NCBI GenBank assembly: GCA_016176525.1
Contig: JACOWZ010000003.1
Span: forward strand, 385,000-448,999
Source: Candidatus Colwellbacteria bacterium
Lineage (GTDB): Bacteria; Patescibacteriota; Minisyncoccia; UBA6257; Colwellbacteraceae
Length of the DNA stretch: 64,000 nt
Direction: 5' to 3'
Shown here: positions 1-64,000 of the stretch, piece after piece
Position numbering within the stretch: the stretch's first letter is position 1
Layout: every line of letters begins with the position of its first letter
The notes under the pieces: model-generated
Seen by the model: the letters and a program-made list of their open reading frames with translations, nothing else
Database searches by the model: none
Told to the model about the DNA's origin: nothing
Position numbers and translations under genes: made by a program

Positions 1-1881
1 ATGATGAGTGTTAATCATCCAGACGTTTTAGATTTTATTACCTGTAAGAAAGTAGAAGGCGATATAAGAAACTTTAATATTTCTGTAAAAGTTACAGATG
101 AGTTTATGCGAGCTGTTTCAGAAGGTTCTAAAAAGCCATGGCTATGTGAGTGGAAAGGCAAAAAGATGAAACCGAGGAGAGTACTCCGGCGGCCAAACGG
201 CGCGGTTTACGGCGTGGAAGAGCTTGATATGACTGCCTCGCAAATTTTGGATGAGATTGTAGATTATGCGTGGTTAAACGGTGAGCCTGGAATTGTTTTT
301 ATTGACGAGGTTAATCGCACAAATCCTCTTCCCCAGATGGGTTCTATCCAATGCTCTAATCCGTGCGGAGAGCAATTTTTGCACCCGTACGACAATTGCA
401 ACCTTGGTTCTATAAACTTGGCTCCGTTTGCAAAAAATGGAGCAGTGGACTGGAAGCGGTTAAAGTTTGTAACCCAAGTAGCAACGAGAATGCTTGATAA
501 CGTTATAGATCGCTTTAATTTTCCGGTTGAGGCGGTAACCGAGCTTGCGCGCAAGAATCGCCGCATAGGGTTAGGTATTATGGGCTTTGCCGATATGCTC
601 TATCAGTTGGGGATTGCCTACAATTCCAAAGAAGGTATTGCAATGGCCGAGAAAACTATGAAGTTTATAAACGATACTGCGCATGAGTATTCTGCAAAGC
701 TTGCTAAAGAAAAGAGTGCATTCCCAAATTGGAAGGGCAGTATTTACGGCAAACGTAAGATTAAAATTAGAAATGCAGCTTTGACGACTGTCGCGCCAAC
801 TGGCTCTATATCTATGATGCTTGATACATCTTCCGGAATTGAGCCGAACTTTGCTCTCGCGTTTATCAAACAAGACAAGGACGGATTACAATATCCATAC
901 CTCAATAAATATTTCGATGCCGAACTTCACAAGCGTAAATTCAGCGAAGCGAGAATCAAAGAAATCCGAGACGAGGTTATAAAAACCGGCACAGTTCAAC
1001 ATATGAAGGATTTGCCGCAGAATCTACGCGACACGTTCGTTGTCGCTATGGATATTTCCGGCGAAGAGCATATGAAGGCCCAAGCCGCTTTCCAAAAACA
1101 TGTTGACAACTCAATATCCAAAACTATAAACCTGCCTAATAGCGCCACCAAAGAAGACGTGAAAGCTGGTTACGTTACTGCTTGGAAGTTGAAGTGTAAG
1201 AGTTCTACAGTTTACAGAGACGGTAGCCGTAATGTTCAGATTTTAAACATCGGCACATCGGACAAAGTCGTTTCTACGATTGAAGATCCGCTAAAACGCA
1301 AAGCGCCGATGAATTTAGAGGTAGATAAAGGCAAGATTGCGCCGCGCGTGAGGCCAGAGGTTATGCAGGGTAGAACTTACAAAATTAAAACCGGCTACGG
1401 CAATTTGTTTGTAACGATCAATAACGATGAGGCTGGTGCGCCGTTTGAGGTCTTCGCCGCAATTGGCAAGAGTGGTGGGTTTTTCCAAGAGCAGAGCGAG
1501 GCAATTTGCAGGCTAATATCACTTGCACTTCGCTCTGGAATTAAGACAGAAGAAATTATAGATATGTTAAAAGGCATTCGCGGGCCAATGCCAGTTATGA
1601 GCGACAAGGGCACTATTTTCTCTTTGCCGGATGCAATAGCTCGCGTTTTGGAAGAGCACGCAATGGGGTTTGGTGTGTCTTCTGGCGCGCAAGAGGCATT
1701 ACCTGTTCCGCAAACCGTTTTGGAATCCGCAGCTAAAAATGAGGTTATTTCTCCAAAAGCGCAGAAAAGAGAAATGGCAGATTTTGGCCACATGCCCGGG
1801 TGCCCGGATTGCGGCCAGTCACTTGTGATGGCAGAAGGATGTATATCATGCAAATCCTGTGGCTTTACGCGTTGTCTTTAG
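1..1881 (+). CDS. nrdJ: Class II (adenosylcobalamin-dependent) ribonucleotide reductase, C-terminal ~626 aa; the 5' end lies outside the window
   Basis: The ORF is open to position 1, so the first Met is an artefact. It has an SNPCGEQ active-site-type motif, an ISKTINLP/TVYRDGSR region and a C-terminal Cys-rich zinc ribbon (CPDCGQ...CISCKSCG). Confidence 0.8.
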   Translation: MMSVNHPDVLDFITCKKVEGDIRNFNISVKVTDEFMRAVSEGSKKPWLCEWKGKKMKPRRVLRRPNGAVYGVEELDMTASQILDEIVDYAWLNGEPGIVFIDEVNRTNPLPQMGSIQCSNPCGEQFLHPYDNCNLGSINLAPFAKNGAVDWKRLKFVTQVATRMLDNVIDRFNFPVEAVTELARKNRRIGLGIMGFADMLYQLGIAYNSKEGIAMAEKTMKFINDTAHEYSAKLAKEKSAFPNWKGSIYGKRKIKIRNAALTTVAPTGSISMMLDTSSGIEPNFALAFIKQDKDGLQYPYLNKYFDAELHKRKFSEARIKEIRDEVIKTGTVQHMKDLPQNLRDTFVVAMDISGEEHMKAQAAFQKHVDNSISKTINLPNSATKEDVKAGYVTAWKLKCKSSTVYRDGSRNVQILNIGTSDKVVSTIEDPLKRKAPMNLEVDKGKIAPRVRPEVMQGRTYKIKTGYGNLFVTINNDEAGAPFEVFAAIGKSGGFFQEQSEAICRLISLALRSGIKTEEIIDMLKGIRGPMPVMSDKGTIFSLPDAIARVLEEHAMGFGVSSGAQEALPVPQTVLESAAKNEVISPKAQKREMADFGHMPGCPDCGQSLVMAEGCISCKSCGFTRCL

Positions 1882-2108
1882 AAATTAAGCTATAACTTTG
1901 TCGCTTCGTCGTCGATATACACGCAGAGCGCGTATAATCTCCTCCTTGCTTCTCGTTCTAACTTAATTTCTTTTGACATCGCAAATTACTATTCTTCGGA
2001 GTGTCTTAGTGTTCATAAAAATTTCTTAGCATTTTTTAGACATTATAGTCTTTACCGGATTTTTGTAGTTTTGTATATAAAAATCCCCAGATTTATCTAG
2101 GGACTAAA

Positions 2109-2417
2109 CTAGCTGCGCCACCAATGTGATCGGGTTGTCTCGGCATAAAATCCGCCGATTTCAAAGCTCTCTTTAGGCTTTTCAGTAACCCAATCGCCAT
2201 TTGGGCCGACCCACATCTTTTCTCCACCAGTCTCAGATTCATAGCCGAATGATTTGTGCGACATAACGCCGTTACAGTTTGGGCATCGCCATTCTGTATC
2301 CATTGCTTCAGGGGGCATGCCTTCAATTGAAACAATGGTCTTGCAATGCTCGCAAATACCCAGACTCTCTAGTCCGACTGGTTTAGCCGATGTTAATGTG
2401 CTTTGATTCTTATCCAA
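2109..2417 (-). CDS. Small zinc-ribbon protein, hypothetical
   Basis: 102 aa ORF with CEHCKT...CPNCNG Cys4 pattern; no recognisable family. Confidence 0.35.
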   Translation of the reverse strand: MDKNQSTLTSAKPVGLESLGICEHCKTIVSIEGMPPEAMDTEWRCPNCNGVMSHKSFGYESETGGEKMWVGPNGDWVTEKPKESFEIGGFYAETTRSHWWRS

Positions 2418-2468
2418 TTCTACCGCTCCGTTGATGATAGGTTAATGTATAGAACTTTAATTTTCAAG

Positions 2469-3158
2469 CTATGCACCAAATTTATTGAGCGGGCATTTGT
2501 CGTGTGCGTGGGGTTTTGCGGCACAGTAGGTACGGCCATAGTCTACTAGGCGATAGTTTAATTCCGGCCATTCTTTTTTAGGTAATAATTCCATAAGGTC
2601 CCGTTCAATTTTTACGGGGTTTTTGTGTGCGGAGAGCCCCAGGCGTTGTGATAGGCGCATAACGTGCGTGTCTACTGCAATGCCCTCCACAATGCCGTAT
2701 GCATTGTGTAGCACAATATTGCCGGTTTTGCGCGCTACGCCGGGGAGTTCTAAGATTTCTTCCATTGTATTTGGCACCTTGCCGCCGAATTTTTCTTTAA
2801 CAAGTTTAGCGGAGGCCAAGATATTCTTCGTTTTATTGCGATATAGGCCGATTTCTTTTACGTCTTGTTCAAACTCCTCTTGTGTTGCGTTTACATAATC
2901 ATCCAGTTTTTTATATTTCTTAAAAAGCCGCGTGGTTACTTCATTTACCTTTTTGTCTGTTGTCTGCGCGGACAAAATTGTGGCAACCAGCAATTCCCAC
3001 GGATTTTTCCAATTAATTAGTGCAACTTTTGTTCTTGGAAATAGTTTTTTTAAGATTCTTAATATCTCTTTTGCTCGCTTTTTTCTTTTTTCTATAGACA
3101 TACCCACTTTAGTTTTTATCTTTAACCTTACCTTCAACCAGGTGTTATGATCAATCAT
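2469..3158 (-). CDS. nth: Endonuclease III (DNA-(apurinic or apyrimidinic site) lyase); the true start is probably the internal Met near 3101 (MSIEKRKK...)
   Basis: HhH-GPD region (LPGVARKTGNIVL), C-terminal 4Fe-4S Cys cluster (CAAKPHAHDKCPL). The longest-ORF start lies inside the 24-bp palindrome. Confidence 0.85.
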   Translation of the reverse strand: MIDHNTWLKVRLKIKTKVGMSIEKRKKRAKEILRILKKLFPRTKVALINWKNPWELLVATILSAQTTDKKVNEVTTRLFKKYKKLDDYVNATQEEFEQDVKEIGLYRNKTKNILASAKLVKEKFGGKVPNTMEEILELPGVARKTGNIVLHNAYGIVEGIAVDTHVMRLSQRLGLSAHKNPVKIERDLMELLPKKEWPELNYRLVDYGRTYCAAKPHAHDKCPLNKFGA

Positions 3159-3164
3159 AACACC
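3141..3164. repeat. 24-bp perfect palindrome GGTGTTATGATCAATCATAACACC (copy A)
   Basis: Read directly. Identical 11-bp arms recur at 3756, 28534 and 49017; only the central 2 bp vary. Confidence 0.9.
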
Positions 3165-3421
3165 GTTCTTTCGTTTTTTAATAGTTTTATTTTAGTTCTT
3201 GTGCCGCGGTTATATCCTCCAATTTTACCATCAGAACGTATTACTCGGTGGCAGGGGATGGAGGAGTTGTAATTTTTGTTCAAAATATTGCCCACAGCCC
3301 GGGCCGCGCGCGCATTACCTGCCCGCCGCGCCACCTCTTTGTAGGTTAGAGTTTTGCCGCGCGGAATTTTCTTTACAATTGCGAGTACCCTTTCTCTAAA
3401 CCTTGTCATATTTAGAAGCAA
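3155..3421 (-). CDS. Stand-alone methylated-DNA-protein-cysteine methyltransferase DNA-binding domain protein (COG3695-like)
   Basis: 88 aa; PCHRVI active-site motif with the Cys retained; HTH-like upstream segment. It overlaps nth and truB by a few nt, so it is probably co-transcribed. Confidence 0.7.
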   Translation of the reverse strand: MLLNMTRFRERVLAIVKKIPRGKTLTYKEVARRAGNARAARAVGNILNKNYNSSIPCHRVIRSDGKIGGYNRGTRTKIKLLKNERTVL

Positions 3422-4052
3422 ATTCTTTTAGTGTTAGAGAATTGATGCGGGTGAATTTGCCGACGCGGGTGCGCTCTAGCGCAGCTAGGTAGCCGCCGAC
3501 GCCGAGCTTTGCGCCAATGTCGCGGGCAAGCGAGCGAATGTAAACACCCTTACCGGTTTTTACGCGAATTTCCAAATATGGCCACTTGTATTTAATAAGT
3601 GCAATTTTTTTAATTTCAACTGGCCTTGGTTTTAACGCAGGAGTCTTGCCTTTGCGGGCCAATTGGTAAGCACGCTTGCCTTTGAGTTTTATTGCGCTGT
3701 ACGCCGGCGGGGTTTGCATAATTTTATCCTCAAAGGTTTTTAGCACTTTCTTTACGGTGTTATGATTGATCATAACACCGGTCTCTTCACGCTGCATCGG
3801 GCCTTCTGCATCATCTGTTGCGCTTGTGTACCCAAGTTTTATTTTTGCGATGTATTCTTTATCTGCGGCTACCTGCTTTTCTAGTTTGCGAGTATATTTA
3901 CGGCTGATTGCGACAACAAGCACCCCCTTTGCTAAAGGGTCTAGCGTACCGGCATGTCCGATTCGGCGTTCGCCGGTTATTTTGCGGAGTTTGTTTATTA
4001 TGTCGTGCGAAGTAGGGCCAGTGGGCTTATAAATACCAAAAATACCTTCCAA
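3396..4052 (-). CDS. truB: tRNA pseudouridine(55) synthase TruB
   Basis: GHAGTLDPLAKGVL catalytic motif; QTPPAYSAIKLKGKRAYQLARKG region. Contains the in-frame 8-aa insert GVMINHNT encoded by the palindrome. Confidence 0.9.
   Translation of the reverse strand: MEGIFGIYKPTGPTSHDIINKLRKITGERRIGHAGTLDPLAKGVLVVAISRKYTRKLEKQVAADKEYIAKIKLGYTSATDDAEGPMQREETGVMINHNTVKKVLKTFEDKIMQTPPAYSAIKLKGKRAYQLARKGKTPALKPRPVEIKKIALIKYKWPYLEIRVKTGKGVYIRSLARDIGAKLGVGGYLAALERTRVGKFTRINSLTLKEFASKYDKV
3756..3779. repeat. 24-bp palindrome copy B (GGTGTTATGATTGATCATAACACC), in-frame inside truB
   Basis: Read directly. Confidence 0.9.
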
Positions 4053-4054
4053 AG

Positions 4055-4921
4055 CTATTGTATTTCGTAGCGTACCGTAACGTTAATTATTACTTCTTGC
4101 GAGCCCGGTTCTATAGTGGGCGCAACTTTGCCGGCTTCTTCTGCAACTGCTGCGTCAAAGGAGCGTATTGCAAAAGGCGAGTAATATCCTTCTTCTATTG
4201 ATATAATTTTACCTATCCTGAAACCCGCTGCTTTTGCAGTGGCCTCTGCCTGCACGCGAGCTTTTTCTATTGCCATAGCGCGAGCTTGGTTTTGCAACTC
4301 TGCTGGGTCGTCTATCGTAAAGTTTAGGCTGGATACTGTGTTTGCGCCGTTTTCAACCACTCCGCCCAATAATGCGCTAATTTTCTCAAAATCGCGCACT
4401 TTTACCGAAACAGTTTGGTTTATTTCGTAACCAACAATTTCTGCCGGTGGGCACACGGAGTCGTTAGTTATAACCGTGCTCTCTGCACCGCCAAATCCGC
4501 TAACGCCGCTACCCATGGGGCTAAGAATGCGCGGATAAGATGGTGTGCAGTATTGGTAACGCGGGCTTACGTTGTAGCTCTCGGTTTTTATATCTTCGCT
4601 CTTTACACCCTGTGATTTAACAAAGTCTATTGCTTTGTTTGCTTTTTCAGTGTTGGTTTGTTGAAGCTCTGCCAAATCCAAGCCGCCTTGAGTTGTTATG
4701 CTAAATGTAAATGTTGCAATGTCGGGCACTGCCACCGCTTTGCCTTCGCCAGATGCCGAAAAGCTTCTAAATGATCCCGGTTCAATTTGCTTTGCATACG
4801 AGTCAGCAAATTTTGTTGCCGCGAATGCAAACATTAATATTGCTAATATACCCACTACGCCTAGGGCGTTTTTTATATTGTTTGTCATATCGCTATTATA
4901 CCAAACTATAACGTTCACCAC
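4055..4921 (-). CDS. SIMPL/DUF541-family periplasmic protein (26 kDa periplasmic immunogenic protein-like)
   Basis: N-terminal TM/signal; KARVQAEATAKAAGFRIGKIISIEE-type SIMPL signature. Confidence 0.6.
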   Translation of the reverse strand: MVNVIVWYNSDMTNNIKNALGVVGILAILMFAFAATKFADSYAKQIEPGSFRSFSASGEGKAVAVPDIATFTFSITTQGGLDLAELQQTNTEKANKAIDFVKSQGVKSEDIKTESYNVSPRYQYCTPSYPRILSPMGSGVSGFGGAESTVITNDSVCPPAEIVGYEINQTVSVKVRDFEKISALLGGVVENGANTVSSLNFTIDDPAELQNQARAMAIEKARVQAEATAKAAGFRIGKIISIEEGYYSPFAIRSFDAAVAEEAGKVAPTIEPGSQEVIINVTVRYEIQ

Positions 4922-5029
4922 CCACCCATACTCTACAAGTCACCGGCGTAAAATTCTTACTGAATTTTCGCCTATATCTTACGCCTATGCGCTCCGAAGA
5001 TGACTTTACGAGCATGGCTGGGCGGCTCC
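4916..5029. repeat. ~114-bp intergenic element bounded by inverted repeats, copy i (most divergent)
   Basis: Shares the CACCGGCGTAAAATTC...TTTTCGCC...GCTCCGAAGATGACT core with copies at 25846 and 50831. Confidence 0.7.
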
Positions 5030-5037
5030 GCACTTAT

Positions 5038-5664
5038 TTAGAATAATGAAATTTGATTTTTAGCTTCTGTAGTTTGTTTTGCTTCGGGCGCGGTTTTTGT
5101 AAGCAATGATTCAAAGTTTTTTATAAGTTCCGGCAGTTTTTTAAAGTCTGTTTCTAAATCTTTTAAAACTCCAGTGGAGCGCAGTGCCGCTGCGGGGTGG
5201 TATAGCGGGAATATCAATTTATTGCTCAAGCGAAAAACCCTGCCGTGGTCTTTAGAGATTTTTGCATAAGGCAGAAAGTAGTTCATAGAAAATCTGCCCA
5301 ATGGCGCTATTATTGGCGCATTTAGAATTTCCAGTTCGCGCTTTAAGTATGGAGCGTAGACGGCAATCTCCTCCGGGAGTGGGTCGCGATTCTCTGGCGG
5401 GCGGTGTTTTACAATGTTTGTTATATAGACCGTTGCGCGGGGTATGCCGATATTTACTAGTATTTTGTCTAAAAGTTTGCCGGCACGGCCCACAAATGGT
5501 GTTTTAAGCTCGTTTTCAAAACGTCCCGGCGCTTCGCCGATGAATACAACTTTTGAGTTTGTGTCTCCAACGCCGAAAACAAGATTTATTCCCTGTGCAC
5601 GGAGCGGCAGGGAATTATCAGTATCCATTTCTTCTTTTAGCTTAAGAAGCTCGGCAGATTTCAC
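5038..5664 (-). CDS. Uracil-DNA glycosylase, family 4
   Basis: GEAPGRFENELKTPFVGRAGKLLDKIL motif typical of family 4 UDG. Confidence 0.85.
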   Translation of the reverse strand: MKSAELLKLKEEMDTDNSLPLRAQGINLVFGVGDTNSKVVFIGEAPGRFENELKTPFVGRAGKLLDKILVNIGIPRATVYITNIVKHRPPENRDPLPEEIAVYAPYLKRELEILNAPIIAPLGRFSMNYFLPYAKISKDHGRVFRLSNKLIFPLYHPAAALRSTGVLKDLETDFKKLPELIKNFESLLTKTAPEAKQTTEAKNQISLF

Positions 5665-6227
5665 AAAATTGTTACAGAAGTTATGCTTACTGGTTCTTTA
5701 GGCTTTGAAATTTCTGTTGGGTTAAGAGGGTTCGGCTGGGTTTCTGCTCCGGCAATTTTGTCCACGGTTTCTAGCCCCTCTATAACATGCCCGAATATTA
5801 CATAGTTTTTAGGCAGGGGTTGGTCGGCATGCATTATAAAAAATTGGCTGCCGTTTGTATTTGGTCCGCGGTTTGCCATTGCAACTGTGCCGCGGAGGTA
5901 TTCGCCCTTAAACGGCTCGTCGGCAAAAACGTAGCCCGGCCCACCTGTGCCGTCGCCATTAGGGTCGCCGCCCTGTATCATAAATCCCGATATTACCCTG
6001 TGAAATATTGTGCCGTTGTAAAAACCCTCCCCGGCGAGTTTGATAAAATTTTCTGCCGTTTTTGGAGTTTTATCAGCGTACAATTCTATTTGTATTGTCC
6101 CTGCAGTTGTTTCTAATTGAACTACTGGGTTTGTGATTCTTGTTGTTTGCATATATAAAAGCACCGCAAGCACCGCGCCAACAAACGATAGGGCAAATGC
6201 AGCAGCGATTACTTTTTTTGTGGACAT
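5661..6227 (-). CDS. Cyclophilin-type peptidyl-prolyl cis-trans isomerase with N-terminal membrane anchor
   Basis: FHRVISGFMIQGGDP signature; N-terminal hydrophobic segment; 4-nt overlap with the UDG gene. Confidence 0.9.
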   Translation of the reverse strand: MSTKKVIAAAFALSFVGAVLAVLLYMQTTRITNPVVQLETTAGTIQIELYADKTPKTAENFIKLAGEGFYNGTIFHRVISGFMIQGGDPNGDGTGGPGYVFADEPFKGEYLRGTVAMANRGPNTNGSQFFIMHADQPLPKNYVIFGHVIEGLETVDKIAGAETQPNPLNPTEISKPKEPVSITSVTIL

Positions 6228-6258
6228 AAACCTAATTATACAACATTATAATTAAGCT

Positions 6259-7233
6259 ATGTTAATAGATGAGATAAAAATAAAAATTTCTGGTGGGGCA
6301 GGTGGCAGGGGTGCCGTGGCTTTCCAAAGAAATCTTAAGAGTTTGGGGCCGACTGGCGGGCATGGAGGGCGCGGAGGGAGAGTTTACTTTGAAGGGGTAT
6401 CGGACTTAAGCGCACTCAACCAATTTAGGTTTAAAAAAGACATTAAGGCCGAAGATGGCAAAGATGGCAGGAGCCAGTTTCGAGATGGGTCTGACGGCAG
6501 AGATTTAACCCTAAAAATTCCGGTAGGCACGATTATACACAACGTTACCAAGGGCGCTTCCTTTGAGATGTTAAAAATCGGCCAAAGGTTGCTTGCGGCC
6601 AAAGGCGGCCGGGGAGGCAGAGGTAATTTCCACTTTAGATCTTCGCGGAACACTAGCCCAAAAGAATTTGAAGAAGGCAGGGTTGGAGAAGAATTTGAAT
6701 TAAGGCTTGAATTAAAATTTATCGCAGATGTTGGCTTAGTCGGCTTCCCCAATGTTGGCAAATCAAGCTTGCTAAACGAGCTTACTAGCGCTAGAAGCAA
6801 GGTTGCAAATTATGCTTTTACAACTCTTGAGCCTAATCTAGGCGTTTATTATGAACTTATTCTTGCAGACTTGCCGGGACTTATAGAAGGCGCCTCGCGC
6901 GGCAAAGGTTTGGGCGTAAAATTCTTAAAACATATTGAGCGAACCAAGGTTATTTTTCATCTAGTTTCGGCAGACTCCGCCGACCCGGTTAAAGATTATA
7001 AAACAGTCCGCAAAGAACTGGGGCAATATAGCAAGGAACTGCTAAAAAAACGGGAGTTTTTGATGTTAGCGAAAAGCGACCTGATTGATGCAAAAAGCCA
7101 AAAGACCTTGCTTGCTAAGTTAAAAAAGCTTAATAAGTCGGCTATACATATATCTGTATACGATTGGGATAGTTTGGAAGAAGTTAAGCGTATTCTAAAC
7201 GAACTAGTTAAAGAGAAACATAATTCAGAATAA
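6259..7233 (+). CDS. obg: GTPase Obg/CgtA
   Basis: Gly-rich Obg fold N-terminus (GGAGGRGAVAFQ, GGRGGRG), G1 motif GLVGFPNVGKSSLL. Confidence 0.9.
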   Translation: MLIDEIKIKISGGAGGRGAVAFQRNLKSLGPTGGHGGRGGRVYFEGVSDLSALNQFRFKKDIKAEDGKDGRSQFRDGSDGRDLTLKIPVGTIIHNVTKGASFEMLKIGQRLLAAKGGRGGRGNFHFRSSRNTSPKEFEEGRVGEEFELRLELKFIADVGLVGFPNVGKSSLLNELTSARSKVANYAFTTLEPNLGVYYELILADLPGLIEGASRGKGLGVKFLKHIERTKVIFHLVSADSADPVKDYKTVRKELGQYSKELLKKREFLMLAKSDLIDAKSQKTLLAKLKKLNKSAIHISVYDWDSLEEVKRILNELVKEKHNSE

Positions 7234-7281
7234 AAATCTCGCCTAGTGTTTTGGCGAGGTAGGGTTCTGTGTTTATTGTTG

Positions 7282-7542
7282 TCACGCTTCACCCATTAGC
7301 TTTTTTCTTTCCTTCAGCCATTCAATGTGGAGTTTTTTCTTTTCTTCCTCTTTGTTGATGGCTGTTCCTGTTTCTTCCGCTAGCCCTAAGTTTTTAATGA
7401 ACTTTGCGCACTCCGGGCAATCTCCACTGGAAGTCAGCGCAACTTCCTTGTGTCTTGGGCAGGTTGATATTTCTACCATTTTTTCTCGCGCCCGCGCTTT
7501 TTGTTCTAAGCTCTTTCTAGCACTTTGTAGTGTTAAAGTCAA
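7282..7542 (-). CDS. Small hypothetical protein with CPRH...CPEC zinc-ribbon-like motif
   Basis: 86 aa ORF; Lys/Glu-rich tail; no family recognised. Confidence 0.35.
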   Translation of the reverse strand: MTLTLQSARKSLEQKARAREKMVEISTCPRHKEVALTSSGDCPECAKFIKNLGLAEETGTAINKEEEKKKLHIEWLKERKKLMGEA

Positions 7543-7682
7543 GTTGTGTAAATAAATGTAAAAAGTTTTCCACAGTTTGTGTTTTGTTTACTTGAGCAAA
7601 TAAGATAAAATTATTTTGTAAAGTATTTTTCTCCTTAAAAAATAAAGGTCGAGAGATTTCTAGTGTAAAAAAATAAATTAAA

Positions 7683-7799
7683 ATGGCTAAAAAAAGAAGA
7701 GTAATGAAAAGAAAGACTGCGAAAAAGAGAGCGACCAAGAGAAAAACTACAAAGAGAAGAAAATCTAAGAAAAGAACGACGCGCAGGAGAAGAAGGTAA
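7683..7799 (+). CDS. 38-aa Lys/Arg-rich peptide (MAKKRRVMKRKTAKKRATKRKTTKRRKSKKRTTRRRRR)
   Basis: Not in the ORF track because it is under 60 aa. ATG...TAA, immediately followed by a strong rho-independent terminator. Does not match the L34/L36 consensus. Confidence 0.4.
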   Translation: MAKKRRVMKRKTAKKRATKRKTTKRRKSKKRTTRRRRR

Positions 7800-7815
7800 G
7801 ATAGAGTTGTAAAAA

Positions 7816-7844
7816 CAGCCCCGCAAATGCGGGGCTGTTGTTTT
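7816..7844. terminator. Rho-independent terminator (CAGCCCCGC-AAAT-GCGGGGCTG + TTGTTTT)
   Basis: 9-bp GC stem and T-run read directly. Sits between convergent genes. Confidence 0.65.
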
Positions 7845-7882
7845 AGCACAAAAAAAATAGGCCAGGCGTGAAGCCTGAGCCT

Positions 7883-8194
7883 TTATTCTAGATTAAGTTC
7901 GCCGCGCAGCCAGTTGCGCAGATCGCCGTAGGTTTTGACACTTCTAGGAAACACTACCCGCAAAGCGCAGCGCGAACATGTGACGGCGTTGTGCGTTTCA
8001 GAAATTATATGTACATCCATCTGACCGCCGCAGACGATGTGGATGCCAACGTTGATGAGCGTGAGCTCCTCGTCGTCGGAATGCCCGTTGCTTTGCTTTT
8101 TCAGCATTTCGCCGAACCGTGTTAGTACTATTGGTTTTATTTTAATCACCCTTGTAGGGATTGCTAACACATACTCTAGTGCACTAGACCTCAA
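7883..8194 (-). CDS. Hypothetical protein
   Basis: 103 aa ORF, no recognisable motif. Confidence 0.35.
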   Translation of the reverse strand: MRSSALEYVLAIPTRVIKIKPIVLTRFGEMLKKQSNGHSDDEELTLINVGIHIVCGGQMDVHIISETHNAVTCSRCALRVVFPRSVKTYGDLRNWLRGELNLE

Positions 8195-8223
8195 TCGTCA
8201 AACCATGTAAAATGTTTGCGTAT

Positions 8224-8298
8224 TCCGGCGTAGCTCAGCGGTAGAGCGGCTCCCTGTTAAGGAGATGGTCGCAGGTTCGATCCCTGCCGCCGGAGCCA
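8224..8298 (+). tRNA. tRNA-Asn (GTT)
   Basis: Cloverleaf: acceptor TCCGGCG/CGCCGGA, anticodon loop CTGTTAA, T-arm GGTTCGATCC, encoded CCA. Confidence 0.85.
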
Positions 8299-8329
8299 AA
8301 TTCTTGATAGTCTGTGATATACTTTTTGC

Positions 8330-8749
8330 ATGAAAAGTAGTTTAGGGGCTGTGCCAATTACACTCATTTTAGTGGTTGTAATTGTGGTTGTGACGATTGG
8401 TGGAGTTGGTTTATATTTATATGTTCAAAATAAATTGAACTCGGTTGTAGAAGAATGTTCCGAAGATTCAATTTTGAGACTATACGAAGAAAAAAATTAT
8501 GAGGGTAGGTGTATCGCTCTTAAGGGGTCGGTTGATAATCTGGCTGACTATAATTTCGATAACATTTCGTCTTCTTTAAAAATAAAAGATGGCTATTCTG
8601 CTACATTCTTTGATGAAGCTGATTACAAAGGTAATTTTAGAATAGTTTGGACTAGCACCCCTTATTCAACGAGTGGTTTTGATAATTTAGTTTCTTCAAT
8701 AAGAGTTAAAGAAGGCGGAACTACAATAGAAATTAAGATGGAGGAGTAG
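8330..8749 (+). CDS. Membrane-anchored hypothetical protein with beta/gamma-crystallin-like Greek-key motifs
   Basis: N-terminal TM; YEEKNYEGRCIAL / ATFFDEADYKGNF motifs. Confidence 0.45.
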   Translation: MKSSLGAVPITLILVVVIVVVTIGGVGLYLYVQNKLNSVVEECSEDSILRLYEEKNYEGRCIALKGSVDNLADYNFDNISSSLKIKDGYSATFFDEADYKGNFRIVWTSTPYSTSGFDNLVSSIRVKEGGTTIEIKMEE

Positions 8750-8809
8750 CAAAATAAAATCCCTTCGGTTTAGCGAAGGGTGGGTAGAGATGATCGGTTT
8801 CTTGTTCGG

Positions 8810-8872
8810 CTACTTGGGGTTGCGGGGTGGGTAGTTGTGTGGCTTCGTTTGTCCGCCGTGGTTTTTATCCAT
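8810..8872 (-). CDS. 20-codon small ORF (MDKNHGGQTKPHNYPPRNPK) with perfect SD, promoter and terminator
   Basis: On the minus strand: TTGACA, 17 bp, TGnTATCTT; then TAAGGAGGTGA, 4 nt, ATG; stop; hairpin CCCTTCG/CGAAGGG; U-run. Confidence 0.35.
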   Translation of the reverse strand: MDKNHGGQTKPHNYPPRNPK

Positions 8873-8944
8873 TTGTTCACCTCCTTATGGTTCTGCCGAG
8901 AAGATATCATATTCAGAATATGGTGTCAAAGATAGATCTGAAAA

Positions 8945-9628
8945 TTGTTGGCGGAAGGGGATATTGATATACTAATATTAATGAGACAAAGTTGGATAAT
9001 TCTTATTCCACTCGCATTTGTAACGGGTTTTATGGCGTGCTATTTATGGAGTGGGTTTACTCCCGAATCGCTTGAGACGAACTTGGAAGCCACTATCGGA
9101 TTTATCGGTTGTTCGAACACCGCACAATCAGTTATGGGGTATAGTGCAGTAGGTGGGGATGAGTTTTGGGGAATATCCGACGATCGCAAGCACGACTTTG
9201 ACGGCGGTGCGGTTGCAGATTGGGTGGATATCGGCAATAAATTTTGGCACACATTCGATAATTATTATGCTGCTAATCCGAACACTGATACTATCTGGTG
9301 GCAGATGTGTGTGCGGAGCGATGAAGATCCGACGCTAGAAGATGCGCTTGAAATTGTTTCCGGCATTAAAGGCCGTATACCAGATGTAACAATATATGTA
9401 TCGTCATTGCCGTCGTATCAAGAGGGCATCTGCAGAATAACCGGCACAAGTGGTTTGGCGCGTGGGAAAGAATTAGCGAGCGAACTGGTTTTAAAGAGTG
9501 ATGTGAGGCGCGGCCCTGAATTGCGTTCGCACGAGCCCAGTGAGATACTAGATGATGGCTGTCATATGAATGATGAGGGTTTGCGTGCGGTTGGCGAACA
9601 GCTTAAACAATTTTTCGATTCAGTATGA
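8945..9628 (+). CDS. Hypothetical membrane protein
   Basis: TM segment near the N-terminus. 4-nt overlap with the downstream amidohydrolase gene suggests an operon. Confidence 0.4.
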   Translation: MLAEGDIDILILMRQSWIILIPLAFVTGFMACYLWSGFTPESLETNLEATIGFIGCSNTAQSVMGYSAVGGDEFWGISDDRKHDFDGGAVADWVDIGNKFWHTFDNYYAANPNTDTIWWQMCVRSDEDPTLEDALEIVSGIKGRIPDVTIYVSSLPSYQEGICRITGTSGLARGKELASELVLKSDVRRGPELRSHEPSEILDDGCHMNDEGLRAVGEQLKQFFDSV

Positions 9629-10761
9629 AAAGGATAGTTATAGTAGCAATTATTTTAGTGGTGGCTTTCGGCATATATAAATTTTATTCTGGAAGAGATT
9701 TAGGTGATGATGGGAGGCTTACACGAGCGATAGGCGAATATAATTGCCCAACGGTTTCCAATCTGCCCGATTTCGGCAAACTTTATGATGGTCCGCTTAT
9801 AGATACTCATATGCATATACCGCATCCGCCCGAAGGGCCGGAGTTTCTTGATTCGTTGCCATATTCCAGCCCGCACCCGCAACTAGGGCGGAGTATCACT
9901 GTGTCTGATTACATATGTAATTTCAAAACCACAGGAATTACCAAAGCTTTTATATTTTTCCCAGTTTTCCGTGGACTTGAAGATCTGCATCTTGCGGTAG
10001 CGGATGCGAGTGTTAAGAGATATCCAGAGTTTTTAGTGCCGTTTATTATGCCTCCAGAGAATGACAATGATCCGAGTGGATTTCCGACTGTAAGTGTTGA
10101 TGTTCTTGGAGAGATGCTCCAAGTGTATTCGGGGCTTTTTAGAGGCTATGGTGAAATAGGGCTCTATGCTCGCGGAGACAATAGAGGACCGACCGGAGCT
10201 CCCGAACTTCCGCCTGATTCAGAGAGGCTTCGCGAAATATACCCCATGATCCGAGAAAATAATCTTCTAGTTTACTTCCACTTAGGTCGCGGTCAGCAAG
10301 AATCTTATGAGCGTGTTTTGTCGGCAAACCCAGACATTAATTTTATATTTCATGGTGATCAGTTGATTCCATATGATCGCGGCGTGCAGAACCTTAATAT
10401 CATTGATGGAATACTTAGCCGTCATAAGAATGTCTATTACGGGATTGATGAGTTATATGGAGATGTTTGGCTTCTACATCCAGATAAAAGCAAAGATCAA
10501 TTCTTCAAACATTTTGAGAACTACGAAGAACTCTTGGAATATGATATCGCAACATGGAAAGGGTTTATAGAACGGCATCCCGACCAAGTGCTTTGGGGGA
10601 CCGACCGCGGGGTTGGCAATATCTGGAGCATGGATCGCGATGTAGGATTAACGCTTACACGTTATGCACGGGCATTTATTGCATTACTCGAACCATCTGT
10701 ACAAGATAGATTTGCTCATTTGAATGCCGAGGCGCTGTTGCTTAAATCATCGAATAAGTGA
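9625..10761 (+). CDS. Metal-dependent amidohydrolase-family (TIM-barrel) protein
   Basis: N-terminal TM; DTHMHIPHP metal-binding His motif. Confidence 0.55.
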   Translation: MKRIVIVAIILVVAFGIYKFYSGRDLGDDGRLTRAIGEYNCPTVSNLPDFGKLYDGPLIDTHMHIPHPPEGPEFLDSLPYSSPHPQLGRSITVSDYICNFKTTGITKAFIFFPVFRGLEDLHLAVADASVKRYPEFLVPFIMPPENDNDPSGFPTVSVDVLGEMLQVYSGLFRGYGEIGLYARGDNRGPTGAPELPPDSERLREIYPMIRENNLLVYFHLGRGQQESYERVLSANPDINFIFHGDQLIPYDRGVQNLNIIDGILSRHKNVYYGIDELYGDVWLLHPDKSKDQFFKHFENYEELLEYDIATWKGFIERHPDQVLWGTDRGVGNIWSMDRDVGLTLTRYARAFIALLEPSVQDRFAHLNAEALLLKSSNK

Positions 10762-10858
10762 GTTGAAAATAATACCAACTTTCTGTATTATAGATATGAA
10801 GTCTTCCCTTGTGGATGGCTTTTTGCTTTTCTAGATATATAATCCGCTAATTAAATAG

Positions 10859-12217
10859 ATGACTAAGGATAGCCTAAATGCTGTTGTTGGAAAGACCCCC
10901 TGGTGGCGCAGGGCCGTTTTTTATGAACTCTATGTAGATAAATTTGCTGGCAATTTTAGAGGGCTAGCCGATAAAATCTCATACTTTAAAACTTTGGGTG
11001 TAGACGCTTTGCATATTTTGCCGCACTATCCGTCTCCAATGGTAGATGATGGATATGATGTTTCAGACTACATGAATATTCGTAAAAACTTGGGCACGAT
11101 GGACGATTTTGCTTTGTTTGTAAGCCAGGCCAAAGATGCAGGAATTAAAATAATGGTTGAGTTGCCTTTTAATCACACCTCGGTGGAGCATCCGTGGTTT
11201 TTAAAAAGCAAGGAATCCAAAACTAACCCCTATCGCGATTATTATTTGTGGAGCAATACAGGCAAAGAACTTGCCGCGGCGGCTAACGCCTTCCCCGAAA
11301 TCAAGCCGAGTAATTGGGTATTTGATAAAGAAGCCGGCGCGTATTTTTTCTCAACTTTTTATCCGACGCAACCGGATCTTAATTGGGGCAATCCAGAGGT
11401 TTTGAAGGAAATACTAAAAGTAATTGATTTTTGGGTGGCAGCGGGTGTTAATGCTTTTCGGCTTGATGCGGTGTCATACTTGGCGAAGAGCGAGGGTAAG
11501 ATAAGAAATCTGCAAGAATCCCACGATATAATTAGAAAAATCAGGGATCATGTTGAGCGTAAATATGGGGATATTGCACTTTTGGGAGAAGTTCATGACA
11601 CATTGGATGTTACGCGAACATATTTTGGCGATGGTTTGGAATGCCAGCTGGTTTATAATTTTCCTCTTGCGGAAGCAATAGCGGTAAAACTTGTTTTGGG
11701 CGAGGATGAACGACTAAAAAAAATTATAAGCGATCTGTCGGCGCCAGCCGGCTCCGCTTGGGTTTCTTTTATAAGAAATCATGACGAATTGTCTTTGTCT
11801 ACACTAGATATTGAAACGCGCGAGCGGCTTTCGAATGCAATAGACCCAAAAAGGCGGTTAAGGTTCCACGGCGGTGTTTCCGCCCGACTCGCGGATATGT
11901 GTTTAAAGTCAAAACTCGGCTTCGAGGAGGCGGTGCGCACGGCATTCGGCTTATTACTTAGCCTGCCGACAGCAGCAGTAATATATTATGGCGATGAAAT
12001 AAATATGAAAAATGCCGATGGCGATGCTTATAAAGACACACGCCGTTTTGTTCGTGCAGAATTTGACTGGGAGGAAGCCGAAAAGCAAATAAAAAATCCC
12101 GCTTCTTTATTTTCGTTTATCCGCGGTAAAATCACTGAGCGTAGGATTCGCGGTAGAGAAGTTCTTGATTCTCGAATATTTGGGGATAATACCCAGATAT
12201 CATTGCGCGGCGTTTAA
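10859..12217 (+). CDS. Glycoside hydrolase family 13 (alpha-amylase family) catalytic-domain protein
   Basis: GH13 regions: ELPFNHTS, GVNAFRLDAVSYL, GEVHD, FIRNHDELSL. Confidence 0.8.
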   Translation: MTKDSLNAVVGKTPWWRRAVFYELYVDKFAGNFRGLADKISYFKTLGVDALHILPHYPSPMVDDGYDVSDYMNIRKNLGTMDDFALFVSQAKDAGIKIMVELPFNHTSVEHPWFLKSKESKTNPYRDYYLWSNTGKELAAAANAFPEIKPSNWVFDKEAGAYFFSTFYPTQPDLNWGNPEVLKEILKVIDFWVAAGVNAFRLDAVSYLAKSEGKIRNLQESHDIIRKIRDHVERKYGDIALLGEVHDTLDVTRTYFGDGLECQLVYNFPLAEAIAVKLVLGEDERLKKIISDLSAPAGSAWVSFIRNHDELSLSTLDIETRERLSNAIDPKRRLRFHGGVSARLADMCLKSKLGFEEAVRTAFGLLLSLPTAAVIYYGDEINMKNADGDAYKDTRRFVRAEFDWEEAEKQIKNPASLFSFIRGKITERRIRGREVLDSRIFGDNTQISLRGV

Positions 12218-12290
12218 AAAGCAGCGGTGCTAAAATTCTTCATATTGTCGTGGGTATTTTTATTGATGGTATAATAAAATAGCAATAAAG

Positions 12291-12548
12291 ATGCAGAAAA
12301 TTTTTGAAGATACTAAAAGAGTTAGAGTGGAAGTCCGTGAGCGGGCAGTGGGCTATATTACCGCGGCTTTTGCATTTGTCGCGGGCCTTGCGTGGAACGA
12401 GGCGATAAAAGCGTTTATTGAGTTTTTGTTTCCGCTTAGCAAAGACACAATTCTGGCAAAGTTTGTCTATGCGATATTACTAACAATTATTCTAACTATT
12501 ATTGCTGTTTATTTAGTAAAATTCTCTAAATCACAGAAAAATCAATAA
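12291..12548 (+). CDS. Small membrane protein, hypothetical
   Basis: 85 aa, two hydrophobic helices. Confidence 0.4.
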   Translation: MQKIFEDTKRVRVEVRERAVGYITAAFAFVAGLAWNEAIKAFIEFLFPLSKDTILAKFVYAILLTIILTIIAVYLVKFSKSQKNQ

Positions 12549-12617
12549 TAAAAAATCCTGCCAAGTATTTTACTTGTACGGGAGTTCCAGCCGCTGACAC
12601 GATTTTCTCTAGCGTTT

Positions 12618-13106
12618 TTGTATAATATATGTATGAAAAAGATTATTATTTTGATTTTGGTAGCAATCGGGGCTGGCCTTGCTTGGTGGCTTGGTTCACC
12701 ACTTTTTATAGATAAAGAGGTTAACGAAACAATTGAAGATATACAGAAAATGGCCCCGCCGATGGCTGCCGGCATGGAGTCTATATCGGTTACAGAAAGA
12801 ATTGGAACTTTTGTCGGTGCGGACGATTTTCATAAAGGTGAAGGAACAGTAAGTTTAATTAAATTGGGAGATAAATATTTCGTGCGGTTTGAAGATGATT
12901 TTAAAGTTACAAATGGCCCGGATTTATTTGTTTACTTCGGGCGCGATGGGGAATACATTAAAGATACTAATCTCGGAGTGCTAAAAGGAAATATAGGCAG
13001 CCAGAATTACGAGGTATCCGCAGAAATCAATCCAAATGATTACAACGAGGTTTGGGTATGGTGTCGGGCGTTCTCGGTGCCTTTTGCTAAAGCAGTTCTA
13101 AACTAG
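12618..13106 (+). CDS. Secreted DM13-domain protein
   Basis: Signal/TM; GTFVGADDFHKGEGTVSLIKLGDKYFVRFEDDFKVTNGPDLFVYFG matches the DM13 domain pattern. Confidence 0.55.
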   Translation: MYNICMKKIIILILVAIGAGLAWWLGSPLFIDKEVNETIEDIQKMAPPMAAGMESISVTERIGTFVGADDFHKGEGTVSLIKLGDKYFVRFEDDFKVTNGPDLFVYFGRDGEYIKDTNLGVLKGNIGSQNYEVSAEINPNDYNEVWVWCRAFSVPFAKAVLN

Positions 13107-13129
13107 GTGTTTTGTTACAATTTATGTAA

Positions 13130-13360
13130 ATGGCGCATAAAATACCCGCAGATTTATGGAAAGTTATTGTTTCTGACCCCGCAGCTCTTGTGGCGTGGAA
13201 AGATATTACGCCGCTTGCGCGCAATGAGTGGATTTGTTGGACAGTTTCGGTCAAAAAACCCGAGACGAGAAAGGAGCACGTCAAAAGAGTGGTATCGGAG
13301 TTGAAAGAAGGAAAACGCCGGCCATGCTGCTGGGCTGGTTGCTTACATCGTGAGGCTTAA
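13130..13360 (+). CDS. YdeI/OmpD-associated-like small protein
   Basis: 76 aa; Trp-rich motif similar to the YdeI C-terminal domain (weak). Confidence 0.4.
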   Translation: MAHKIPADLWKVIVSDPAALVAWKDITPLARNEWICWTVSVKKPETRKEHVKRVVSELKEGKRRPCCWAGCLHREA

Positions 13361-13893
13361 TTTTTCTTAAGCCAAGAAGATAATATTTTTTCTACTTCTA
13401 CAATAATTTTGCTAAGTGCGGTGTCTAAGATAGAGGGCTTAAATTCTGTGCGGCGAGTAAAAAGGTATGTTGCTATTATTGCCGGGAATATTGCAAGCAC
13501 TGGGTTTACAATTGCGCCTACAAAGACTATCGCGCCATAGCCCCATATAGAATATCGTTCTTTTTCTATAAGCCCGTAGGCGGAGACTATTGCAATTAGC
13601 CCAACTAACAGCCTTAACATATAGAGGGTTAAATTAGTTTTGCCTGGGTTTACAACGTCTATAAAACTACTGCCAACAATGCTTAAACCACCAATAAGGG
13701 TTGCAAGGGCGATTAATTTAAGTGCGTTTGGAGCGGTGCCCAAAGGCAATTTAATATTTAGCTCTTTTGCGGCTTCTGCAACGGCTTTTTGGGCTTTTTG
13801 TTCTACTTTCTTTACTTCTTTTGCCGAATCGGGATTTTTTGTAGATTCCATTGAAGTAATTTTACTATATGGGTGTTTTGGTGCAAAATACAT
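13357..13893 (-). CDS. Hypothetical membrane protein
   Basis: Three or four predicted TM helices; Lys-rich N-terminus. Confidence 0.45.
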   Translation of the reverse strand: MYFAPKHPYSKITSMESTKNPDSAKEVKKVEQKAQKAVAEAAKELNIKLPLGTAPNALKLIALATLIGGLSIVGSSFIDVVNPGKTNLTLYMLRLLVGLIAIVSAYGLIEKERYSIWGYGAIVFVGAIVNPVLAIFPAIIATYLFTRRTEFKPSILDTALSKIIVEVEKILSSWLKKN

Positions 13894-14787
13894 CAGACTA
13901 TGCGAGAGATAAAAAAAGTTGAATTATCGGCAGTTAGTTTAGGCATTGCTTTGGCTGTGGTTGTCGCAGCTGGCGGCTATGGGGTGTATAAGTTTTTTGC
14001 ATACGCGGATTCAACCCAAGAACAGTTAGATTCTTTAAATAGCAAAGTTAGCTCGTTAGATAGCCTTTTTAGCCAGCTTGCCCAGAACAATAATTTTTTG
14101 CAAGAAGCGTTGCAGAATGAGCAGCAAAGAAGAGCCGTTTTGGAGGCGACATTAGAAGATGTTTCCGGTGACTTAGGCGCTATTAAAAAACTGCAGGAAA
14201 TTGACCCCGAGATTCTAAAAAAATATTCAAAAGTATTTTTTTTAAGCGACAATTATGTGCCGTCGGACTTAGCGAATATTCCAGAGAGATATTTATTTGA
14301 GGAAAAGAACCCTGAAGAAATACATACAAAAGTTTTGCCGTTTATTTCGGATATGATACGAGCAGCGGATAGAAACGGCATAGATCTTAAAATTATTTCT
14401 GCCTACAGGTCTTTTGGAGAGCAAGTTGGTTTAAAGAGTACATATCGGGTGCTCTACGGCGCCGGCACAGCCAACAGTTTTTCTGCAGAGCAGGGCTATT
14501 CTGAACACCAGCTTGGCACAACCGTTGACTTTACCGTAGAAGAAGTTGGCGGCAATTTAGACGGTTTTGAAAAATCAGATGCCTACGAATGGCTTACGCG
14601 CAATGCCCATAATTATGGCTTTGTTTTGTCTTACCCGCCGGACAACAATTATTATGTGTTTGAGCCGTGGCACTGGCGGTTTGTAGGCAAAGAACTTGCT
14701 CGCGATTTAGATAACGATGATTTGTACTTATACGATATGCCGCAAAGGGATATAGACGAGTACCTTATAACTGTTTTTGACAGATAA
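13873..14787 (+). CDS. D-alanyl-D-alanine carboxypeptidase, peptidase M15B (VanY-like), with N-terminal TM and coiled coil; the start may be Met at 13900
   Basis: SAYRSFGEQ and SEHQLGTTVDF zinc-ligand motifs of the M15 family. Confidence 0.8.
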   Translation: MFWCKIHQTMREIKKVELSAVSLGIALAVVVAAGGYGVYKFFAYADSTQEQLDSLNSKVSSLDSLFSQLAQNNNFLQEALQNEQQRRAVLEATLEDVSGDLGAIKKLQEIDPEILKKYSKVFFLSDNYVPSDLANIPERYLFEEKNPEEIHTKVLPFISDMIRAADRNGIDLKIISAYRSFGEQVGLKSTYRVLYGAGTANSFSAEQGYSEHQLGTTVDFTVEEVGGNLDGFEKSDAYEWLTRNAHNYGFVLSYPPDNNYYVFEPWHWRFVGKELARDLDNDDLYLYDMPQRDIDEYLITVFDR

Positions 14788-14810
14788 ATAGTCGTGATAT
14801 AATTAAAAAA

Positions 14811-15719
14811 ATGAAAAACAAAAAATACGTTTGGTGGGTTATAGCTCTTTTGGTCCTAGTTGGCGGGTATTTTTGGATAACTAATCTGCCAGGGAGCCCG
14901 GTTACAGAAGAAACCGGTGAAGAAACGCAAGTTCCATCTAATGAGATAACTCCTGGCGGGGAAGAAGTAGAACAGAGTCCCGTGAGTGTTTTAGGCACAT
15001 CTGCGGGCGGCAATGATATTTTGGCGTATAACTATGGTGCGGGGGACAAAAATTTGCTCTTTATAGGTGGCATACATGGCGGGTACAGCTGGAACACGGC
15101 ACTCGTTGCCTATGAGCTTATAGATTATTTAGAGGCTAACCCAGGTGTTCTGCCTGCAAACGTTAAAGTAACTGTTATACCTGTTTTGAATCCAGATGGG
15201 TTAGAAAAAGTTTTTGGCACAACCGGCCGGTTTAGCGATAGCCAGGCGCCCGCTAACCAAGCAGCGACGGTTCCGGGCAGATTTAACGCAAACAATGTGG
15301 ATCTTAACCGCAACTTTGATTGTGACTGGCAGGCTAAAGCTATGTGGCAAACTACTCCAGTTAGCGGCGGCACAAGCGCATTTTCTGAGCCGGAGGCCCG
15401 TGCGTTAAAGAATTATATTGATGCAAATAATCCCTCTGCGGTTGTGGCGTGGTACAGTGCAGTTGGTGGAGTGTTTTCTTCTAATTGCCACAACGGAATA
15501 CTTGCAGAAACCAAAGAAATTACAAATGTGTATGCCGATGCATCAGGTTACAGAGCATACGAACAGTGGAGTTTTTATGAAACAACGGGTGATGCCGTAA
15601 ACTGGATGGCAAAAGAAGGAATTCCCGCAATAAGCGTACTCTTGACTACCCACAAAGATATTGAGTGGGATAAAAATAGAGCTGGCGTACTTGCTTTGTT
15701 CGAACATTTCGCAGAATAA
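14811..15719 (+). CDS. Zinc carboxypeptidase, peptidase M14 family (murein peptide/gamma-D-Glu-DAP peptidase-like), paralog 1
   Basis: GIHGGYSWNT, DLNRNFDC M14 signature; N-terminal TM. Confidence 0.8.
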   Translation: MKNKKYVWWVIALLVLVGGYFWITNLPGSPVTEETGEETQVPSNEITPGGEEVEQSPVSVLGTSAGGNDILAYNYGAGDKNLLFIGGIHGGYSWNTALVAYELIDYLEANPGVLPANVKVTVIPVLNPDGLEKVFGTTGRFSDSQAPANQAATVPGRFNANNVDLNRNFDCDWQAKAMWQTTPVSGGTSAFSEPEARALKNYIDANNPSAVVAWYSAVGGVFSSNCHNGILAETKEITNVYADASGYRAYEQWSFYETTGDAVNWMAKEGIPAISVLLTTHKDIEWDKNRAGVLALFEHFAE

Positions 15720-16574
15720 ATGCGCATCCATTTTTGGATTTTAGCGCTTATTGCCTTCGTAGTAGGTGCAATTGCGGTTTTTTCGTTGACCTGGTTTTTG
15801 CGCTCGGAGCCTACTAGAGAAGAAGTTATAACAGAACCTCTGCGCAAAGTGATTGGAGCATCCGTTGAGGGCAGAGATATTGAAAGTTATACGTATGGCG
15901 GAGGGGATACACATCTTGTTTTTGTTGGGGGTGTGCACGGAGGCTATGAATGGAACAGTGTAGTGCTTGCGTATGAGTTTATAGATTATTTTGATGAGAA
16001 TACTGGTATTATTCCGGATGGAATAAAAGTTACGGTTATCCCAAACGTAAACCCAGACGGGGTGTATAAAGTTATTGGCAAGGAGGGGCGGTTTGTAGCC
16101 GCGGATGCCCCGAGTGTAGAAAAAACCGTGCCCGGCAGATTTAATGCAAGAGGTGTTGATTTAAATCGAAACTTTGACTGCAAATGGAAACCGCAAAGTA
16201 TGTGGCGCGGCAATGTAGTTAGTGCGGGCACCGCGCCCTTTTCGGAGCCCGAAGCTAGGGCAATTAGAGACTTTACCTTAACAAATAGCCCTACTGCGGT
16301 TGTGTTCTGGCACAGTCAGGCAAATACAGTCTATGCTTCCGAGTGCGAAGACGGCATAATGCCGGCAACTATAGATATTATGGATGCTTATGCCAAGGCC
16401 GCAGGCTATAACGCGGTTGATTCCTTTGATGCCTACGAGGTTACTGGTGATGCAGAGGGATGGCTTGCCTCAATAGGCATACCTGCTATTACCGTAGAGC
16501 TAGAAACGCACGAAACAATTGAGTGGGATAGGAACCTTGCGGGGGTGCTTGCTATATTTGAATATTACAGGTAG
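15720..16574 (+). CDS. Zinc carboxypeptidase, peptidase M14 family, paralog 2 (tandem duplicate)
   Basis: GVHGGYEWNS, DLNRNFDC; collinear similarity to the upstream paralog. Confidence 0.8.
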   Translation: MRIHFWILALIAFVVGAIAVFSLTWFLRSEPTREEVITEPLRKVIGASVEGRDIESYTYGGGDTHLVFVGGVHGGYEWNSVVLAYEFIDYFDENTGIIPDGIKVTVIPNVNPDGVYKVIGKEGRFVAADAPSVEKTVPGRFNARGVDLNRNFDCKWKPQSMWRGNVVSAGTAPFSEPEARAIRDFTLTNSPTAVVFWHSQANTVYASECEDGIMPATIDIMDAYAKAAGYNAVDSFDAYEVTGDAEGWLASIGIPAITVELETHETIEWDRNLAGVLAIFEYYR

Positions 16575-16620
16575 CCTATATGCTATAATAAAAGGGTCGA
16601 TAAAAAACCAATAAAAAATA

Positions 16621-16869
16621 ATGGCAAACGCAGCATTTATGAAGCCGATGCAGCTTTCCGCAGATTTGGAGGCTGTGGTAGGCAAAGGGCCAATGCCTAG
16701 GTCTGAAGTCGTAAAGAAGCTTTGGGAATACATCAAAGCAAACGACTTGCAAGACAAACAGAACAAACGCAACATTAATGCCGACGCAAAGCTTAAGAAA
16801 GTTTTCGGCGGCAAAGAGCAAGTGTCAATGTTTGAGATGACCAAGCTCGTTTCTGGCCACCTTTCGTAA
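16621..16869 (+). CDS. Stand-alone SWIB/MDM2-domain protein
   Basis: 82 aa; VVKKLWEYIKANDLQD...KKVFGGKEQVSMFEMTKLVSGHL is typical of the SWIB domain. Confidence 0.7.
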   Translation: MANAAFMKPMQLSADLEAVVGKGPMPRSEVVKKLWEYIKANDLQDKQNKRNINADAKLKKVFGGKEQVSMFEMTKLVSGHLS

Positions 16870-16885
16870 CAAAAAAGAGCGCGGT

Positions 16886-17335
16886 TCAGTCGCGCTCGTC
16901 CGAAAATCCGCTGTGATCTGTAAAGATCGGCGGATTTTCTATTTGTGGGCTCCAATGTACTTTGGGTATTTCGGATTTTATCGGGAATCCTACAACGGTT
17001 TCTTCGGGTGGCTTTATACCGCCGCCACCGTCATCTCCACCGGATACGGTTTTGGGGTGTTCTCTTTTGTAGGCTGCTATCACCCGGTCTGCCTGTATTT
17101 TTGATCCCCAAGTTTCGTCTATCTTTCTCCAGTGTAGTGGAGTGACAAGAACGAACCCAAGGGATGCCAAGAGGAAAAGCGGGAATAGCGGACTGGGGTA
17201 GTAGACTGTCCCTAGCCCAGCGAACACTGTTGCAGCTGCGATAGTGTAGAGCTTGAACGCCCAAATTCCCAGTATTCCCAGCACTTGGGGTGCGTTGTAT
17301 CCTGCGAACATTTCTTTTCTCTCCTTCGCCCACAC
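16886..17335 (-). CDS. Hypothetical membrane protein with Gly-rich segment
   Basis: Multiple TM helices; GGDDGGGG stretch. Confidence 0.4.
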   Translation of the reverse strand: MWAKERKEMFAGYNAPQVLGILGIWAFKLYTIAAATVFAGLGTVYYPSPLFPLFLLASLGFVLVTPLHWRKIDETWGSKIQADRVIAAYKREHPKTVSGGDDGGGGIKPPEETVVGFPIKSEIPKVHWSPQIENPPIFTDHSGFSDERD

Positions 17336-17375
17336 TTTTAAAGGGCTTCTATACCCTTTATACCATAAAGGGGGG

Positions 17376-17795
17376 TTACTTGACTATTACAATTTTTATG
17401 GAGAAGTCGCCGTTTGCGATTGTACACTTACCCTCATTAACTGCTTCAAAGCGGGTGCCGCCTTCGGGCAAATCTGCGCTAGGAGTGTTTGATATTAATT
17501 TAACTGCGCCTTCCGGATTACATTTTATTTCGTAATCTGGGCCGTAATCCGTCGGTTCTAATAGAATAGTAAACCTAGACATTGTGTTATATTCAAAGGT
17601 TTTATTATTATCTTCGGCTTTTACTTGATATCGGTCGGTTATCGCTGGCGTTGGCAGCACATCGGTGCCGGCAAGAGCGATTAAGGTTATAAAGAAGAGA
17701 ACAGCTACGATTACAGATAGTGTTATTTTGTTAGTTTTTGTCATCACATTAAAAGACGCGGTAGAACATCTTTTATTACAGGAGTGTAATAGCAT
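17376..17795 (-). CDS. Hypothetical secreted/anchored protein; the start is probably the internal MTKTNK
   Basis: TM/signal segment then soluble domain. Confidence 0.4.
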   Translation of the reverse strand: MLLHSCNKRCSTASFNVMTKTNKITLSVIVAVLFFITLIALAGTDVLPTPAITDRYQVKAEDNNKTFEYNTMSRFTILLEPTDYGPDYEIKCNPEGAVKLISNTPSADLPEGGTRFEAVNEGKCTIANGDFSIKIVIVK

Positions 17796-17853
17796 ATCGC
17801 CGCAGACGTCTTATATATTACGGTGCGTGTTTTTTTAGCTTCTCTATTTTTAT

Positions 17854-18351
17854 ATGAATAAATCCATGAGAAGGGAGTATTTGAAATCATATGAAGAGTT
17901 CTCCGATGCTATTTTTAGATATTGTTATTTAAGAATTTCTGACAGAGATAGGGCGCAAGACCTTATGCAAGAGACTTTTCTAAACGCCTGGGGCTATATT
18001 AAAAACGGCAATAAAGTGCTTAATTTTAAAGCTTTTATCTATAGAACAGCCACCAATTTGATTGTTGATGAATATAGGCGCAGAAAGAAGAATATGTCTT
18101 TGGATAAGCTGCAGACTTTTGGGTTTGATAAGGCCTCTACCGACCACGAAGCTATGTTTAATGGCCAGATAGCGCGCGAGGTAATAGAGTTTATGGAAAA
18201 GCTTGATGATAAATACAAAGAAGTTCTGTTATTAAAATTTGTTGAAGATTTGTCTTACAAAGAAATTGCAGAAGTTTTGGGAATTACCGAGAAAAATGTG
18301 TCTGTGCGGATAAGCCGCGGTTCAAAGAAATTAAGAAAAATATTACGTTAA
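17854..18351 (+). CDS. RNA polymerase sigma-70 factor, ECF subfamily
   Basis: Region 2 (FLNAWGYI) and region 4 HTH (LSYKEIAEVLGITEKNVSVRISRGSKKL); no adjacent anti-sigma gene. Confidence 0.85.
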   Translation: MNKSMRREYLKSYEEFSDAIFRYCYLRISDRDRAQDLMQETFLNAWGYIKNGNKVLNFKAFIYRTATNLIVDEYRRRKKNMSLDKLQTFGFDKASTDHEAMFNGQIAREVIEFMEKLDDKYKEVLLLKFVEDLSYKEIAEVLGITEKNVSVRISRGSKKLRKILR

Positions 18352-18354
18352 AAA

Positions 18355-18380
18355 CCCAGCCCCGCCTTAGCGGAGCTGGG
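18355..18380. terminator. Hairpin terminator between convergent genes
   Basis: CCCAGCCCCGC / GCGGAGCTGGG stem with one mismatch; U-run on the minus-strand side. Confidence 0.5.
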
Positions 18381-18409
18381 TTGTCGGCCCATGGCGCCAT
18401 TTTTTTAAC

Positions 18410-20482
18410 CTATTCTTCCAGTGTTCTAAAACTGTGAGTGCTGGATTGTGTTGTATTGCCAGACTCATCAGTTGATTCAACCATGAAGAAGTAGGTTGTG
18501 TCGGGGCTAAGCCCTGTAACATTCTTTGAGTGGGCTGTTACAAGGTTTGCATCTCCGACTGAAGCCGCGGTTTCTGTATCAATCGGGCTTGCAGTGGAGT
18601 AGAAGACTCGGCTAGTGGATGCTTCATCCGTAGCCCAGCCTACCGTAACCGAAGTAGAAGTCCTATTAGAAACGCCGATATTAGAAATTACCGGCCCTTC
18701 TGTGTCTGCAGGCTTTTCTACTGCAAGAGTGTCAAAAGACATCTCTTCGCTCATAGAAACGTTGCCTGCCTCATCTGCCGACTCTACTATAAAGAAGTAG
18801 GTTGTTTCTGCATCAAGTTCGCTCAAATCAATTGAGTGAGATGATACGAGCTCTGCGGAAGAAACACTGTCAGCAGTTTCCACGTCAATGTTTGCCTCGT
18901 TAGAGAAGTAGACCTTAGAGTTGGAGCTTTCATCCGTATCCCAAGTTATTGTTGCGCTAGACTCTGTTATATCAGAGGTAGCAACATTAGAGATTACGGG
19001 AGCTGTTTCGTCTAGTTCTTCTTCCTCTTCTACAGCAAGCGTGGCAAATGAGTTTTCATCAGATTTGCTGACATTGTCTGCATCATCCGCAGAAGACGCT
19101 ACAAAGAAGTAGGTAGTCTCGGCTGAGAGGTTGTTCAAGGTTATAGAGTGAGTTCGAGTGCTGTCAAAGGCCCTCGTTACAGAGAATGATGTTGCTTCGT
19201 TAACTGGGCTTGTAAGAGAGTAATCTACTCGGCTATTGGAGTCTTCATCGGTTGTCCAAGTTACCGTTGCACTGGAGTCCGTAATGTTTGTTACCTCTAC
19301 GTTGGAGATAACCGGAGCCTCGGTGTCGGCTGCCTCTATTGTAGTAAACGAACCCTCGTCGGAGGTGGCAGTGTTGCCGGCCTCATCGGTTGATTCAAAT
19401 ACAAAGAAGTACTTGGTTCCCGCTGCAAGATTCATTAGATTCTTGGAGTGCTCGGTTACCAAGTTAGAGTCGCCTACAGAAGCTGCAGTCTCGGTGTCAA
19501 CGGGGCTTACAGTTCCGAAGTAAACTCGGCTTGTAGAAGCCTCGTTTGTATCCCAGGCAATAGCTGCGCTAGACTCTGTAATATTCAAGGTTTCAATATT
19601 ACTGATTACGGGAGCAGCTGTATCAGCCTCATCTTCATCATCTCCATCCTCGTCCTCGTCTCCGTTTTCGTCCTCATCTTCATCTTCTTCCTCTACAGCT
19701 TCTGTAGTGAAGGAACCCTCGTCGGAGGTGGCAGTGTTGCCAGCTTCGTCAATTGATTCTACAATGAAGAAGTATTCAGTCTTAGCTGTTAGACCAGTTA
19801 GGTTCTTAGAGTGAGCTGCTGCCAGATTACTGTCGCCTACAGAGGCGGCGGTTTCTTTATCAACCGGAGTTGAGGTTCCGAAGTAAACTCGGCTGGTTGA
19901 CGCTTCATCCGTAGTCCAATTTACGGTAGCGCTAGACTCCGTTATGTCTGTGACTTCAATATCACTTATTATCGGAGCTGTTTCGTCAGCCGGTTCTTCG
20001 TCTTGTCCGGCTGCTAATGCTTGAAGTTGCAGAACAATACCCGGAGGCAAATCGTCGCCGCACTCTTCAAGAATTAAACTAGCCGAAACAAGGCCGCGTT
20101 TAGCAAGATTAAGCAGTATGCCTGGTGGTTGGTCGCAGAGATCAGAGTCTTTCTGCGCTTTGGCAAATCGTACTGAACTTGCCGATTCCATAGAGGCGGA
20201 ATTCTGAACCTCGGCGTCAATGCTCTCTGAATCATCGCCAGCAGATGTTACAGCAACGTCATTAACAGATTCTACGCTTGCATCGGTGGTGGTTTGTGCG
20301 ACCACATTAGAAGATTCGCCGTCTGTACTAAACACTAGCGTTGTTGCAATAGCCAAAGTCAGCGCTACAAGCGTGACAATAGCAACTGAAATTTCTCCTT
20401 TCTGGTGTGTCAGTTTTTTAGTCATTGTTTTTTTGGTTTTTAATACGGCACTTAGTAGGTGCCTTCGACCTTTATGCCCCAT
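18410..20482 (-). CDS. Membrane-anchored surface protein with five tandem fibronectin type III-like repeats and a poly-acidic linker
   Basis: N-terminal cytoplasmic tail plus TM; five ~100-aa repeats (APVISN..T.ITESSA...W.TDE.S.SRVYF....P....TA.SV...NL...HS..L..L...T.YFF.VES.DEAGN); EEEDEDEDENGDEDEDGDDEDE linker. Confidence 0.75.
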   Translation of the reverse strand: MGHKGRRHLLSAVLKTKKTMTKKLTHQKGEISVAIVTLVALTLAIATTLVFSTDGESSNVVAQTTTDASVESVNDVAVTSAGDDSESIDAEVQNSASMESASSVRFAKAQKDSDLCDQPPGILLNLAKRGLVSASLILEECGDDLPPGIVLQLQALAAGQDEEPADETAPIISDIEVTDITESSATVNWTTDEASTSRVYFGTSTPVDKETAASVGDSNLAAAHSKNLTGLTAKTEYFFIVESIDEAGNTATSDEGSFTTEAVEEEDEDEDENGDEDEDGDDEDEADTAAPVISNIETLNITESSAAIAWDTNEASTSRVYFGTVSPVDTETAASVGDSNLVTEHSKNLMNLAAGTKYFFVFESTDEAGNTATSDEGSFTTIEAADTEAPVISNVEVTNITDSSATVTWTTDEDSNSRVDYSLTSPVNEATSFSVTRAFDSTRTHSITLNNLSAETTYFFVASSADDADNVSKSDENSFATLAVEEEEELDETAPVISNVATSDITESSATITWDTDESSNSKVYFSNEANIDVETADSVSSAELVSSHSIDLSELDAETTYFFIVESADEAGNVSMSEEMSFDTLAVEKPADTEGPVISNIGVSNRTSTSVTVGWATDEASTSRVFYSTASPIDTETAASVGDANLVTAHSKNVTGLSPDTTYFFMVESTDESGNTTQSSTHSFRTLEE

Positions 20483-20567
20483 TTCTGCACAAGATTTTGC
20501 ATTATGGGTTCAATTGCCTAGACGAGAGGTATTTGCTGCGTGCTACAAGATGGTATAATTTAAGAAA

Positions 20568-21038
20568 ATGGCTAAGAAATTTTGGATAGTGATTTTTATA
20601 TTTGGTGTTGCTGTTGGTTTTTTATATTTTTGGAATACCAGTAGTTTTAATAAACTGCCGGAAGATATTGCGGAACATATAAAACTTAAAAGTGATTTAA
20701 TAATACTTAATAGCCCTAAGCCTATGGCGGAAATTTCATCGCCATTAAAAATAACTGGGGAGGCTAGAGGTAATTGGTTTTTTGAGGCAAGTTTTCCAAT
20801 AACATTAACTAATTGGGATGGTTTAATTATTGCCCAGCATTATGCAACTGCAAAGGATGAGTGGATGACGACTGATTTTGTGCCATATGAGGCTATATTT
20901 GAATTTGAAAATCCATATAAAGAAGGGGACCAGGAGTTTATGCAGCGAGGATATTTGATTTTGCACAAAGATAATCCATCAGGTCTTCCGGAGAACGACG
21001 ACGCACTGGAAATTCCGGTTTTCTTTGCACCAGAATAA
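20568..21038 (+). CDS. Secreted protein with Gmad2/GerM-like immunoglobulin-like domain (hypothetical)
   Basis: N-terminal TM; SSPLKITGEARGNWFFEASFPITLTNWDG pattern. Confidence 0.45.
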   Translation: MAKKFWIVIFIFGVAVGFLYFWNTSSFNKLPEDIAEHIKLKSDLIILNSPKPMAEISSPLKITGEARGNWFFEASFPITLTNWDGLIIAQHYATAKDEWMTTDFVPYEAIFEFENPYKEGDQEFMQRGYLILHKDNPSGLPENDDALEIPVFFAPE

Positions 21039-21043
21039 AAAAG

Positions 21044-21068
21044 AGAGCAGTTTTTTCTGCTCTTTTTA
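21044..21068. terminator. Bidirectional rho-independent terminator (AGAGCAG-TTTTTT-CTGCTCT, flanked by A-run and T-run)
   Basis: Read directly, between convergent genes. Confidence 0.55.
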
Positions 21069-21080
21069 GTCTGTATTTAT

Positions 21081-21599
21081 TCACTCTTGTTCTTCTTGCT
21101 CTTCCTTACAGAGAGTGTGAACGCATTTACCGAGGTAGTCGTTTATTCTGTCTATCGCTTCTATTGCAAGTCGCCTGCGTTCTTGCAGAGTTATGCCTCC
21201 ATTGCGGAGTAATCCAAGAATCTTGTTGTATTGATTCAGATCTGTGATAACTGCACAGCGTTCGTAATTTCTCGCCCCCCAAGCGAGTAGAAAAACCCTA
21301 ACTGGTTCTACCTGCTCCATGCTTTGTACTTCTGTTTTTTCCGGAATTGGGCAGACTACAACATTAAATGGAATGTTAAAGTCGCCAATGCGCCCCTTAA
21401 GAAGGTCTTTTACTAAGTTGGCTTCTTCGATTTTCAGTTCCCGCTTGTTTAGGGGTAGGCTTTGGATTGTTAGTGGGCCGGCAGTTATTTGGAACCCGAC
21501 TTTAGCAAGCTCTACTACAAATTCAGCAGTGCTTTTTAACGGGTCCATGTTGTGGTCGGCGTGCGAGACACTAACAAACGCGCGTTTTTGCTCTTGCAT
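21081..21599 (-). CDS. Hypothetical protein
   Basis: 172 aa, acidic C-terminus; no family recognised. Confidence 0.4.
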   Translation of the reverse strand: MQEQKRAFVSVSHADHNMDPLKSTAEFVVELAKVGFQITAGPLTIQSLPLNKRELKIEEANLVKDLLKGRIGDFNIPFNVVVCPIPEKTEVQSMEQVEPVRVFLLAWGARNYERCAVITDLNQYNKILGLLRNGGITLQERRRLAIEAIDRINDYLGKCVHTLCKEEQEEQE

Positions 21600-21679
21600 A
21601 TGTTAAAGTCCTCTTAATTAGGAGAATAGCACTTTTTAGAGTTAGAGCGCAAGATATTAGTTTTGACTTTCTTATTTTT

Positions 21680-22186
21680 GTGTGTTACTACTTAAAAGTA
21701 GTCATGAGAGGTACGCACATTAACATACCCGCCGAGGAGCGAACGGTGATGATGACAACTGAAACAAAATCCCCCCCGAGAATAGTTATGGGGAGTGATA
21801 ACAATAATAACGACCGTGTCAGGGAGTTTAGCTTTAGTATTGTGTTGAACCCTGGGGAGCAAGTTAGGTTCTGGCCGCCGTTGCCGTATTGGGTAAAAAA
21901 ACATGTTTTGCCCAGAGAAGACTTAAGCTCTAGTGTAATTACAGCCCTACGTAAGCTTGCCGAGGTTGATGGAATCAAGAAAATCGGCCTTCTCAAGCAC
22001 GAGTTTGTAATAGAGAGAGCTCCAGCATGGGCATGGGACCGCATTTTGCCTCAAATTCTTAACATATTGAGGCATGTCTTTGACCTTGAAGATCCAACGC
22101 TCGTGGATGTGGTGAGTGAGCTTAAAGGCGCGCATGTCCCCGAAGCCGGTTTGGCGGAAGCCGACTATTCAGAACCAGAGGAATAA
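21680..22186 (+). CDS. Hypothetical protein (start uncertain)
   Basis: ORF with several candidate internal starts (MRGTHIN, MMTTE); acidic C-terminus. Confidence 0.35.
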   Translation: MCYYLKVVMRGTHINIPAEERTVMMTTETKSPPRIVMGSDNNNNDRVREFSFSIVLNPGEQVRFWPPLPYWVKKHVLPREDLSSSVITALRKLAEVDGIKKIGLLKHEFVIERAPAWAWDRILPQILNILRHVFDLEDPTLVDVVSELKGAHVPEAGLAEADYSEPEE

Positions 22187-22227
22187 CTCTGGTCTTTTTT
22201 GTTCAGGGTATAGGGTATAATAATAAT

Positions 22228-22785
22228 GTGGATTTAGGTTTTTTAGATTATAAAACGGTGCTTACCATAGCCCATTTGCTCGGTGTCGTGGTTGGTATGG
22301 GTGGCGCAGTTGCGAGTGATTTTATGTTTTTCTCAAGCGTTAAAGATGAGCGCATATCGCATACAGAGATGCGCTTTCTACGGCTTGGGAGCTTTATGGT
22401 GTGGATTGGTTTGGGTATTTTAGTGTTATCTGGGACTCTGCTTTTCTTTACTAACCCAGAGGTTTATATAAATTCTGCAAAATTCTTGGCGAAGATGACT
22501 ATTGTTGCAGTTATAGCTGCAAATGGAGTGTTTTTCCACCTTGTGCATATTCCGCGCCTCCACAGGCATATTGGCTCGCATTTTAAATCCTCGGATGAAT
22601 TTATGCGCACAGCGCCGTTTTTGATATTAAGCGGTGTTGTTTCTTTGGTCTCGTGGGCCTCTGCGCTTTTGTTGGGGAGCTTGCGGCAGATTCCTTATTC
22701 TTATTTAGAAATCATCGGGCTTTATGCTATAGTGTTGTTCTTTGCAGCGGCGGGCGCAATTATTTTTAGGAAATTTATTATATAG
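22228..22785 (+). CDS. Hypothetical integral membrane protein
   Basis: Five to six TM helices. Confidence 0.45.
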   Translation: MDLGFLDYKTVLTIAHLLGVVVGMGGAVASDFMFFSSVKDERISHTEMRFLRLGSFMVWIGLGILVLSGTLLFFTNPEVYINSAKFLAKMTIVAVIAANGVFFHLVHIPRLHRHIGSHFKSSDEFMRTAPFLILSGVVSLVSWASALLLGSLRQIPYSYLEIIGLYAIVLFFAAAGAIIFRKFII

Positions 22786-22793
22786 ACTCTTAA

Positions 22794-24014
22794 ATGCAAA
22801 GATTAATCTTATCGGGTTTGGTTTTGGGAATAGCTTTAATAGGCGCAGCTGGTTTTAAGGTTTCTTACGAGTCGGGTGCAAAAGCCGAGGAGGTAATCGG
22901 GTCGCCTTGGATAGCGAGTTTGTTTGCAGACAAGTCGGATAATATTGTTAGCCTTAAAATAGAAGAGGGGGATACATTTGGAATTTTAGCAGAAGCTGCG
23001 GGAGTTCACTCTACAGAAATCTTGGCCATTCTTGAAGCCGCAAAGGATAAATATAACCTTGCACGCATTGTAGAGGGCAGAGAAATAAGTTTTATTTTTG
23101 GAGAAGATCAAATATTTAACAAACTTGTTTACCAGATAAACGTTGATGAGGTGCTTGTTATGCAACATAGCCCCGACGCTTTGGTCGGAGTAGGTTGGAG
23201 CGCGGAGCGAATAAATACTCCTTATTCGGTAGAGACTGAAGAAGTTTCCGGGACGATTGCAACGTCTTTATATGAGGCGATTGTTGGCAGCGGCGGTGAT
23301 GAGCGCGTGGCGCTGCAACTTGCCGAAACTTTTGCTTGGCAAGTAGATTTCTTGGTTGATATTAGAGAGGGTGATAGCTTTAAAATGATTTATGAAAAAC
23401 GTTTTGTAAACGGCAACTATATAGGCCCGGGTAATATTTTGGCGGCGCAGTTTATAAACGCCGGCACTACTTTTAGGGGAATTTATTTCGCATCCGGCGA
23501 TAAAGCCGCTTATTATGATGAGAATGGCAACGCCTTGCAAAAGATATTTTTAAAATCTCCGCTTGCATATAAATATATCAGCTCTGGATTTACATACAAA
23601 AGAGTAAACCCGGTTACGGGGCATGTTGGTGCGCATCGCGCCATTGACTATGCTGCTCCGCATGGAACGCCGGTAGTTTCTATTGGCGACGGCACAGTTG
23701 CGTTTTCGGGTTGGAAAGACAACTTGTACGGCAATGCGGTTATTATTCGGCATAACGGCACTTACTCAACTTTGTACGGCCATTTTTACAGCGTAGCCGT
23801 AAGAATAGGCCAGAGGGTTAAACAGGGAGATGTGGTTGGCTATGTCGGTTCCACGGGCCAGTCTACTGGGTCGCACCTGCATTTTGAGATGTATAAAAAC
23901 GGCGGCCACGTTAACCCGTTTATAATAGAGCTGCCGCCGGGGGAGCCGGTTGCGGAGTCCGCTCGGGCAGAATTCGAGGCGCTTTGGCAAACATATAAAG
24001 ATTTTTTTAATTAA
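22794..24014 (+). CDS. Peptidase M23 family metalloendopeptidase with N-terminal anchor and OapA-like region
   Basis: HVGAHRAIDYAAPHGTPV ... GSTGQSTGSHLHFEM M23 catalytic motifs. Confidence 0.85.
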   Translation: MQRLILSGLVLGIALIGAAGFKVSYESGAKAEEVIGSPWIASLFADKSDNIVSLKIEEGDTFGILAEAAGVHSTEILAILEAAKDKYNLARIVEGREISFIFGEDQIFNKLVYQINVDEVLVMQHSPDALVGVGWSAERINTPYSVETEEVSGTIATSLYEAIVGSGGDERVALQLAETFAWQVDFLVDIREGDSFKMIYEKRFVNGNYIGPGNILAAQFINAGTTFRGIYFASGDKAAYYDENGNALQKIFLKSPLAYKYISSGFTYKRVNPVTGHVGAHRAIDYAAPHGTPVVSIGDGTVAFSGWKDNLYGNAVIIRHNGTYSTLYGHFYSVAVRIGQRVKQGDVVGYVGSTGQSTGSHLHFEMYKNGGHVNPFIIELPPGEPVAESARAEFEALWQTYKDFFN

Positions 24015-24065
24015 TGTGCTATACTTTACCCACAATTTAAAGGTCGTCTTTAAAAAAATAAATAA

Positions 24066-24527
24066 ATGAACAAATTTGTAGTAATAGCGGCTGTTGTTAT
24101 TTTGGCGCTTGTTGGGTGGTGGATATGGTCTCAAGGCGGCGCACCAACAACGCCAGGCACTGAAGAGACATCGCAAAATGGCGAGGTTACAGGAGAATCT
24201 GCTACTATTCAGCTTGCACAGAGTAATTTTTCTGGAGTAAGTGGTGCTGCTACTCTTATCGAATCAGGCAACAACCTTGTTGTGATGATTGAAACGTCTG
24301 GTGCACCCGGTGGTGTTGCACAGCCGGCGCACATACATGCTGGCACTTGCAGCGAGCTTGGTGGAATAGTGTATGAGCTTGCTCCTGTTTTGGATGGCAG
24401 TTCAGAAATACAGCTATCCGGCGTTAGCCTTAGCGATTTGGCTGAACAAATGCCTTTAGCTATAAATGTGCACAAGTCCGCTGAAGAAATAGGTGTAAAC
24501 GTTGCTTGTGGAGACATATCGCTTTAA
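24066..24527 (+). CDS. Secreted CHRD-domain protein
   Basis: N-terminal TM; PAHIHAGTCSELGG / LAINVHKS CHRD-like motifs. Confidence 0.5.
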   Translation: MNKFVVIAAVVILALVGWWIWSQGGAPTTPGTEETSQNGEVTGESATIQLAQSNFSGVSGAATLIESGNNLVVMIETSGAPGGVAQPAHIHAGTCSELGGIVYELAPVLDGSSEIQLSGVSLSDLAEQMPLAINVHKSAEEIGVNVACGDISL

Positions 24528-24600
24528 TTTAGACTTAAAGCTAGCAGTAAAAACGGGCAAACTTGCCCGTTTTTGCGTTTTCAATATAATAAGCAGGTAT

Positions 24601-25842
24601 ATGAAAAAAAGAATAAAGAGGATAATTGTGGTTACTATTTTAGTCCTTGCGCTTATCTCGTTTTTACTGCCGCCAACTTTTGGCGCAACAGAAGGTGTAA
24701 GCGCAAATGCACCTAAAATCTTGCCTGCAAATCCCTTCTATTTTATAAAGGAGGTTGGCCGCGGCGTGAGGAGTATTTTTACGTTTAACTCCACCGATAA
24801 AGTGGAATATGAGTTAAAAGTGGCAGATGTAAAAGCATTGGAGGTTGAGGCAGCGACAAATAATAGCAACGATCCTGGTGTGGTGGCTCCGGCAGTGCGT
24901 AATTTTAGAGAAAGCGTTGAAAAACTAAAACAACGGTTTGAAGGATTAGAACTCGCGACGGATAATGCGCGCATAGACGCGCTTTTAAATTTTTTTGCGG
25001 CTAGGTTGGTAAAACATACTGCAATTTTGCATAACGCAAGCAATAAGTTTAAGAGTTTGGAAAGTGAGATTATAGATGCAGCTAATAGTTTGCACAAAAC
25101 TTTTATTACAACAGTAGAGATGATTCTTAATTATACGAACGGAGACTTAAAGGCAATATCCATAATTGATTCAACAGATTCTATAGAAGAATTGATGCGT
25201 TTTAAAAACTATATAATTATGCGCTTTGAGGCAAGAGTTAAAGTAAGTGAACTTTCAAAAGAAGCTATAGAGGAGAGTATTGAATCTTTGGGGCTTAGTG
25301 AGGCGCGCAAGCTAAAAATTATAAATGAACTGCGAGAAAGAGCTTTTGATGAGTATTTAAAGAGTAATCTAAGTATAATAAAAACTGACTTAATAAAAAC
25401 TCTTGAATTGAATGGTGTGATTGAGGATAGCGATGTCCAAAAAGCTATTACAGAAGCTGAAGATTTAATTGAGTCTATTGCCGACCTTCAGATTGATAAG
25501 GCTAGATTTAACTTACTCGATGCGCAAAACTTGCTTAGAGCTGGTTCTAACGCGGCGGCGTTATCATCTGCACAGTCTGCTTATATCGCGGCGAGATCCG
25601 CTTTGGAAGAGTTGAATGCGAAGGATAAGGCGTCTGCAGAATTTTACTCGGAGCTTAAGGCGGAGTTTGATAGATTGGCCTCTATTGCAAGAAGCCGCGA
25701 TATTACAAGAGAAAACAATACTGCGTTTTATGAGCTATTAGAAAAAGTTGAAAAGCTGGTGCTTGGTGTGGAAACCTATGGACAGGCAAATGCCGCAAAA
25801 AGAGTGCTCACAGAGATAGAGGCGAGACTTTTAAGCTTGTAG
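24601..25842 (+). CDS. Secreted coiled-coil protein, DUF5667-like (start taken at MKKRIKR)
   Basis: Signal/TM then the PANPFYFIKEVGRGV motif and long helical regions. Confidence 0.5.
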   Translation: MKKRIKRIIVVTILVLALISFLLPPTFGATEGVSANAPKILPANPFYFIKEVGRGVRSIFTFNSTDKVEYELKVADVKALEVEAATNNSNDPGVVAPAVRNFRESVEKLKQRFEGLELATDNARIDALLNFFAARLVKHTAILHNASNKFKSLESEIIDAANSLHKTFITTVEMILNYTNGDLKAISIIDSTDSIEELMRFKNYIIMRFEARVKVSELSKEAIEESIESLGLSEARKLKIINELRERAFDEYLKSNLSIIKTDLIKTLELNGVIEDSDVQKAITEAEDLIESIADLQIDKARFNLLDAQNLLRAGSNAAALSSAQSAYIAARSALEELNAKDKASAEFYSELKAEFDRLASIARSRDITRENNTAFYELLEKVEKLVLGVETYGQANAAKRVLTEIEARLLSL

Positions 25843-25845
25843 ACT

Positions 25846-25959
25846 CACCAAACCCACAGTATCTCGAGTCACTGGCGTAAAATTCTTGCTGAATTTTCGC
25901 CTTCTTCTCGCGCCGTCGCGCTCCGAAAATGACTCTCGACACAATGGGTTTGGTTCGCC
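25846..25959. repeat. ~114-bp intergenic element bounded by inverted repeats, copy ii
   Basis: Terminal inverted repeats ACCAAACCCA...TGGGTTTGGT; fills the whole gap between convergent genes. Confidence 0.8.
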
Positions 25960-25960
25960 G

Positions 25961-27193
25961 TTAACCTAATCGGTCGTTTTTGATAAATATAAATAAGCCG
26001 CGAAGCCAGATTATAAGCGCCTTGTAGAGAGGCATAATAGAGGCAAGATATTTTAGCTCTACCAAGCCTTTTAATACCCATCCTAAAAATCCGCTTATTA
26101 TAAGCGGCCCTATTTTTGCAACTGCCCATTTGCCGCCCACAGGTATTATATAGGGGTAGCTTTTGGCGACATATTTTTTATGTGATGCAGTTTGTATGTC
26201 GCGGAGCACGTTTTCTGCCGCAACACGCGCTTGCTCAATCGCAGCAGGTGCCGTTTGCGGCGCTATTTGGCCCGTTTTTGGGTTTGTGGCACAGGTTATA
26301 TCGCCTATACCGAATATGCGGCCGTGGACAGTTAGGTCTGCGCTCTCCGGAATGCAAACCATTCCGCTCTCTACATCGGTTCTTTCTTTTGTTTTTCTAA
26401 ACGGTAGAGCTCGCAGTACGCTAGAGGGTTCTACTCCGCCAGTCCAGATAAGAACATCATAAGGGACGGTGTCTCCATCTTGGAGTAATAGATTTTTATT
26501 TTTTCCATCAACCGACACCACTGGGCTGTTTACGATTACTTTTATGCCAAGGCGCAGAAGCCTTTTGCTTATTTTTTCTATTACTCGTGGCTCAAAGTTG
26601 GATAGCACGGTTGGCCCTGCTTCTATTATTGTTATATTAGATTTTACTCCAAGCCAGTTTTTAAGTTCGCCTGCAAGCTCAACGCCGGTTGAGCCTCCTC
26701 CGATTACACAGATGTTTTCTCGCGGGGCTTCAGAGAGCACCGCATCTCTTATTTTTACAGCATCGGCGAATGTTTTAAATTCGTGGGCTGCTTCTTTTGC
26801 GCCTGGCACGCCGAAAAAGTTGGTTTGCGAACCTAGTGCCAATATTAAATAGTCGTACTTTATTGGATAGCCGTTTTTTAAGTGGATGTCGCCCGTACGC
26901 CTTGCTACGTCTAGCTCCGTAACCTCGTCGTTTATAAACTTTATAGGCAAGTTTTTAACCAGTTTTTCTATAGGGAATGTAACAATACGCTTGATTTTTG
27001 TATAATCCGCAGTTTCTTTATCAAGAGATGCTACTTCGTAGAGTGTGGGAGTATAGGTGTGGTACGCGTTTTTATCCACAAGTATAACCTCGTAATCATC
27101 TTGCAGATCGTATTTTTTAATGCCTTTACCAAGCGCTTTTGCAGCCGTTAGGCCGCCAAAACCCGCGCCTAAAATTACAATCTTTTTAACCAT
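25961..27193 (-). CDS. ndh: Type II NADH dehydrogenase / FAD-dependent pyridine nucleotide-disulfide oxidoreductase
   Basis: N-terminal Rossmann IVILGAGFGGLTAAKAL, second dinucleotide site ICVIGGGSTGVELAGEL, C-terminal TM tail. Confidence 0.85.
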   Translation of the reverse strand: MVKKIVILGAGFGGLTAAKALGKGIKKYDLQDDYEVILVDKNAYHTYTPTLYEVASLDKETADYTKIKRIVTFPIEKLVKNLPIKFINDEVTELDVARRTGDIHLKNGYPIKYDYLILALGSQTNFFGVPGAKEAAHEFKTFADAVKIRDAVLSEAPRENICVIGGGSTGVELAGELKNWLGVKSNITIIEAGPTVLSNFEPRVIEKISKRLLRLGIKVIVNSPVVSVDGKNKNLLLQDGDTVPYDVLIWTGGVEPSSVLRALPFRKTKERTDVESGMVCIPESADLTVHGRIFGIGDITCATNPKTGQIAPQTAPAAIEQARVAAENVLRDIQTASHKKYVAKSYPYIIPVGGKWAVAKIGPLIISGFLGWVLKGLVELKYLASIMPLYKALIIWLRGLFIFIKNDRLG

Positions 27194-27233
27194 ATCTTAG
27201 TAGTATAAGATATATAGGTTATAATCTAAAATA

Positions 27234-28292
27234 ATGGAACTAATATTCTTTGTTGTACTCACAATTGTTTTAATTGCCGGTTTCGGCCTGATTTTTTGGA
27301 CTTTACGCGGCGGTAAAGGCGAGGCTTCTGCGGGAAACTCGCTTAACCTTATTCAAAACCAGATAAACGAGCTTAATCGCACTTTAGACTCTAAACTTGG
27401 AGAATCGGGTAAGGCAATGCGCGAGCAGTTTTCTGAAAGCGCAAAGATTATTCGCGATGTAACCGAGAAACTAACCAGGCTTGATGAAACCAACAAGCAG
27501 GTTGTTAGTTTCGCGGACCAATTAAGGAGTTTGCAAGACATATTAAAAAATCCAAAACAGCGCGGAGTATTGGGTGAGTATTATCTTGAAACGCTTCTGA
27601 AAAATGTCTTGCCGCCTGATATATACAAAATGCAATATGCTTTTAAAAATGGTGATATTGTTGACGCCGTTGTTTTTGTAGGCAGGAAATCAGATGAGAA
27701 AATTATTCCGATTGATTCCAAATTTTCTTTAGAAAATTATAATCGGTTGGTTGAGGCAGCCGATAAGTCCGAAAAAGATCGCCTTGAGAAACTTTTTGTA
27801 AATGATCTCAAAAACAGAATTGTTGAGACATCAAAATATATCCGACCGGAGGAAGGGACTACTGACTTTGCTTTTATGTTTATTCCACATGAGGCAATTT
27901 ATTACGACCTATTAATTAACAAAGTTGGCGCAGTTTTGGAGGATACGGAAAATTTAATCCAGCGGGCCGCCGGTAAATACAAGGTTTTGATAGTTTCTCC
28001 AACTTCCTTTTTGGCATACCTGCAAACTGTTTTACAAGGCTTGCGTGCACTGAAAATAGAAGAATCTGCAAAAGAGATTAGGAAGCGGGTTGAGGAATTG
28101 GGCAAGCATATGTCGAGTTACGACACATATATGCAGAAGCTTGGTGCCCACCTTGGAACATCGGTAAATATGTATTCCAACGCGTACAAAGAGTTTAAAA
28201 AAATTGATAAAGACGTTTATCGTATAACCGGAGACAAAATGAATATTGAGCCTCTTACTGTGTCTGGCCCGGATTCGGCAGAAGATGAATAA
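27234..28292 (+). CDS. rmuC: DNA recombination protein RmuC
   Basis: N-terminal TM, long coiled coil, C-terminal RmuC nuclease-like domain (FAFMFIPHEAIYYDLL). Confidence 0.85.
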   Translation: MELIFFVVLTIVLIAGFGLIFWTLRGGKGEASAGNSLNLIQNQINELNRTLDSKLGESGKAMREQFSESAKIIRDVTEKLTRLDETNKQVVSFADQLRSLQDILKNPKQRGVLGEYYLETLLKNVLPPDIYKMQYAFKNGDIVDAVVFVGRKSDEKIIPIDSKFSLENYNRLVEAADKSEKDRLEKLFVNDLKNRIVETSKYIRPEEGTTDFAFMFIPHEAIYYDLLINKVGAVLEDTENLIQRAAGKYKVLIVSPTSFLAYLQTVLQGLRALKIEESAKEIRKRVEELGKHMSSYDTYMQKLGAHLGTSVNMYSNAYKEFKKIDKDVYRITGDKMNIEPLTVSGPDSAEDE

Positions 28293-28983
28293 AGTTGGTA
28301 TACAGAAAAAGTGGAGTAAATTTAAACACCGCGTAGGGTTGTTCAATCACGTGCCTTTTGTTGATTTTGCTTTTGCGGCGGGGAGTATGGCGATGGGCTC
28401 GGCGCGCGAGGATTCGGATTTTGACGTAATAGTTGGTGCACGGCACGGCAGAATTTTTACAGTGCGCTTTTTTTCGCATTTATTTTTCGCCTTGCGCAAA
28501 TGGAGAGCAACCCATAATTCAGATTCTCACTTAGGTGTTATGATTAATCATAACACCAGATCTAAAACTGCAGATAAAATATGTTTAAATCATTTTGTAA
28601 CGCCAAAAAGCTATAAATTCTCACCGCCATATAACGAATATTGGAATAAACTGTATTCAAACCTTGTGCCCTTACTCGGAAACGAGCCGGAGATAGAAAA
28701 GTTTATAGATATGAACGATTGGGTGCGGCCGGAGAGAAAATATATGCGCAGCCCTTTCCATGAGAATTTTAAGCCATCGCGCATACGAAAGTTTTTAGAG
28801 CGCGCACTCTCCGGGCCGTTTGGAGACTATATTGAAATAAAACTAAAAGCTTTCCAGATAAAAAGGATAAAGAAAAGCGCGAGTGATCCATCACACTATA
28901 AACCGCGCATAATTTATAGCGACGACGAGCTGGAGTTCCATCCGGATACCAAGAGAATTGAAGAAATACTTACTAAAAAGTAG
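28285..28983 (+). CDS. Nucleotidyltransferase-domain protein (Pol beta superfamily); overlaps the rmuC stop by 8 nt
   Basis: GSMAMGSAREDSDFDV (GS...DxD) NTase motif; contains the in-frame GVMINHNT palindrome insert. Confidence 0.6.
   Translation: MNKVGIQKKWSKFKHRVGLFNHVPFVDFAFAAGSMAMGSAREDSDFDVIVGARHGRIFTVRFFSHLFFALRKWRATHNSDSHLGVMINHNTRSKTADKICLNHFVTPKSYKFSPPYNEYWNKLYSNLVPLLGNEPEIEKFIDMNDWVRPERKYMRSPFHENFKPSRIRKFLERALSGPFGDYIEIKLKAFQIKRIKKSASDPSHYKPRIIYSDDELEFHPDTKRIEEILTKK
28534..28557. repeat. 24-bp palindrome copy C (GGTGTTATGATTAATCATAACACC), in-frame inside the NTase gene
   Basis: Read directly. Confidence 0.9.
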
Positions 28984-29031
28984 GAATTCTAAATATGTTA
29001 CACTACTTATTAGTACCTTAGAGGTGTTCAT

Positions 29032-29637
29032 TTGAAAAACAAAGGAAGGATTATCGGATCGTCGCCGGCTGCCGACTTTAAAAATAGCACTGCGTGGGCG
29101 AATATAACTTGGCACATGCTTGATGACAAACCCTTTGGCAAACCATTTGTCGCGTCGTTCGGCTGGCGTAATGCGATGGCTTACATCTACAGTAAGACGG
29201 CATGCGACGCTCTTGTGTCGCAGTGGTGGAAGAAGAAGCGAGACCCTACAAGCCATGAAAGAAGAAATATCATTCGCCGGGAACGTCGGGACGGTTGGCG
29301 TACGGTGATGGTAAAGCTTGTTCCACTCCAGAAAGGCGAAGGCAGGCGTTCAGAAACCGACTTTTTGGGGGAAACTGGAATCGCTTGGGTGAACATTAAC
29401 ACACCCAGTCCAATCTGGCCGAACGAGAAACCGGGTGTCTGTGACGGATTCATAACAGGTGGTCCGGCAGCATTTGGCACTCGCAACGGCGCGATTGATT
29501 CCGCTATACACTGGCGCTGGTACAAGAAACGCAAGCCCACTGCCGCCGATAGGAGAAAAATTCTAGCTGGACTCCGCCGCGAAGGCTACCGCACTATTAT
29601 GGTAAAACTTGTGCTGGTAAAGCCACTTGAGCCTTAG
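29032..29637 (+). CDS. Hypothetical Trp/Arg-rich protein with an internal duplication; higher GC than its surroundings
   Basis: Two homologous halves ending ...WWKKKRDPTSHERRNIIRRERRDGWRTVMVKLV and ...WYKKRKPTAADRRKILAGLRREGYRTIMVKLV; about 50% GC. Confidence 0.5.
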   Translation: MKNKGRIIGSSPAADFKNSTAWANITWHMLDDKPFGKPFVASFGWRNAMAYIYSKTACDALVSQWWKKKRDPTSHERRNIIRRERRDGWRTVMVKLVPLQKGEGRRSETDFLGETGIAWVNINTPSPIWPNEKPGVCDGFITGGPAAFGTRNGAIDSAIHWRWYKKRKPTAADRRKILAGLRREGYRTIMVKLVLVKPLEP

Positions 29638-29660
29638 GAAAATTCCTAAGGCTTTTTATT
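29631..29660 (+). terminator. Rho-independent terminator (GCCTTAGG-loop-CCTAAGGC + TTTTTATT)
   Basis: Read directly, overlapping the stop of the upstream ORF. Confidence 0.6.
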
Positions 29661-29731
29661 AAAATGGTTTGACAATTAAGTCTTAGAGTTATATTCTCTC
29701 GACCAGAACCCTAAAAATAGGAGGAATTGAA

Positions 29732-30115
29732 TTGGTTCAAAAAGTAAAACTCAGAGTTCCTAGGGCTGCAGAATATTCTGCTATTATGGGGACTCTAAAA
29801 GCGCTAAGCAACGAAACCAGATGCATGTTGCTGGCACTACTTCTTAAGGCCGGCAAAGACGGCCTACGTACGAATGAGCTTGCGAGTAAGGCTGGGATAT
29901 CGCAAAGTCTTACTACTAAACACTTGATGCCACTTACGCAGACACTCTTAGTTGTTAACTATGTTAAGAAGATTAAGGGTGAGCGTCCCATTGCGAGCAT
30001 TTACTATGCATCTACAGAGGGTGAAAAGTGGTTCCGCAAGCTTCGATTCTTGCAAGATGGCGGCGTTTTACTCCCTCTTCTTCCTGAAATCCAAAAGATA
30101 GCCTCACGAACGTGA
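29732..30115 (+). CDS. Winged-helix transcriptional regulator (ArsR-like), TTG start
   Basis: AGGAGG SD 7 nt upstream of TTG; NETRCMLLALLLKAG...LRTNELASKAGISQSLTTKHL HTH. Confidence 0.5.
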   Translation: MVQKVKLRVPRAAEYSAIMGTLKALSNETRCMLLALLLKAGKDGLRTNELASKAGISQSLTTKHLMPLTQTLLVVNYVKKIKGERPIASIYYASTEGEKWFRKLRFLQDGGVLLPLLPEIQKIASRT

Positions 30116-30126
30116 GGTTTTTTTAT
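30102..30126 (+). terminator. Rho-independent terminator (CCTCAC-GAAC-GTGAGG + T-run)
   Basis: Read directly. Confidence 0.55.
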
Positions 30127-30173
30127 TCTTTTTTCACTAGCCACTAATCACTAGTCGCTATATACTTATTTCT

Positions 30174-32321
30174 ATGTTACTAAAGCGCTTGGAATTACAG
30201 GGGTTTAAGTCTTTTGCCGAGAAGACCGTTTTGGATTTAAACACACCCGTTACAGCAGTTGTTGGTCCGAATGGCAGCGGCAAATCTAATGTGACGGATG
30301 CCATCCGCTGGCTTTTAGGCGAGCGCGAAGCGCGCCATTTGCGGGGCGCAAAGGTAGAAGACTTAATCTTTGCAGGCACCGAAAAAAAGGCCCGCATGGG
30401 CCAAGCTCAGGCGACGCTAATCTTGGATAATTCGTCTGGTTATTTCCCCGTTGAATATGCAGAAGTGTCTGTTTCGCGCAAAATAAACCGTGACGGGGAT
30501 TCGCAGTTTTTTATAAACAAATCCGAAGTGCGGCTTAAAGATATTTTAGACTTTTTTGCAAAAACTCGCGTGGGTGCTAGGGGGCTTACAATAATTAGCC
30601 AGGGCGATAGCGATATGTTTTTGCGCGCGACCCCGGAAGAAAGGCGGGAGATGATGGAAGAAGTTTTGGGCCTAAAAGAGTACCAGTTGCGCAAAACAGA
30701 GAGTGAAAAGAGGCTTAAGACTACGCTTGAGAACTTAGACAAAGCCTCTGCTCTTATAGAAGAGATAAAGCCGCATATGCGGTTTTTGAAAAAGCAGGTG
30801 TCGCGCTACGAGAGCCGTGAGGTGCTATCGCACGAGCTAATGGATTTGGAGAATAATTTTTATGGCAAGAGGTTAAAAGTTTTTAGAACAGAGACTAAAA
30901 ATCTTAACACGCAAAGAGAATTGTTGGAGGCGGATATAAAACGCGAGGAAGCGAACTATAAAGAGCTTGAAGAGAATTTAAACAAAATTAAGGAGAGCGA
31001 ACCGAAAGAGGAAAAGGCAGTGGAAACCGATGATAAAGAGCGTGAAAAACTTTTGGCGCGCAGATCTGAGCTATCGCGCAGCTTCGGCAAAATTGAGGCG
31101 CAGTTAGAATTTGAAGCGGGGCAAAGAGCTGTTAAGAACGCCGGCGTAGACTTCGCCGCGCTTTTAAAGGAAGTAAGGGAAGTTGCGTACGCGCTGTTGC
31201 AAGAAACTGAAATCCAAAATATTTATACAAAGCTAGGTACTATTGTCAAAAAAATAGACGAAATTTTTACAGATGGCGATAAAGCGCAGAGCAAGGCTCT
31301 TATTGAGGCGCAAAATAAATTAGCAGGGGAGCTTGCCCGACTAGACAAAGAGATTAAAGATATAACGAAGCGTGAAGAAGAAGAGCGCTCACGCATGCTA
31401 AGTTTTAGTAAAGACTTTACCGATGCTTACGAAAAAGCGGAAATGCAGAGAAAAAAACTGGAGAGTGTCAAACAAGAAAAACAGAAAACTCAGTTTGCGA
31501 TAGAAAAAGTAGAGCTTCAGACGTCTAACTTAAAAGAAGAGTTAAGCCAGATTGGGCGCACACTTGAATCTATTGAAAATTTTGCAGTTACCGAGATTAG
31601 TGCTTTAGATGAAAATACTGCAATAAAACGCATGTATCGTCTGCGTGGAGAGCTGGCGGGTATTGGCGAGTTGGATGAAAATCTACTTAAAGAAGCGCGC
31701 GAGACTGAAGAAAGGCACACATTCTTAACTTCGCAGGTAGAAGATTTGCAAAAAGCCACAAACGACCTAAAAACTCTTATAAAAGAACTTGATGAGAAAA
31801 TTAAGCACGATTTTACGGATGCGCTAAAGTCAATAAACAACGAGCTAACAAGTTTTATGACTCTTATGTTCGGCGGAGGCAGAGCGAAACTTGTGGCGAA
31901 GCAACTAAATAACGAAATAATAGAGCAACAAAATAACAAGACAGATGTAGAAGATAGCCGGATTGGTATAGATGTTGAGTTGTCTTTGCCGCGCAAGCGC
32001 CTAAAGGGGCTCGAAGTGCTCTCTGGGGGCGAGAGGGCGCTTGTTTCTGTGTCAATACTTTTTGCCCTTATTTCTGTTAGCCCGCCGCCGTTTTTGGTGC
32101 TTGATGAGGTTGACGCACCCCTTGATGAGGCAAATGCCAAGAGGTTTAGCAATATTATTCGCGATATGTCTAAAAAAACGCAGTTTATTATTGTTACGCA
32201 CAACCGCGCAACTATGGAAGCTGCAGACTTTCTGTATGGAGTTACTATGGGGGCAGATGGCGCTTCGCGTGTTTTGTCACTAAAGTTGGAGGCGGCAAAA
32301 GAAGCTGTTGCGGCGGCATAG
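30174..32321 (+). CDS. smc: SMC-family chromosome segregation ATPase, unusually short (715 aa)
   Basis: N-terminal Walker A VVGPNGSGKSN; C-terminal LSGGERALVSVSILFAL signature with FLVLDEVDAPLD Walker B; coiled-coil middle; conserved synteny upstream of rpsP. Confidence 0.8.
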   Translation: MLLKRLELQGFKSFAEKTVLDLNTPVTAVVGPNGSGKSNVTDAIRWLLGEREARHLRGAKVEDLIFAGTEKKARMGQAQATLILDNSSGYFPVEYAEVSVSRKINRDGDSQFFINKSEVRLKDILDFFAKTRVGARGLTIISQGDSDMFLRATPEERREMMEEVLGLKEYQLRKTESEKRLKTTLENLDKASALIEEIKPHMRFLKKQVSRYESREVLSHELMDLENNFYGKRLKVFRTETKNLNTQRELLEADIKREEANYKELEENLNKIKESEPKEEKAVETDDKEREKLLARRSELSRSFGKIEAQLEFEAGQRAVKNAGVDFAALLKEVREVAYALLQETEIQNIYTKLGTIVKKIDEIFTDGDKAQSKALIEAQNKLAGELARLDKEIKDITKREEEERSRMLSFSKDFTDAYEKAEMQRKKLESVKQEKQKTQFAIEKVELQTSNLKEELSQIGRTLESIENFAVTEISALDENTAIKRMYRLRGELAGIGELDENLLKEARETEERHTFLTSQVEDLQKATNDLKTLIKELDEKIKHDFTDALKSINNELTSFMTLMFGGGRAKLVAKQLNNEIIEQQNNKTDVEDSRIGIDVELSLPRKRLKGLEVLSGGERALVSVSILFALISVSPPPFLVLDEVDAPLDEANAKRFSNIIRDMSKKTQFIIVTHNRATMEAADFLYGVTMGADGASRVLSLKLEAAKEAVAAA

Positions 32322-32360
32322 AGTTGACAGAGAGACGGTATAATGTAAGATATACCAACA

Positions 32361-32738
32361 ATGTTAGCTATTAAATTAAGAAATGTTGGCAAAAAACATC
32401 AGAGGTCTTTTAGGTTTATCGTAAAAGAAAAAAGATCTAAGGTGCAAGGCAAGTTTATAGAAGATTTAGGCTGGTACAATCCGAGTACCGATAAGTTTGA
32501 AGTAAACAAAGACCGCGCGGTGTATTGGTTGGGCGTTGGTGCAAAGCCGACTATGACTGTTGCACAGATCTTAAAGAAGTCCGGAGTTAAATTGCCAGAG
32601 GGCATTAAGACTTCTAGAACTTATTCTATAAAGAAGAAAGAGGAGGAGAAAAAGGAAGGGGTGGCTAAACCCGAAGCAGTTAACACTGCAGCAGAAACAA
32701 AACCAGAAGAACAGAAAAAGGTCGAGGAGAAAAAATAA
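32361..32738 (+). CDS. rpsP: 30S ribosomal protein S16 with Lys/Glu-rich C-terminal extension
   Basis: MLAIKLRNVGKKHQRSFRFIV...GWYNP...WLGVGAKPT matches S16. Confidence 0.9.
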   Translation: MLAIKLRNVGKKHQRSFRFIVKEKRSKVQGKFIEDLGWYNPSTDKFEVNKDRAVYWLGVGAKPTMTVAQILKKSGVKLPEGIKTSRTYSIKKKEEEKKEGVAKPEAVNTAAETKPEEQKKVEEKK

Positions 32739-32759
32739 TCAGAAATTCTAAAATCAGAA

Positions 32760-33104
32760 ATGGCAGTTGAGCAAGATGAAAAGTTTTTGGAGTTTGTAGT
32801 AAAGTCCATCGTTGACAATCCAGACGATGTAAAAATTGAAAGGAAAGTTGACGAAATGGGAGTGCTACTCACTCTAAAGGTGAACTCTAAGGATATGGGG
32901 CAGGTTGTTGGCCGCGAGGGCAACACAGCCAAGTCTATTCGCTCGCTTCTGCGCATAGTTGGCATTAAGCACAATGCCCGCGTTAATTTAAAGATTGACG
33001 AGCCGGATGGCGGCAGAGGTCCGAAACCAAGAGAAGAAAAGTCAGCGGACACCAACTTGGGTTCAGTCAATAAAGTGATTGAAGATATAAAAGATGTAGA
33101 ATAA
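32760..33104 (+). CDS. KH-domain RNA-binding protein (YlqC/UPF0109-like)
   Basis: GQVVGREGNTAKSIRSLL KH GXXG-type motif; positioned between rpsP and trmD as in Firmicutes. Confidence 0.8.
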   Translation: MAVEQDEKFLEFVVKSIVDNPDDVKIERKVDEMGVLLTLKVNSKDMGQVVGREGNTAKSIRSLLRIVGIKHNARVNLKIDEPDGGRGPKPREEKSADTNLGSVNKVIEDIKDVE

Positions 33105-33109
33105 AAAAA

Positions 33110-33136
33110 CCGCCCCCACCGGGGCGGTTTTTTTTA
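33110..33136 (+). terminator. Rho-independent terminator (CCGCCCC-CACC-GGGGCGG + T8)
   Basis: Read directly. Confidence 0.7.
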
Positions 33137-33151
33137 TACTATAATACTATT

Positions 33152-33820
33152 ATGCAATTTGATGTAATAACCCTATTCCCAAAGGTTTTAGAGCCGTATT
33201 TAAATGAATCTATTTTGGGCCGGGCGGTTAGGAATAACTTAATAACCGTAAAACTACATAACCTACGTAACTTTAGCAGAGATAAACACAAGAAAGTTGA
33301 TGATAGGCAGTATGGCGGCGGGCCGGGGATGGTATTGCAAATTAAACCTATAATAACTGCGGTAACAAAGGTAACAGTCAGCAAAGTAACAAATAAACCT
33401 AAAGTAATTATTTTTTCGGCGGCTGGTAAGCAATTTGATGACAAAATGGCGCGGAGATTTGCAAAGGAGAAAAGCTTAGTGCTTGTCGCCGGCCGGTATG
33501 AGGGAATTGACGCGCGTGTACTGAAAATATTAAAAGACCAAGGTTATAAAGCAGAAGAAGTTTCTATTGGTCCATATATACTAACTGGCGGGGAGATTCC
33601 TGCGCTTGCTGTGATTGATGCGGTAGCTCGCAAGATTCCCGGAGTACTGGGCAAAAGCGAATCCTTGGAAGAAAAGCGTTTTGGCGCAGGCGTGCCGGTT
33701 TACACACGGCCAGAGGTATTTGAGTATAAGGGTAAAAAGTACAGGGTGCCTAATGCGCTTTTATCTGGGCACCATAAGAAGATAGAGGAATGGCGCACCA
33801 AAAAGCGCAAATTGACCTAA
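33152..33820 (+). CDS. trmD: tRNA (guanine37-N1)-methyltransferase TrmD
   Basis: MQFDVITLFP N-terminus, GRYEGIDARV, ILTGGEIPALAVIDAVAR SPOUT motifs. Confidence 0.9.
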   Translation: MQFDVITLFPKVLEPYLNESILGRAVRNNLITVKLHNLRNFSRDKHKKVDDRQYGGGPGMVLQIKPIITAVTKVTVSKVTNKPKVIIFSAAGKQFDDKMARRFAKEKSLVLVAGRYEGIDARVLKILKDQGYKAEEVSIGPYILTGGEIPALAVIDAVARKIPGVLGKSESLEEKRFGAGVPVYTRPEVFEYKGKKYRVPNALLSGHHKKIEEWRTKKRKLT

Positions 33821-33852
33821 TTTGTAAATTGATATAGTATTATCCATACTTT

Positions 33853-34686
33853 ATGGTTAAAAAAGATACAGCTTTGGAGAACGAAGTTTCGGACGATGTA
33901 AAATCTGCAGAGTCCGAAATCGCGCTTACATCCGACGAAGAGAATCAAATTCGCCAAATGGTTGAGGCCGGGGTTTTTTATGGATTTTCAAAATCCAAAA
34001 CGAACCCAAAGATGAAGCCGTATATCTTGTCTAACAGGTCTGGAGTAGAAATTATTGATTTGCGGCAGACTATGCATTTTTTGCAGACTGCGGCTCTTGC
34101 TATAAAAGAAAAAATTGCAACTGGGGCTAAGGTACTTTTCGTTGGCACAACGCCTTCAGCTAGAAGCTTTGCTAAGGCATTTGCGGAACGCAATGGTATG
34201 CCCTATGTTGCAGAGCGCTGGCTTGGCGGCACCCTTACTAACTTTAAGACTATCTCTGAACGCATAAAGTATTTTAGAAAACTTAAAGAAGACAAGGCGG
34301 GTGGCAAACTGCAAAAATATACAAAAAAAGAAAGATTAGAAATAGATGAAGAGCTTATAAAACTAGAAAGGCTCTTTAAAGGAATTGACGAAATGGATCA
34401 ATTGCCGGGTATGCTTGTAATAACCGATACCGTGCAAGAGGTGACTGCAGTTAGAGAAGCGCGTAAAGTTAAAATTCCGTCTGTTGGTTTTGTAAATACG
34501 AATGGCGACCCGAAAGCGGTTAATTACCCTGTGCCCATGAACAACAGAAATCCCAAGAGTGTAGAGTTTATGTTTTCTTATCTTGAAAAATTTGTTGAGG
34601 AAGGTAAGCGAGATGCAGAGACTAAATTGCGAAAAGAGGCTATACAAGCATCAAAACGAGACGAAGGAACAAGGGAAAATGTTTAA
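33853..34686 (+). CDS. rpsB: 30S ribosomal protein S2
   Basis: AGVFYGF...KMKPYIL N-terminus, [10 protein letters not shown] motif; followed by tsf. Confidence 0.85.
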
Positions 34687-34688
34687 AA

Positions 34689-35135
34689 ATGTTTAAGGCA
34701 GAAGACGTCCAAAAACTTAGAGCCCAAACCGGCGCCGGTGTTATGGAGTGCAAACGCGCCCTAGAAGATGCTGCTGGTGATTTTGATAGGGCTGTGGAGT
34801 TAATACAAGAAAGAGGGTTTACTAAGGCAGAGAAAAGAGCAGGCAGGTCTGCAAGTGCTGGGTTGGTGCACTCTTACGTGCACAACGGTAGGGTTGGCGT
34901 GCTTTTGGAGTTGAATTGTGAAACGGACTTTGTTGCTAAAAACGAAGAGTTTAAAAATCTTGCACACGAGCTTGTAATGCAAATCGCAGCTATGAATCCG
35001 CAAGATGATAAAGAGTTTTTAGAACAGGAATATATTAAAGACAGCTCAATTACAATTAAAGCGCTTATAAAAAGCGCAATAGCAAAAATAGGAGAGAATA
35101 TTAAAGTAGGCAGGTTTATCCGTTACGAGTTATAA
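34689..35135 (+). CDS. tsf: Elongation factor Ts (short form)
   Basis: [33 protein letters not shown]-like N-terminus; dimerisation core. Confidence 0.85.
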
Positions 35136-35142
35136 TAACTTT

Positions 35143-35439
35143 ATGTACGATTTGTTTTTGCAGCTTGCGCTTATGTTTTCCCTTGGAGCTATAGTTTATT
35201 TAGTAACTATTGCTGTGCCGCGCGTTAAAGGCGGCGAGGAGTCTAGTCCTGTAAACGGCATTCTTTCTAAAGTGCCGTTACACAGGGTGGATAGCGCGAT
35301 AAGTAAATATCGCGACAAGTTTTTAAGAAGGCTTAAGGTTCTAATAATGAAGGCCGACAATATTGTCGGCAAGCGGCTACAGAAAGACAAAGACAGCGAC
35401 AACTTGAAAAATGGCTCCGATTCGCCTAAATTAGAATAG
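35143..35439 (+). CDS. Small membrane protein, hypothetical
   Basis: 98 aa, N-terminal TM. Confidence 0.35.
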   Translation: MYDLFLQLALMFSLGAIVYLVTIAVPRVKGGEESSPVNGILSKVPLHRVDSAISKYRDKFLRRLKVLIMKADNIVGKRLQKDKDSDNLKNGSDSPKLE

Positions 35440-35449
35440 CTGGAAATAA

Positions 35450-35533
35450 GGGCAGATGGCGGAGTGGTCAATCGCACGACGCTGTAAACGTCGCGGCTTT
35501 ATGCCTACGCAGGTTCGAATCCTGCTCTGCCCA
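35450..35533 (+). tRNA. tRNA-Tyr (GTA), long variable arm, no encoded CCA
   Basis: Acceptor GGGCAGA/TCTGCCC, anticodon loop CTGTAAA, variable arm ~14 nt, T-arm GCAGGTTCGAATCCTGC. Confidence 0.8.
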
Positions 35534-35684
35534 CAAATCAAAAATGGATTGTCTTGCGCAATCCTATTTTTGATTTATGATGGTTAGATTAAGACAGGAT
35601 TCGAAGACCGCAGCGAAATCCGCCAGCTGGCGGATGAGCGAGGGGCGGCCTGCGAGCGCGACGAGCGACGGCGAGGAGCGACTT

Positions 35685-35709
35685 GTAGGAGAATCCTGCT
35701 CTGCCCACA
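35685..35709 (+). repeat. Direct duplicate of the tRNA-Tyr 3' end (GTAGGAGAATCCTGCTCTGCCCACA)
   Basis: 19 of 19 nt identical to tRNA-Tyr positions ~35515-35533 plus flanking similarity. Confidence 0.8.
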
Positions 35710-35740
35710 GTTCGACTCTATGGAACCGTAATATAACTCT

Positions 35741-36331
35741 ATGACCAAACGTACTAAAAAGATTATTGATTTTTTGTACGAGATCGAGAAATTCAAACTC
35801 GTTGAAAGGCGGACATATTTGTCGAATCAAAAGAGGCATGAATCTGATGCCGAGCATGAGTGGCATATGGCGATGATGATTTGGCTTTTCTCAACTGTTA
35901 TAAAGAAAAAGTTTGATGTGTTTCATGCGATGAAACTCGCACTTGTGCATGACTTGCCGGAGATTTATGCAGGGGATACGTATAGGTTCGATCCTAAAGG
36001 CAATAATACAAAGAGAGCGCGTGAGGTGAAGGCGGCTCGCAAACTCTTTGCTCAACTACCTAAAGATTTAGATAAAGAATTCTGGGCGCTCTGGGATGAG
36101 TACGAAGAAAATAAAACTTATGAGGCTAGAATTGTGCATTTCGTTGATGGAACAAATCCAGGTATTCAGAATATGGTTTCAAAAGCCAAAGCATGGAAAG
36201 AGAATAAATTAGATAGGAAAAGCGTATTCAAGAGGAGAGATGAATTGCTTCAATATATCGACAGCAAAGAACTTAAGGATTGGCTCAATTCGTTAGTTGA
36301 TGAAGCTGTAAAAAAGAAGTATCTTATTTAA
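35741..36331 (+). CDS. HD-domain phosphohydrolase (YfbR-like 5'-deoxynucleotidase)
   Basis: ESDAEHEWHMAMM...LALVHDLPEIYAGD HD motifs. Confidence 0.8.
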   Translation: MTKRTKKIIDFLYEIEKFKLVERRTYLSNQKRHESDAEHEWHMAMMIWLFSTVIKKKFDVFHAMKLALVHDLPEIYAGDTYRFDPKGNNTKRAREVKAARKLFAQLPKDLDKEFWALWDEYEENKTYEARIVHFVDGTNPGIQNMVSKAKAWKENKLDRKSVFKRRDELLQYIDSKELKDWLNSLVDEAVKKKYLI

Positions 36332-36339
36332 GTAATTTT

Positions 36340-36411
36340 GCCGCCCTAGCTCAACGGCAGAGCAACTCTTTTGTAAAGAGTAGGTTGGGGGTTCGATTCC
36401 TCTGGGCGGCT
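36340..36411 (+). tRNA. tRNA-Thr (TGT)
   Basis: Acceptor GCCGCCC/GGGCGGC, anticodon loop TTTGTAA, T-loop TTCGATT; the T-stem has two G-U pairs. Confidence 0.7.
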
Positions 36412-36415
36412 CAAA

Positions 36416-36754
36416 ATGCCAAAGCAGGAGTTAATAAATTTAGAGCCAGAGAAACCATCTATAACAAAACTTAAAGAGGCTATATTTTCTTCTCCTGAAA
36501 AAATAGAGAGCGAGCTTGCTAAGGGCGGCAATGATTGGCTTGCTTGTTTTACAACAAGAGTGCAGGTTATAGAGGCGCTTTTTGGAAGCGCAATTAATGA
36601 TTTAGACGAGAGCGAAGACACGCGTTATAAAGAAAATATAGATTCGCTCAAAAAACATTTAGAAGAAGTTAGAGGGCGCTATCCTGTAGATGAAGAAGAT
36701 CCGCCGAAATATATAAAGAGCGAGCTTTTAGGTATGCTGGATATTTTGCACTGA
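36416..36754 (+). CDS. Hypothetical protein
   Basis: 112 aa acidic ORF between two tRNA-Thr genes. Confidence 0.4.
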   Translation: MPKQELINLEPEKPSITKLKEAIFSSPEKIESELAKGGNDWLACFTTRVQVIEALFGSAINDLDESEDTRYKENIDSLKKHLEEVRGRYPVDEEDPPKYIKSELLGMLDILH

Positions 36755-36779
36755 AGCATTTAGAATGTATTTACGCTTC

Positions 36780-36852
36780 GCCAATGTAGCTCAGTCGGTA
36801 GAGCAACTCCATGGTAAGGAGTAGGTCGCCGGTTCAATTCCGGCCATTGGCT
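36780..36852 (+). tRNA. tRNA-Thr (GGT)
   Basis: Acceptor GCCAATG/CATTGGC, anticodon loop ATGGTAA, T-arm GCCGGTTCAATTCCGGC. Confidence 0.8.
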
Positions 36853-36993
36853 CAAAATACAAAAGCATATCTTTATATTGATGGCCGAATTGAACCGTGG
36901 AAAGGGGTCGGGAAAACTAGTTTTCCCGTTGCGGAAATATTAAAACCGCAGGGTTTTAAAGAGCGAGTTGCTGTATAGCGACTCGCGACGTGA

Positions 36994-37012
36994 AATTCCG
37001 ACCATTGGCTCA
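36994..37012 (+). repeat. Direct duplicate of the tRNA-Thr(GGT) 3' end (AATTCCGACCATTGGCTCA, 1 mismatch)
   Basis: Read directly; an inverted partial T-arm copy lies at ~36881-36898. Confidence 0.75.
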
Positions 37013-37057
37013 AGGTTTGCGTTTTTTGGCATTCTAGTTTAATATTTTCTAACTCTT

Positions 37058-37231
37058 ATGGCAGTTAGGAAATTATCAGAAAACTTAATAAGGCTCCGAT
37101 GTGCCACCTGTAAGCGGGTTAATTACTATACGCGTAAGAATAAGAAAAAGGTGGAGCGAAAGCTGGATTATAAAAAGTTTTGTAACTGGTGCAGAAAGAG
37201 CACTACTCACAAAGAAGTAAAACTTAAGTAG
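37058..37231 (+). CDS. rpmG: 50S ribosomal protein L33 (zinc-ribbon form)
   Basis: 57 aa, missed by the ORF track; CATCKRVNYYTRKNKKK...FCNWCRKSTTHKEVK fits the L33 C4 pattern. Confidence 0.8.
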   Translation: MAVRKLSENLIRLRCATCKRVNYYTRKNKKKVERKLDYKKFCNWCRKSTTHKEVKLK

Positions 37232-37234
37232 TTT

Positions 37235-37855
37235 GTGACAAAAGAGAAATTAATTGAAGGCTTAATTTCTGCAGAATATCTTAAAACTTCGCGTATAATA
37301 GAGGCGTTTCGCGCGGTTGATAGGGCAGATTTTGTGCCCAAAGAATATCAGAGCGAAGCCTACGGCAATTATCCGTTGTCGATAGGCGAGGGGCAGACGA
37401 TATCTCAACCACTTACCGTGGCTTTTATACTGGAGCTGCTCCAACCGCAGATAGGTGATAAGGTTTTAGATGTCGGCGCTGGGTCTGGCTGGCAGACTGC
37501 ACTTATAGCCTATTGTGTTGGCGAGAAAGGTAAAGTTGTTGCTGTTGAAAGGATTAAGAGTCTTAAAGATATGGCGGATAGTAATATTAAAAAATATCCG
37601 AAACTCGCAAAACGCGCAGAAGTTATTTTGGGTGACGGTTCAAAAGGGTATAAGCCCGGTGCCCCATACGACAAAATTATAGCTGCGGCTTCTGGCGAGG
37701 ATATGCCAGACGCCTGGAGGGCGCAGCTTAAGATCCACGGACGCATTGTCGCCCCGGTGCAGAACAGTATTGTAGTGTGGGATAAGATTGATGATAAGCA
37801 ATTTAAAAAACAAGAGTATAGCGGTTTTAGTTTTGTGCCTCTCATTCGCGAATAG
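37235..37855 (+). CDS. pcm: Protein-L-isoaspartate O-methyltransferase (GTG start)
   Basis: SAM-binding VLDVGAGSGWQTAL; GEGQTISQP motif. Confidence 0.85.
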   Translation: MTKEKLIEGLISAEYLKTSRIIEAFRAVDRADFVPKEYQSEAYGNYPLSIGEGQTISQPLTVAFILELLQPQIGDKVLDVGAGSGWQTALIAYCVGEKGKVVAVERIKSLKDMADSNIKKYPKLAKRAEVILGDGSKGYKPGAPYDKIIAAASGEDMPDAWRAQLKIHGRIVAPVQNSIVVWDKIDDKQFKKQEYSGFSFVPLIRE

Positions 37856-37980
37856 ACAAGTCCTATACCTTTGTTTAGAATTATTGTTGGCGGTGGGTAA
37901 ATACTCACTCATACATATTAGGAGGCATTTCCCGCCGCCTTCTAGGCAACTAAAATTTTAACCTTAAACTATTAAACATA

Positions 37981-38298
37981 ATGACTATAAATATAACTGC
38001 TAACGATTTGGATTTAACTCCTGCGTTTAAAGAATTTATTGAATCTAAAGTAGGCGCGCTAAACAAATTCGTAGAAAGATTTGATGGGGATAGCCTAATC
38101 ACAAATGTTGTGGTTTCTCGCACTACAGCGCACCACAGGCACGGCGAAGTGTTTGATGCCAAAATTGATATTGGCTTGCCTGGCTCGATTATAAGAGCTG
38201 CTGCAATAGCACCTGATGCGAGAACCGCTGTTTTAGATGCTTGTAAAAAACTTGAACGCGAGATTGAGAAGTATAAGACTAAGATTGGCTCGCGATGA
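37981..38298 (+). CDS. hpf: Ribosome hibernation promoting factor / RaiA (short form)
   Basis: S30EA-family pattern; immediately upstream of secA with 4-nt overlap. Confidence 0.8.
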
Positions 38299-40832
38299 TT
38301 AAAAAACTAAAAAGCCTTTTTTTATTTAGAGGAGACGATTATAAGAAGCGCGTCCAAGAAATAAATTCTCTTGAGAGTGAAATTAAGGCACTCTCCGATG
38401 AGGAGCTTAAAAAAGAAAGCCAAAAGTTAAGAGAGCACGCAAAGGCGGGCGAAGATTTAAACGGGCTTTTGCCGCGCGCATTTGCTCTTGTGCGCGAAGC
38501 GGCTCGCCGCACTTTAGAGCAAAGGCATTTTGATGTCCAACTTGTAGGCGGAATTGTTTTGCATAAGGGCGCGGTTGCCGAGATGCTGACTGGTGAGGGT
38601 AAAACACTTACTGCCACATTGCCGGTTTATTTAAATGCGTTAGACGGCAAAGGGGCGCATGTTATAACAGTAAATGATTATTTAACAAAGAGGGACGTTG
38701 TATGGATGGGGCAAATTTACCACTTTTTAGGGCTTAAAGTTGCCTGCATTGCACACGAATCTTCTTTTATATATGACCCAGAACATACGGGGGAAAAATT
38801 ACAAACAGAGGATAAAGAAAGAGACGCTTTAGGCAGCTTTAAGGTTGTAGAAGAGTTCTTGCGGCCGGTTAACCGCAAAGAGGCATACGAAGCAGACATT
38901 ATTTATGGCACAAACCATGAGTTTGGGTTTGATTATTTGCGCGACAATTTAACACCAAGTTTAGCTGCGCGCGTGCAGAGAGAGCATAATTTCGCCGTTA
39001 TAGACGAGGTAGACTCAATCTTAATTGATGAGGCAAGAACTCCGCTTATAATATCGGCTCCCGACAGGGCATCTTCGGACCATTACAAAGTTTTTGCCCG
39101 CGCAGTTAGAAACCTGAATACGGAAGAAGATTATACGGTGGATGAAAAGCTCAAATCGGTTGCAATAACTGAATCCGGCATAAACAAGATTGAAAGAATG
39201 TTAGGGGTAAAAGATTTATACGCACTGGAGAATTTGCGCCTTGTGCACTATTTGGAAGCAAGCCTAAAAGCCAAAGCGCTCTTTGAGCGTGACAAAGACT
39301 ATGTTGTGCGGAACGGTGAAGTAATTATAGTTGACCAATTTACAGGTAGACTGATGTTGGGGCGCAGATATTCTAGCGGTTTGCACCAGGCGATTGAGGC
39401 AAAAGAAGGGGTGTATGTTAAAGAAGAATCTAAAACCTATGCGCAGATTACAATACAAAACTATTTTAGGCTTTACAAAAAAATATCCGGTATGACGGGA
39501 ACTGCGCAAACATCTGCCGAAGAATTCCATAAAGTTTATAACTTGGAGGTTGAAAGTATTCCGCCAAATAAGCCGATGGTAAGAGACGACAGGCCGGACA
39601 GAATATTTAGAACTACAGAGGCAAAATACTCTGCGATTGTGCGAGAAGTTAAAGAGAGGCATGAGAACGGCCAGCCGGTTTTGGTTGGCACAGTCTCCAT
39701 TGAGAAAAACGAGTTTTTGGGCCAGCTTTTGCGCAAAGAGGGCTTGCCGGCTGAGATTTTAAACGCGAAGAACCACGAGCGTGAAGGTGCAATTATTGCA
39801 CAGGCTGGCAAACCCGGGGTGATTACTATCGCCACCAACATGGCAGGCCGCGGTGTAGACATTGTATTGGGGGGCAACCCAGGGACCCCGGAAGAGGCGG
39901 AAAAAGTGCGTAAAGCAGGCGGCCTGCATGTTATAGGCACAGAGAGGCACGAGGCGAGGCGCATTGACAACCAGCTTCGCGGGCGCGCAGGCAGGCAGGG
40001 TGACCCGGGCAGCAGCCAGTTTTTTGTATCCACTGAGGACGACCTTATGCGCATTTTCGGCGGCGAGCGAATCAAAGGAATTATGGATAGGTTTAAGCTA
40101 GAAGACGAGCTGCCGCCGAATAAGTTTATTGGTGGCGCATTGGAGCAAGCACAGAGCAAGATTGAAGGGTTCCACTTTGATGCCCGTAAACACTTGCTTG
40201 AGTATGACGACATTTTAAACAAACAGAGGACAAACTTTTATGGCAAGCGCCTAAAAGTTTTACAGGCGTTAGATAGCGGAAACCCCAAACAAGTATTTAA
40301 AGAGCTTTTAGAGAGTTATATTGGGCGCTTGCGCGAAACAAATATTGATATAGAAGAGCTAATTAAGCTTTTTACAGAAAGCTATGTTTTATCTAAAGAA
40401 GAAGCTGAAAAAATTAAAGAGAATGATGAAGTTTTCAATTTAGGGCTATCTAACATAGATAAAAAACTAGGCGGTCTGGAAAACTCTAAAGCGATAGGCA
40501 CTAGGTTTTTGGGTGTAATGGACTTTTTATGGATGAACCACTTAGAAGACGTGGAGGCGCTTACCGAATCTGTACGTATTCGCGCATATGGGCAAAAAGA
40601 CCCGCTTGTTGAATATCGTAAAGAAGGATACCAATTATTCCAGATGTTGCAGGCGAATATTGAGGCGTGGCTTTTTAACAACATCTTTAAGTTTAAGGAT
40701 TTACCTAAGGATGGTGAAACACAACAGATAAAAGTTGCGCTAAAAGATACTAAGTCTAGTGGCAAGATTGGCAGAAACGACCCCTGCCCATGCGGCAGCG
40801 GCAAAAAATACAAAAAGTGCCATGGCGCGTAG
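38295..40832 (+). CDS. secA: Preprotein translocase ATPase SecA
   Basis: DEAD-like motor motifs ([32 protein letters not shown]), C-terminal Zn finger [14 protein letters not shown]. Confidence 0.95.
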
Positions 40833-40870
40833 CGCAATATTTCAATATTTAAACATTTAAATATTTAAAA

Positions 40871-41191
40871 ATGAGCAAATTTTATAAAATAGTTGTTTTT
40901 GTTCCAGTGGATGCTGCAGATAAAGTGCGGGGTGCTATTACGCGAGCTGGTGGGGGTAGAATAGGTAATTATTCCGGTTGTAGTTTCTCCTCTAAGGGAA
41001 TTGGTCGTTTTAAGCCAGAGATAGGCGCAGATCCTGTTATTGGTAAAGTTGGTCAATCAGAGAAGGTGGAAGAAGAGAGAATTGAGGTTAGATGCGAGGA
41101 GGCAGTAGTTAAAGATATAATCACTGCGATTAAAAAATCTCATCCATATAATGAAGTTGCTTTAGATGTTTATGAATTAGTAGATTTTTAA
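40871..41191 (+). CDS. Small conserved protein, NIF3-insert/PII-like fold candidate (hypothetical)
   Basis: 106 aa; C-terminal HPYNEVALDVYEL motif resembling NIF3/CutA-type domains; weak. Confidence 0.4.
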   Translation: MSKFYKIVVFVPVDAADKVRGAITRAGGGRIGNYSGCSFSSKGIGRFKPEIGADPVIGKVGQSEKVEEERIEVRCEEAVVKDIITAIKKSHPYNEVALDVYELVDF

Positions 41192-41231
41192 TCTTCGATA
41201 TTGAAATATATAAATATTTAAAAATCTAAAC

Positions 41232-41684
41232 ATGGAGTTTAAAGATTTCTTAGTTAGGGCAAAGATTAATACCTATGCGACAGCTGGCGAAGGAGGCGAG
41301 AAAAGACTAAATGATGGCTCAAAAGAACTAATTTATAAAGAAGGTGATTTTATATATCGTGATAGATATTTCGGCGCACTGAGTTTTGTTGGTGAAGAAA
41401 TTGTATTTAAAAATAAGATACCGATTTGGGGTATGAATTACTGTGGCGCAACTATGGATCCGAGTATGACCAATGAAAAAGTTGCCGACTTTCTTAAAAG
41501 GGCCTTGAGAGCAGTTACAAGCGATATGCCATTTCGCGGTCCTTCAGAATTTAAAGAAGGAGATTGGTTCTACATAAATCAAGTTTCAGGCGATGTGAAT
41601 AGTTTCTCTGGTCACGAAGAGATTAAATATAAAGACCATGCTGTTTATAAGCTAGATTATCACGGTGGTATTATTAAAAAATAA
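41232..41684 (+). CDS. Hypothetical protein (DUF5680-like)
   Basis: YATAGEGGEKRLNDGSKELIY.EGDFIYRDRYFG pattern; no confident family. Confidence 0.4.
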   Translation: MEFKDFLVRAKINTYATAGEGGEKRLNDGSKELIYKEGDFIYRDRYFGALSFVGEEIVFKNKIPIWGMNYCGATMDPSMTNEKVADFLKRALRAVTSDMPFRGPSEFKEGDWFYINQVSGDVNSFSGHEEIKYKDHAVYKLDYHGGIIKK

Positions 41685-41701
41685 TATTTAAAGATTTAAA
41701 T

Positions 41702-42151
41702 ATGACAGCAGATGTTAGGCAATTAATTAAAGAAGTATTGAAGAAAGGTTATCTTATGAGTCTAGCTACGCTTGATGAGGGTGGTGTGTGGGTTGCTGAT
41801 GTAATTTATATTCATGACAATGATTTTAATATTTATTGGATGTCTGACCCCAGTGTACGGCACTCACAGGCAATAATAAAGAATAATCGAGTGGCTGGGA
41901 CTATAACGGTAAGCGGCGTAAAAGAGGACAATATGGGAATTCAGTTTGAAGGTATAGGCGAAAAGATAGATGGAGACAGATATGATTTGGCTCTAAAACA
42001 TTATAAAAAGAGAAAAAAACCAGCACCTAAAGAAAACGAGGATGTGCTCCAGGGAGATTCTTGGTATGTGTTGAAACCAAAGAAGATCCAATTAATTTAT
42101 GAGAAATTATTTGGTTTTGAAAAGCAGGATTTGGACATGAAATATATATGA
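41702..42151 (+). CDS. Pyridoxamine 5'-phosphate oxidase-like FMN-binding split-barrel protein
   Basis: YLMSLATLDEGGVWVADVIYIHD...IYWMSDPSVRH pattern typical of PNPOx-like/general stress protein 26. Confidence 0.6.
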   Translation: MTADVRQLIKEVLKKGYLMSLATLDEGGVWVADVIYIHDNDFNIYWMSDPSVRHSQAIIKNNRVAGTITVSGVKEDNMGIQFEGIGEKIDGDRYDLALKHYKKRKKPAPKENEDVLQGDSWYVLKPKKIQLIYEKLFGFEKQDLDMKYI

Positions 42152-42591
42152 TAAATAACGATAAAAAATTTCTAAGATCAGCGATTAAACAATCAAAATT
42201 ATCTGTTGAACAAGGCAGGTTCCCGGCCGGGGCAATATTAGTCTTGAATGGAGAAGTTATTGCATCGGAGATGAGCGATACGGATTCTGGATATGAGCAT
42301 GCAGAATGTAGAGCTGTTGATACCGCGTTCCAAAAAGTAGGAAAGCTTACAAATACTACACTGTATGCCTCGATGGAACCTTGTCTGATGTGTCTTGGGC
42401 GAGCCTACTGGGCTGGAATTCGTAAGATAGTATTTGCTATTTCTAGAAACAGTGTGCCTAAGGAGTATTATGAAGGATTACACGATAATAATGAGTTGAT
42501 GGATAGTTTTAATGAAAAAATTGAGCTAATACATCTTAGTGAGCTTGAAGAAGAAGCTATAAAAGTCGTGCGTATGTGGAATCAAGTATAG
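42148..42591 (+). CDS. CMP/dCMP-type zinc-dependent nucleoside/nucleotide deaminase
   Basis: HAECRAV and EPCLMC zinc-ligand motifs. Confidence 0.75.
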   Translation: MINNDKKFLRSAIKQSKLSVEQGRFPAGAILVLNGEVIASEMSDTDSGYEHAECRAVDTAFQKVGKLTNTTLYASMEPCLMCLGRAYWAGIRKIVFAISRNSVPKEYYEGLHDNNELMDSFNEKIELIHLSELEEEAIKVVRMWNQV

Positions 42592-42598
42592 AAGTATT

Positions 42599-43012
42599 AT
42601 GCTAAATAAAGCAGGCGGGGTTGTGTTGAATAAAGATGGCAAGATTGCTATTGTGAAAAATAGTGGCAGGTTCGGCGAATATTGGTCTTTACCTATGGGG
42701 AGAGTAGATGAAAACGAAGATGTTTTTGACTGCGCTCTACGCGAAATTCGTGAAGAAACTGGGTTAGTTAATCTGGAGCTGGTAAAGAAACTCGGCAGTT
42801 ATAACAGAAAGGGTATGGATTATGATAATGGCGAGCCGAAGGAAGTCCCCAAGAAAATAACTTTGTTTTTGTTTAATACAAACGAGATGGAGCTGAAGCC
42901 TGTCGACCCCGACAACCCAGAAGCAAAATGGGTTACAATAGATGAAGCGATAAATTTAATGAGGCACGAGGGAGACAAAGAATTTTTAAGAAGCGTTAAG
43001 GACAAAATATAA
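42599..43012 (+). CDS. NUDIX hydrolase
   Basis: Nudix box GRVDENEDVFDCALREIREETGL. Confidence 0.8.
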   Translation: MLNKAGGVVLNKDGKIAIVKNSGRFGEYWSLPMGRVDENEDVFDCALREIREETGLVNLELVKKLGSYNRKGMDYDNGEPKEVPKKITLFLFNTNEMELKPVDPDNPEAKWVTIDEAINLMRHEGDKEFLRSVKDKI

Positions 43013-43015
43013 AAA

Positions 43016-43435
43016 ATGGAGGATAAAATAGTGTTGCAAGTTGGAGTTAAAGTTTTGCTTAAAAATAAAGACGGCCGATATCTGTTATTGCGCAGATCTC
43101 TAGAAAAATATCCTGAAGTTCCAAATAGGTGGGATATAGCTGGCGGCAGAATTGATCCTGGCACAACTCTGCTTGAGAATCTGAAGCGAGAAGTTATAGA
43201 GGAAACCAGTTTGGAATTAAAAGGAGCGCCGAGATTGGTGGCTGCCCAGGATATTTTGAGGATAAAAGGGCGCCACGTTGTTCGGCTTACATACATAGGC
43301 GAGGCCGAGGGAGAGCCGCGCCTTGATGGAGAGGAGCATGATATGTATAAATGGGTGACTATTCCGGAAATTGGCGAATTGACCGGCGTTGATATTTATT
43401 TTAAAGAATTATTAGATAATAAAGTTATACAATAA
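43016..43435 (+). CDS. NUDIX hydrolase
   Basis: Nudix box GGRIDPGTTLLENLKREVIEETSL. Confidence 0.8.
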   Translation: MEDKIVLQVGVKVLLKNKDGRYLLLRRSLEKYPEVPNRWDIAGGRIDPGTTLLENLKREVIEETSLELKGAPRLVAAQDILRIKGRHVVRLTYIGEAEGEPRLDGEEHDMYKWVTIPEIGELTGVDIYFKELLDNKVIQ

Positions 43436-43450
43436 ATTTTGTAACTGATT

Positions 43451-43966
43451 ATGCCGGCTAAAAAAATAAGCATAGACGAGGCGAAGAAAGACAAACTGTT
43501 TTATTTTGTCACCAATGTTTTAGTGTACAAAGATGGAAAGTGTTTAATATTAAAACGGCACGAACGCGAGAAAGTGCACCCGGGCAAATGGGGCACGCCT
43601 GGCGGCAAGCTTGAGTGGGATGATTTTCCACTAAAGCCGGATGGCGAAGTTTATAACGATGTCTGGCAGTTCCATAAAGCGGTTGAGGATTTATGCAGGC
43701 GCGAGGTACGCGAGGAAGCTGGTTTGGAGATTGGAGATGAGTTTGCATATATTGATTCTACAGTTTTTGTGCGGCCCGATGGCATTCCGGTGGTGCTAAT
43801 AAAACTAGGTTGTAAGTACAAGGGTGGGGAGGTGAAACTTGAAGAAGACGCCTTTACAGACTACGCGTGGGTGGACGCGGAGGAGATTAAGAAGTATGAT
43901 TGCGTGATTAACGTACCGGAAGAAATTGCAAAAACCATAAAACTTTTTGGTAAATATCATGGCTAA
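43451..43966 (+). CDS. NUDIX hydrolase (divergent)
   Basis: GGKLEWDDF...REVREEAGL Nudix-box-like motif. Confidence 0.7.
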   Translation: MPAKKISIDEAKKDKLFYFVTNVLVYKDGKCLILKRHEREKVHPGKWGTPGGKLEWDDFPLKPDGEVYNDVWQFHKAVEDLCRREVREEAGLEIGDEFAYIDSTVFVRPDGIPVVLIKLGCKYKGGEVKLEEDAFTDYAWVDAEEIKKYDCVINVPEEIAKTIKLFGKYHG

Positions 43967-44213
43967 AAATAAACCACTCCCACCGCTTTCGGGAAAAGCA
44001 AAGCAGATAAAAGTAGGAGGCGTATATGAGCATTTTAAAGGTGATAATTATCGCGTAATCGGCGTGGGCCGCGATAGCGAGGATTTACATGAAGTTGTTA
44101 TCTATCAAGGGGAATATGAAGGTAAGCCTATTTTTGTACGTGCAGTCGAGATGTTTTTAGACAACGTTCAAAAACCTGATTACCAAGGCCCAAGGTTTCA
44201 GCTTATAGAATAA
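43947..44213 (+). CDS. DUF1653-family small protein
   Basis: YEHFKGDNYRVIGV...HEVVIYQ pattern typical of DUF1653. Confidence 0.55.
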   Translation: MVNIMAKNKPLPPLSGKAKQIKVGGVYEHFKGDNYRVIGVGRDSEDLHEVVIYQGEYEGKPIFVRAVEMFLDNVQKPDYQGPRFQLIE

Positions 44214-44234
44214 AAACCCTCTAATCGTAGAGGG

Positions 44235-44696
44235 TTAGTAGGGCGTGAATTCTATTTTTTGGAATCCAGAAGCGCTTTCTTTGTAGTGTACTGTAGCGCG
44301 GAATCTCTCGCCGCGGATTGCTTTTGGAAACCATTTGCGGTCTGATTCGAGCATTTGATCCAGAGGCAGTGTGCTTACGCTTACCCATTGCGGGATCATT
44401 TCGCTTGTCTCTTTTGGGCGTCCGCGGAACTTATCGGTCCAAAAAATATGAACCTTGAAATCTGGCTCGCCGCTTGCGAAAAACGTTATCACCGCGATTT
44501 CGTTTAAGGTGCTCGGTATAAGATGAATGCCTAGTTCTTCTCTTGCTTCTCTTACAACACAGTGTAGAAGAGTTTCACCGGGTTCAACCTTGCCTCCCGG
44601 ACCGTTTAGTGTTTTTGCGCCAATTTCGCCCTTTTTCTTGTAACCGAGCAGCACCTTGCCGTCTCTTACTATTATTGCGAGTGTTGCGATTTTCAT
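44235..44696 (-). CDS. NUDIX hydrolase (MutT-like)
   Basis: Nudix box GGKVEPGETLLHCVVREAREELGI. Confidence 0.8.
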   Translation of the reverse strand: MKIATLAIIVRDGKVLLGYKKKGEIGAKTLNGPGGKVEPGETLLHCVVREAREELGIHLIPSTLNEIAVITFFASGEPDFKVHIFWTDKFRGRPKETSEMIPQWVSVSTLPLDQMLESDRKWFPKAIRGERFRATVHYKESASGFQKIEFTPY

Positions 44697-44744
44697 ACAT
44701 CACCTTTAGCGCAGTTGTACTGTTCTATAGTATAGTTATCAGTA

Positions 44745-45230
44745 ATGGATAATCAATACTTGCACGAAGTTGTTATAACTGCGATTGTGGTTAAGGATAA
44801 CAAATATCTTATTACGCGCAGAGCGGCGACGAAAAAGCGTTTCCCTGGAATGTGGACTGTACCTGGAGGCAAACTTGAAACGGATGACTATATAAATTTG
44901 CCGAAAGACACAGAGCACTATTGGTATAACGTTTTGGAGAAGACTTTAAAGCGCGAAGTAAAAGAAGAGGTTGGTGTTGATATTAAAAACATTGAGTATG
45001 TAACAAGTTTAGCCCGCGTGCATGAAGATGGTGCGCCGTCGTTGGTTATTTCTTGCATGGCAGACTATGCAGGAGGCGAAATAACACTACAAGAGGGTGA
45101 AACCGATAAATACGAGTGGGTGAGTTTAGAAGAAGCTAAAAACTACGAGCTTATTGATGGAATTTATGACGAGCTTGCTATGGCAGATGCTAAACTGCGT
45201 GGAGTGAAGAGCGAGTGGAAAAGGAGTTAG
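44745..45230 (+). CDS. NUDIX hydrolase
   Basis: Nudix box GGKLETDDY...LKREVKEEVGV. Confidence 0.8.
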   Translation: MDNQYLHEVVITAIVVKDNKYLITRRAATKKRFPGMWTVPGGKLETDDYINLPKDTEHYWYNVLEKTLKREVKEEVGVDIKNIEYVTSLARVHEDGAPSLVISCMADYAGGEITLQEGETDKYEWVSLEEAKNYELIDGIYDELAMADAKLRGVKSEWKRS

Positions 45231-46329
45231 CATGGTTTAGTAAAATATTTATCTTTTTTTGGAAGTTTTCTTTGGAGAATTTCTTTGCGGTTTTTGAAAC
45301 GGTTCGGCGGTTAAATTTAAACCTAGTAAAAGCCTCAATCGCGGCTATTAGGGCCTCTGGGGACTGCTCATCAAAAAGTACTCCGTTTGTGCCGTCTTCA
45401 ATAATTTCTGTCTGGCCACCTTTGTTGTAGGCAATTACCGGCGTGCCGCAGGCAATAGACTCTGCCGCTGTTAGCCCAAAATCTTCCACTTGCGGAAAAA
45501 TTGTCGCGCGAGCGCCGCTTATAATTTTGCGCATTTCGTCATCGTGTTTCCCATTGCCGATCAACTTTATATTTGGCGATGTAATAATCTGTTCAACTTT
45601 TTCTCTATGCGGGCCGTCGCCCAAGATTATAAGCGGAGTATTAAGTTTGTTGAACGCTTTAACTATTAAGTCAAATTTCTTGTAGTGGAGTATGCGCCCG
45701 AAGGCAAGGAAGTATTCGTGTTTGGAAAACGGCAGCTTTTGTACAGGTTCCTCTTTGTCATAATAGAAAGTATTAGTGTCAACCGGCGGGTGAACAACAA
45801 AGACATCTCTGCCATAGAATTTGCGCACTTTATCTGCTGTAAATTCAGAGTTTGCCAGTAGCATATTAGGCTTTAACCCCATGCGCTCATCCCAGTTTTT
45901 AAGGTAAGAAATTATAGGGTGGGCGGCCTTGATAAGCGATTCATCAAAAAGAGTACCAAGATATTCTTGAGGTTCCCATGCGTAGCGAAGAGGCGAGTGG
46001 GTATAGCTTATATGGAACCCACGGCTGTATCTTATGCCTTTTGCCCAGCCTGCAGTGGCAGAAATTATAATATCGTATTTGTCGCCTAAATTTATGCTAT
46101 TTGCCGCTCCAGGCATTAGCGGTACAAAAAAACGGTGGTTTTTGTGCACCAGAGAGTTGTTTAAAAAGCTGGTTTTTATTGTTTTGCCGGCAAAGTGGCC
46201 GTTTTGGGAGCCTGGCTGGTGGAAGAGGGTATAGATTGGCGCTTCAGGGAACATCTCGGAGAGTGCTACAAGCACACGCTCCGCTCCGCCGAATTGATTT
46301 AGATAGTCGTGGACTAATGCTACACGCAT
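45190..46329 (-). CDS. Glycosyltransferase family 4 (GT-B fold)
   Basis: MRVALVHDYLNQFGGAERV N-terminus; EDFGLTAAESIACGTPVIA C-terminal sugar-donor motif. Confidence 0.85.
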   Translation of the reverse strand: MRVALVHDYLNQFGGAERVLVALSEMFPEAPIYTLFHQPGSQNGHFAGKTIKTSFLNNSLVHKNHRFFVPLMPGAANSINLGDKYDIIISATAGWAKGIRYSRGFHISYTHSPLRYAWEPQEYLGTLFDESLIKAAHPIISYLKNWDERMGLKPNMLLANSEFTADKVRKFYGRDVFVVHPPVDTNTFYYDKEEPVQKLPFSKHEYFLAFGRILHYKKFDLIVKAFNKLNTPLIILGDGPHREKVEQIITSPNIKLIGNGKHDDEMRKIISGARATIFPQVEDFGLTAAESIACGTPVIAYNKGGQTEIIEDGTNGVLFDEQSPEALIAAIEAFTRFKFNRRTVSKTAKKFSKENFQKKINILLNHANSFSTRSSLHAV

Positions 46330-46341
46330 AGTTATAATTCT

Positions 46342-46950
46342 ATGGTGAAGTACCCTTTTTGGAAACGTGTGGAGGACATTTTGGGCTCTACCTTTGGGAT
46401 TTTGCTTATTTCGCCCATTTTGCCTTTTATAGTTCTAGCAATAAAACTTGAGTACCCGCGTGAAAAGACACTTGTAAAACTAAAAAGAGTAAGCGAAGGC
46501 AAGATAATAGAAGTATATAAATTTAGAAATATGATACCGAATGCGGATAAAATAAAAAAAGATCTATTACATTTAAACGAACGCACAGACGGCCCGTTTT
46601 TTAAGATTTCTAGAGATCCACGCGTGACGCGGGTTGGGCGAGTGTTGCGCAAATTTCGCTTAGATGAATTTCCGCAGCTTATAAATGTTTTGCGGGGCGA
46701 GCTTGCGCTTGTGGGTCCACGGCCGCATGAGCGCGAGGAGGTTGATGCCTACCCCGCGGAGTATAAAGATATAGCTGAATATAGAGCCGGAGTAACCGGT
46801 CTTTCACAAGTTAGCGGCGCATCAAGCCTCGCTTTTATGCGCGAGCTTGAACTGGACAAATTTTATATACAAAACCGTTCTTTATGGATGGATGTTAAAA
46901 TACTTTTTAGAACCGCCGCGATTTTATTTTTTGACCCAACAGCAGTATGA
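46342..46950 (+). CDS. Bacterial sugar transferase (polyprenyl-phosphate hexose-1-phosphate transferase, WbaP C-terminal-type)
   Basis: N-terminal TM; DEFPQLINVLRGELALVGPRP and AGVTGLSQV motifs. Confidence 0.85.
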   Translation: MVKYPFWKRVEDILGSTFGILLISPILPFIVLAIKLEYPREKTLVKLKRVSEGKIIEVYKFRNMIPNADKIKKDLLHLNERTDGPFFKISRDPRVTRVGRVLRKFRLDEFPQLINVLRGELALVGPRPHEREEVDAYPAEYKDIAEYRAGVTGLSQVSGASSLAFMRELELDKFYIQNRSLWMDVKILFRTAAILFFDPTAV

Positions 46951-48998
46951 AAAAACAACCGATAAATAACGTAAGGTATGTAGTAAAAGATGTTTATCAT
47001 CCGCGGGAGCGCGGGCGTAAATTGCGCAAATCCACAAAAAGCTCCGGATATTTTTCGCGCGCCGGTTGGGTGCCTAATAAATTTAATATAAAACCGCGGC
47101 GCCTGCCATTTGGAGTGAGGAGAGTTGCAGCCTTTGGGGCACTCGCCATATTTTTGGCTGTGTTTGCTTATGGAGGTTATCTCTGGAGCTATAAAGACGA
47201 TGGGATGCGTTCTATTTCTAATATCTATGAGAACTTTAAGTCGGCTGCAGAAAATATGGTGCTCTTGAACACTGATGCAGCGCGGGAATTTTTAGAAAAC
47301 ATAGAAATTGAAGTTAAAGGCATTGATGGCAGAACAAAACTCTTGAACGCGGCGCCTGTTTTAAGCGAAGTTCCACGCGCAGTCGGCAATATTGCGGAGC
47401 TCACTACTCTTATGAATTTACTGAATTCCGATGTTGAAAGTTTAAAGACCAATGGCTTCAATATGCTTTTTAGCGAAACCGGCCAAGGAATAACGAGTAT
47501 TTTAAAGAATACTCAAGCAAATATTGTTAAAATAGAAAATCTCGTAAGAGAGCTTAAAAACGCTGCCTCGAAGTTTGGGCTTGCCTCTACAACCATAGCC
47601 GGCGATTATTTAGCGCTTGATGTTAGCCTTACTAGGGGCTCTGATTTCATTAACGGCATCTTAAATCTTTTGGATTCTGGCGAGGATAAGAGATTGATTG
47701 TATTTTTTGAAAACCCTTCGGAGATTAGGCCCGGTGGCGGGTTTTTAGGCAGTTATGCAGAATTAGTGCTCGGTGGCGGCAGAGTAAAGCAGATAAATGT
47801 AAACGATGTTTATTATCCTGTGCGGTTTTCCGATTTTAAAATTGTGCCGCCTAAGCAGTTGCAAGCTATAGTGGGCAGTTGGAACACACAGGATGCGAAT
47901 TGGTTTTTTGATTTTGCAATGTCTGCCGAAAAAACCCTTGATTTTTTGGAAGCCTCGGATATTTACGAGGGTAAACATATGGCAGGCGCAGTCGCAATAA
48001 ATGTAAAAGTCATAGAAGATATATTGCCGCTTATCGGGGAAATAGAGGTGCCAGAATATGGGCTTACACTAACTTCTAAAAACTTTTTGCGCGAGGTACA
48101 AGAAGAGGTTGAGGTAGGTAGAGATAAGAAGCCCGGCCAGAACCCCAAAAAGATTTTAAATATTATAACGCCAATTTTAATGGAGCGGCTCTCAAACTTA
48201 GATGATAACGACAAATTACAGCTTGCCCAAATTTTTGCAAAGCGCGCTATAAACAAAGATATAAAGTTTTATTTCCGCGACAAAACCCTACAAGATTTCG
48301 CAGAAGAATATCTTGTTGCCGGCAGGGTGTTTAAAATACCCACAGGGTTTAGTGGAGATTACTTAGCTGTAGTTAATGCCAACGTTGCGGGAGGGAAAAC
48401 CGATGTTTTTGTGCGCCAGAGTATTGATTTAACTTCACATATAGATAGTGCTGGTGCAGTTGTAAACAAGCTCTCTATTGAACGTGCACATGAGGGCTAT
48501 GGTGAGAGAGAATGGTGGTATAGGGCGACCAACCAGAATTACATAAAAGTATTCGCGCCCACCGGCGCCAAGCTAGAGAGTTTGAGCGGCAACACTTCTA
48601 AAAATGTAACTCCCTTGGTAGACTATAGCATCGCGGATTATAAGGTTGATGAGGATTTGTCTTATGTGGAAGATACTAGAAGGTTCTTAACAGAGTTTGA
48701 AACATCTGAGTTTAAGGAGCTTGGAAAAACTTCTTGGGGAACATGGTTTAGCGTACAGGCAGGGGCAGAGCGCACACTTGAATTGCAATATGTTAACCCT
48801 AAGCGCGTGCGCGCTTATGATGGGGCAAAATATATATTTGTGCTAGACAAGCAATCTGGAGTTGAGTCTGAATTTAAGTATTCAATTGCTACACCGGAGG
48901 GTTTTGTGTGGGCAGAGTCCGGCACAAGTATATTCGAATATTCTACAAGAGAGATCCCCGCGCGGCTTACAATAGAATTAACTCTAAGAGAAGAATAA
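46947..48998 (+). CDS. Large membrane-anchored extracytoplasmic protein, DUF4012-like
   Basis: N-terminal TM; conserved ENPSEIRPGGGFLGSYAEL motif; follows the sugar transferase with 4-nt overlap. Confidence 0.55.
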   Translation: MKKQPINNVRYVVKDVYHPRERGRKLRKSTKSSGYFSRAGWVPNKFNIKPRRLPFGVRRVAAFGALAIFLAVFAYGGYLWSYKDDGMRSISNIYENFKSAAENMVLLNTDAAREFLENIEIEVKGIDGRTKLLNAAPVLSEVPRAVGNIAELTTLMNLLNSDVESLKTNGFNMLFSETGQGITSILKNTQANIVKIENLVRELKNAASKFGLASTTIAGDYLALDVSLTRGSDFINGILNLLDSGEDKRLIVFFENPSEIRPGGGFLGSYAELVLGGGRVKQINVNDVYYPVRFSDFKIVPPKQLQAIVGSWNTQDANWFFDFAMSAEKTLDFLEASDIYEGKHMAGAVAINVKVIEDILPLIGEIEVPEYGLTLTSKNFLREVQEEVEVGRDKKPGQNPKKILNIITPILMERLSNLDDNDKLQLAQIFAKRAINKDIKFYFRDKTLQDFAEEYLVAGRVFKIPTGFSGDYLAVVNANVAGGKTDVFVRQSIDLTSHIDSAGAVVNKLSIERAHEGYGEREWWYRATNQNYIKVFAPTGAKLESLSGNTSKNVTPLVDYSIADYKVDEDLSYVEDTRRFLTEFETSEFKELGKTSWGTWFSVQAGAERTLELQYVNPKRVRAYDGAKYIFVLDKQSGVESEFKYSIATPEGFVWAESGTSIFEYSTREIPARLTIELTLREE

Positions 48999-49016
48999 GC
49001 TTTAATTCACATTGCA

Positions 49017-49040
49017 GGTGTTATGATCAATCATAACACC
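49017..49040. repeat. 24-bp palindrome copy D (GGTGTTATGATCAATCATAACACC), 28 bp upstream of lepA
   Basis: Read directly. Confidence 0.9.
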
Positions 49041-49068
49041 ACTGTATCAGCACATCATTTATGAATAT

Positions 49069-50820
49069 ATGGAGATAAGAAATTTTGTAATCATAGCCCA
49101 TGTTGACCATGGGAAGAGTACGCTTGCCGATAGGCTTTTGGAGGCGACCCACACCGTTTCAGCGCATAAGATGAAAGCGCAGTATTTAGATGCGCTGGAG
49201 CTTGAGCGCGAGCGTGGGATAACCATAAAAATGGCACCGGTAAGAATGAAATATGGCGAATATATTTTGAATTTAATTGATACTCCTGGGCACAGCGACT
49301 TTAGTTATGAAGTTTCGCGCTCTTTGGGTGCGGTTGAGGGTGCGGTGCTACTGGTCGATATTACACAAGGCGCGCAGGCTCAAACCCTTGCAAATTTAGA
49401 CTCTGCCCGGCGCGCAGGCTTAAAAATAATAGGCGCGATAAATAAAATTGATTTAAACCCGGCGGGTGCGGATACTGCTTCCGAGGAACTCGCCTCGCTT
49501 TTGGGCTGTAAAAAAGAAGAAATTCATCGTGTTTCAGGCAAAACCGGCGAGGGTGTGGAAGGCCTTTTACAAGATATTGCGCGTAGAGTTCCTGGGCCTA
49601 AAATCGGGGGTGAGGAAAAATCTGCGCTTATTTTTAGCTCTACTTATAATAACCATAAAGGTGTTATTGCGTATGTTCGGGTTTTCGGCGGCAAGTTTAA
49701 GGCGGGTGAAAATGTGAAGCTTTTGGGAGTTAACGAGTCTTTTAAGATAAAAGAAGTTGGCTACTTTACGCCAGAATTTAAACCAGCCGACGCATTAGAG
49801 AACGGTGAGATAGGGTATATTGCAACTGGAATAAAAGATCCCGATATTATCAAAATAGGTGACACTGTTGGTTCAGATGGCGGGACGCCTCTGTCTGGTT
49901 TTAAAATTCCCCAGCCGGTTGTCTTTGTATCTATCTATCCAGACGAGAGTGATGACTATGACGATTTGAAGTTTGCTTTTGGCAAGTTACGGCTTGGTGA
50001 TTCTTCTTTAAGTTTTGCGCCGGATTTTAACGAAGTATTGGGGCGAGGCTTTAAATGCGGCTTTTTGGGCAAACTGCATATGGAAATAACAATACAAAGA
50101 TTAGAACGTGAGTTTGGCTTAAAAACTGTAAACAGTTTTCCGTCGGTTGCATATTTGGTTAAAACAAAAGATAAGGGGGAGTTTATTGCCGAGACTCCGC
50201 AAGATTTTCCTGCAGACTATTTAGAGGCTAAAGAGCCGATGGCGAATTTAGAGGTTTTGATCCCTGGGGAATATCTAGGCGCGTTTCTGGGGCTCAAAAA
50301 TGAGTTTAAGTTGGAGAATATTACAACCGACAATTACTTGCATAAAATAAAAGTGCGCGCGGCTCTTCCGCTCTCCGAGCTTATTGCGGATTTTGACGAC
50401 AGGTTAAAATCTATATCTTCTGGGTTTGCATCTTTTAGCTACGAGATAACTGATTTTCGCAGTGCAGACTTAAGAAAGTTAGATGTGCTTGTCGCCGGTG
50501 AACCTTTGGCGGGGCTCTCCAGAATTGTGCACAAAGAAGATGTTGAATCGGTTGGCCGCAATCTTGTTGTAAGGCTAAAAGACCTTTTACCGAAGGTGCA
50601 GTTTACGCAGGCCTTGCAGGCAATTGTGGGTGGCAAAATTATAGCGCGCGAAACTATACCGGCTCTACAAAAACGGCTTGGTTATTTTGGCAAAACCGGA
50701 GGAGACAGAACCCGCAAAATGAAACTCTGGAAGAAACAAAAAGAGGGTAAGGCGCGGCTAAAGGAGAGGGGGAGGGTGAGTGTACCCGCCGAGGCATTTA
50801 AGGAGCTTTTGAAAAAGTAA
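49069..50820 (+). CDS. lepA: Elongation factor 4 (LepA)
   Basis: G1 AHVDHGKSTLADRLL, DTPGH, NKIDL motifs; LepA C-terminal domain. Confidence 0.9.
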   Translation: MEIRNFVIIAHVDHGKSTLADRLLEATHTVSAHKMKAQYLDALELERERGITIKMAPVRMKYGEYILNLIDTPGHSDFSYEVSRSLGAVEGAVLLVDITQGAQAQTLANLDSARRAGLKIIGAINKIDLNPAGADTASEELASLLGCKKEEIHRVSGKTGEGVEGLLQDIARRVPGPKIGGEEKSALIFSSTYNNHKGVIAYVRVFGGKFKAGENVKLLGVNESFKIKEVGYFTPEFKPADALENGEIGYIATGIKDPDIIKIGDTVGSDGGTPLSGFKIPQPVVFVSIYPDESDDYDDLKFAFGKLRLGDSSLSFAPDFNEVLGRGFKCGFLGKLHMEITIQRLEREFGLKTVNSFPSVAYLVKTKDKGEFIAETPQDFPADYLEAKEPMANLEVLIPGEYLGAFLGLKNEFKLENITTDNYLHKIKVRAALPLSELIADFDDRLKSISSGFASFSYEITDFRSADLRKLDVLVAGEPLAGLSRIVHKEDVESVGRNLVVRLKDLLPKVQFTQALQAIVGGKIIARETIPALQKRLGYFGKTGGDRTRKMKLWKKQKEGKARLKERGRVSVPAEAFKELLKK

Positions 50821-50830
50821 CCCTAGCCTT

Positions 50831-50945
50831 CACCAAACCCACAGTATCTCGAGTCACCGGCGTAAAATTCCCGACTGTTTTTTCGCCTTTTTCTCGCCTC
50901 GTCAGGCTCCGAAGATGACTCTCGACACAATGGGTTTGGTTCGCC
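50831..50945. repeat. ~115-bp intergenic element bounded by inverted repeats, copy iii
   Basis: Near-identical to copy ii over ~105 of 115 positions; terminal IRs ACCAAACCCA/TGGGTTTGGT. Confidence 0.8.
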
Positions 50946-50951
50946 TAAATA

Positions 50952-51260
50952 TTGTTTGGGATTTATAATGTAACTATGCGCATAGTGGTCTATATAGTAT
51001 TCGGTGCTGTAAGCGCCATAATTCTCTACCACCTCTATGGCGCTAATTTAGAGAGGTTGGAGCTAAAAGAGAGATACTCTGCTTCAATGGAGGAGTTGGG
51101 TGAGTTAAAGACTGATATAGAGGGCCTAGAGAGTGACATTGAATACTACTCTGACCCGCGCAATCTTGAAAAAGAGATGCGTGCGAGGTTTAATTACAGA
51201 GCTCCAAATGAAAAGACTATTATAGTTGTGCCGGAGGAGAGTAACGACGCAACAGAGTAA
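50952..51260 (+). CDS. Septum formation initiator (FtsB/DivIC-like) small membrane protein; the start is probably the internal MRIVVY
   Basis: TM then coiled coil then ARFNYRAPNEKTIIV C-terminal motif. Confidence 0.5.
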   Translation: MFGIYNVTMRIVVYIVFGAVSAIILYHLYGANLERLELKERYSASMEELGELKTDIEGLESDIEYYSDPRNLEKEMRARFNYRAPNEKTIIVVPEESNDATE

Positions 51261-51286
51261 CGAGGTAACTAAGTAACAATGTAACT

Positions 51287-51357
51287 GCGAGTGTAGTACA
51301 GTGGCAGTACGCGACCTTCCCAAGGTTGAGACGAGGGTTCGATTCCCTTCACTCGCT
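51287..51357 (+). tRNA. tRNA-Gly (CCC)
   Basis: Acceptor GCGAGTG/CACTCGC, anticodon loop TTCCCAA, T-arm GAGGGTTCGATTCCCTT. Confidence 0.8.
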
Positions 51358-51530
51358 CAAATGTTATAATATTTGTATGGATGGCAAGACTAAAGAATTT
51401 ATAGATGCGGCGCTTACAGACAAGCCAACGTCTTTTAAAGACAGTTTACTGCGCAGGCCTGTTAGTCTTGGGAATATAGCAGACGCGTTTCGGATTGGTT
51501 TGCGGTCTATTTTTAAAAAGTCTAAAAAAA

Positions 51531-51806
51531 CTACGGAGCAGGTTCCTCCACAGGAGCAGACTCCTCCGCAGGAGCAACAACCTCCGCAGGTAAAGTAATG
51601 CCAAGCTTCGGCGCTATTTTTTCATAACCTTCTGTGTTTAAGTGTATAAGCTCTGCGCGAATTTGCTCTTGGTCTATGCTGAATATTTTGTTGATTCTGT
51701 CGGATACAAACCGATATGTTGCATATGTTCCTAATGATATAAATATTGCCAAAAATAGAGTAATAACCCTATACAACCATCTGTTTTTTTCTTTTTGATT
51801 ATTCAT
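51531..51806 (-). CDS. Small membrane protein, hypothetical (pilus-cluster associated)
   Basis: Single TM, Pro/Glu/Ala-rich tail. Confidence 0.3.
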   Translation of the reverse strand: MNNQKEKNRWLYRVITLFLAIFISLGTYATYRFVSDRINKIFSIDQEQIRAELIHLNTEGYEKIAPKLGITLPAEVVAPAEESAPVEEPAP

Positions 51807-51810
51807 ATTT

Positions 51811-52380
51811 TTAGCGAATATCTTTAACGTAGAGCCTCGCTCTAACTGTGGTTTGCGATAAGGCAGATGCCCACCCGCCGAAGGCTTCGCCCGAGGAAAT
51901 TGAAAAACTCAATATTGGCGAGAAGAATTGCAGCTCTTCAATTTCTTTTAATAGGCTGGTTAGAGATGTTATGTTCATAGTTTCGTTTAGCGCATATTCG
52001 GTGTATGCCAGGCGCACTCCGCTTTCGCCGGGGTCATCAAGCGGAATCGGCTGCGAGAAGCGCGGAGTTTGTATTATTCCATATTTTCTTGTAATGGAGT
52101 CTAACACGACCAGAAAGTCTAGAATATTTTCTGATGATGGTACGGAATCTTCCAGTTTTGCATAATTTTCTTCGCCTATTTTTGCAAGCGCATCGCGGTG
52201 CTCTTGCTCGTTTTCTGCGCGGCTAATTTGTATTTCTTGGTTAGTCTTCTGCGATTGAATATCTGCGCTGATTTTGTTTATCTGCCAACCGGATATTCCT
52301 ATTACAATACCGGAGACAATAAGCGCTATAAGCGGTTTTATTGCATATCTTGGTATTTTAGGAATATTTAGCTTTTGCAT
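51811..52380 (-). CDS. PilO-like type IV pilus inner-membrane component (hypothetical)
   Basis: N-terminal TM plus coiled coil; sits directly downstream of the pilM/N fusion. Confidence 0.45.
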   Translation of the reverse strand: MQKLNIPKIPRYAIKPLIALIVSGIVIGISGWQINKISADIQSQKTNQEIQISRAENEQEHRDALAKIGEENYAKLEDSVPSSENILDFLVVLDSITRKYGIIQTPRFSQPIPLDDPGESGVRLAYTEYALNETMNITSLTSLLKEIEELQFFSPILSFSISSGEAFGGWASALSQTTVRARLYVKDIR

Positions 52381-52386
52381 GATTAT

Positions 52387-53793
52387 TTAGTATAAAGTTT
52401 GCGGGTTTTTAACTTTAAACCTTACGTTGAATGGAATGTTTGTGCGCAGTTCCAGATTTTGTATCGGTATCTCAACTTCCGTTGCAAACTCGGATTCTTC
52501 TAGGGTTTTTCTAAACTCGCTTAATATTTCTCTTGTAGATGCTTTGCCCTCTAAAACTAGAGTTTCTGTAGGATTGCCGATTGTAAGTTTGGTAATAGTT
52601 ATACCGGCTGGCAGTGCGGCGCGGAGAGTTTCTAAAAACCTGCTCCAGCGAGGGCTAGTGGAGTCAATCTCTGCGAGTTGGCCAGTTAGGCTGTTAAACG
52701 CCAAAACCCTTTTTTCTAGGGCAATGTTTTCTACACTTCTTTCTTGGATAATTGCCAAAGTTTCTGTTTTTACGCCTTCTTGTATTATGGCAAGAAGCGC
52801 CCACGAACCCAAGAAAACAGCGCTAAATATTATTGAAACTCCGGTTATTACGTTTGATACAAGCCTTATAAAGGCGAGCCTTTTTTGCTCTTCGTAGGCA
52901 GTTTCTGTGCCCACTGCCATAAGACTGATTAACTCGTCGTCGCTGCGGGGGATTAAGCCGCGGAGAGCCGCGCCGAGGGCCCCGAGCCATTCTTTTGCTT
53001 TGCCTGTCAGTCTTTGGTCGGCGGCGAATTTTTCCGGGAGTTTTAAGTTTTCTGCAGAAATTGTCGCCGAGAACAGCATTTTTGTGGATTCGCTGAAGTC
53101 TGAGAATCTTTTTATTGCCGAATTCAATTCATCTGCGGACAGGTTTGCCGGCAAAATGTGCGCAAATTTAACAGATTTGTGTTGTATAACAGCAAAAGTT
53201 TGAGTTGTTTTGTCGGGTAAAATAACAAGTGTTGGCGCATCTGTGCCGATCTCTGCAACGCGCGCGGCTGCAAGCACCCGCGGTTCCATGGCTATTATTT
53301 TTAGCTTTGCGTTTGTTATCGCTTTTATGTATGCGTTTGCGTGGTTCTTGCGGATTAATGCGAGTAATAGCTCGTTTGTGTTTTTTCCCTCAACGCGTTC
53401 CCAGTCAATATATGCGTCTTCTGGCGGAACCGGCAAATTAAAACCCGATGCTGTTGCCATTGCCTCTTGCAGTTTGCCTCTAGTAATGCTTGCTGGGAAT
53501 GTAAAAGTTCTAAAATATACTTTTGCCTCTGGTATAGAGACTATTACGTTTGCAGGGCGGGCGGAAAGCTTTTCTAAAACTTTATTTATTGCCTCGGTTA
53601 GCTTTTCAGGCTGTTTTAGTTCGCCGTCTGCGACTATGTCTTCTTGTAGCGGCTCTTCTGCGAGTTCTTTTATAAAAAGTTTGCCGCTCTTGTCGCGTGC
53701 GAGCCAGGCAAGCCGCACCGCGTCGTCTGCAATATCTAGTCCGGCAATCGCTTCTTCAATTGTCAGGAGTTTTACTATCTCACTCATTAACAT
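52387..53793 (-). CDS. pilM: Type IV pilus assembly protein PilM fused to a PilN-like TM/coiled-coil domain
   Basis: Actin-like PilM N-terminus (LDIADDAVRLAWL...KELAEEPLQEDIVADG), internal TM ITGVSIIFSAVFLGSWALLAII. Confidence 0.7.
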   Translation of the reverse strand: MLMSEIVKLLTIEEAIAGLDIADDAVRLAWLARDKSGKLFIKELAEEPLQEDIVADGELKQPEKLTEAINKVLEKLSARPANVIVSIPEAKVYFRTFTFPASITRGKLQEAMATASGFNLPVPPEDAYIDWERVEGKNTNELLLALIRKNHANAYIKAITNAKLKIIAMEPRVLAAARVAEIGTDAPTLVILPDKTTQTFAVIQHKSVKFAHILPANLSADELNSAIKRFSDFSESTKMLFSATISAENLKLPEKFAADQRLTGKAKEWLGALGAALRGLIPRSDDELISLMAVGTETAYEEQKRLAFIRLVSNVITGVSIIFSAVFLGSWALLAIIQEGVKTETLAIIQERSVENIALEKRVLAFNSLTGQLAEIDSTSPRWSRFLETLRAALPAGITITKLTIGNPTETLVLEGKASTREILSEFRKTLEESEFATEVEIPIQNLELRTNIPFNVRFKVKNPQTLY

Positions 53794-53885
53794 TAATTCT
53801 ACACTATTTTACTCTGTGCGGTTATTAACATTCTTACCTAAGTCTTAGAGTCGTTTTATGCTATAATTTTCTCGTTAAATTAGAA

Positions 53886-54560
53886 ATGCAAAATTCAACC
53901 AAAAAAGGGTTCACATTGCTTGAGCTCTTGATTGTTATTACCATAATTTCCATTCTCTCGGTTATTTTGATTATTGCGTTAAACCCTGCGGAAACTCTTC
54001 GCAAAGCCCGCGATGTTCAGCGAATATCTGATTTAGCATCTCTCAAAAACGTGATCGCTATTTATATAACTGAGAATGGCGGAGACAATAGTTTTCCTGC
54101 TTTAGATGGTGATCAGACAAATGATGACAATGCTGATTGTGAGGGTGGTGGTGGGACTGAAAGGGTCTGGCTCAGTGCGGATGGAAATGCAACCCCTGAT
54201 ACAAGTATATATGCAAATACGGCCGTTTATACTGACGGTGATAACGGTGATTTCGCAGTTGATGGCACGGGTTGGATTCCGGTTGATTTCGAGGCTCTTA
54301 CTGGCGGTTCACCTATCTCTGGTTTGCCTATTGACCCATCAAATAGCAACGAAGTTACTCTTGGTACTGCAGTTAGCGACACTACGTTGGTATATACTTA
54401 TGTTTGTAGTGACGCAAATACTACATTTGAAATAAATGCAGTTCTTGAAAGTGCTGATTTCGTCAATGGTGGTCCTAATGATAAAGAAGGAAGAGACGGT
54501 GGTAATAATGACAATTTATATGAGGTTGGCACAGAGTTGGATATTGTAAACAGCCGATAG
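53886..54560 (+). CDS. Type IV pilin (prepilin-type N-terminal cleavage/methylation domain)
   Basis: KKGFTLLELLIVITIISIL class III signal; divergently oriented from pilM. Confidence 0.75.
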   Translation: MQNSTKKGFTLLELLIVITIISILSVILIIALNPAETLRKARDVQRISDLASLKNVIAIYITENGGDNSFPALDGDQTNDDNADCEGGGGTERVWLSADGNATPDTSIYANTAVYTDGDNGDFAVDGTGWIPVDFEALTGGSPISGLPIDPSNSNEVTLGTAVSDTTLVYTYVCSDANTTFEINAVLESADFVNGGPNDKEGRDGGNNDNLYEVGTELDIVNSR

Positions 54561-54709
54561 TGGTTGACTTTATTTTAGGTCCGTTTGCGATTTGGAGTAG
54601 TTAGATTTTTTGTTTTCGGGTCTGTGTTAGTATGTTAGTTGCTATTATTGGGCACAATCAAACCCTAACGGGTTTCTAGCTTTTGTAATATGTAATATAA
54701 TTCTAGGCA

Positions 54710-56119
54710 ATGAATTCTTTAACCAAATATATCTTGGTTAGTGCAGCCAGTTTGTTAGCTATAATTACTCTTAGTATTTTTGTCTTTAATCTTTTCACAG
54801 AACAAGATAATAAAGCGGATTCCACAAAAAATCATAACTTTATTAGGAATGAGTCTAATATCGAGACTATTTCTACTCCAGTAGAAAAAACAGATGGTTT
54901 AACTTTAGAAGAAGCGTTTAATCAAACTAACTTAGGAAGTAGGATGTCTTCTAGAGCTTGCTCGAGAGATCTGAATAAAGTAATATATTGTGTTCTTCCT
55001 AGGGAAGTAGGTAAGCATTCAGTATCAAACATACTACTTTTGAGGTCAGATAATGATGGTAAGGATTGGTCAGAAGAAATCGTACCCACTGGAATTTATA
55101 GTACCAACACTTTACCGGCTATAACAATTGACTCGCAAAATAATATTCATATAGTCTGGATTGGTATAGATTTAACTGGATACCTAGATAAACAGGTATT
55201 TACTATCGAGTGGTACGAGGCTCTTCACAAAAGATTCAACCTTTTGCATATAACTAAAACCAACTCTAACTGGGGGAATGTATACAAACTAGGTGATAGC
55301 GGTGGGGATATTAACCCATCGATAGCGTTAGACTCAAGAAATGCTATCCATGTTGTTTGGTTTAATACTTTAAATAGAACTCTATTATACAGAAAATTAT
55401 CTGCAGGGGTTTGGGGTGCTACAGGGGTGTTGGCTTCTAATATAAATTTTCCTAGAAAAACCGCTACTTTAGCTGTCGATTTACAAAATAATATTCATGT
55501 TGTTTGGGCAGATGATGATATTTATTATAAAGAAATTAGGGATGGTATTTTGGAAGAAACAGTTGATATAGATACAAGGCCCGAAATATATATAGAGGTC
55601 CCCTCGCTGTTTGTAGGGGCGTTTGGGGATTTTAATCCCTCAATTGCAATAGATTCGCAAAATAATATACACATTGTTTGGATATCTAGTGGTCTTCTTG
55701 AAGGCAGACAAGCGCCGCAAGAAGATGTAATTATGTATCAAAAGAAAGATAAGAATGGGTGGCTTGAACAACCCATAAATGTGGCCTATGGGTGGGATAA
55801 TCCCCAAGGCAAACCTTTGATTTGCTTGGATTCTAGAGATAATATTTACATAAGTTGGTATTCTTACGACATATATAATCGTGGCCCACTTAGGGGTGGC
55901 ACTTCGCCGCGAATAGTTTCTGATGAATTTATAACATTACCATTAAAGCAAAAAATTCCTATATCTACTTGTAGTATTTGGCCTCAAAAAGATGGCGTTT
56001 CAGCCAATATTCCTAACTACGGCTATGAGATTTTGGAAACGGAAAATGGCATCCCTTCTGTTTTTATAGGAACCGAATCAGTGCAGTTACCAGAGTATGT
56101 GGATAAAGCCGGAGGATAG
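54710..56119 (+). CDS. Secreted repeat protein (beta-propeller-like, five D-x-QNNIH-V-VW repeats); AT-rich, probably an inserted cassette
   Basis: N-terminal TM; repeats TIDSQNNIHIVW / LDSRNAIHVVW / VDLQNNIHVVW / IDSQNNIHIVW / LDSRDNIYISW. Confidence 0.55.
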   Translation: MNSLTKYILVSAASLLAIITLSIFVFNLFTEQDNKADSTKNHNFIRNESNIETISTPVEKTDGLTLEEAFNQTNLGSRMSSRACSRDLNKVIYCVLPREVGKHSVSNILLLRSDNDGKDWSEEIVPTGIYSTNTLPAITIDSQNNIHIVWIGIDLTGYLDKQVFTIEWYEALHKRFNLLHITKTNSNWGNVYKLGDSGGDINPSIALDSRNAIHVVWFNTLNRTLLYRKLSAGVWGATGVLASNINFPRKTATLAVDLQNNIHVVWADDDIYYKEIRDGILEETVDIDTRPEIYIEVPSLFVGAFGDFNPSIAIDSQNNIHIVWISSGLLEGRQAPQEDVIMYQKKDKNGWLEQPINVAYGWDNPQGKPLICLDSRDNIYISWYSYDIYNRGPLRGGTSPRIVSDEFITLPLKQKIPISTCSIWPQKDGVSANIPNYGYEILETENGIPSVFIGTESVQLPEYVDKAGG

Positions 56120-56210
56120 CAGGGTTGCACAGAGAGTATAATAAGAACATGAAAAAATATTTACTCATAATCCTTCCGGTTTTGGTTTTTGTGTTTGGGG
56201 TGAATAGTCT

Positions 56211-56876
56211 ATGATTGAATTTATATTAGGTCCGTTTGCGGTTTGGGCACCATATGTTTTTTTGTTTGGAGCGCTTGCATCGGCTGTGTTTTTTTACATT
56301 AAAAAATTTTCTGCAAAGTGGTATTGGGTTTTAGTTTGGGCAACGCTTGGGTTTAAGGCACTTTTTGCAGCGTTCTTATCTTGGGGGCAATATTTTGTGT
56401 GGCTACGCGGCGGGGAGTTTACACAGACGTTTTTAAACACGCCGCTTAGTGCTGATACGCCCGACACCGTGCTTACTTTTGTAACCAAGCTTTTTCGCCC
56501 GCTTTTCGAAACAGAAAAAGGATATTTTCTTTTTTACGCTTATAGTAGATTCTGGATAAATCTAATTGTTCTTATTGTTGCCGCTATCGGCTTTTGGCTG
56601 TTCTTAAAAATGCTTAAAAAATACAGAGCCAGATTTTTTGACACAGGCGAGGTAGAGCTAGGGTTCTTGATGGCATTAGTCGCAGGTTGGCCGGGATTTT
56701 TGGTTTTTGTGCCGCTTGTGTTTTTGGCGGTGGTGTTTGTATCAATATTCCGCGGAATATTCCTTAAAGAGGCATATACAACGCTGGGATGGCCAATGCT
56801 CTTAGCCGCACTTCTTACCTTAATTTGGGGAAGTAGCTTAATAGACTTGCTGAATTTGGGAGTTTTCCGCATATAG
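56211..56876 (+). CDS. Polytopic membrane protein in the pilus locus (prepilin-peptidase position, but the A24 motifs are not evident)
   Basis: Six to seven TM helices; lacks the GGDVKL motif. Confidence 0.45.
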   Translation: MIEFILGPFAVWAPYVFLFGALASAVFFYIKKFSAKWYWVLVWATLGFKALFAAFLSWGQYFVWLRGGEFTQTFLNTPLSADTPDTVLTFVTKLFRPLFETEKGYFLFYAYSRFWINLIVLIVAAIGFWLFLKMLKKYRARFFDTGEVELGFLMALVAGWPGFLVFVPLVFLAVVFVSIFRGIFLKEAYTTLGWPMLLAALLTLIWGSSLIDLLNLGVFRI

Positions 56877-56894
56877 AATGCTATAATTTAATAT

Positions 56895-58610
56895 ATGCTT
56901 CACTTGGCTCCAGAAAAGTTAAAAAAGCTGCTTACCGAGTCTGGTGTTGTTGAAGATGCAAACTTTTCTTCCGCAGAAAAAGAGGCGCAAACGCAAGGTA
57001 GAGATGTGGCGAGTGTCTTAATATCCAACGGCGCAATTCCAGAACATTATTTTACCGAGCTTATAGCAAAGTATGCCAGTGTGCCTATTGTCGGTTTGGT
57101 GGGCGTAAAGATTCCATCAACAACCTTAGAGCTAATACCGGAGACCTATGCGTACTCCAAAAATGTGGCGGCGTTTGAATATAAAAAAGGAGACTTCGTA
57201 AAAGTTGCGATGCTGGACCCATTTGATTACGAAACGCTGGAGTTTTTAAGGGTACACATCGGTCTTAAGGTAATTCCGCATGTTACAACCAAAAGCGGTT
57301 TGCAAAACGCACTTAAGCAATATAAAGAAAAGCTGGGTAAAGAATTTAGCGAGATTATAAAAGAAAGCGTTGAGAAATCTATGTCGCTAACTGGCGAAGC
57401 AGACTTGGCTAAGGTTGCAGAAGCAGTGCCAGTGGTCTCGACACTCAAGAGCATAATTGAATACGCTATCAGCTTAAACTCTTCTGATATTCACTTTGAG
57501 CCATTTGATAAAAATTTGGTTGTGCGTTTTAGAATAGACGGGGTGCTTCGCGAGATTTTTGATTTGCCAAAAGCCATAGAGCCAACAATAGTGGCGCGCA
57601 TAAAAATACTTGCTAATTTACAGATAGATGAGCACCGCGTACCGCAGGACGGCAGGTTTAAGTTTGATGTGGGCGGCAAAGAGGCTGTTGATATTCGCGT
57701 TAGCATTATTCCGGTTCTCTATGGCGAAAAGGCAGAGATGAGGCTTTTGCGTAGTTCTTCTAGGCCGATTTCTTTAGAAGACTTGGGGTTGTCGTCCAAG
57801 GCAGTGCTAATTGTACGCGATGAGATTCAAAAACCGCACGGAATGATTTTGTCTACCGGCCCAACCGGCAGCGGTAAAACTACAACGCTCTATGCTATTT
57901 TGCATATATTAAACACGTCGAAGGTAAATATTACTACAATTGAAGACCCTATTGAGTACGAAGTGCCGGGTATAAACCAAATACAAGTTAACCCCAAAGC
58001 AAAAGTAACATTTAGCACGGGGCTGCGCTCTATTTTGCGGCAAGACCCGAATATTATAATGGTGGGTGAAATTCGCGATTCAGAGACTGTGGCAATAGCG
58101 ATACAATCGGCATTAACGGGCCACTTGATGCTATCCAGCTTACACACAAACGATGCGCCTGCTGCAATTCCGCGGCTTATAGACATGGGGGCGGCACCGT
58201 TTTTGCTTGCATCCACTATAAATTTGGTTATAGCACAGCGGCTTGTGCGCAAAATTTGCGACACTTGCATCGGCTCATTTGGAACAACACAGCAAATAAA
58301 GCGTCTGATAGAGATACAATTAGAGCTTACCGGCCACAAATATGACGAAAGCGTTATTCCAAAAACTTTGTATAAAGGAGCCGGTTGCAATGCATGCGGA
58401 GACACGGGGTATAGAGGGCTAATTGGCGTTTTTGAAGTGTTTAGAGTAACCGATGTTATCCGCCAGCTTATGTTAAAGAGCGCCTCCGCTGGAGAACTGA
58501 AGAAAGAAGCAATAAAAGAAGGAATGGTTACGCTTTTTGAAGATGGACTGGAAAAAGCAAAGGCCGGAGTAACAACAATAGAAGAAGTTCTCCGCGTTAT
58601 GCAAGAATAA
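56895..58610 (+). CDS. pilB: Type IV pilus assembly ATPase PilB (GspE family)
   Basis: Walker A LSTGPTGSGKTTTLYA, Asp box, His box, tetracysteine CDTC...CNACGD. Confidence 0.9.
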   Translation: MLHLAPEKLKKLLTESGVVEDANFSSAEKEAQTQGRDVASVLISNGAIPEHYFTELIAKYASVPIVGLVGVKIPSTTLELIPETYAYSKNVAAFEYKKGDFVKVAMLDPFDYETLEFLRVHIGLKVIPHVTTKSGLQNALKQYKEKLGKEFSEIIKESVEKSMSLTGEADLAKVAEAVPVVSTLKSIIEYAISLNSSDIHFEPFDKNLVVRFRIDGVLREIFDLPKAIEPTIVARIKILANLQIDEHRVPQDGRFKFDVGGKEAVDIRVSIIPVLYGEKAEMRLLRSSSRPISLEDLGLSSKAVLIVRDEIQKPHGMILSTGPTGSGKTTTLYAILHILNTSKVNITTIEDPIEYEVPGINQIQVNPKAKVTFSTGLRSILRQDPNIIMVGEIRDSETVAIAIQSALTGHLMLSSLHTNDAPAAIPRLIDMGAAPFLLASTINLVIAQRLVRKICDTCIGSFGTTQQIKRLIEIQLELTGHKYDESVIPKTLYKGAGCNACGDTGYRGLIGVFEVFRVTDVIRQLMLKSASAGELKKEAIKEGMVTLFEDGLEKAKAGVTTIEEVLRVMQE

Positions 58611-58611
58611 T

Positions 58612-59826
58612 ATGTTATTTACTTACGAAGCGTTTAATGTAAATGGGCAGACTGTTAGGGGCGAGATAGATGCCAAGTCGGAAAAAGACGTGGTTTTGTA
58701 TTTGGAAGGGCGCGGGCTAATTCCATCGCGCGTACACCCAAAACATAAAGCAGAAAAGAAAGGAGTTCTGTCCACTCAATTTTTTGCAAAAATCAGCGAA
58801 ACAGACAAGATATTTTTGGTGCGCAATCTTGCAACAGCAATAAAAGCGGGTTTGAGCTTAAACGACGCGTTGGAAATTGTATTACAAGACACAAAAAAGG
58901 GGCTTATGCGCGATGTGCTAACTCATGTGCGCGACAGCGTGCGCGAGGGCCACACCTTATCTGATTCTTTTATGCCGTATAAAGATTTATTCCCGGGCAT
59001 TTTTATAGGACTTTTGCGTGCGGGGGAATCCGGCAGCCAGCTAGACAAGGTTTTGGAGGAGCTATCAAGGCACATGGTTAAGGAATACTCGCTTATTAAG
59101 AAAATTAAGTCTGCTATGGTCTACCCGATACTTTTGCTAACGGTTGGTTTTGCGGTGGTTGTGTTTCTTTTAACTTTTGTCTTGCCGCGCCTGACTGGTA
59201 CATTCCAACTCTCCGGCGTGGAATTGCCGCTTATAACCCGTGTTTTGGTTGTTATAAGCGATACTTTAAGCGGTAATCCGATTGTTACCACGTTGGTTTT
59301 TTTGGGGCTTACGTCGGGAATATTTTTAGGTGCAAGAACGAGAGCCGGCAAAAAAATCCGCAACAAGATTTTTATGAAGACTCCGGTGGTCAATGACTTA
59401 ATACGTAAGGTTGCACTGGTGCGGTTTACGCGCACACTAGGCAGCTTAATAACGGGCGCGACTCCAATACTTGAAGCATTGCAAACTTCTGCTGGCGCGG
59501 TCGCAAACGATGAGTATAAAGAGGCGATTTTGGACTCTGCGGGCAAAGTGCAGGTCGGAGTCACTTTATCTAAAGCGATGAAGAATTATCCGGAGCTTTT
59601 CCCACTACTATTAACTAATTTGGTGGCGGTGGGTGAGAAAACCGGCAGTTTGGAGTATGTGCTTGCGACTTTCTCTAATTTCTACGAAGAAGAAGTTGAT
59701 ACAAAACTAAAAGATCTAACAACACTCTTTGAGCCGATACTTTTAATGATTATGGGCCTTATTGTCGGTGGAATTGCAGTTGCGGTACTGTTGCCTATTT
59801 ACCAATTAGTAGGACGCTTTACATGA
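58612..59826 (+). CDS. pilC: Type IV pilus platform protein PilC (GspF family)
   Basis: Two GspF repeats, three TM segments. Confidence 0.9.
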   Translation: MLFTYEAFNVNGQTVRGEIDAKSEKDVVLYLEGRGLIPSRVHPKHKAEKKGVLSTQFFAKISETDKIFLVRNLATAIKAGLSLNDALEIVLQDTKKGLMRDVLTHVRDSVREGHTLSDSFMPYKDLFPGIFIGLLRAGESGSQLDKVLEELSRHMVKEYSLIKKIKSAMVYPILLLTVGFAVVVFLLTFVLPRLTGTFQLSGVELPLITRVLVVISDTLSGNPIVTTLVFLGLTSGIFLGARTRAGKKIRNKIFMKTPVVNDLIRKVALVRFTRTLGSLITGATPILEALQTSAGAVANDEYKEAILDSAGKVQVGVTLSKAMKNYPELFPLLLTNLVAVGEKTGSLEYVLATFSNFYEEEVDTKLKDLTTLFEPILLMIMGLIVGGIAVAVLLPIYQLVGRFT

Positions 59827-60311
59827 TAAGAGATAAGAATGCCTTCACACTTATTGAGGCGGTTATTGTTATAGGAATACTTTCTGTGTTATTAGCAATT
59901 CTCGCCCCTACGCTTGTTGGCACATTTAAAGAGAGTGATATCGATTCCGCAGTTACCACAATTATTTCAGATATAAGAATTGCGCAGGCAAATTCTACTT
60001 CTGGAAAAGATGAAGCCCAGTGGGGAGTATGTTTTCAAAATTCTACAGATGATAGATATTTTATACTTTCACCCCCAGATGATTGCCCTGTAAGCGGAGA
60101 CCCGACCCCCAGCAGTATTATCAAAACAGAAGTTTTTTTGAAAGAAGGTATGGCATTTACTTCGCCCGCGAGCGGGGCTTCTACGCTTATTTCTTTTTCA
60201 CGCATAAGGGGAGAAATAACTGCAAATACAACCATTACTATTACTTTGCGCGGTTTAACCAGAACGATTAATATTGATAAAAGCGGACTAATTTATTGCA
60301 GTGATTGTTAA
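59823..60311 (+). CDS. Pseudopilin / minor pilin (prepilin-type N-terminus)
   Basis: KNAFTLIEAVIVIGILSVLLAI class III signal. Confidence 0.7.
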   Translation: MIRDKNAFTLIEAVIVIGILSVLLAILAPTLVGTFKESDIDSAVTTIISDIRIAQANSTSGKDEAQWGVCFQNSTDDRYFILSPPDDCPVSGDPTPSSIIKTEVFLKEGMAFTSPASGASTLISFSRIRGEITANTTITITLRGLTRTINIDKSGLIYCSDC

Positions 60312-60328
60312 TTTGCTAAAATAAAAAT

Positions 60329-62515
60329 ATGAATCGTAGAGGCCAGTTACTTCTGGAAATTTTAATTGCTATTGCGGTTGGAGCTGTGGTTTTATCGCTT
60401 GGTGCGGGGCTTATTTATGTAAGCTTGAACGGCGCAATAGTTTCTGTGGAGCGCAACGTTGCCTTAGGAATTGCGGATTTTATGATAGAGAGCATACGCA
60501 CTGCCGCGTATGAAAATTGGAACACAATTGATGCCCCGCCGTTGGATTCAACCGGCGACTTTGGCGGCGCAAAGGGCAGTGGCATAAAGTATTACCCCCA
60601 GAGAATATATGACAATGGTTATGCTTCTATTATTTTGGACGAAAGCGCGACAGCCTCAAGTGACAGGTGGGACACAACAGACACTATAAACGCGACTTCT
60701 TCAATCGGCAACGTTACTTTTTTAGCTTTAGACGACGGCTCTGCGTGGGTTAGTCGCGCGCCGAGCTCTTATGAGAGCGATGGCGACATACTTGAAACCC
60801 GCCATAATTGGGAAATTATACGTAACCCTGGTGGTTCGCTTAATTTTGTAACTGTTTTAGAAGAGCACGATGATGCAAACCCAAGTAATAATACTTATTA
60901 TGGGTTGTTTGTGGGTGATGGTGAAATCGCACAGCTGTGGAATGATTCTAACAGAACCATGACATCACTAGACGTTGATGCAGTGCTTACTCCAAATTTA
61001 AGGAGTGCGGCCGGGTATGATGATGGAGTTATTGTTGCAGGCGGAGGTTCCGGGGCAACAACGAAGATTTGGGAAACTACAGATATATTTGCATCTACAC
61101 CTGTATTTACGGCGTGGGCCTCTTCGGAGCTTTTATCCGGTACTGTTAATTCCGCTACGCCAAATGGCATAGCGCCGTCAAGCACCATTTGGGTTGTCGG
61201 ATCTTCTGGCCTTGTTGCAAGGATAAGCTCCACTCTTGTTGTTGATGATTGTACCGATGACCTTGCGAATGTAAATTTTAATAGTGTTTCGGCATCTACA
61301 TCTACAAATGTTTGGGTTGTGGGCGACAGCGGCAATGTTTGGCAAAATAAGTCTTCTACAGGTTGTAGTGTTAATAGCAATAACTGGGTTGATCGTTCAG
61401 CTACTAGTCCGACAGATAAATGGGGAAGCAATACCAATATACTTAGTGTTAGAGCATCCAGTACTGGTTCGGCAATTATTGCGGGAGATAACGGGGAAGT
61501 TTGGGCCTATGACGGTTCTAGTTGGACGCAAATTTGTGGCAATGGATATAACGACGACGAAGACCACGCTAATTTTAGAGACTGCGACGAAACTTACACA
61601 AACACCGTAAGATGGGGGACTGCCAATATGCGGGTATCGGAAAGCTATTCATCGCAAATTTGGATTGTTGGCTCCGGGGGTAAGGTATTTAAACAAAGTT
61701 CGCAAAGGGTGGAAATTAGAACAGGCGAGGGTACTGTTGATGACTACGCATACTATTTTTATATAGCAAATATTTGCCGAGATGATCCAGATGTAGGCGA
61801 CCCTGATTTAATTAATGGTTTTATAACTGGGTTTACCGACAGTGACGGAGCCGATGAGACGTGCGTAGAGAGCACCGGCACTTATGACCCCACAACACTT
61901 TCTATAGCCGCAGAGGTTACCTGGCCAAGAGGTGGTGTTTCTAAAATTGATTATATAACAAGGTGGCCAGGCTTTGCGTGCACTTTCGTGGCTGTACCGA
62001 CTGCCGAAACTACCAGTACAACGCGCGCTTGCCCCCGGGTAGCGATTAACGATATTCTTTTTGATACAAGTAGCTCTAGTTTTAAATTACTTCCTCTAAT
62101 TGGGAACGCTATACTTACTTCTCCTGTAATTGATTTGATGGGGCTTCGCCAGAATGATGCCGCCGATAATGGTGTGTTTTTACACTCATTTTTATGGGAA
62201 GGCACCGAGCCTTCTGGATCAAGCGTAAGATTTATATTTGCAACATCAGATTGTACAAATGGCGCAACTAACCCACCAACATGCAACAGTGGTTCTTGGA
62301 CTAATTATGATGGAGGCGAAACCTCGTGCGCTTCTGGTGATTTTATTAGCAACTATAAAGATATTAACTCAGGTACGGTTTCGGCTGTTACCGGATGTTC
62401 AAACCAGTTTGGAACAAAAAGATATTTAAGAATTCAAATGAATTTAACGCGAACTGACCCTATACTTGGCACAAGCCCAGAAGTAACCGAGTTTAAGCTT
62501 TATTTTTTACCCTAA
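60329..62515 (+). CDS. Large (728 aa) pilin-like protein, candidate pilus-tip adhesin
   Basis: N-terminal RRGQLLLEILIAIAVGAVVL prepilin-like helix then ~690-aa Ser/Thr/Asp-rich globular region. Confidence 0.55.
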   Translation: MNRRGQLLLEILIAIAVGAVVLSLGAGLIYVSLNGAIVSVERNVALGIADFMIESIRTAAYENWNTIDAPPLDSTGDFGGAKGSGIKYYPQRIYDNGYASIILDESATASSDRWDTTDTINATSSIGNVTFLALDDGSAWVSRAPSSYESDGDILETRHNWEIIRNPGGSLNFVTVLEEHDDANPSNNTYYGLFVGDGEIAQLWNDSNRTMTSLDVDAVLTPNLRSAAGYDDGVIVAGGGSGATTKIWETTDIFASTPVFTAWASSELLSGTVNSATPNGIAPSSTIWVVGSSGLVARISSTLVVDDCTDDLANVNFNSVSASTSTNVWVVGDSGNVWQNKSSTGCSVNSNNWVDRSATSPTDKWGSNTNILSVRASSTGSAIIAGDNGEVWAYDGSSWTQICGNGYNDDEDHANFRDCDETYTNTVRWGTANMRVSESYSSQIWIVGSGGKVFKQSSQRVEIRTGEGTVDDYAYYFYIANICRDDPDVGDPDLINGFITGFTDSDGADETCVESTGTYDPTTLSIAAEVTWPRGGVSKIDYITRWPGFACTFVAVPTAETTSTTRACPRVAINDILFDTSSSSFKLLPLIGNAILTSPVIDLMGLRQNDAADNGVFLHSFLWEGTEPSGSSVRFIFATSDCTNGATNPPTCNSGSWTNYDGGETSCASGDFISNYKDINSGTVSAVTGCSNQFGTKRYLRIQMNLTRTDPILGTSPEVTEFKLYFLP

Positions 62516-62562
62516 AGATTATCCACAGATTATAGTCTGTAGAGTTTAGTATAATAAATAAT

Positions 62563-63390
62563 ATGCATCAAAAAGGTGCTCACAAGAGGAGAAACGGGTT
62601 TAGCTTGATGGAATTGCTTGTTTATGTAGTTGTTTTGTCTGTTGTAGGTCTTGTTGTAGGTGGCACTATAGTTTCGCTTATACAGGGTGGTGGGCGAATT
62701 GAAGCAAGAGGAGAGGTGGCATCAAATATTCGATTTGTTGCAGAAAAAATTAAGCAAGACCTTAAAAATGCCACAAATATTTATTCTCCTTCTGCACAGA
62801 GTTCTTCAACTACCTTGGATATAGACACTCTTGTAACAACAACTGCTTCTTCAAACCCTTTTATTAAGAACGCTTATGCGGAGTGTATCGGAACTTTTAG
62901 GCTTTTTTGCATACAAGGTGGTGGCCTTGGTGGGGGAGGCGGTGGAGATGGAGGCGGTTCTACGCCTCAATCTGGTCCCGCTACAAATACAGAGAGGGTA
63001 ACGTATGGTTTAAATTCTAGCACTGGTGCTATAGAGCGCACCGTAGATAGCGTGGTAGAGCGCCTTACATCAGATTCTGTTGTTGTTAGTGCAGTTAGTT
63101 TTGAATGGGTGCAGAGTATAAACCCAATTACTAGGCGCGCTGTTGTCTCTATTAGAACAATATTAAGCGTGCGATATGATACAGATGTGGTTGCCAACCA
63201 GTATTCAGAAGCAAAAACAATGACGTTTCCGTTAGGCTCAATGTTTGGCATATATGTTGGCGGTCCGCAAACTGCCCCGCCACCGGCTCCACCTGGTTTG
63301 CCGCCTCCACCGCCGGCTTTTCGCCCTCCGGGCGGAGGAATTATTGAAACTAATCCGGATTTGCCTGGAGGGGGCCTGTTTGAGATATGA
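62563..63390 (+). CDS. Pseudopilin with Gly-rich and Pro-rich C-terminal tail
   Basis: RRNGFSLMELLVYVVVLSVV class III signal; GGGLGGGGGGDGGGS and APPPAPPGLPPPPPAFRPPGGG segments. Confidence 0.7.
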   Translation: MHQKGAHKRRNGFSLMELLVYVVVLSVVGLVVGGTIVSLIQGGGRIEARGEVASNIRFVAEKIKQDLKNATNIYSPSAQSSSTTLDIDTLVTTTASSNPFIKNAYAECIGTFRLFCIQGGGLGGGGGGDGGGSTPQSGPATNTERVTYGLNSSTGAIERTVDSVVERLTSDSVVVSAVSFEWVQSINPITRRAVVSIRTILSVRYDTDVVANQYSEAKTMTFPLGSMFGIYVGGPQTAPPPAPPGLPPPPPAFRPPGGGIIETNPDLPGGGLFEI

Positions 63391-63845
63391 CGAATCGGGG
63401 TGTTGTGTCTTTACCTGTTGTAATAGTGTTGGCTTTTATTACGCTTGCTGTGGGCATTGCTGTAACAGCCATTGGTTTTGGCGAAGTTTCTGTTTCTGCA
63501 GAAGATGTTGGGGCATCGGTTGCCTTAACTTATGCAGAGGCCGGCGCTAGGGAAGCATTGCGCAAGATTTCTGTGTCTCCTTTTGATACATTTGCAACCA
63601 CTACTGATGATTTCCATATTGCTTTCCAAGACAATGGGTGCGACACGGACCCCGGCGCTGATTGCGTAAGGGTTACTATGGAAGATACAGCCGCAAACAC
63701 AATAGAAATAATCTCAAAAGGGGAGCATACTGTAGGCGGCAGGGCGAATGTTAGAACAGTTAAAGTTACGGTAACGCAATATGCCAGCGCCGACGACTCT
63801 TATGTTGAAGAAATAATTTCAAACGCGGTTTGGGAAGACTTTTAA
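63387..63845 (+). CDS. Minor pilin-like membrane-anchored protein (hypothetical)
   Basis: N-terminal hydrophobic helix without the canonical G-F-T-L-x-E; 4-nt overlap with the upstream pseudopilin. Confidence 0.4.
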   Translation: MTNRGVVSLPVVIVLAFITLAVGIAVTAIGFGEVSVSAEDVGASVALTYAEAGAREALRKISVSPFDTFATTTDDFHIAFQDNGCDTDPGADCVRVTMEDTAANTIEIISKGEHTVGGRANVRTVKVTVTQYASADDSYVEEIISNAVWEDF

Positions 63846-63846
63846 G

Positions 63847-64000
63847 CTATTCGGGCCTCTTTTTGAATAGAGAAATCAAGAATATTGCCGCTGCGGTTAG
63901 TATTATTGTGGGCCCGGTTATAAAACCGAAGTAGGCAGAAATTCCCAAACCCAATATTACAGATACTATAGAGATTCCTATTGATACAAGAACCATTTCT
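63847..64000 (-). CDS. C-terminal fragment of a membrane protein; the gene continues beyond the window
   Basis: Minus-strand frame translates to a hydrophobic helix ...ISIVSVILGLGISAYFGFITGPTIILTAAAIFLISLFKKRPE-stop. Confidence 0.3.
   Translation of the reverse strand, partial: EMVLVSIGISIVSVILGLGISAYFGFITGPTIILTAAAIFLISLFKKRPE

Follow-up and report, generated by a model that had tools for sequence, protein, structure and literature searches.

We show here that the 1615-nt interval at 54596-56210 (+ strand) of the 64,000-nt stretch of DNA analysed from an ultrasmall Candidatus Colwellbacteria bacterium (the window) is a lineage-specific acquisition, lying between the pilin gene and a membrane-protein gene of a type IV pilus locus; that it was gained, rather than lost elsewhere, is the direction favoured by a PilB tree. 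The interval is surrounded by pilMN, the pilin gene, pilB, pilC, and minor pilin genes. On its left is the major type IV pilin gene (53886-54560, + strand; 224 aa; Pfam N_methyl, E 3.7e-8; TIGR02532), which has orthologues at the same position in relatives and a -10 box (TATAAT) of its own at 53862-53867. On its right are a gene for a polytopic membrane protein of 221 aa, from a Patescibacteria family that is still uncharacterised (56211-56876, + strand), and the gene for the PilB assembly ATPase (56895-58610, + strand; Pfam T2SSE, E 1e-125; 58-69% identity to relatives), which together form the conserved right flank and are likely to be the homologous anchor. The only full-length open reading frame within the interval encodes a beta-propeller protein, referred to below as the passenger. 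Taken as a whole, the locus bears a genuine recombination scar, though one of a rather common sort.

The trace of recombination is a short repeat. A preliminary description of this DNA had pointed out that the 35 nt directly after the pilin stop codon (54561-54595, + strand; TGGTTGACTTTATTTTAGGTCCGTTTGCGATTTGG) match 56212-56246 (+ strand; TGATTGAATTTATATTAGGTCCGTTTGCGGTTTGG), within codons 1-12 of the intact membrane-protein gene, at 31 of 35 positions. This match is confirmed: the second-best ungapped match to the 35-mer on both strands of the window reaches 22/35, and the pair was also recovered by a repeat search (family D3). The two copies share an exact 15-nt core, TTAGGTCCGTTTGCG (54575-54589 in the left copy), which occurs at these two sites only in the 64 kb. 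By a binomial estimate, the probability of at least 31 matches in 35 is ~9e-15 per pair and ~1e-7 when every pair up to 5 kb apart is counted. The limits of the repeat are sharp, with the start codon on the left and codon 12 on the right. Upstream of both start codons there is no similarity at all (anchored alignment score 0), and past codon 12 local and anchored alignments gave only an in-register TTTTTTGTTT run that is not significant (p ~0.05-0.2). An extension of the repeat was therefore rejected, and a match between the 3' end of the pilin gene and 56116-56134 (15/19, family D10) is at chance level (57/500 shuffles).

Sequence reading, family alignment, and comparison with orthologue DNA identify the left copy as part of a dead stub of the membrane-protein gene (54560-54604, + strand). 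The preliminary description held that this copy is out of frame and runs into a stop; the stop is there, at 54602-54604, but the copy is in frame within its own 14-codon reading frame, VVDFILGPFAIWSS, which starts at a GTG overlapping the TAG stop of the pilin gene (TAGTG). Twelve of its codons are the homologues of the first twelve in the intact gene (VVDFILGPFAIW) and are followed by two serine codons and the stop. The 35-mer is a genuine remnant of the membrane-protein gene's 5' end. Over 36 nt the stub and the gene start differ at five positions, the start codon among them (31/36 same), while membrane-gene orthologues differ at 8-16 of 36 nt across the same stretch. The identity of 31/36 is less exclusive than its appearance suggests, since the N-terminal motif FxxGPFxVW, which the stub encodes as well, is kept across the membrane-protein family even as DNA, and genes from different genera agree at up to 28 of 36 nt. 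Likewise, the 15-nt core falls in the best-conserved codons of the gene (GPFA), so that its identity would be expected regardless.

This conservation is what could be said for regarding the match as chance, as a signal common to other genes of the locus, or as an assembly artefact. Considering that the 31/35 match stands against 22/35 for the next best in 64 kb, that no other gene of the window carries the core, and that the stub sits where no gene exists, the first two explanations fail, and the locus sequence is identical in independent assemblies from two runs, SRR12113430 and SRR12113384, which speaks against an artefact. This group of explanations is effectively refuted. It is very unlikely, too, that the upstream copy is a functional element kept by selection, be it a leader or short upstream reading frame coupled to the pilin stop or an RNA element. 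Its twelve codons in frame, the GTG overlapping the pilin stop, and the fact that the start codon and conservative changes make up three of the five differences would suit such a role, but no relative has such a reading frame past the pilin gene, an Rfam search of 53700-57000 returned no RNA element, 36 nt with five changes are too short to reveal purifying selection, and there is no known mechanism.

The interval was earlier described as an AT-rich segment of about 1.6 kb with one gene, and this was borne out, although the deviation is moderate. GC is 0.358 in 54596-56210 versus 0.426 in the whole window, and the passenger gene (54710-56119, + strand; 469 aa) has a GC of 0.360 and a GC3 of 0.284, compared with gene means of 0.427 +/- 0.038 and 0.397 +/- 0.064. 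At z ~-1.8 its composition ranks fifth lowest of 70 reading frames and lowest among those longer than 200 aa; hence the AT-richness is real but moderate, the GC deviation amounting to only ~1.8 standard deviations. The first hairpin past the pilin gene, found by consensus scan only, is a terminator-like AAACCC-TAAC-GGGTTT with a T-rich tail (54660-54675, + strand). A TATAAT box at 54696-54701 (+ strand), 8 nt upstream of the ATG of the passenger gene, suggests a putative promoter of its own with a leaderless-type start, and a second one at 56137-56142 (+ strand), 6 nt upstream of a tiny reading frame, is likely the present-day promoter of the membrane-protein gene. The -10 boxes of pilB (56882-56887, with the ATG at 56895) and of the tiny reading frame are placed in the same way. 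These -10 boxes were located by direct search for TATAAT; a consensus sigma-70 scan was uninformative, with fewer sites than in shuffled sequences.

The tiny reading frame itself (56149-56214, + strand; 21 codons, MKKYLLIILPVLVFVFGVNSL) ends in a TGA that overlaps the ATG of the membrane-protein gene (ATGA). It resembles the signal peptide, MKIYIFAFAVLVLSFGVNSS, of a cargo gene found at the same place in a related lineage (L087), with a DNA local alignment score of 17 that was reached in 5 of 500 shuffles, and its motif was found in no other fetched locus. Judged from this resemblance, it is probably the relic 5' end, encoding a signal peptide, of a lost exported-protein cargo gene.

Comparison with related genomes, which the preliminary description had named as a check, showed an empty site in seven lineages (L001/L098, L082, L083, L085, L088, L095, and L120). 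In these the order is pilin gene, terminator, TATAAT promoter, and membrane-protein gene, with a spacer of 52-143 nt between the genes; a strong terminator follows straight after the pilin stop, and the ATG of the membrane-protein gene comes 10-17 nt after the TATAAT. In L087 the same spot is taken by another cargo, which encodes an SH3-containing protein of 1111 aa, and neither a stub nor a duplicated junction was found there. The polarity of the change rests on a neighbour-joining tree of one gene, PilB, in which the window is sister to a mostly empty clade and the outgroup L001/L098 is empty as well, so that one gain is more parsimonious than at least two losses. The opposite polarity, namely an ancestral cargo that disappeared from the relatives, with a stub dating from an early rearrangement or partial duplication inside the locus, would agree with the position of the window lineage as sister to the main empty-site clade and not nested inside it, and with the tiny-frame relic and L087, which suggest long-standing cargo at the site. 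We consider it unlikely, however, as the empty outgroup requires those additional losses, the passenger gene has a deviant GC and no homologue above 32% identity even in relatives, and the relatives keep an intact spacer with terminator and promoter, free of deletion scars.

As for how the interval came in, the best model overall, to which we would give an even chance, is that DNA of a related strain was recombined into the locus with a homologous right end and an illegitimate left end. Ahead of its own membrane-protein gene, a donor strain would already have had the cargo, made up of the passenger gene and what is left of the 5' end of a second exported-protein gene. The right end would have been joined by homologous recombination inside the membrane-protein gene or pilB, and the left end by an illegitimate joint in the resident membrane-protein gene after codon 12, through homology-facilitated illegitimate recombination (HFIR) or some other one-sided process that amounts to it. 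The 5' end brought in would then have taken over from the resident one, leaving the gene intact and the twelve resident codons stranded at the pilin stop. The two copies may accordingly be donor and resident alleles and not a new duplication: the five differences over 36 nt, start codon included, are compatible with two alleles, and recombination between gene versions with different upstream contexts is expected to set the left edge at precisely the start codon, which is not expected of a staggered cut. A mirror image, in which the pilin gene and the membrane-gene stub came in and the left anchor was in pilMN, would be equally compatible. At least one further change must be assumed, either that the spacer was lost or that the overlap is peculiar to this lineage, because the stub abuts the pilin stop, while the relatives all have a spacer of 52-143 nt. 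Natural transformation of this organism is assumed in the model.

HFIR is known from natural transformation in Acinetobacter, Streptococcus pneumoniae, and Pseudomonas stutzeri. By its published definition (PMC3240628), we looked for a conserved anchor on one side and an abrupt end of similarity on the other; the former is present on the right (membrane-protein gene and pilB), and the latter after stub codon 12. The likeness extends to foreign DNA beside a conserved anchor, one invisible homologous joint and one abrupt joint, and no need for mobile-element genes. In contrast to classical HFIR, which usually deletes recipient DNA, a duplicated gene start remains here, and HFIR would be read in this case from the sequence. 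Nothing in the data sets HFIR apart from the entry of a circular fragment by one Campbell-type crossover, or from an old staggered-cut duplication since diverged. In the collections searched, neither the donor arrangement nor a true empty allele was found, the closest relatives having 53% identity in the membrane protein and 69% in PilB, and exact-protein look-ups of the pilin, the passenger, and the membrane protein gave nothing beyond this one sequence as assembled from the two runs.

The preliminary description favoured a gene cassette inserted with duplication of its target. That an extra segment is present which relatives lack holds true; that a cassette produced the duplication is not supported, given the missing recombinase and terminal inverted repeats and an imperfect repeat of 35-36 nt. 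In its fuller form, a mobile cassette would have made a staggered cut of ~36 nt at codons 12-13, or an integrase would have acted on an att core and supplied a substitute 5' end. Direct repeats flanking the insert, an intact target gene, the exact 15-nt core within the repeat, and the other cargo at the same site in L087 are all in keeping with it. Att-type integrative elements (phages or islands in tRNA or protein genes) share the flanking direct repeats, a target kept by a substitute end, and one dead fragment. Such elements differ, however, in that here there is no integrase, the segment is 1.6 kb with a single cargo gene, and the imperfect repeats begin at a start codon. No transposase, integrase, or recombinase domain was found in or near the segment, the repeat search revealed no terminal inverted repeats pairing ~54596 with ~56210, and there is no tRNA at the site. 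Transposon target duplications are short, typically 2-14 bp, and initially perfect, whereas this repeat has 35-36 nt with 4-5 mismatches, and a staggered cut would have placed the left edge at the start codon by luck alone. Furthermore, L087 lacks a duplicated junction, and a search of viral contigs with the passenger protein, the one sequence of the segment used, found no relative of this protein, whose single PHROG match was weak and to a family of unknown function. We therefore regard a mobile cassette as quite unlikely and prefer recombination with DNA of a related strain.

The passenger, from its AF2 model, Foldseek matches, and repeats, is inferred to be an extracytoplasmic beta-propeller of six repeats that is anchored in the membrane and has a fold of the lectin/sialidase type. 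In the model (pLDDT 70.9 overall, 80-95 in the propeller), a hydrophobic helix at residues 2-33 is followed by a low-confidence linker of ~45 residues, a propeller at ~80-390, and a low-confidence C-terminal tail. Five beta-propeller-like repeats had been noted before; we find five clear copies of the unit D-x-x-N-x-I-H/Y-x-V/S-W (residues 141, 208, 257, 315, and 374) and, at residue 87, a sixth that is degenerate. The protein had also been called secreted, and export stands, although the helix at 2-33 makes an N-terminal membrane anchor the better reading. A class III signal peptide has G at -1, a hydrophobic residue at +1, and E at +5; it is absent from the passenger, whose N-terminus, MNSLTKYILVSAASLL, lacks the motif and, in contrast to the true pilins of this locus, has no N_methyl match.

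The propeller or sialidase-like structure suspected earlier agrees with the model, which has PLL/PHL/CV39L lectins and sialidases as Foldseek neighbours (E 5e-10 to 1e-7). The top matches are PLL-type lectins (E 5e-10, TM 0.60-0.66 on the target); PLL-type lectins are seven-bladed propellers with inter-blade sugar sites, and six repeats were found here. Bacterial sialidases and BNR-repeat (GH33-like) six-bladed propellers have a similar fold (Foldseek E ~2e-9 to the P. gingivalis sialidase), with which the six repeats and the predicted propeller agree. Sialidases of GH33 carry a FRIP/RIP motif and several Asp-boxes (S-x-D-x-G-x-T-W), but the RIP/FRIP motif is absent from the passenger, and in place of multiple Asp-boxes there is one degenerate Asp-box-like SDNDGKDW. 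No homologue above 32% identity was found among 5.8 billion proteins (best match 28%), and the passenger itself has no Pfam match at threshold, BNR included. Its homologues carry Pfam BNR_4, BNR_2, and BNR, and a profile built from them matches sialidase chains weakly. One 23%-identical homologue, P0016, lies within a run of small unannotated genes. Most likely, as the modelled fold suggests, the passenger would bind or trim glycans, on a host or on its own cell surface.

Patescibacteria rely on type IV pili for finding and holding hosts, and little is known about how host-binding repertoires change. A pilus-associated adhesin, as raised in the preliminary description, is a plausible role for the passenger by analogy with PilX2 of Nanosynbacter lyticus TM7x, a PLL-lectin-like beta-propeller and candidate adhesin whose gene lies in a type IV pilus locus (PMC11623550). 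Like the passenger, PilX2 is a beta-propeller from a patescibacterial type IV pilus locus, has PLL-type lectins, CV39L, and carbohydrate hydrolases as structural neighbours, and has a hydrophobic N-terminus devoid of a canonical prepilin signal. Unlike the passenger with its six BNR_4/sialidase-type repeats, however, PilX2 is heptabladed with RCC1 repeats, and the two are likened by description, the passenger being known from sequence and model.

Thus, the locus offers a concrete case of a pilus gene cluster gaining a predicted surface protein of glycan-binding type free of mobile-element machinery, and it indicates the junction between the pilin and membrane-protein genes as a place of turnover for such genes. 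It is tempting, if rather doubtful as a whole, to speculate that this junction in Colwellbacteria-like Patescibacteria is a recurrent swap site for self-promoted exported host-interaction genes (the propeller here, the SH3-containing 1111-aa protein in L087, and older relics), exchanged by DNA uptake and one-sided homologous recombination anchored in the membrane-protein gene and pilB, and that propeller and pilus would together act as a glycan-binding adhesin like that of TM7x. The scar makes a testable prediction for strain-level comparison.

The membrane protein beside the pilin has G-E-x-E-L-G...VGWP as the invariant motif of its family. Membership in Peptidase A24 was rejected by sequence: its motif is xxGE, with an invariant Glu for the catalytic Asp, and there is no conserved first Asp. 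Neither the window protein nor 34 relatives match Pfam PF01478 (Peptidase A24), one distant family member does so below the cut-off (E 0.0028), and a profile search of the PDB with the family was empty. No canonical PilD was found in the loci retrieved, and, in contrast to Peptidase A24 proteins (PilD, archaeal FlaK), many members of the membrane-protein family are located outside pilus loci. The nearest fold is that of the GxGD protease FlaK, and the uncharacterised family is worth a closer look.

The 644,793-bp contig of the Candidatus Colwellbacteria genome carries a type IV pilus locus in which the repeat pair and the interval between its copies are set. A pilM-pilN fusion (52387-53793, minus strand) and the major pilin gene (53886-54560) are followed by a passenger gene for a 469-aa protein (54710-56119; HYS87_02555 in NCBI), a gene for a 221-aa membrane protein (56211-56876; HYS87_02560), pilB (56895-58610), pilC (58612-59826) and the minor pilin genes. 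The preliminary description of a duplicated junction holds: 54561-54595 matches 56212-56246 at 31 of 35 positions, and the exact core TTAGGTCCGTTTGCG occurs only twice in the 64 kb, once per copy. The runner-up 35-mer match in the window reaches 22/35, and a binomial estimate puts the chance of such a match at ~1e-7 over all pairs no more than 5 kb apart. The left copy lies in a stub of 14 codons, VVDFILGPFAIWSS, ending at a stop (54560-54604), whose GTG overlaps the pilin TAG, and the right copy comprises codons 1-12 of the intact membrane gene, MIEFILGPFAVW. Both boundaries are sharp: no similarity extends 5' of the two start codons, and past codon 12 the copies share nothing but an in-register run of T, without statistical significance. 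Two sequencing runs gave identical assemblies of the locus, which rules out an assembly artefact.

A conserved N-terminal signal explains the similarity in part. FxxGPFxVW is an N-terminal motif common to the membrane-protein family (alignment A1), and the 5' ends of orthologs from other genera have 20-28 of 36 nt in common with the two copies. The stub is nearest to the membrane gene of its own genome (31/36, though the margin is not large), and so it truly derives from the 5' end of a membrane gene. The five mismatches could be pre-existing allelic differences between donor and resident, and not necessarily changes that followed duplication.

The family of the membrane protein, an uncharacterised one of Patescibacteria, counts 503 representatives at E <= 1e-3, and many of its members are located outside pilus loci. 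The protein has no sequence match in Pfam, NCBIfam or PDB, and AF2 models it with confidence (pLDDT 94.6). G-E-x-E-L-G...VGWP is invariant in the family, with Glu at the position of Asp in GxGD proteases; one distant member matches Peptidase_A24 below threshold, and membership of Peptidase A24 is not established. One 369-aa family member (P0204) is fused to an N-terminal vitamin K epoxide reductase (VKOR) domain (Pfam E 2e-20), and two others weakly match DsbB, a hint of some connection with the oxidative folding of exported proteins.

The interval (54596-56210) behaves as an insertion, as had been proposed. Seven related lineages (L001/L098, L082, L083 with its copies, L085/86, L088, L095 and L120) have an empty arrangement of pilin, strong terminator, TATAAT box and membrane gene, with a spacer of only 52-143 nt. 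In a PilB neighbour-joining tree, the window is sister to the clade L082/L083/L085/L087/L092/L120, and L002 and the empty L001/L098 fall outside. Because of this position, a single gain in the window lineage would be more parsimonious than repeated losses, a polarity drawn from one gene in relatives that are only 58-69% identical. The interval is also AT-rich, as first noted (GC 0.358 vs 0.426 for the window), and the passenger gene lies ~1.8 sd under the gene mean for GC and GC3 alike. It is very probable that the interval was acquired and that the 36 nt are a relic.

How it was acquired is less certain. The preliminary reading, a cassette with target-site duplication, is not borne out: no recombinase, terminal inverted repeat, tRNA at the site or Rfam element was found, and transposon-type duplication does not fit an imperfect repeat of 35-36 nt whose left edge is exactly at a start codon. 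Such an edge is expected if two membrane-gene versions with different upstream contexts recombined. On these grounds the favoured route is homology-facilitated illegitimate recombination (as defined in PMC3240628), homologous on one side and illegitimate on the other. In this process, two versions, each with its own upstream context, would meet by recombination, and the illegitimate joint would fall after codon 12 of the resident membrane gene. We give this specific route about an even chance. The mirror-image event, with incoming pilin and stub, is equally possible, and a Campbell-type single crossover is possible too. The locus is a new example of an already known kind of event, and its significance is modest.

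In a search of 5.8 billion proteins no match to the passenger exceeded 32% identity, and its distant matches bear Pfam BNR_4, BNR_2, BNR or SBBP. The propeller repeats described earlier as five number six, a degenerate one included. Their unit is D-x-x-N-x-I-H-x-V-W, and a single Asp-box-like SDNDGKDW is also present; neither a RIP motif nor a prepilin signal was found in the protein. In its AF2 model (pLDDT 70.9 overall, 80-95 over residues 80-390), an N-terminal helix (2-33) is followed by a linker of low confidence and a beta-propeller. Foldseek retrieves bacterial sialidases as well as propeller lectins (Photorhabdus PLL/PHL, Chromobacterium CV39L), at E 5e-10 to 1e-7. Among published analogues, PilX2 of TM7x comes closest: this beta-propeller, encoded in a pilus locus, resembles PLL-type lectins and is proposed to be the thin-pilus adhesin (PMC11623550). 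An adhesin role for the passenger is plausible only by this analogy, and its homologs have no general linkage to pilus loci. A distant homolog (23% identical) in another Patescibacterium (L124/L125, 5001-6710) lies beside a gene of >1700 aa, within a long series of small unannotated genes that all point the same way; the region could be a prophage or surface-protein island.

Another, unrelated gene occupies the same spot in the related locus L087, encoding a 1111-aa SH3_3 protein, and no duplicated junction was found there. The gene (1581-4916) encodes an exported protein; upstream of it come the pilin terminator and a very AT-rich spacer of ~250 nt. Its signal peptide, MKIYIFAFAVLVLSFGVNSS, is similar to a tiny ORF of 21 codons, MKKYLLIILPVLVFVFGVNSL, in the window (56149-56214), whose TGA overlaps the membrane-gene ATG (ATGA). 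The DNA alignment scores 17, equalled in 5 of 500 shuffles, and the motif was not found in any other fetched locus. Probably an older cargo gene was lost and the tiny ORF is what remains of its 5' end, now driving membrane-gene expression; this suggests that the site saw more than one event.

TATAAT boxes lie at 53862-53867, 54696-54701, 56137-56142 (past the passenger stop and ahead of the membrane-gene ATG) and 56882-56887, two of them extended (TGCTATAAT). The passenger gene's own box sits 8 nt upstream of its ATG, with like geometry at the tiny ORF and pilB (6-8 nt for the three); the distance is 18 nt for the pilin, and in relatives the box is 10-17 nt 5' of the membrane-gene ATG. This spacing suggests a pilus cluster with separate promoters and largely leaderless mRNAs.

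Elsewhere in the locus, the PilM and PilN domains are joined in one 468-aa ORF, and the same fusion (466-487 aa) is found in all related loci. A tRNA-Gly(CCC) gene (51287-51358), overlapped by a mechanical ORF call (51326-51598), lies between a DivIC-like gene and the pilus genes, not next to the cassette. Small genes of the 23S_rRNA_IVP family (four-helix-bundle, bAvd-like) are inserted in related pilus loci (L082 5707-6093, L083 5712-6077, L120 7533-7898) at varying positions, either in the gap that separates pilB from the membrane gene or downstream of pilB or pilC, and mark a second variable spot of these loci.
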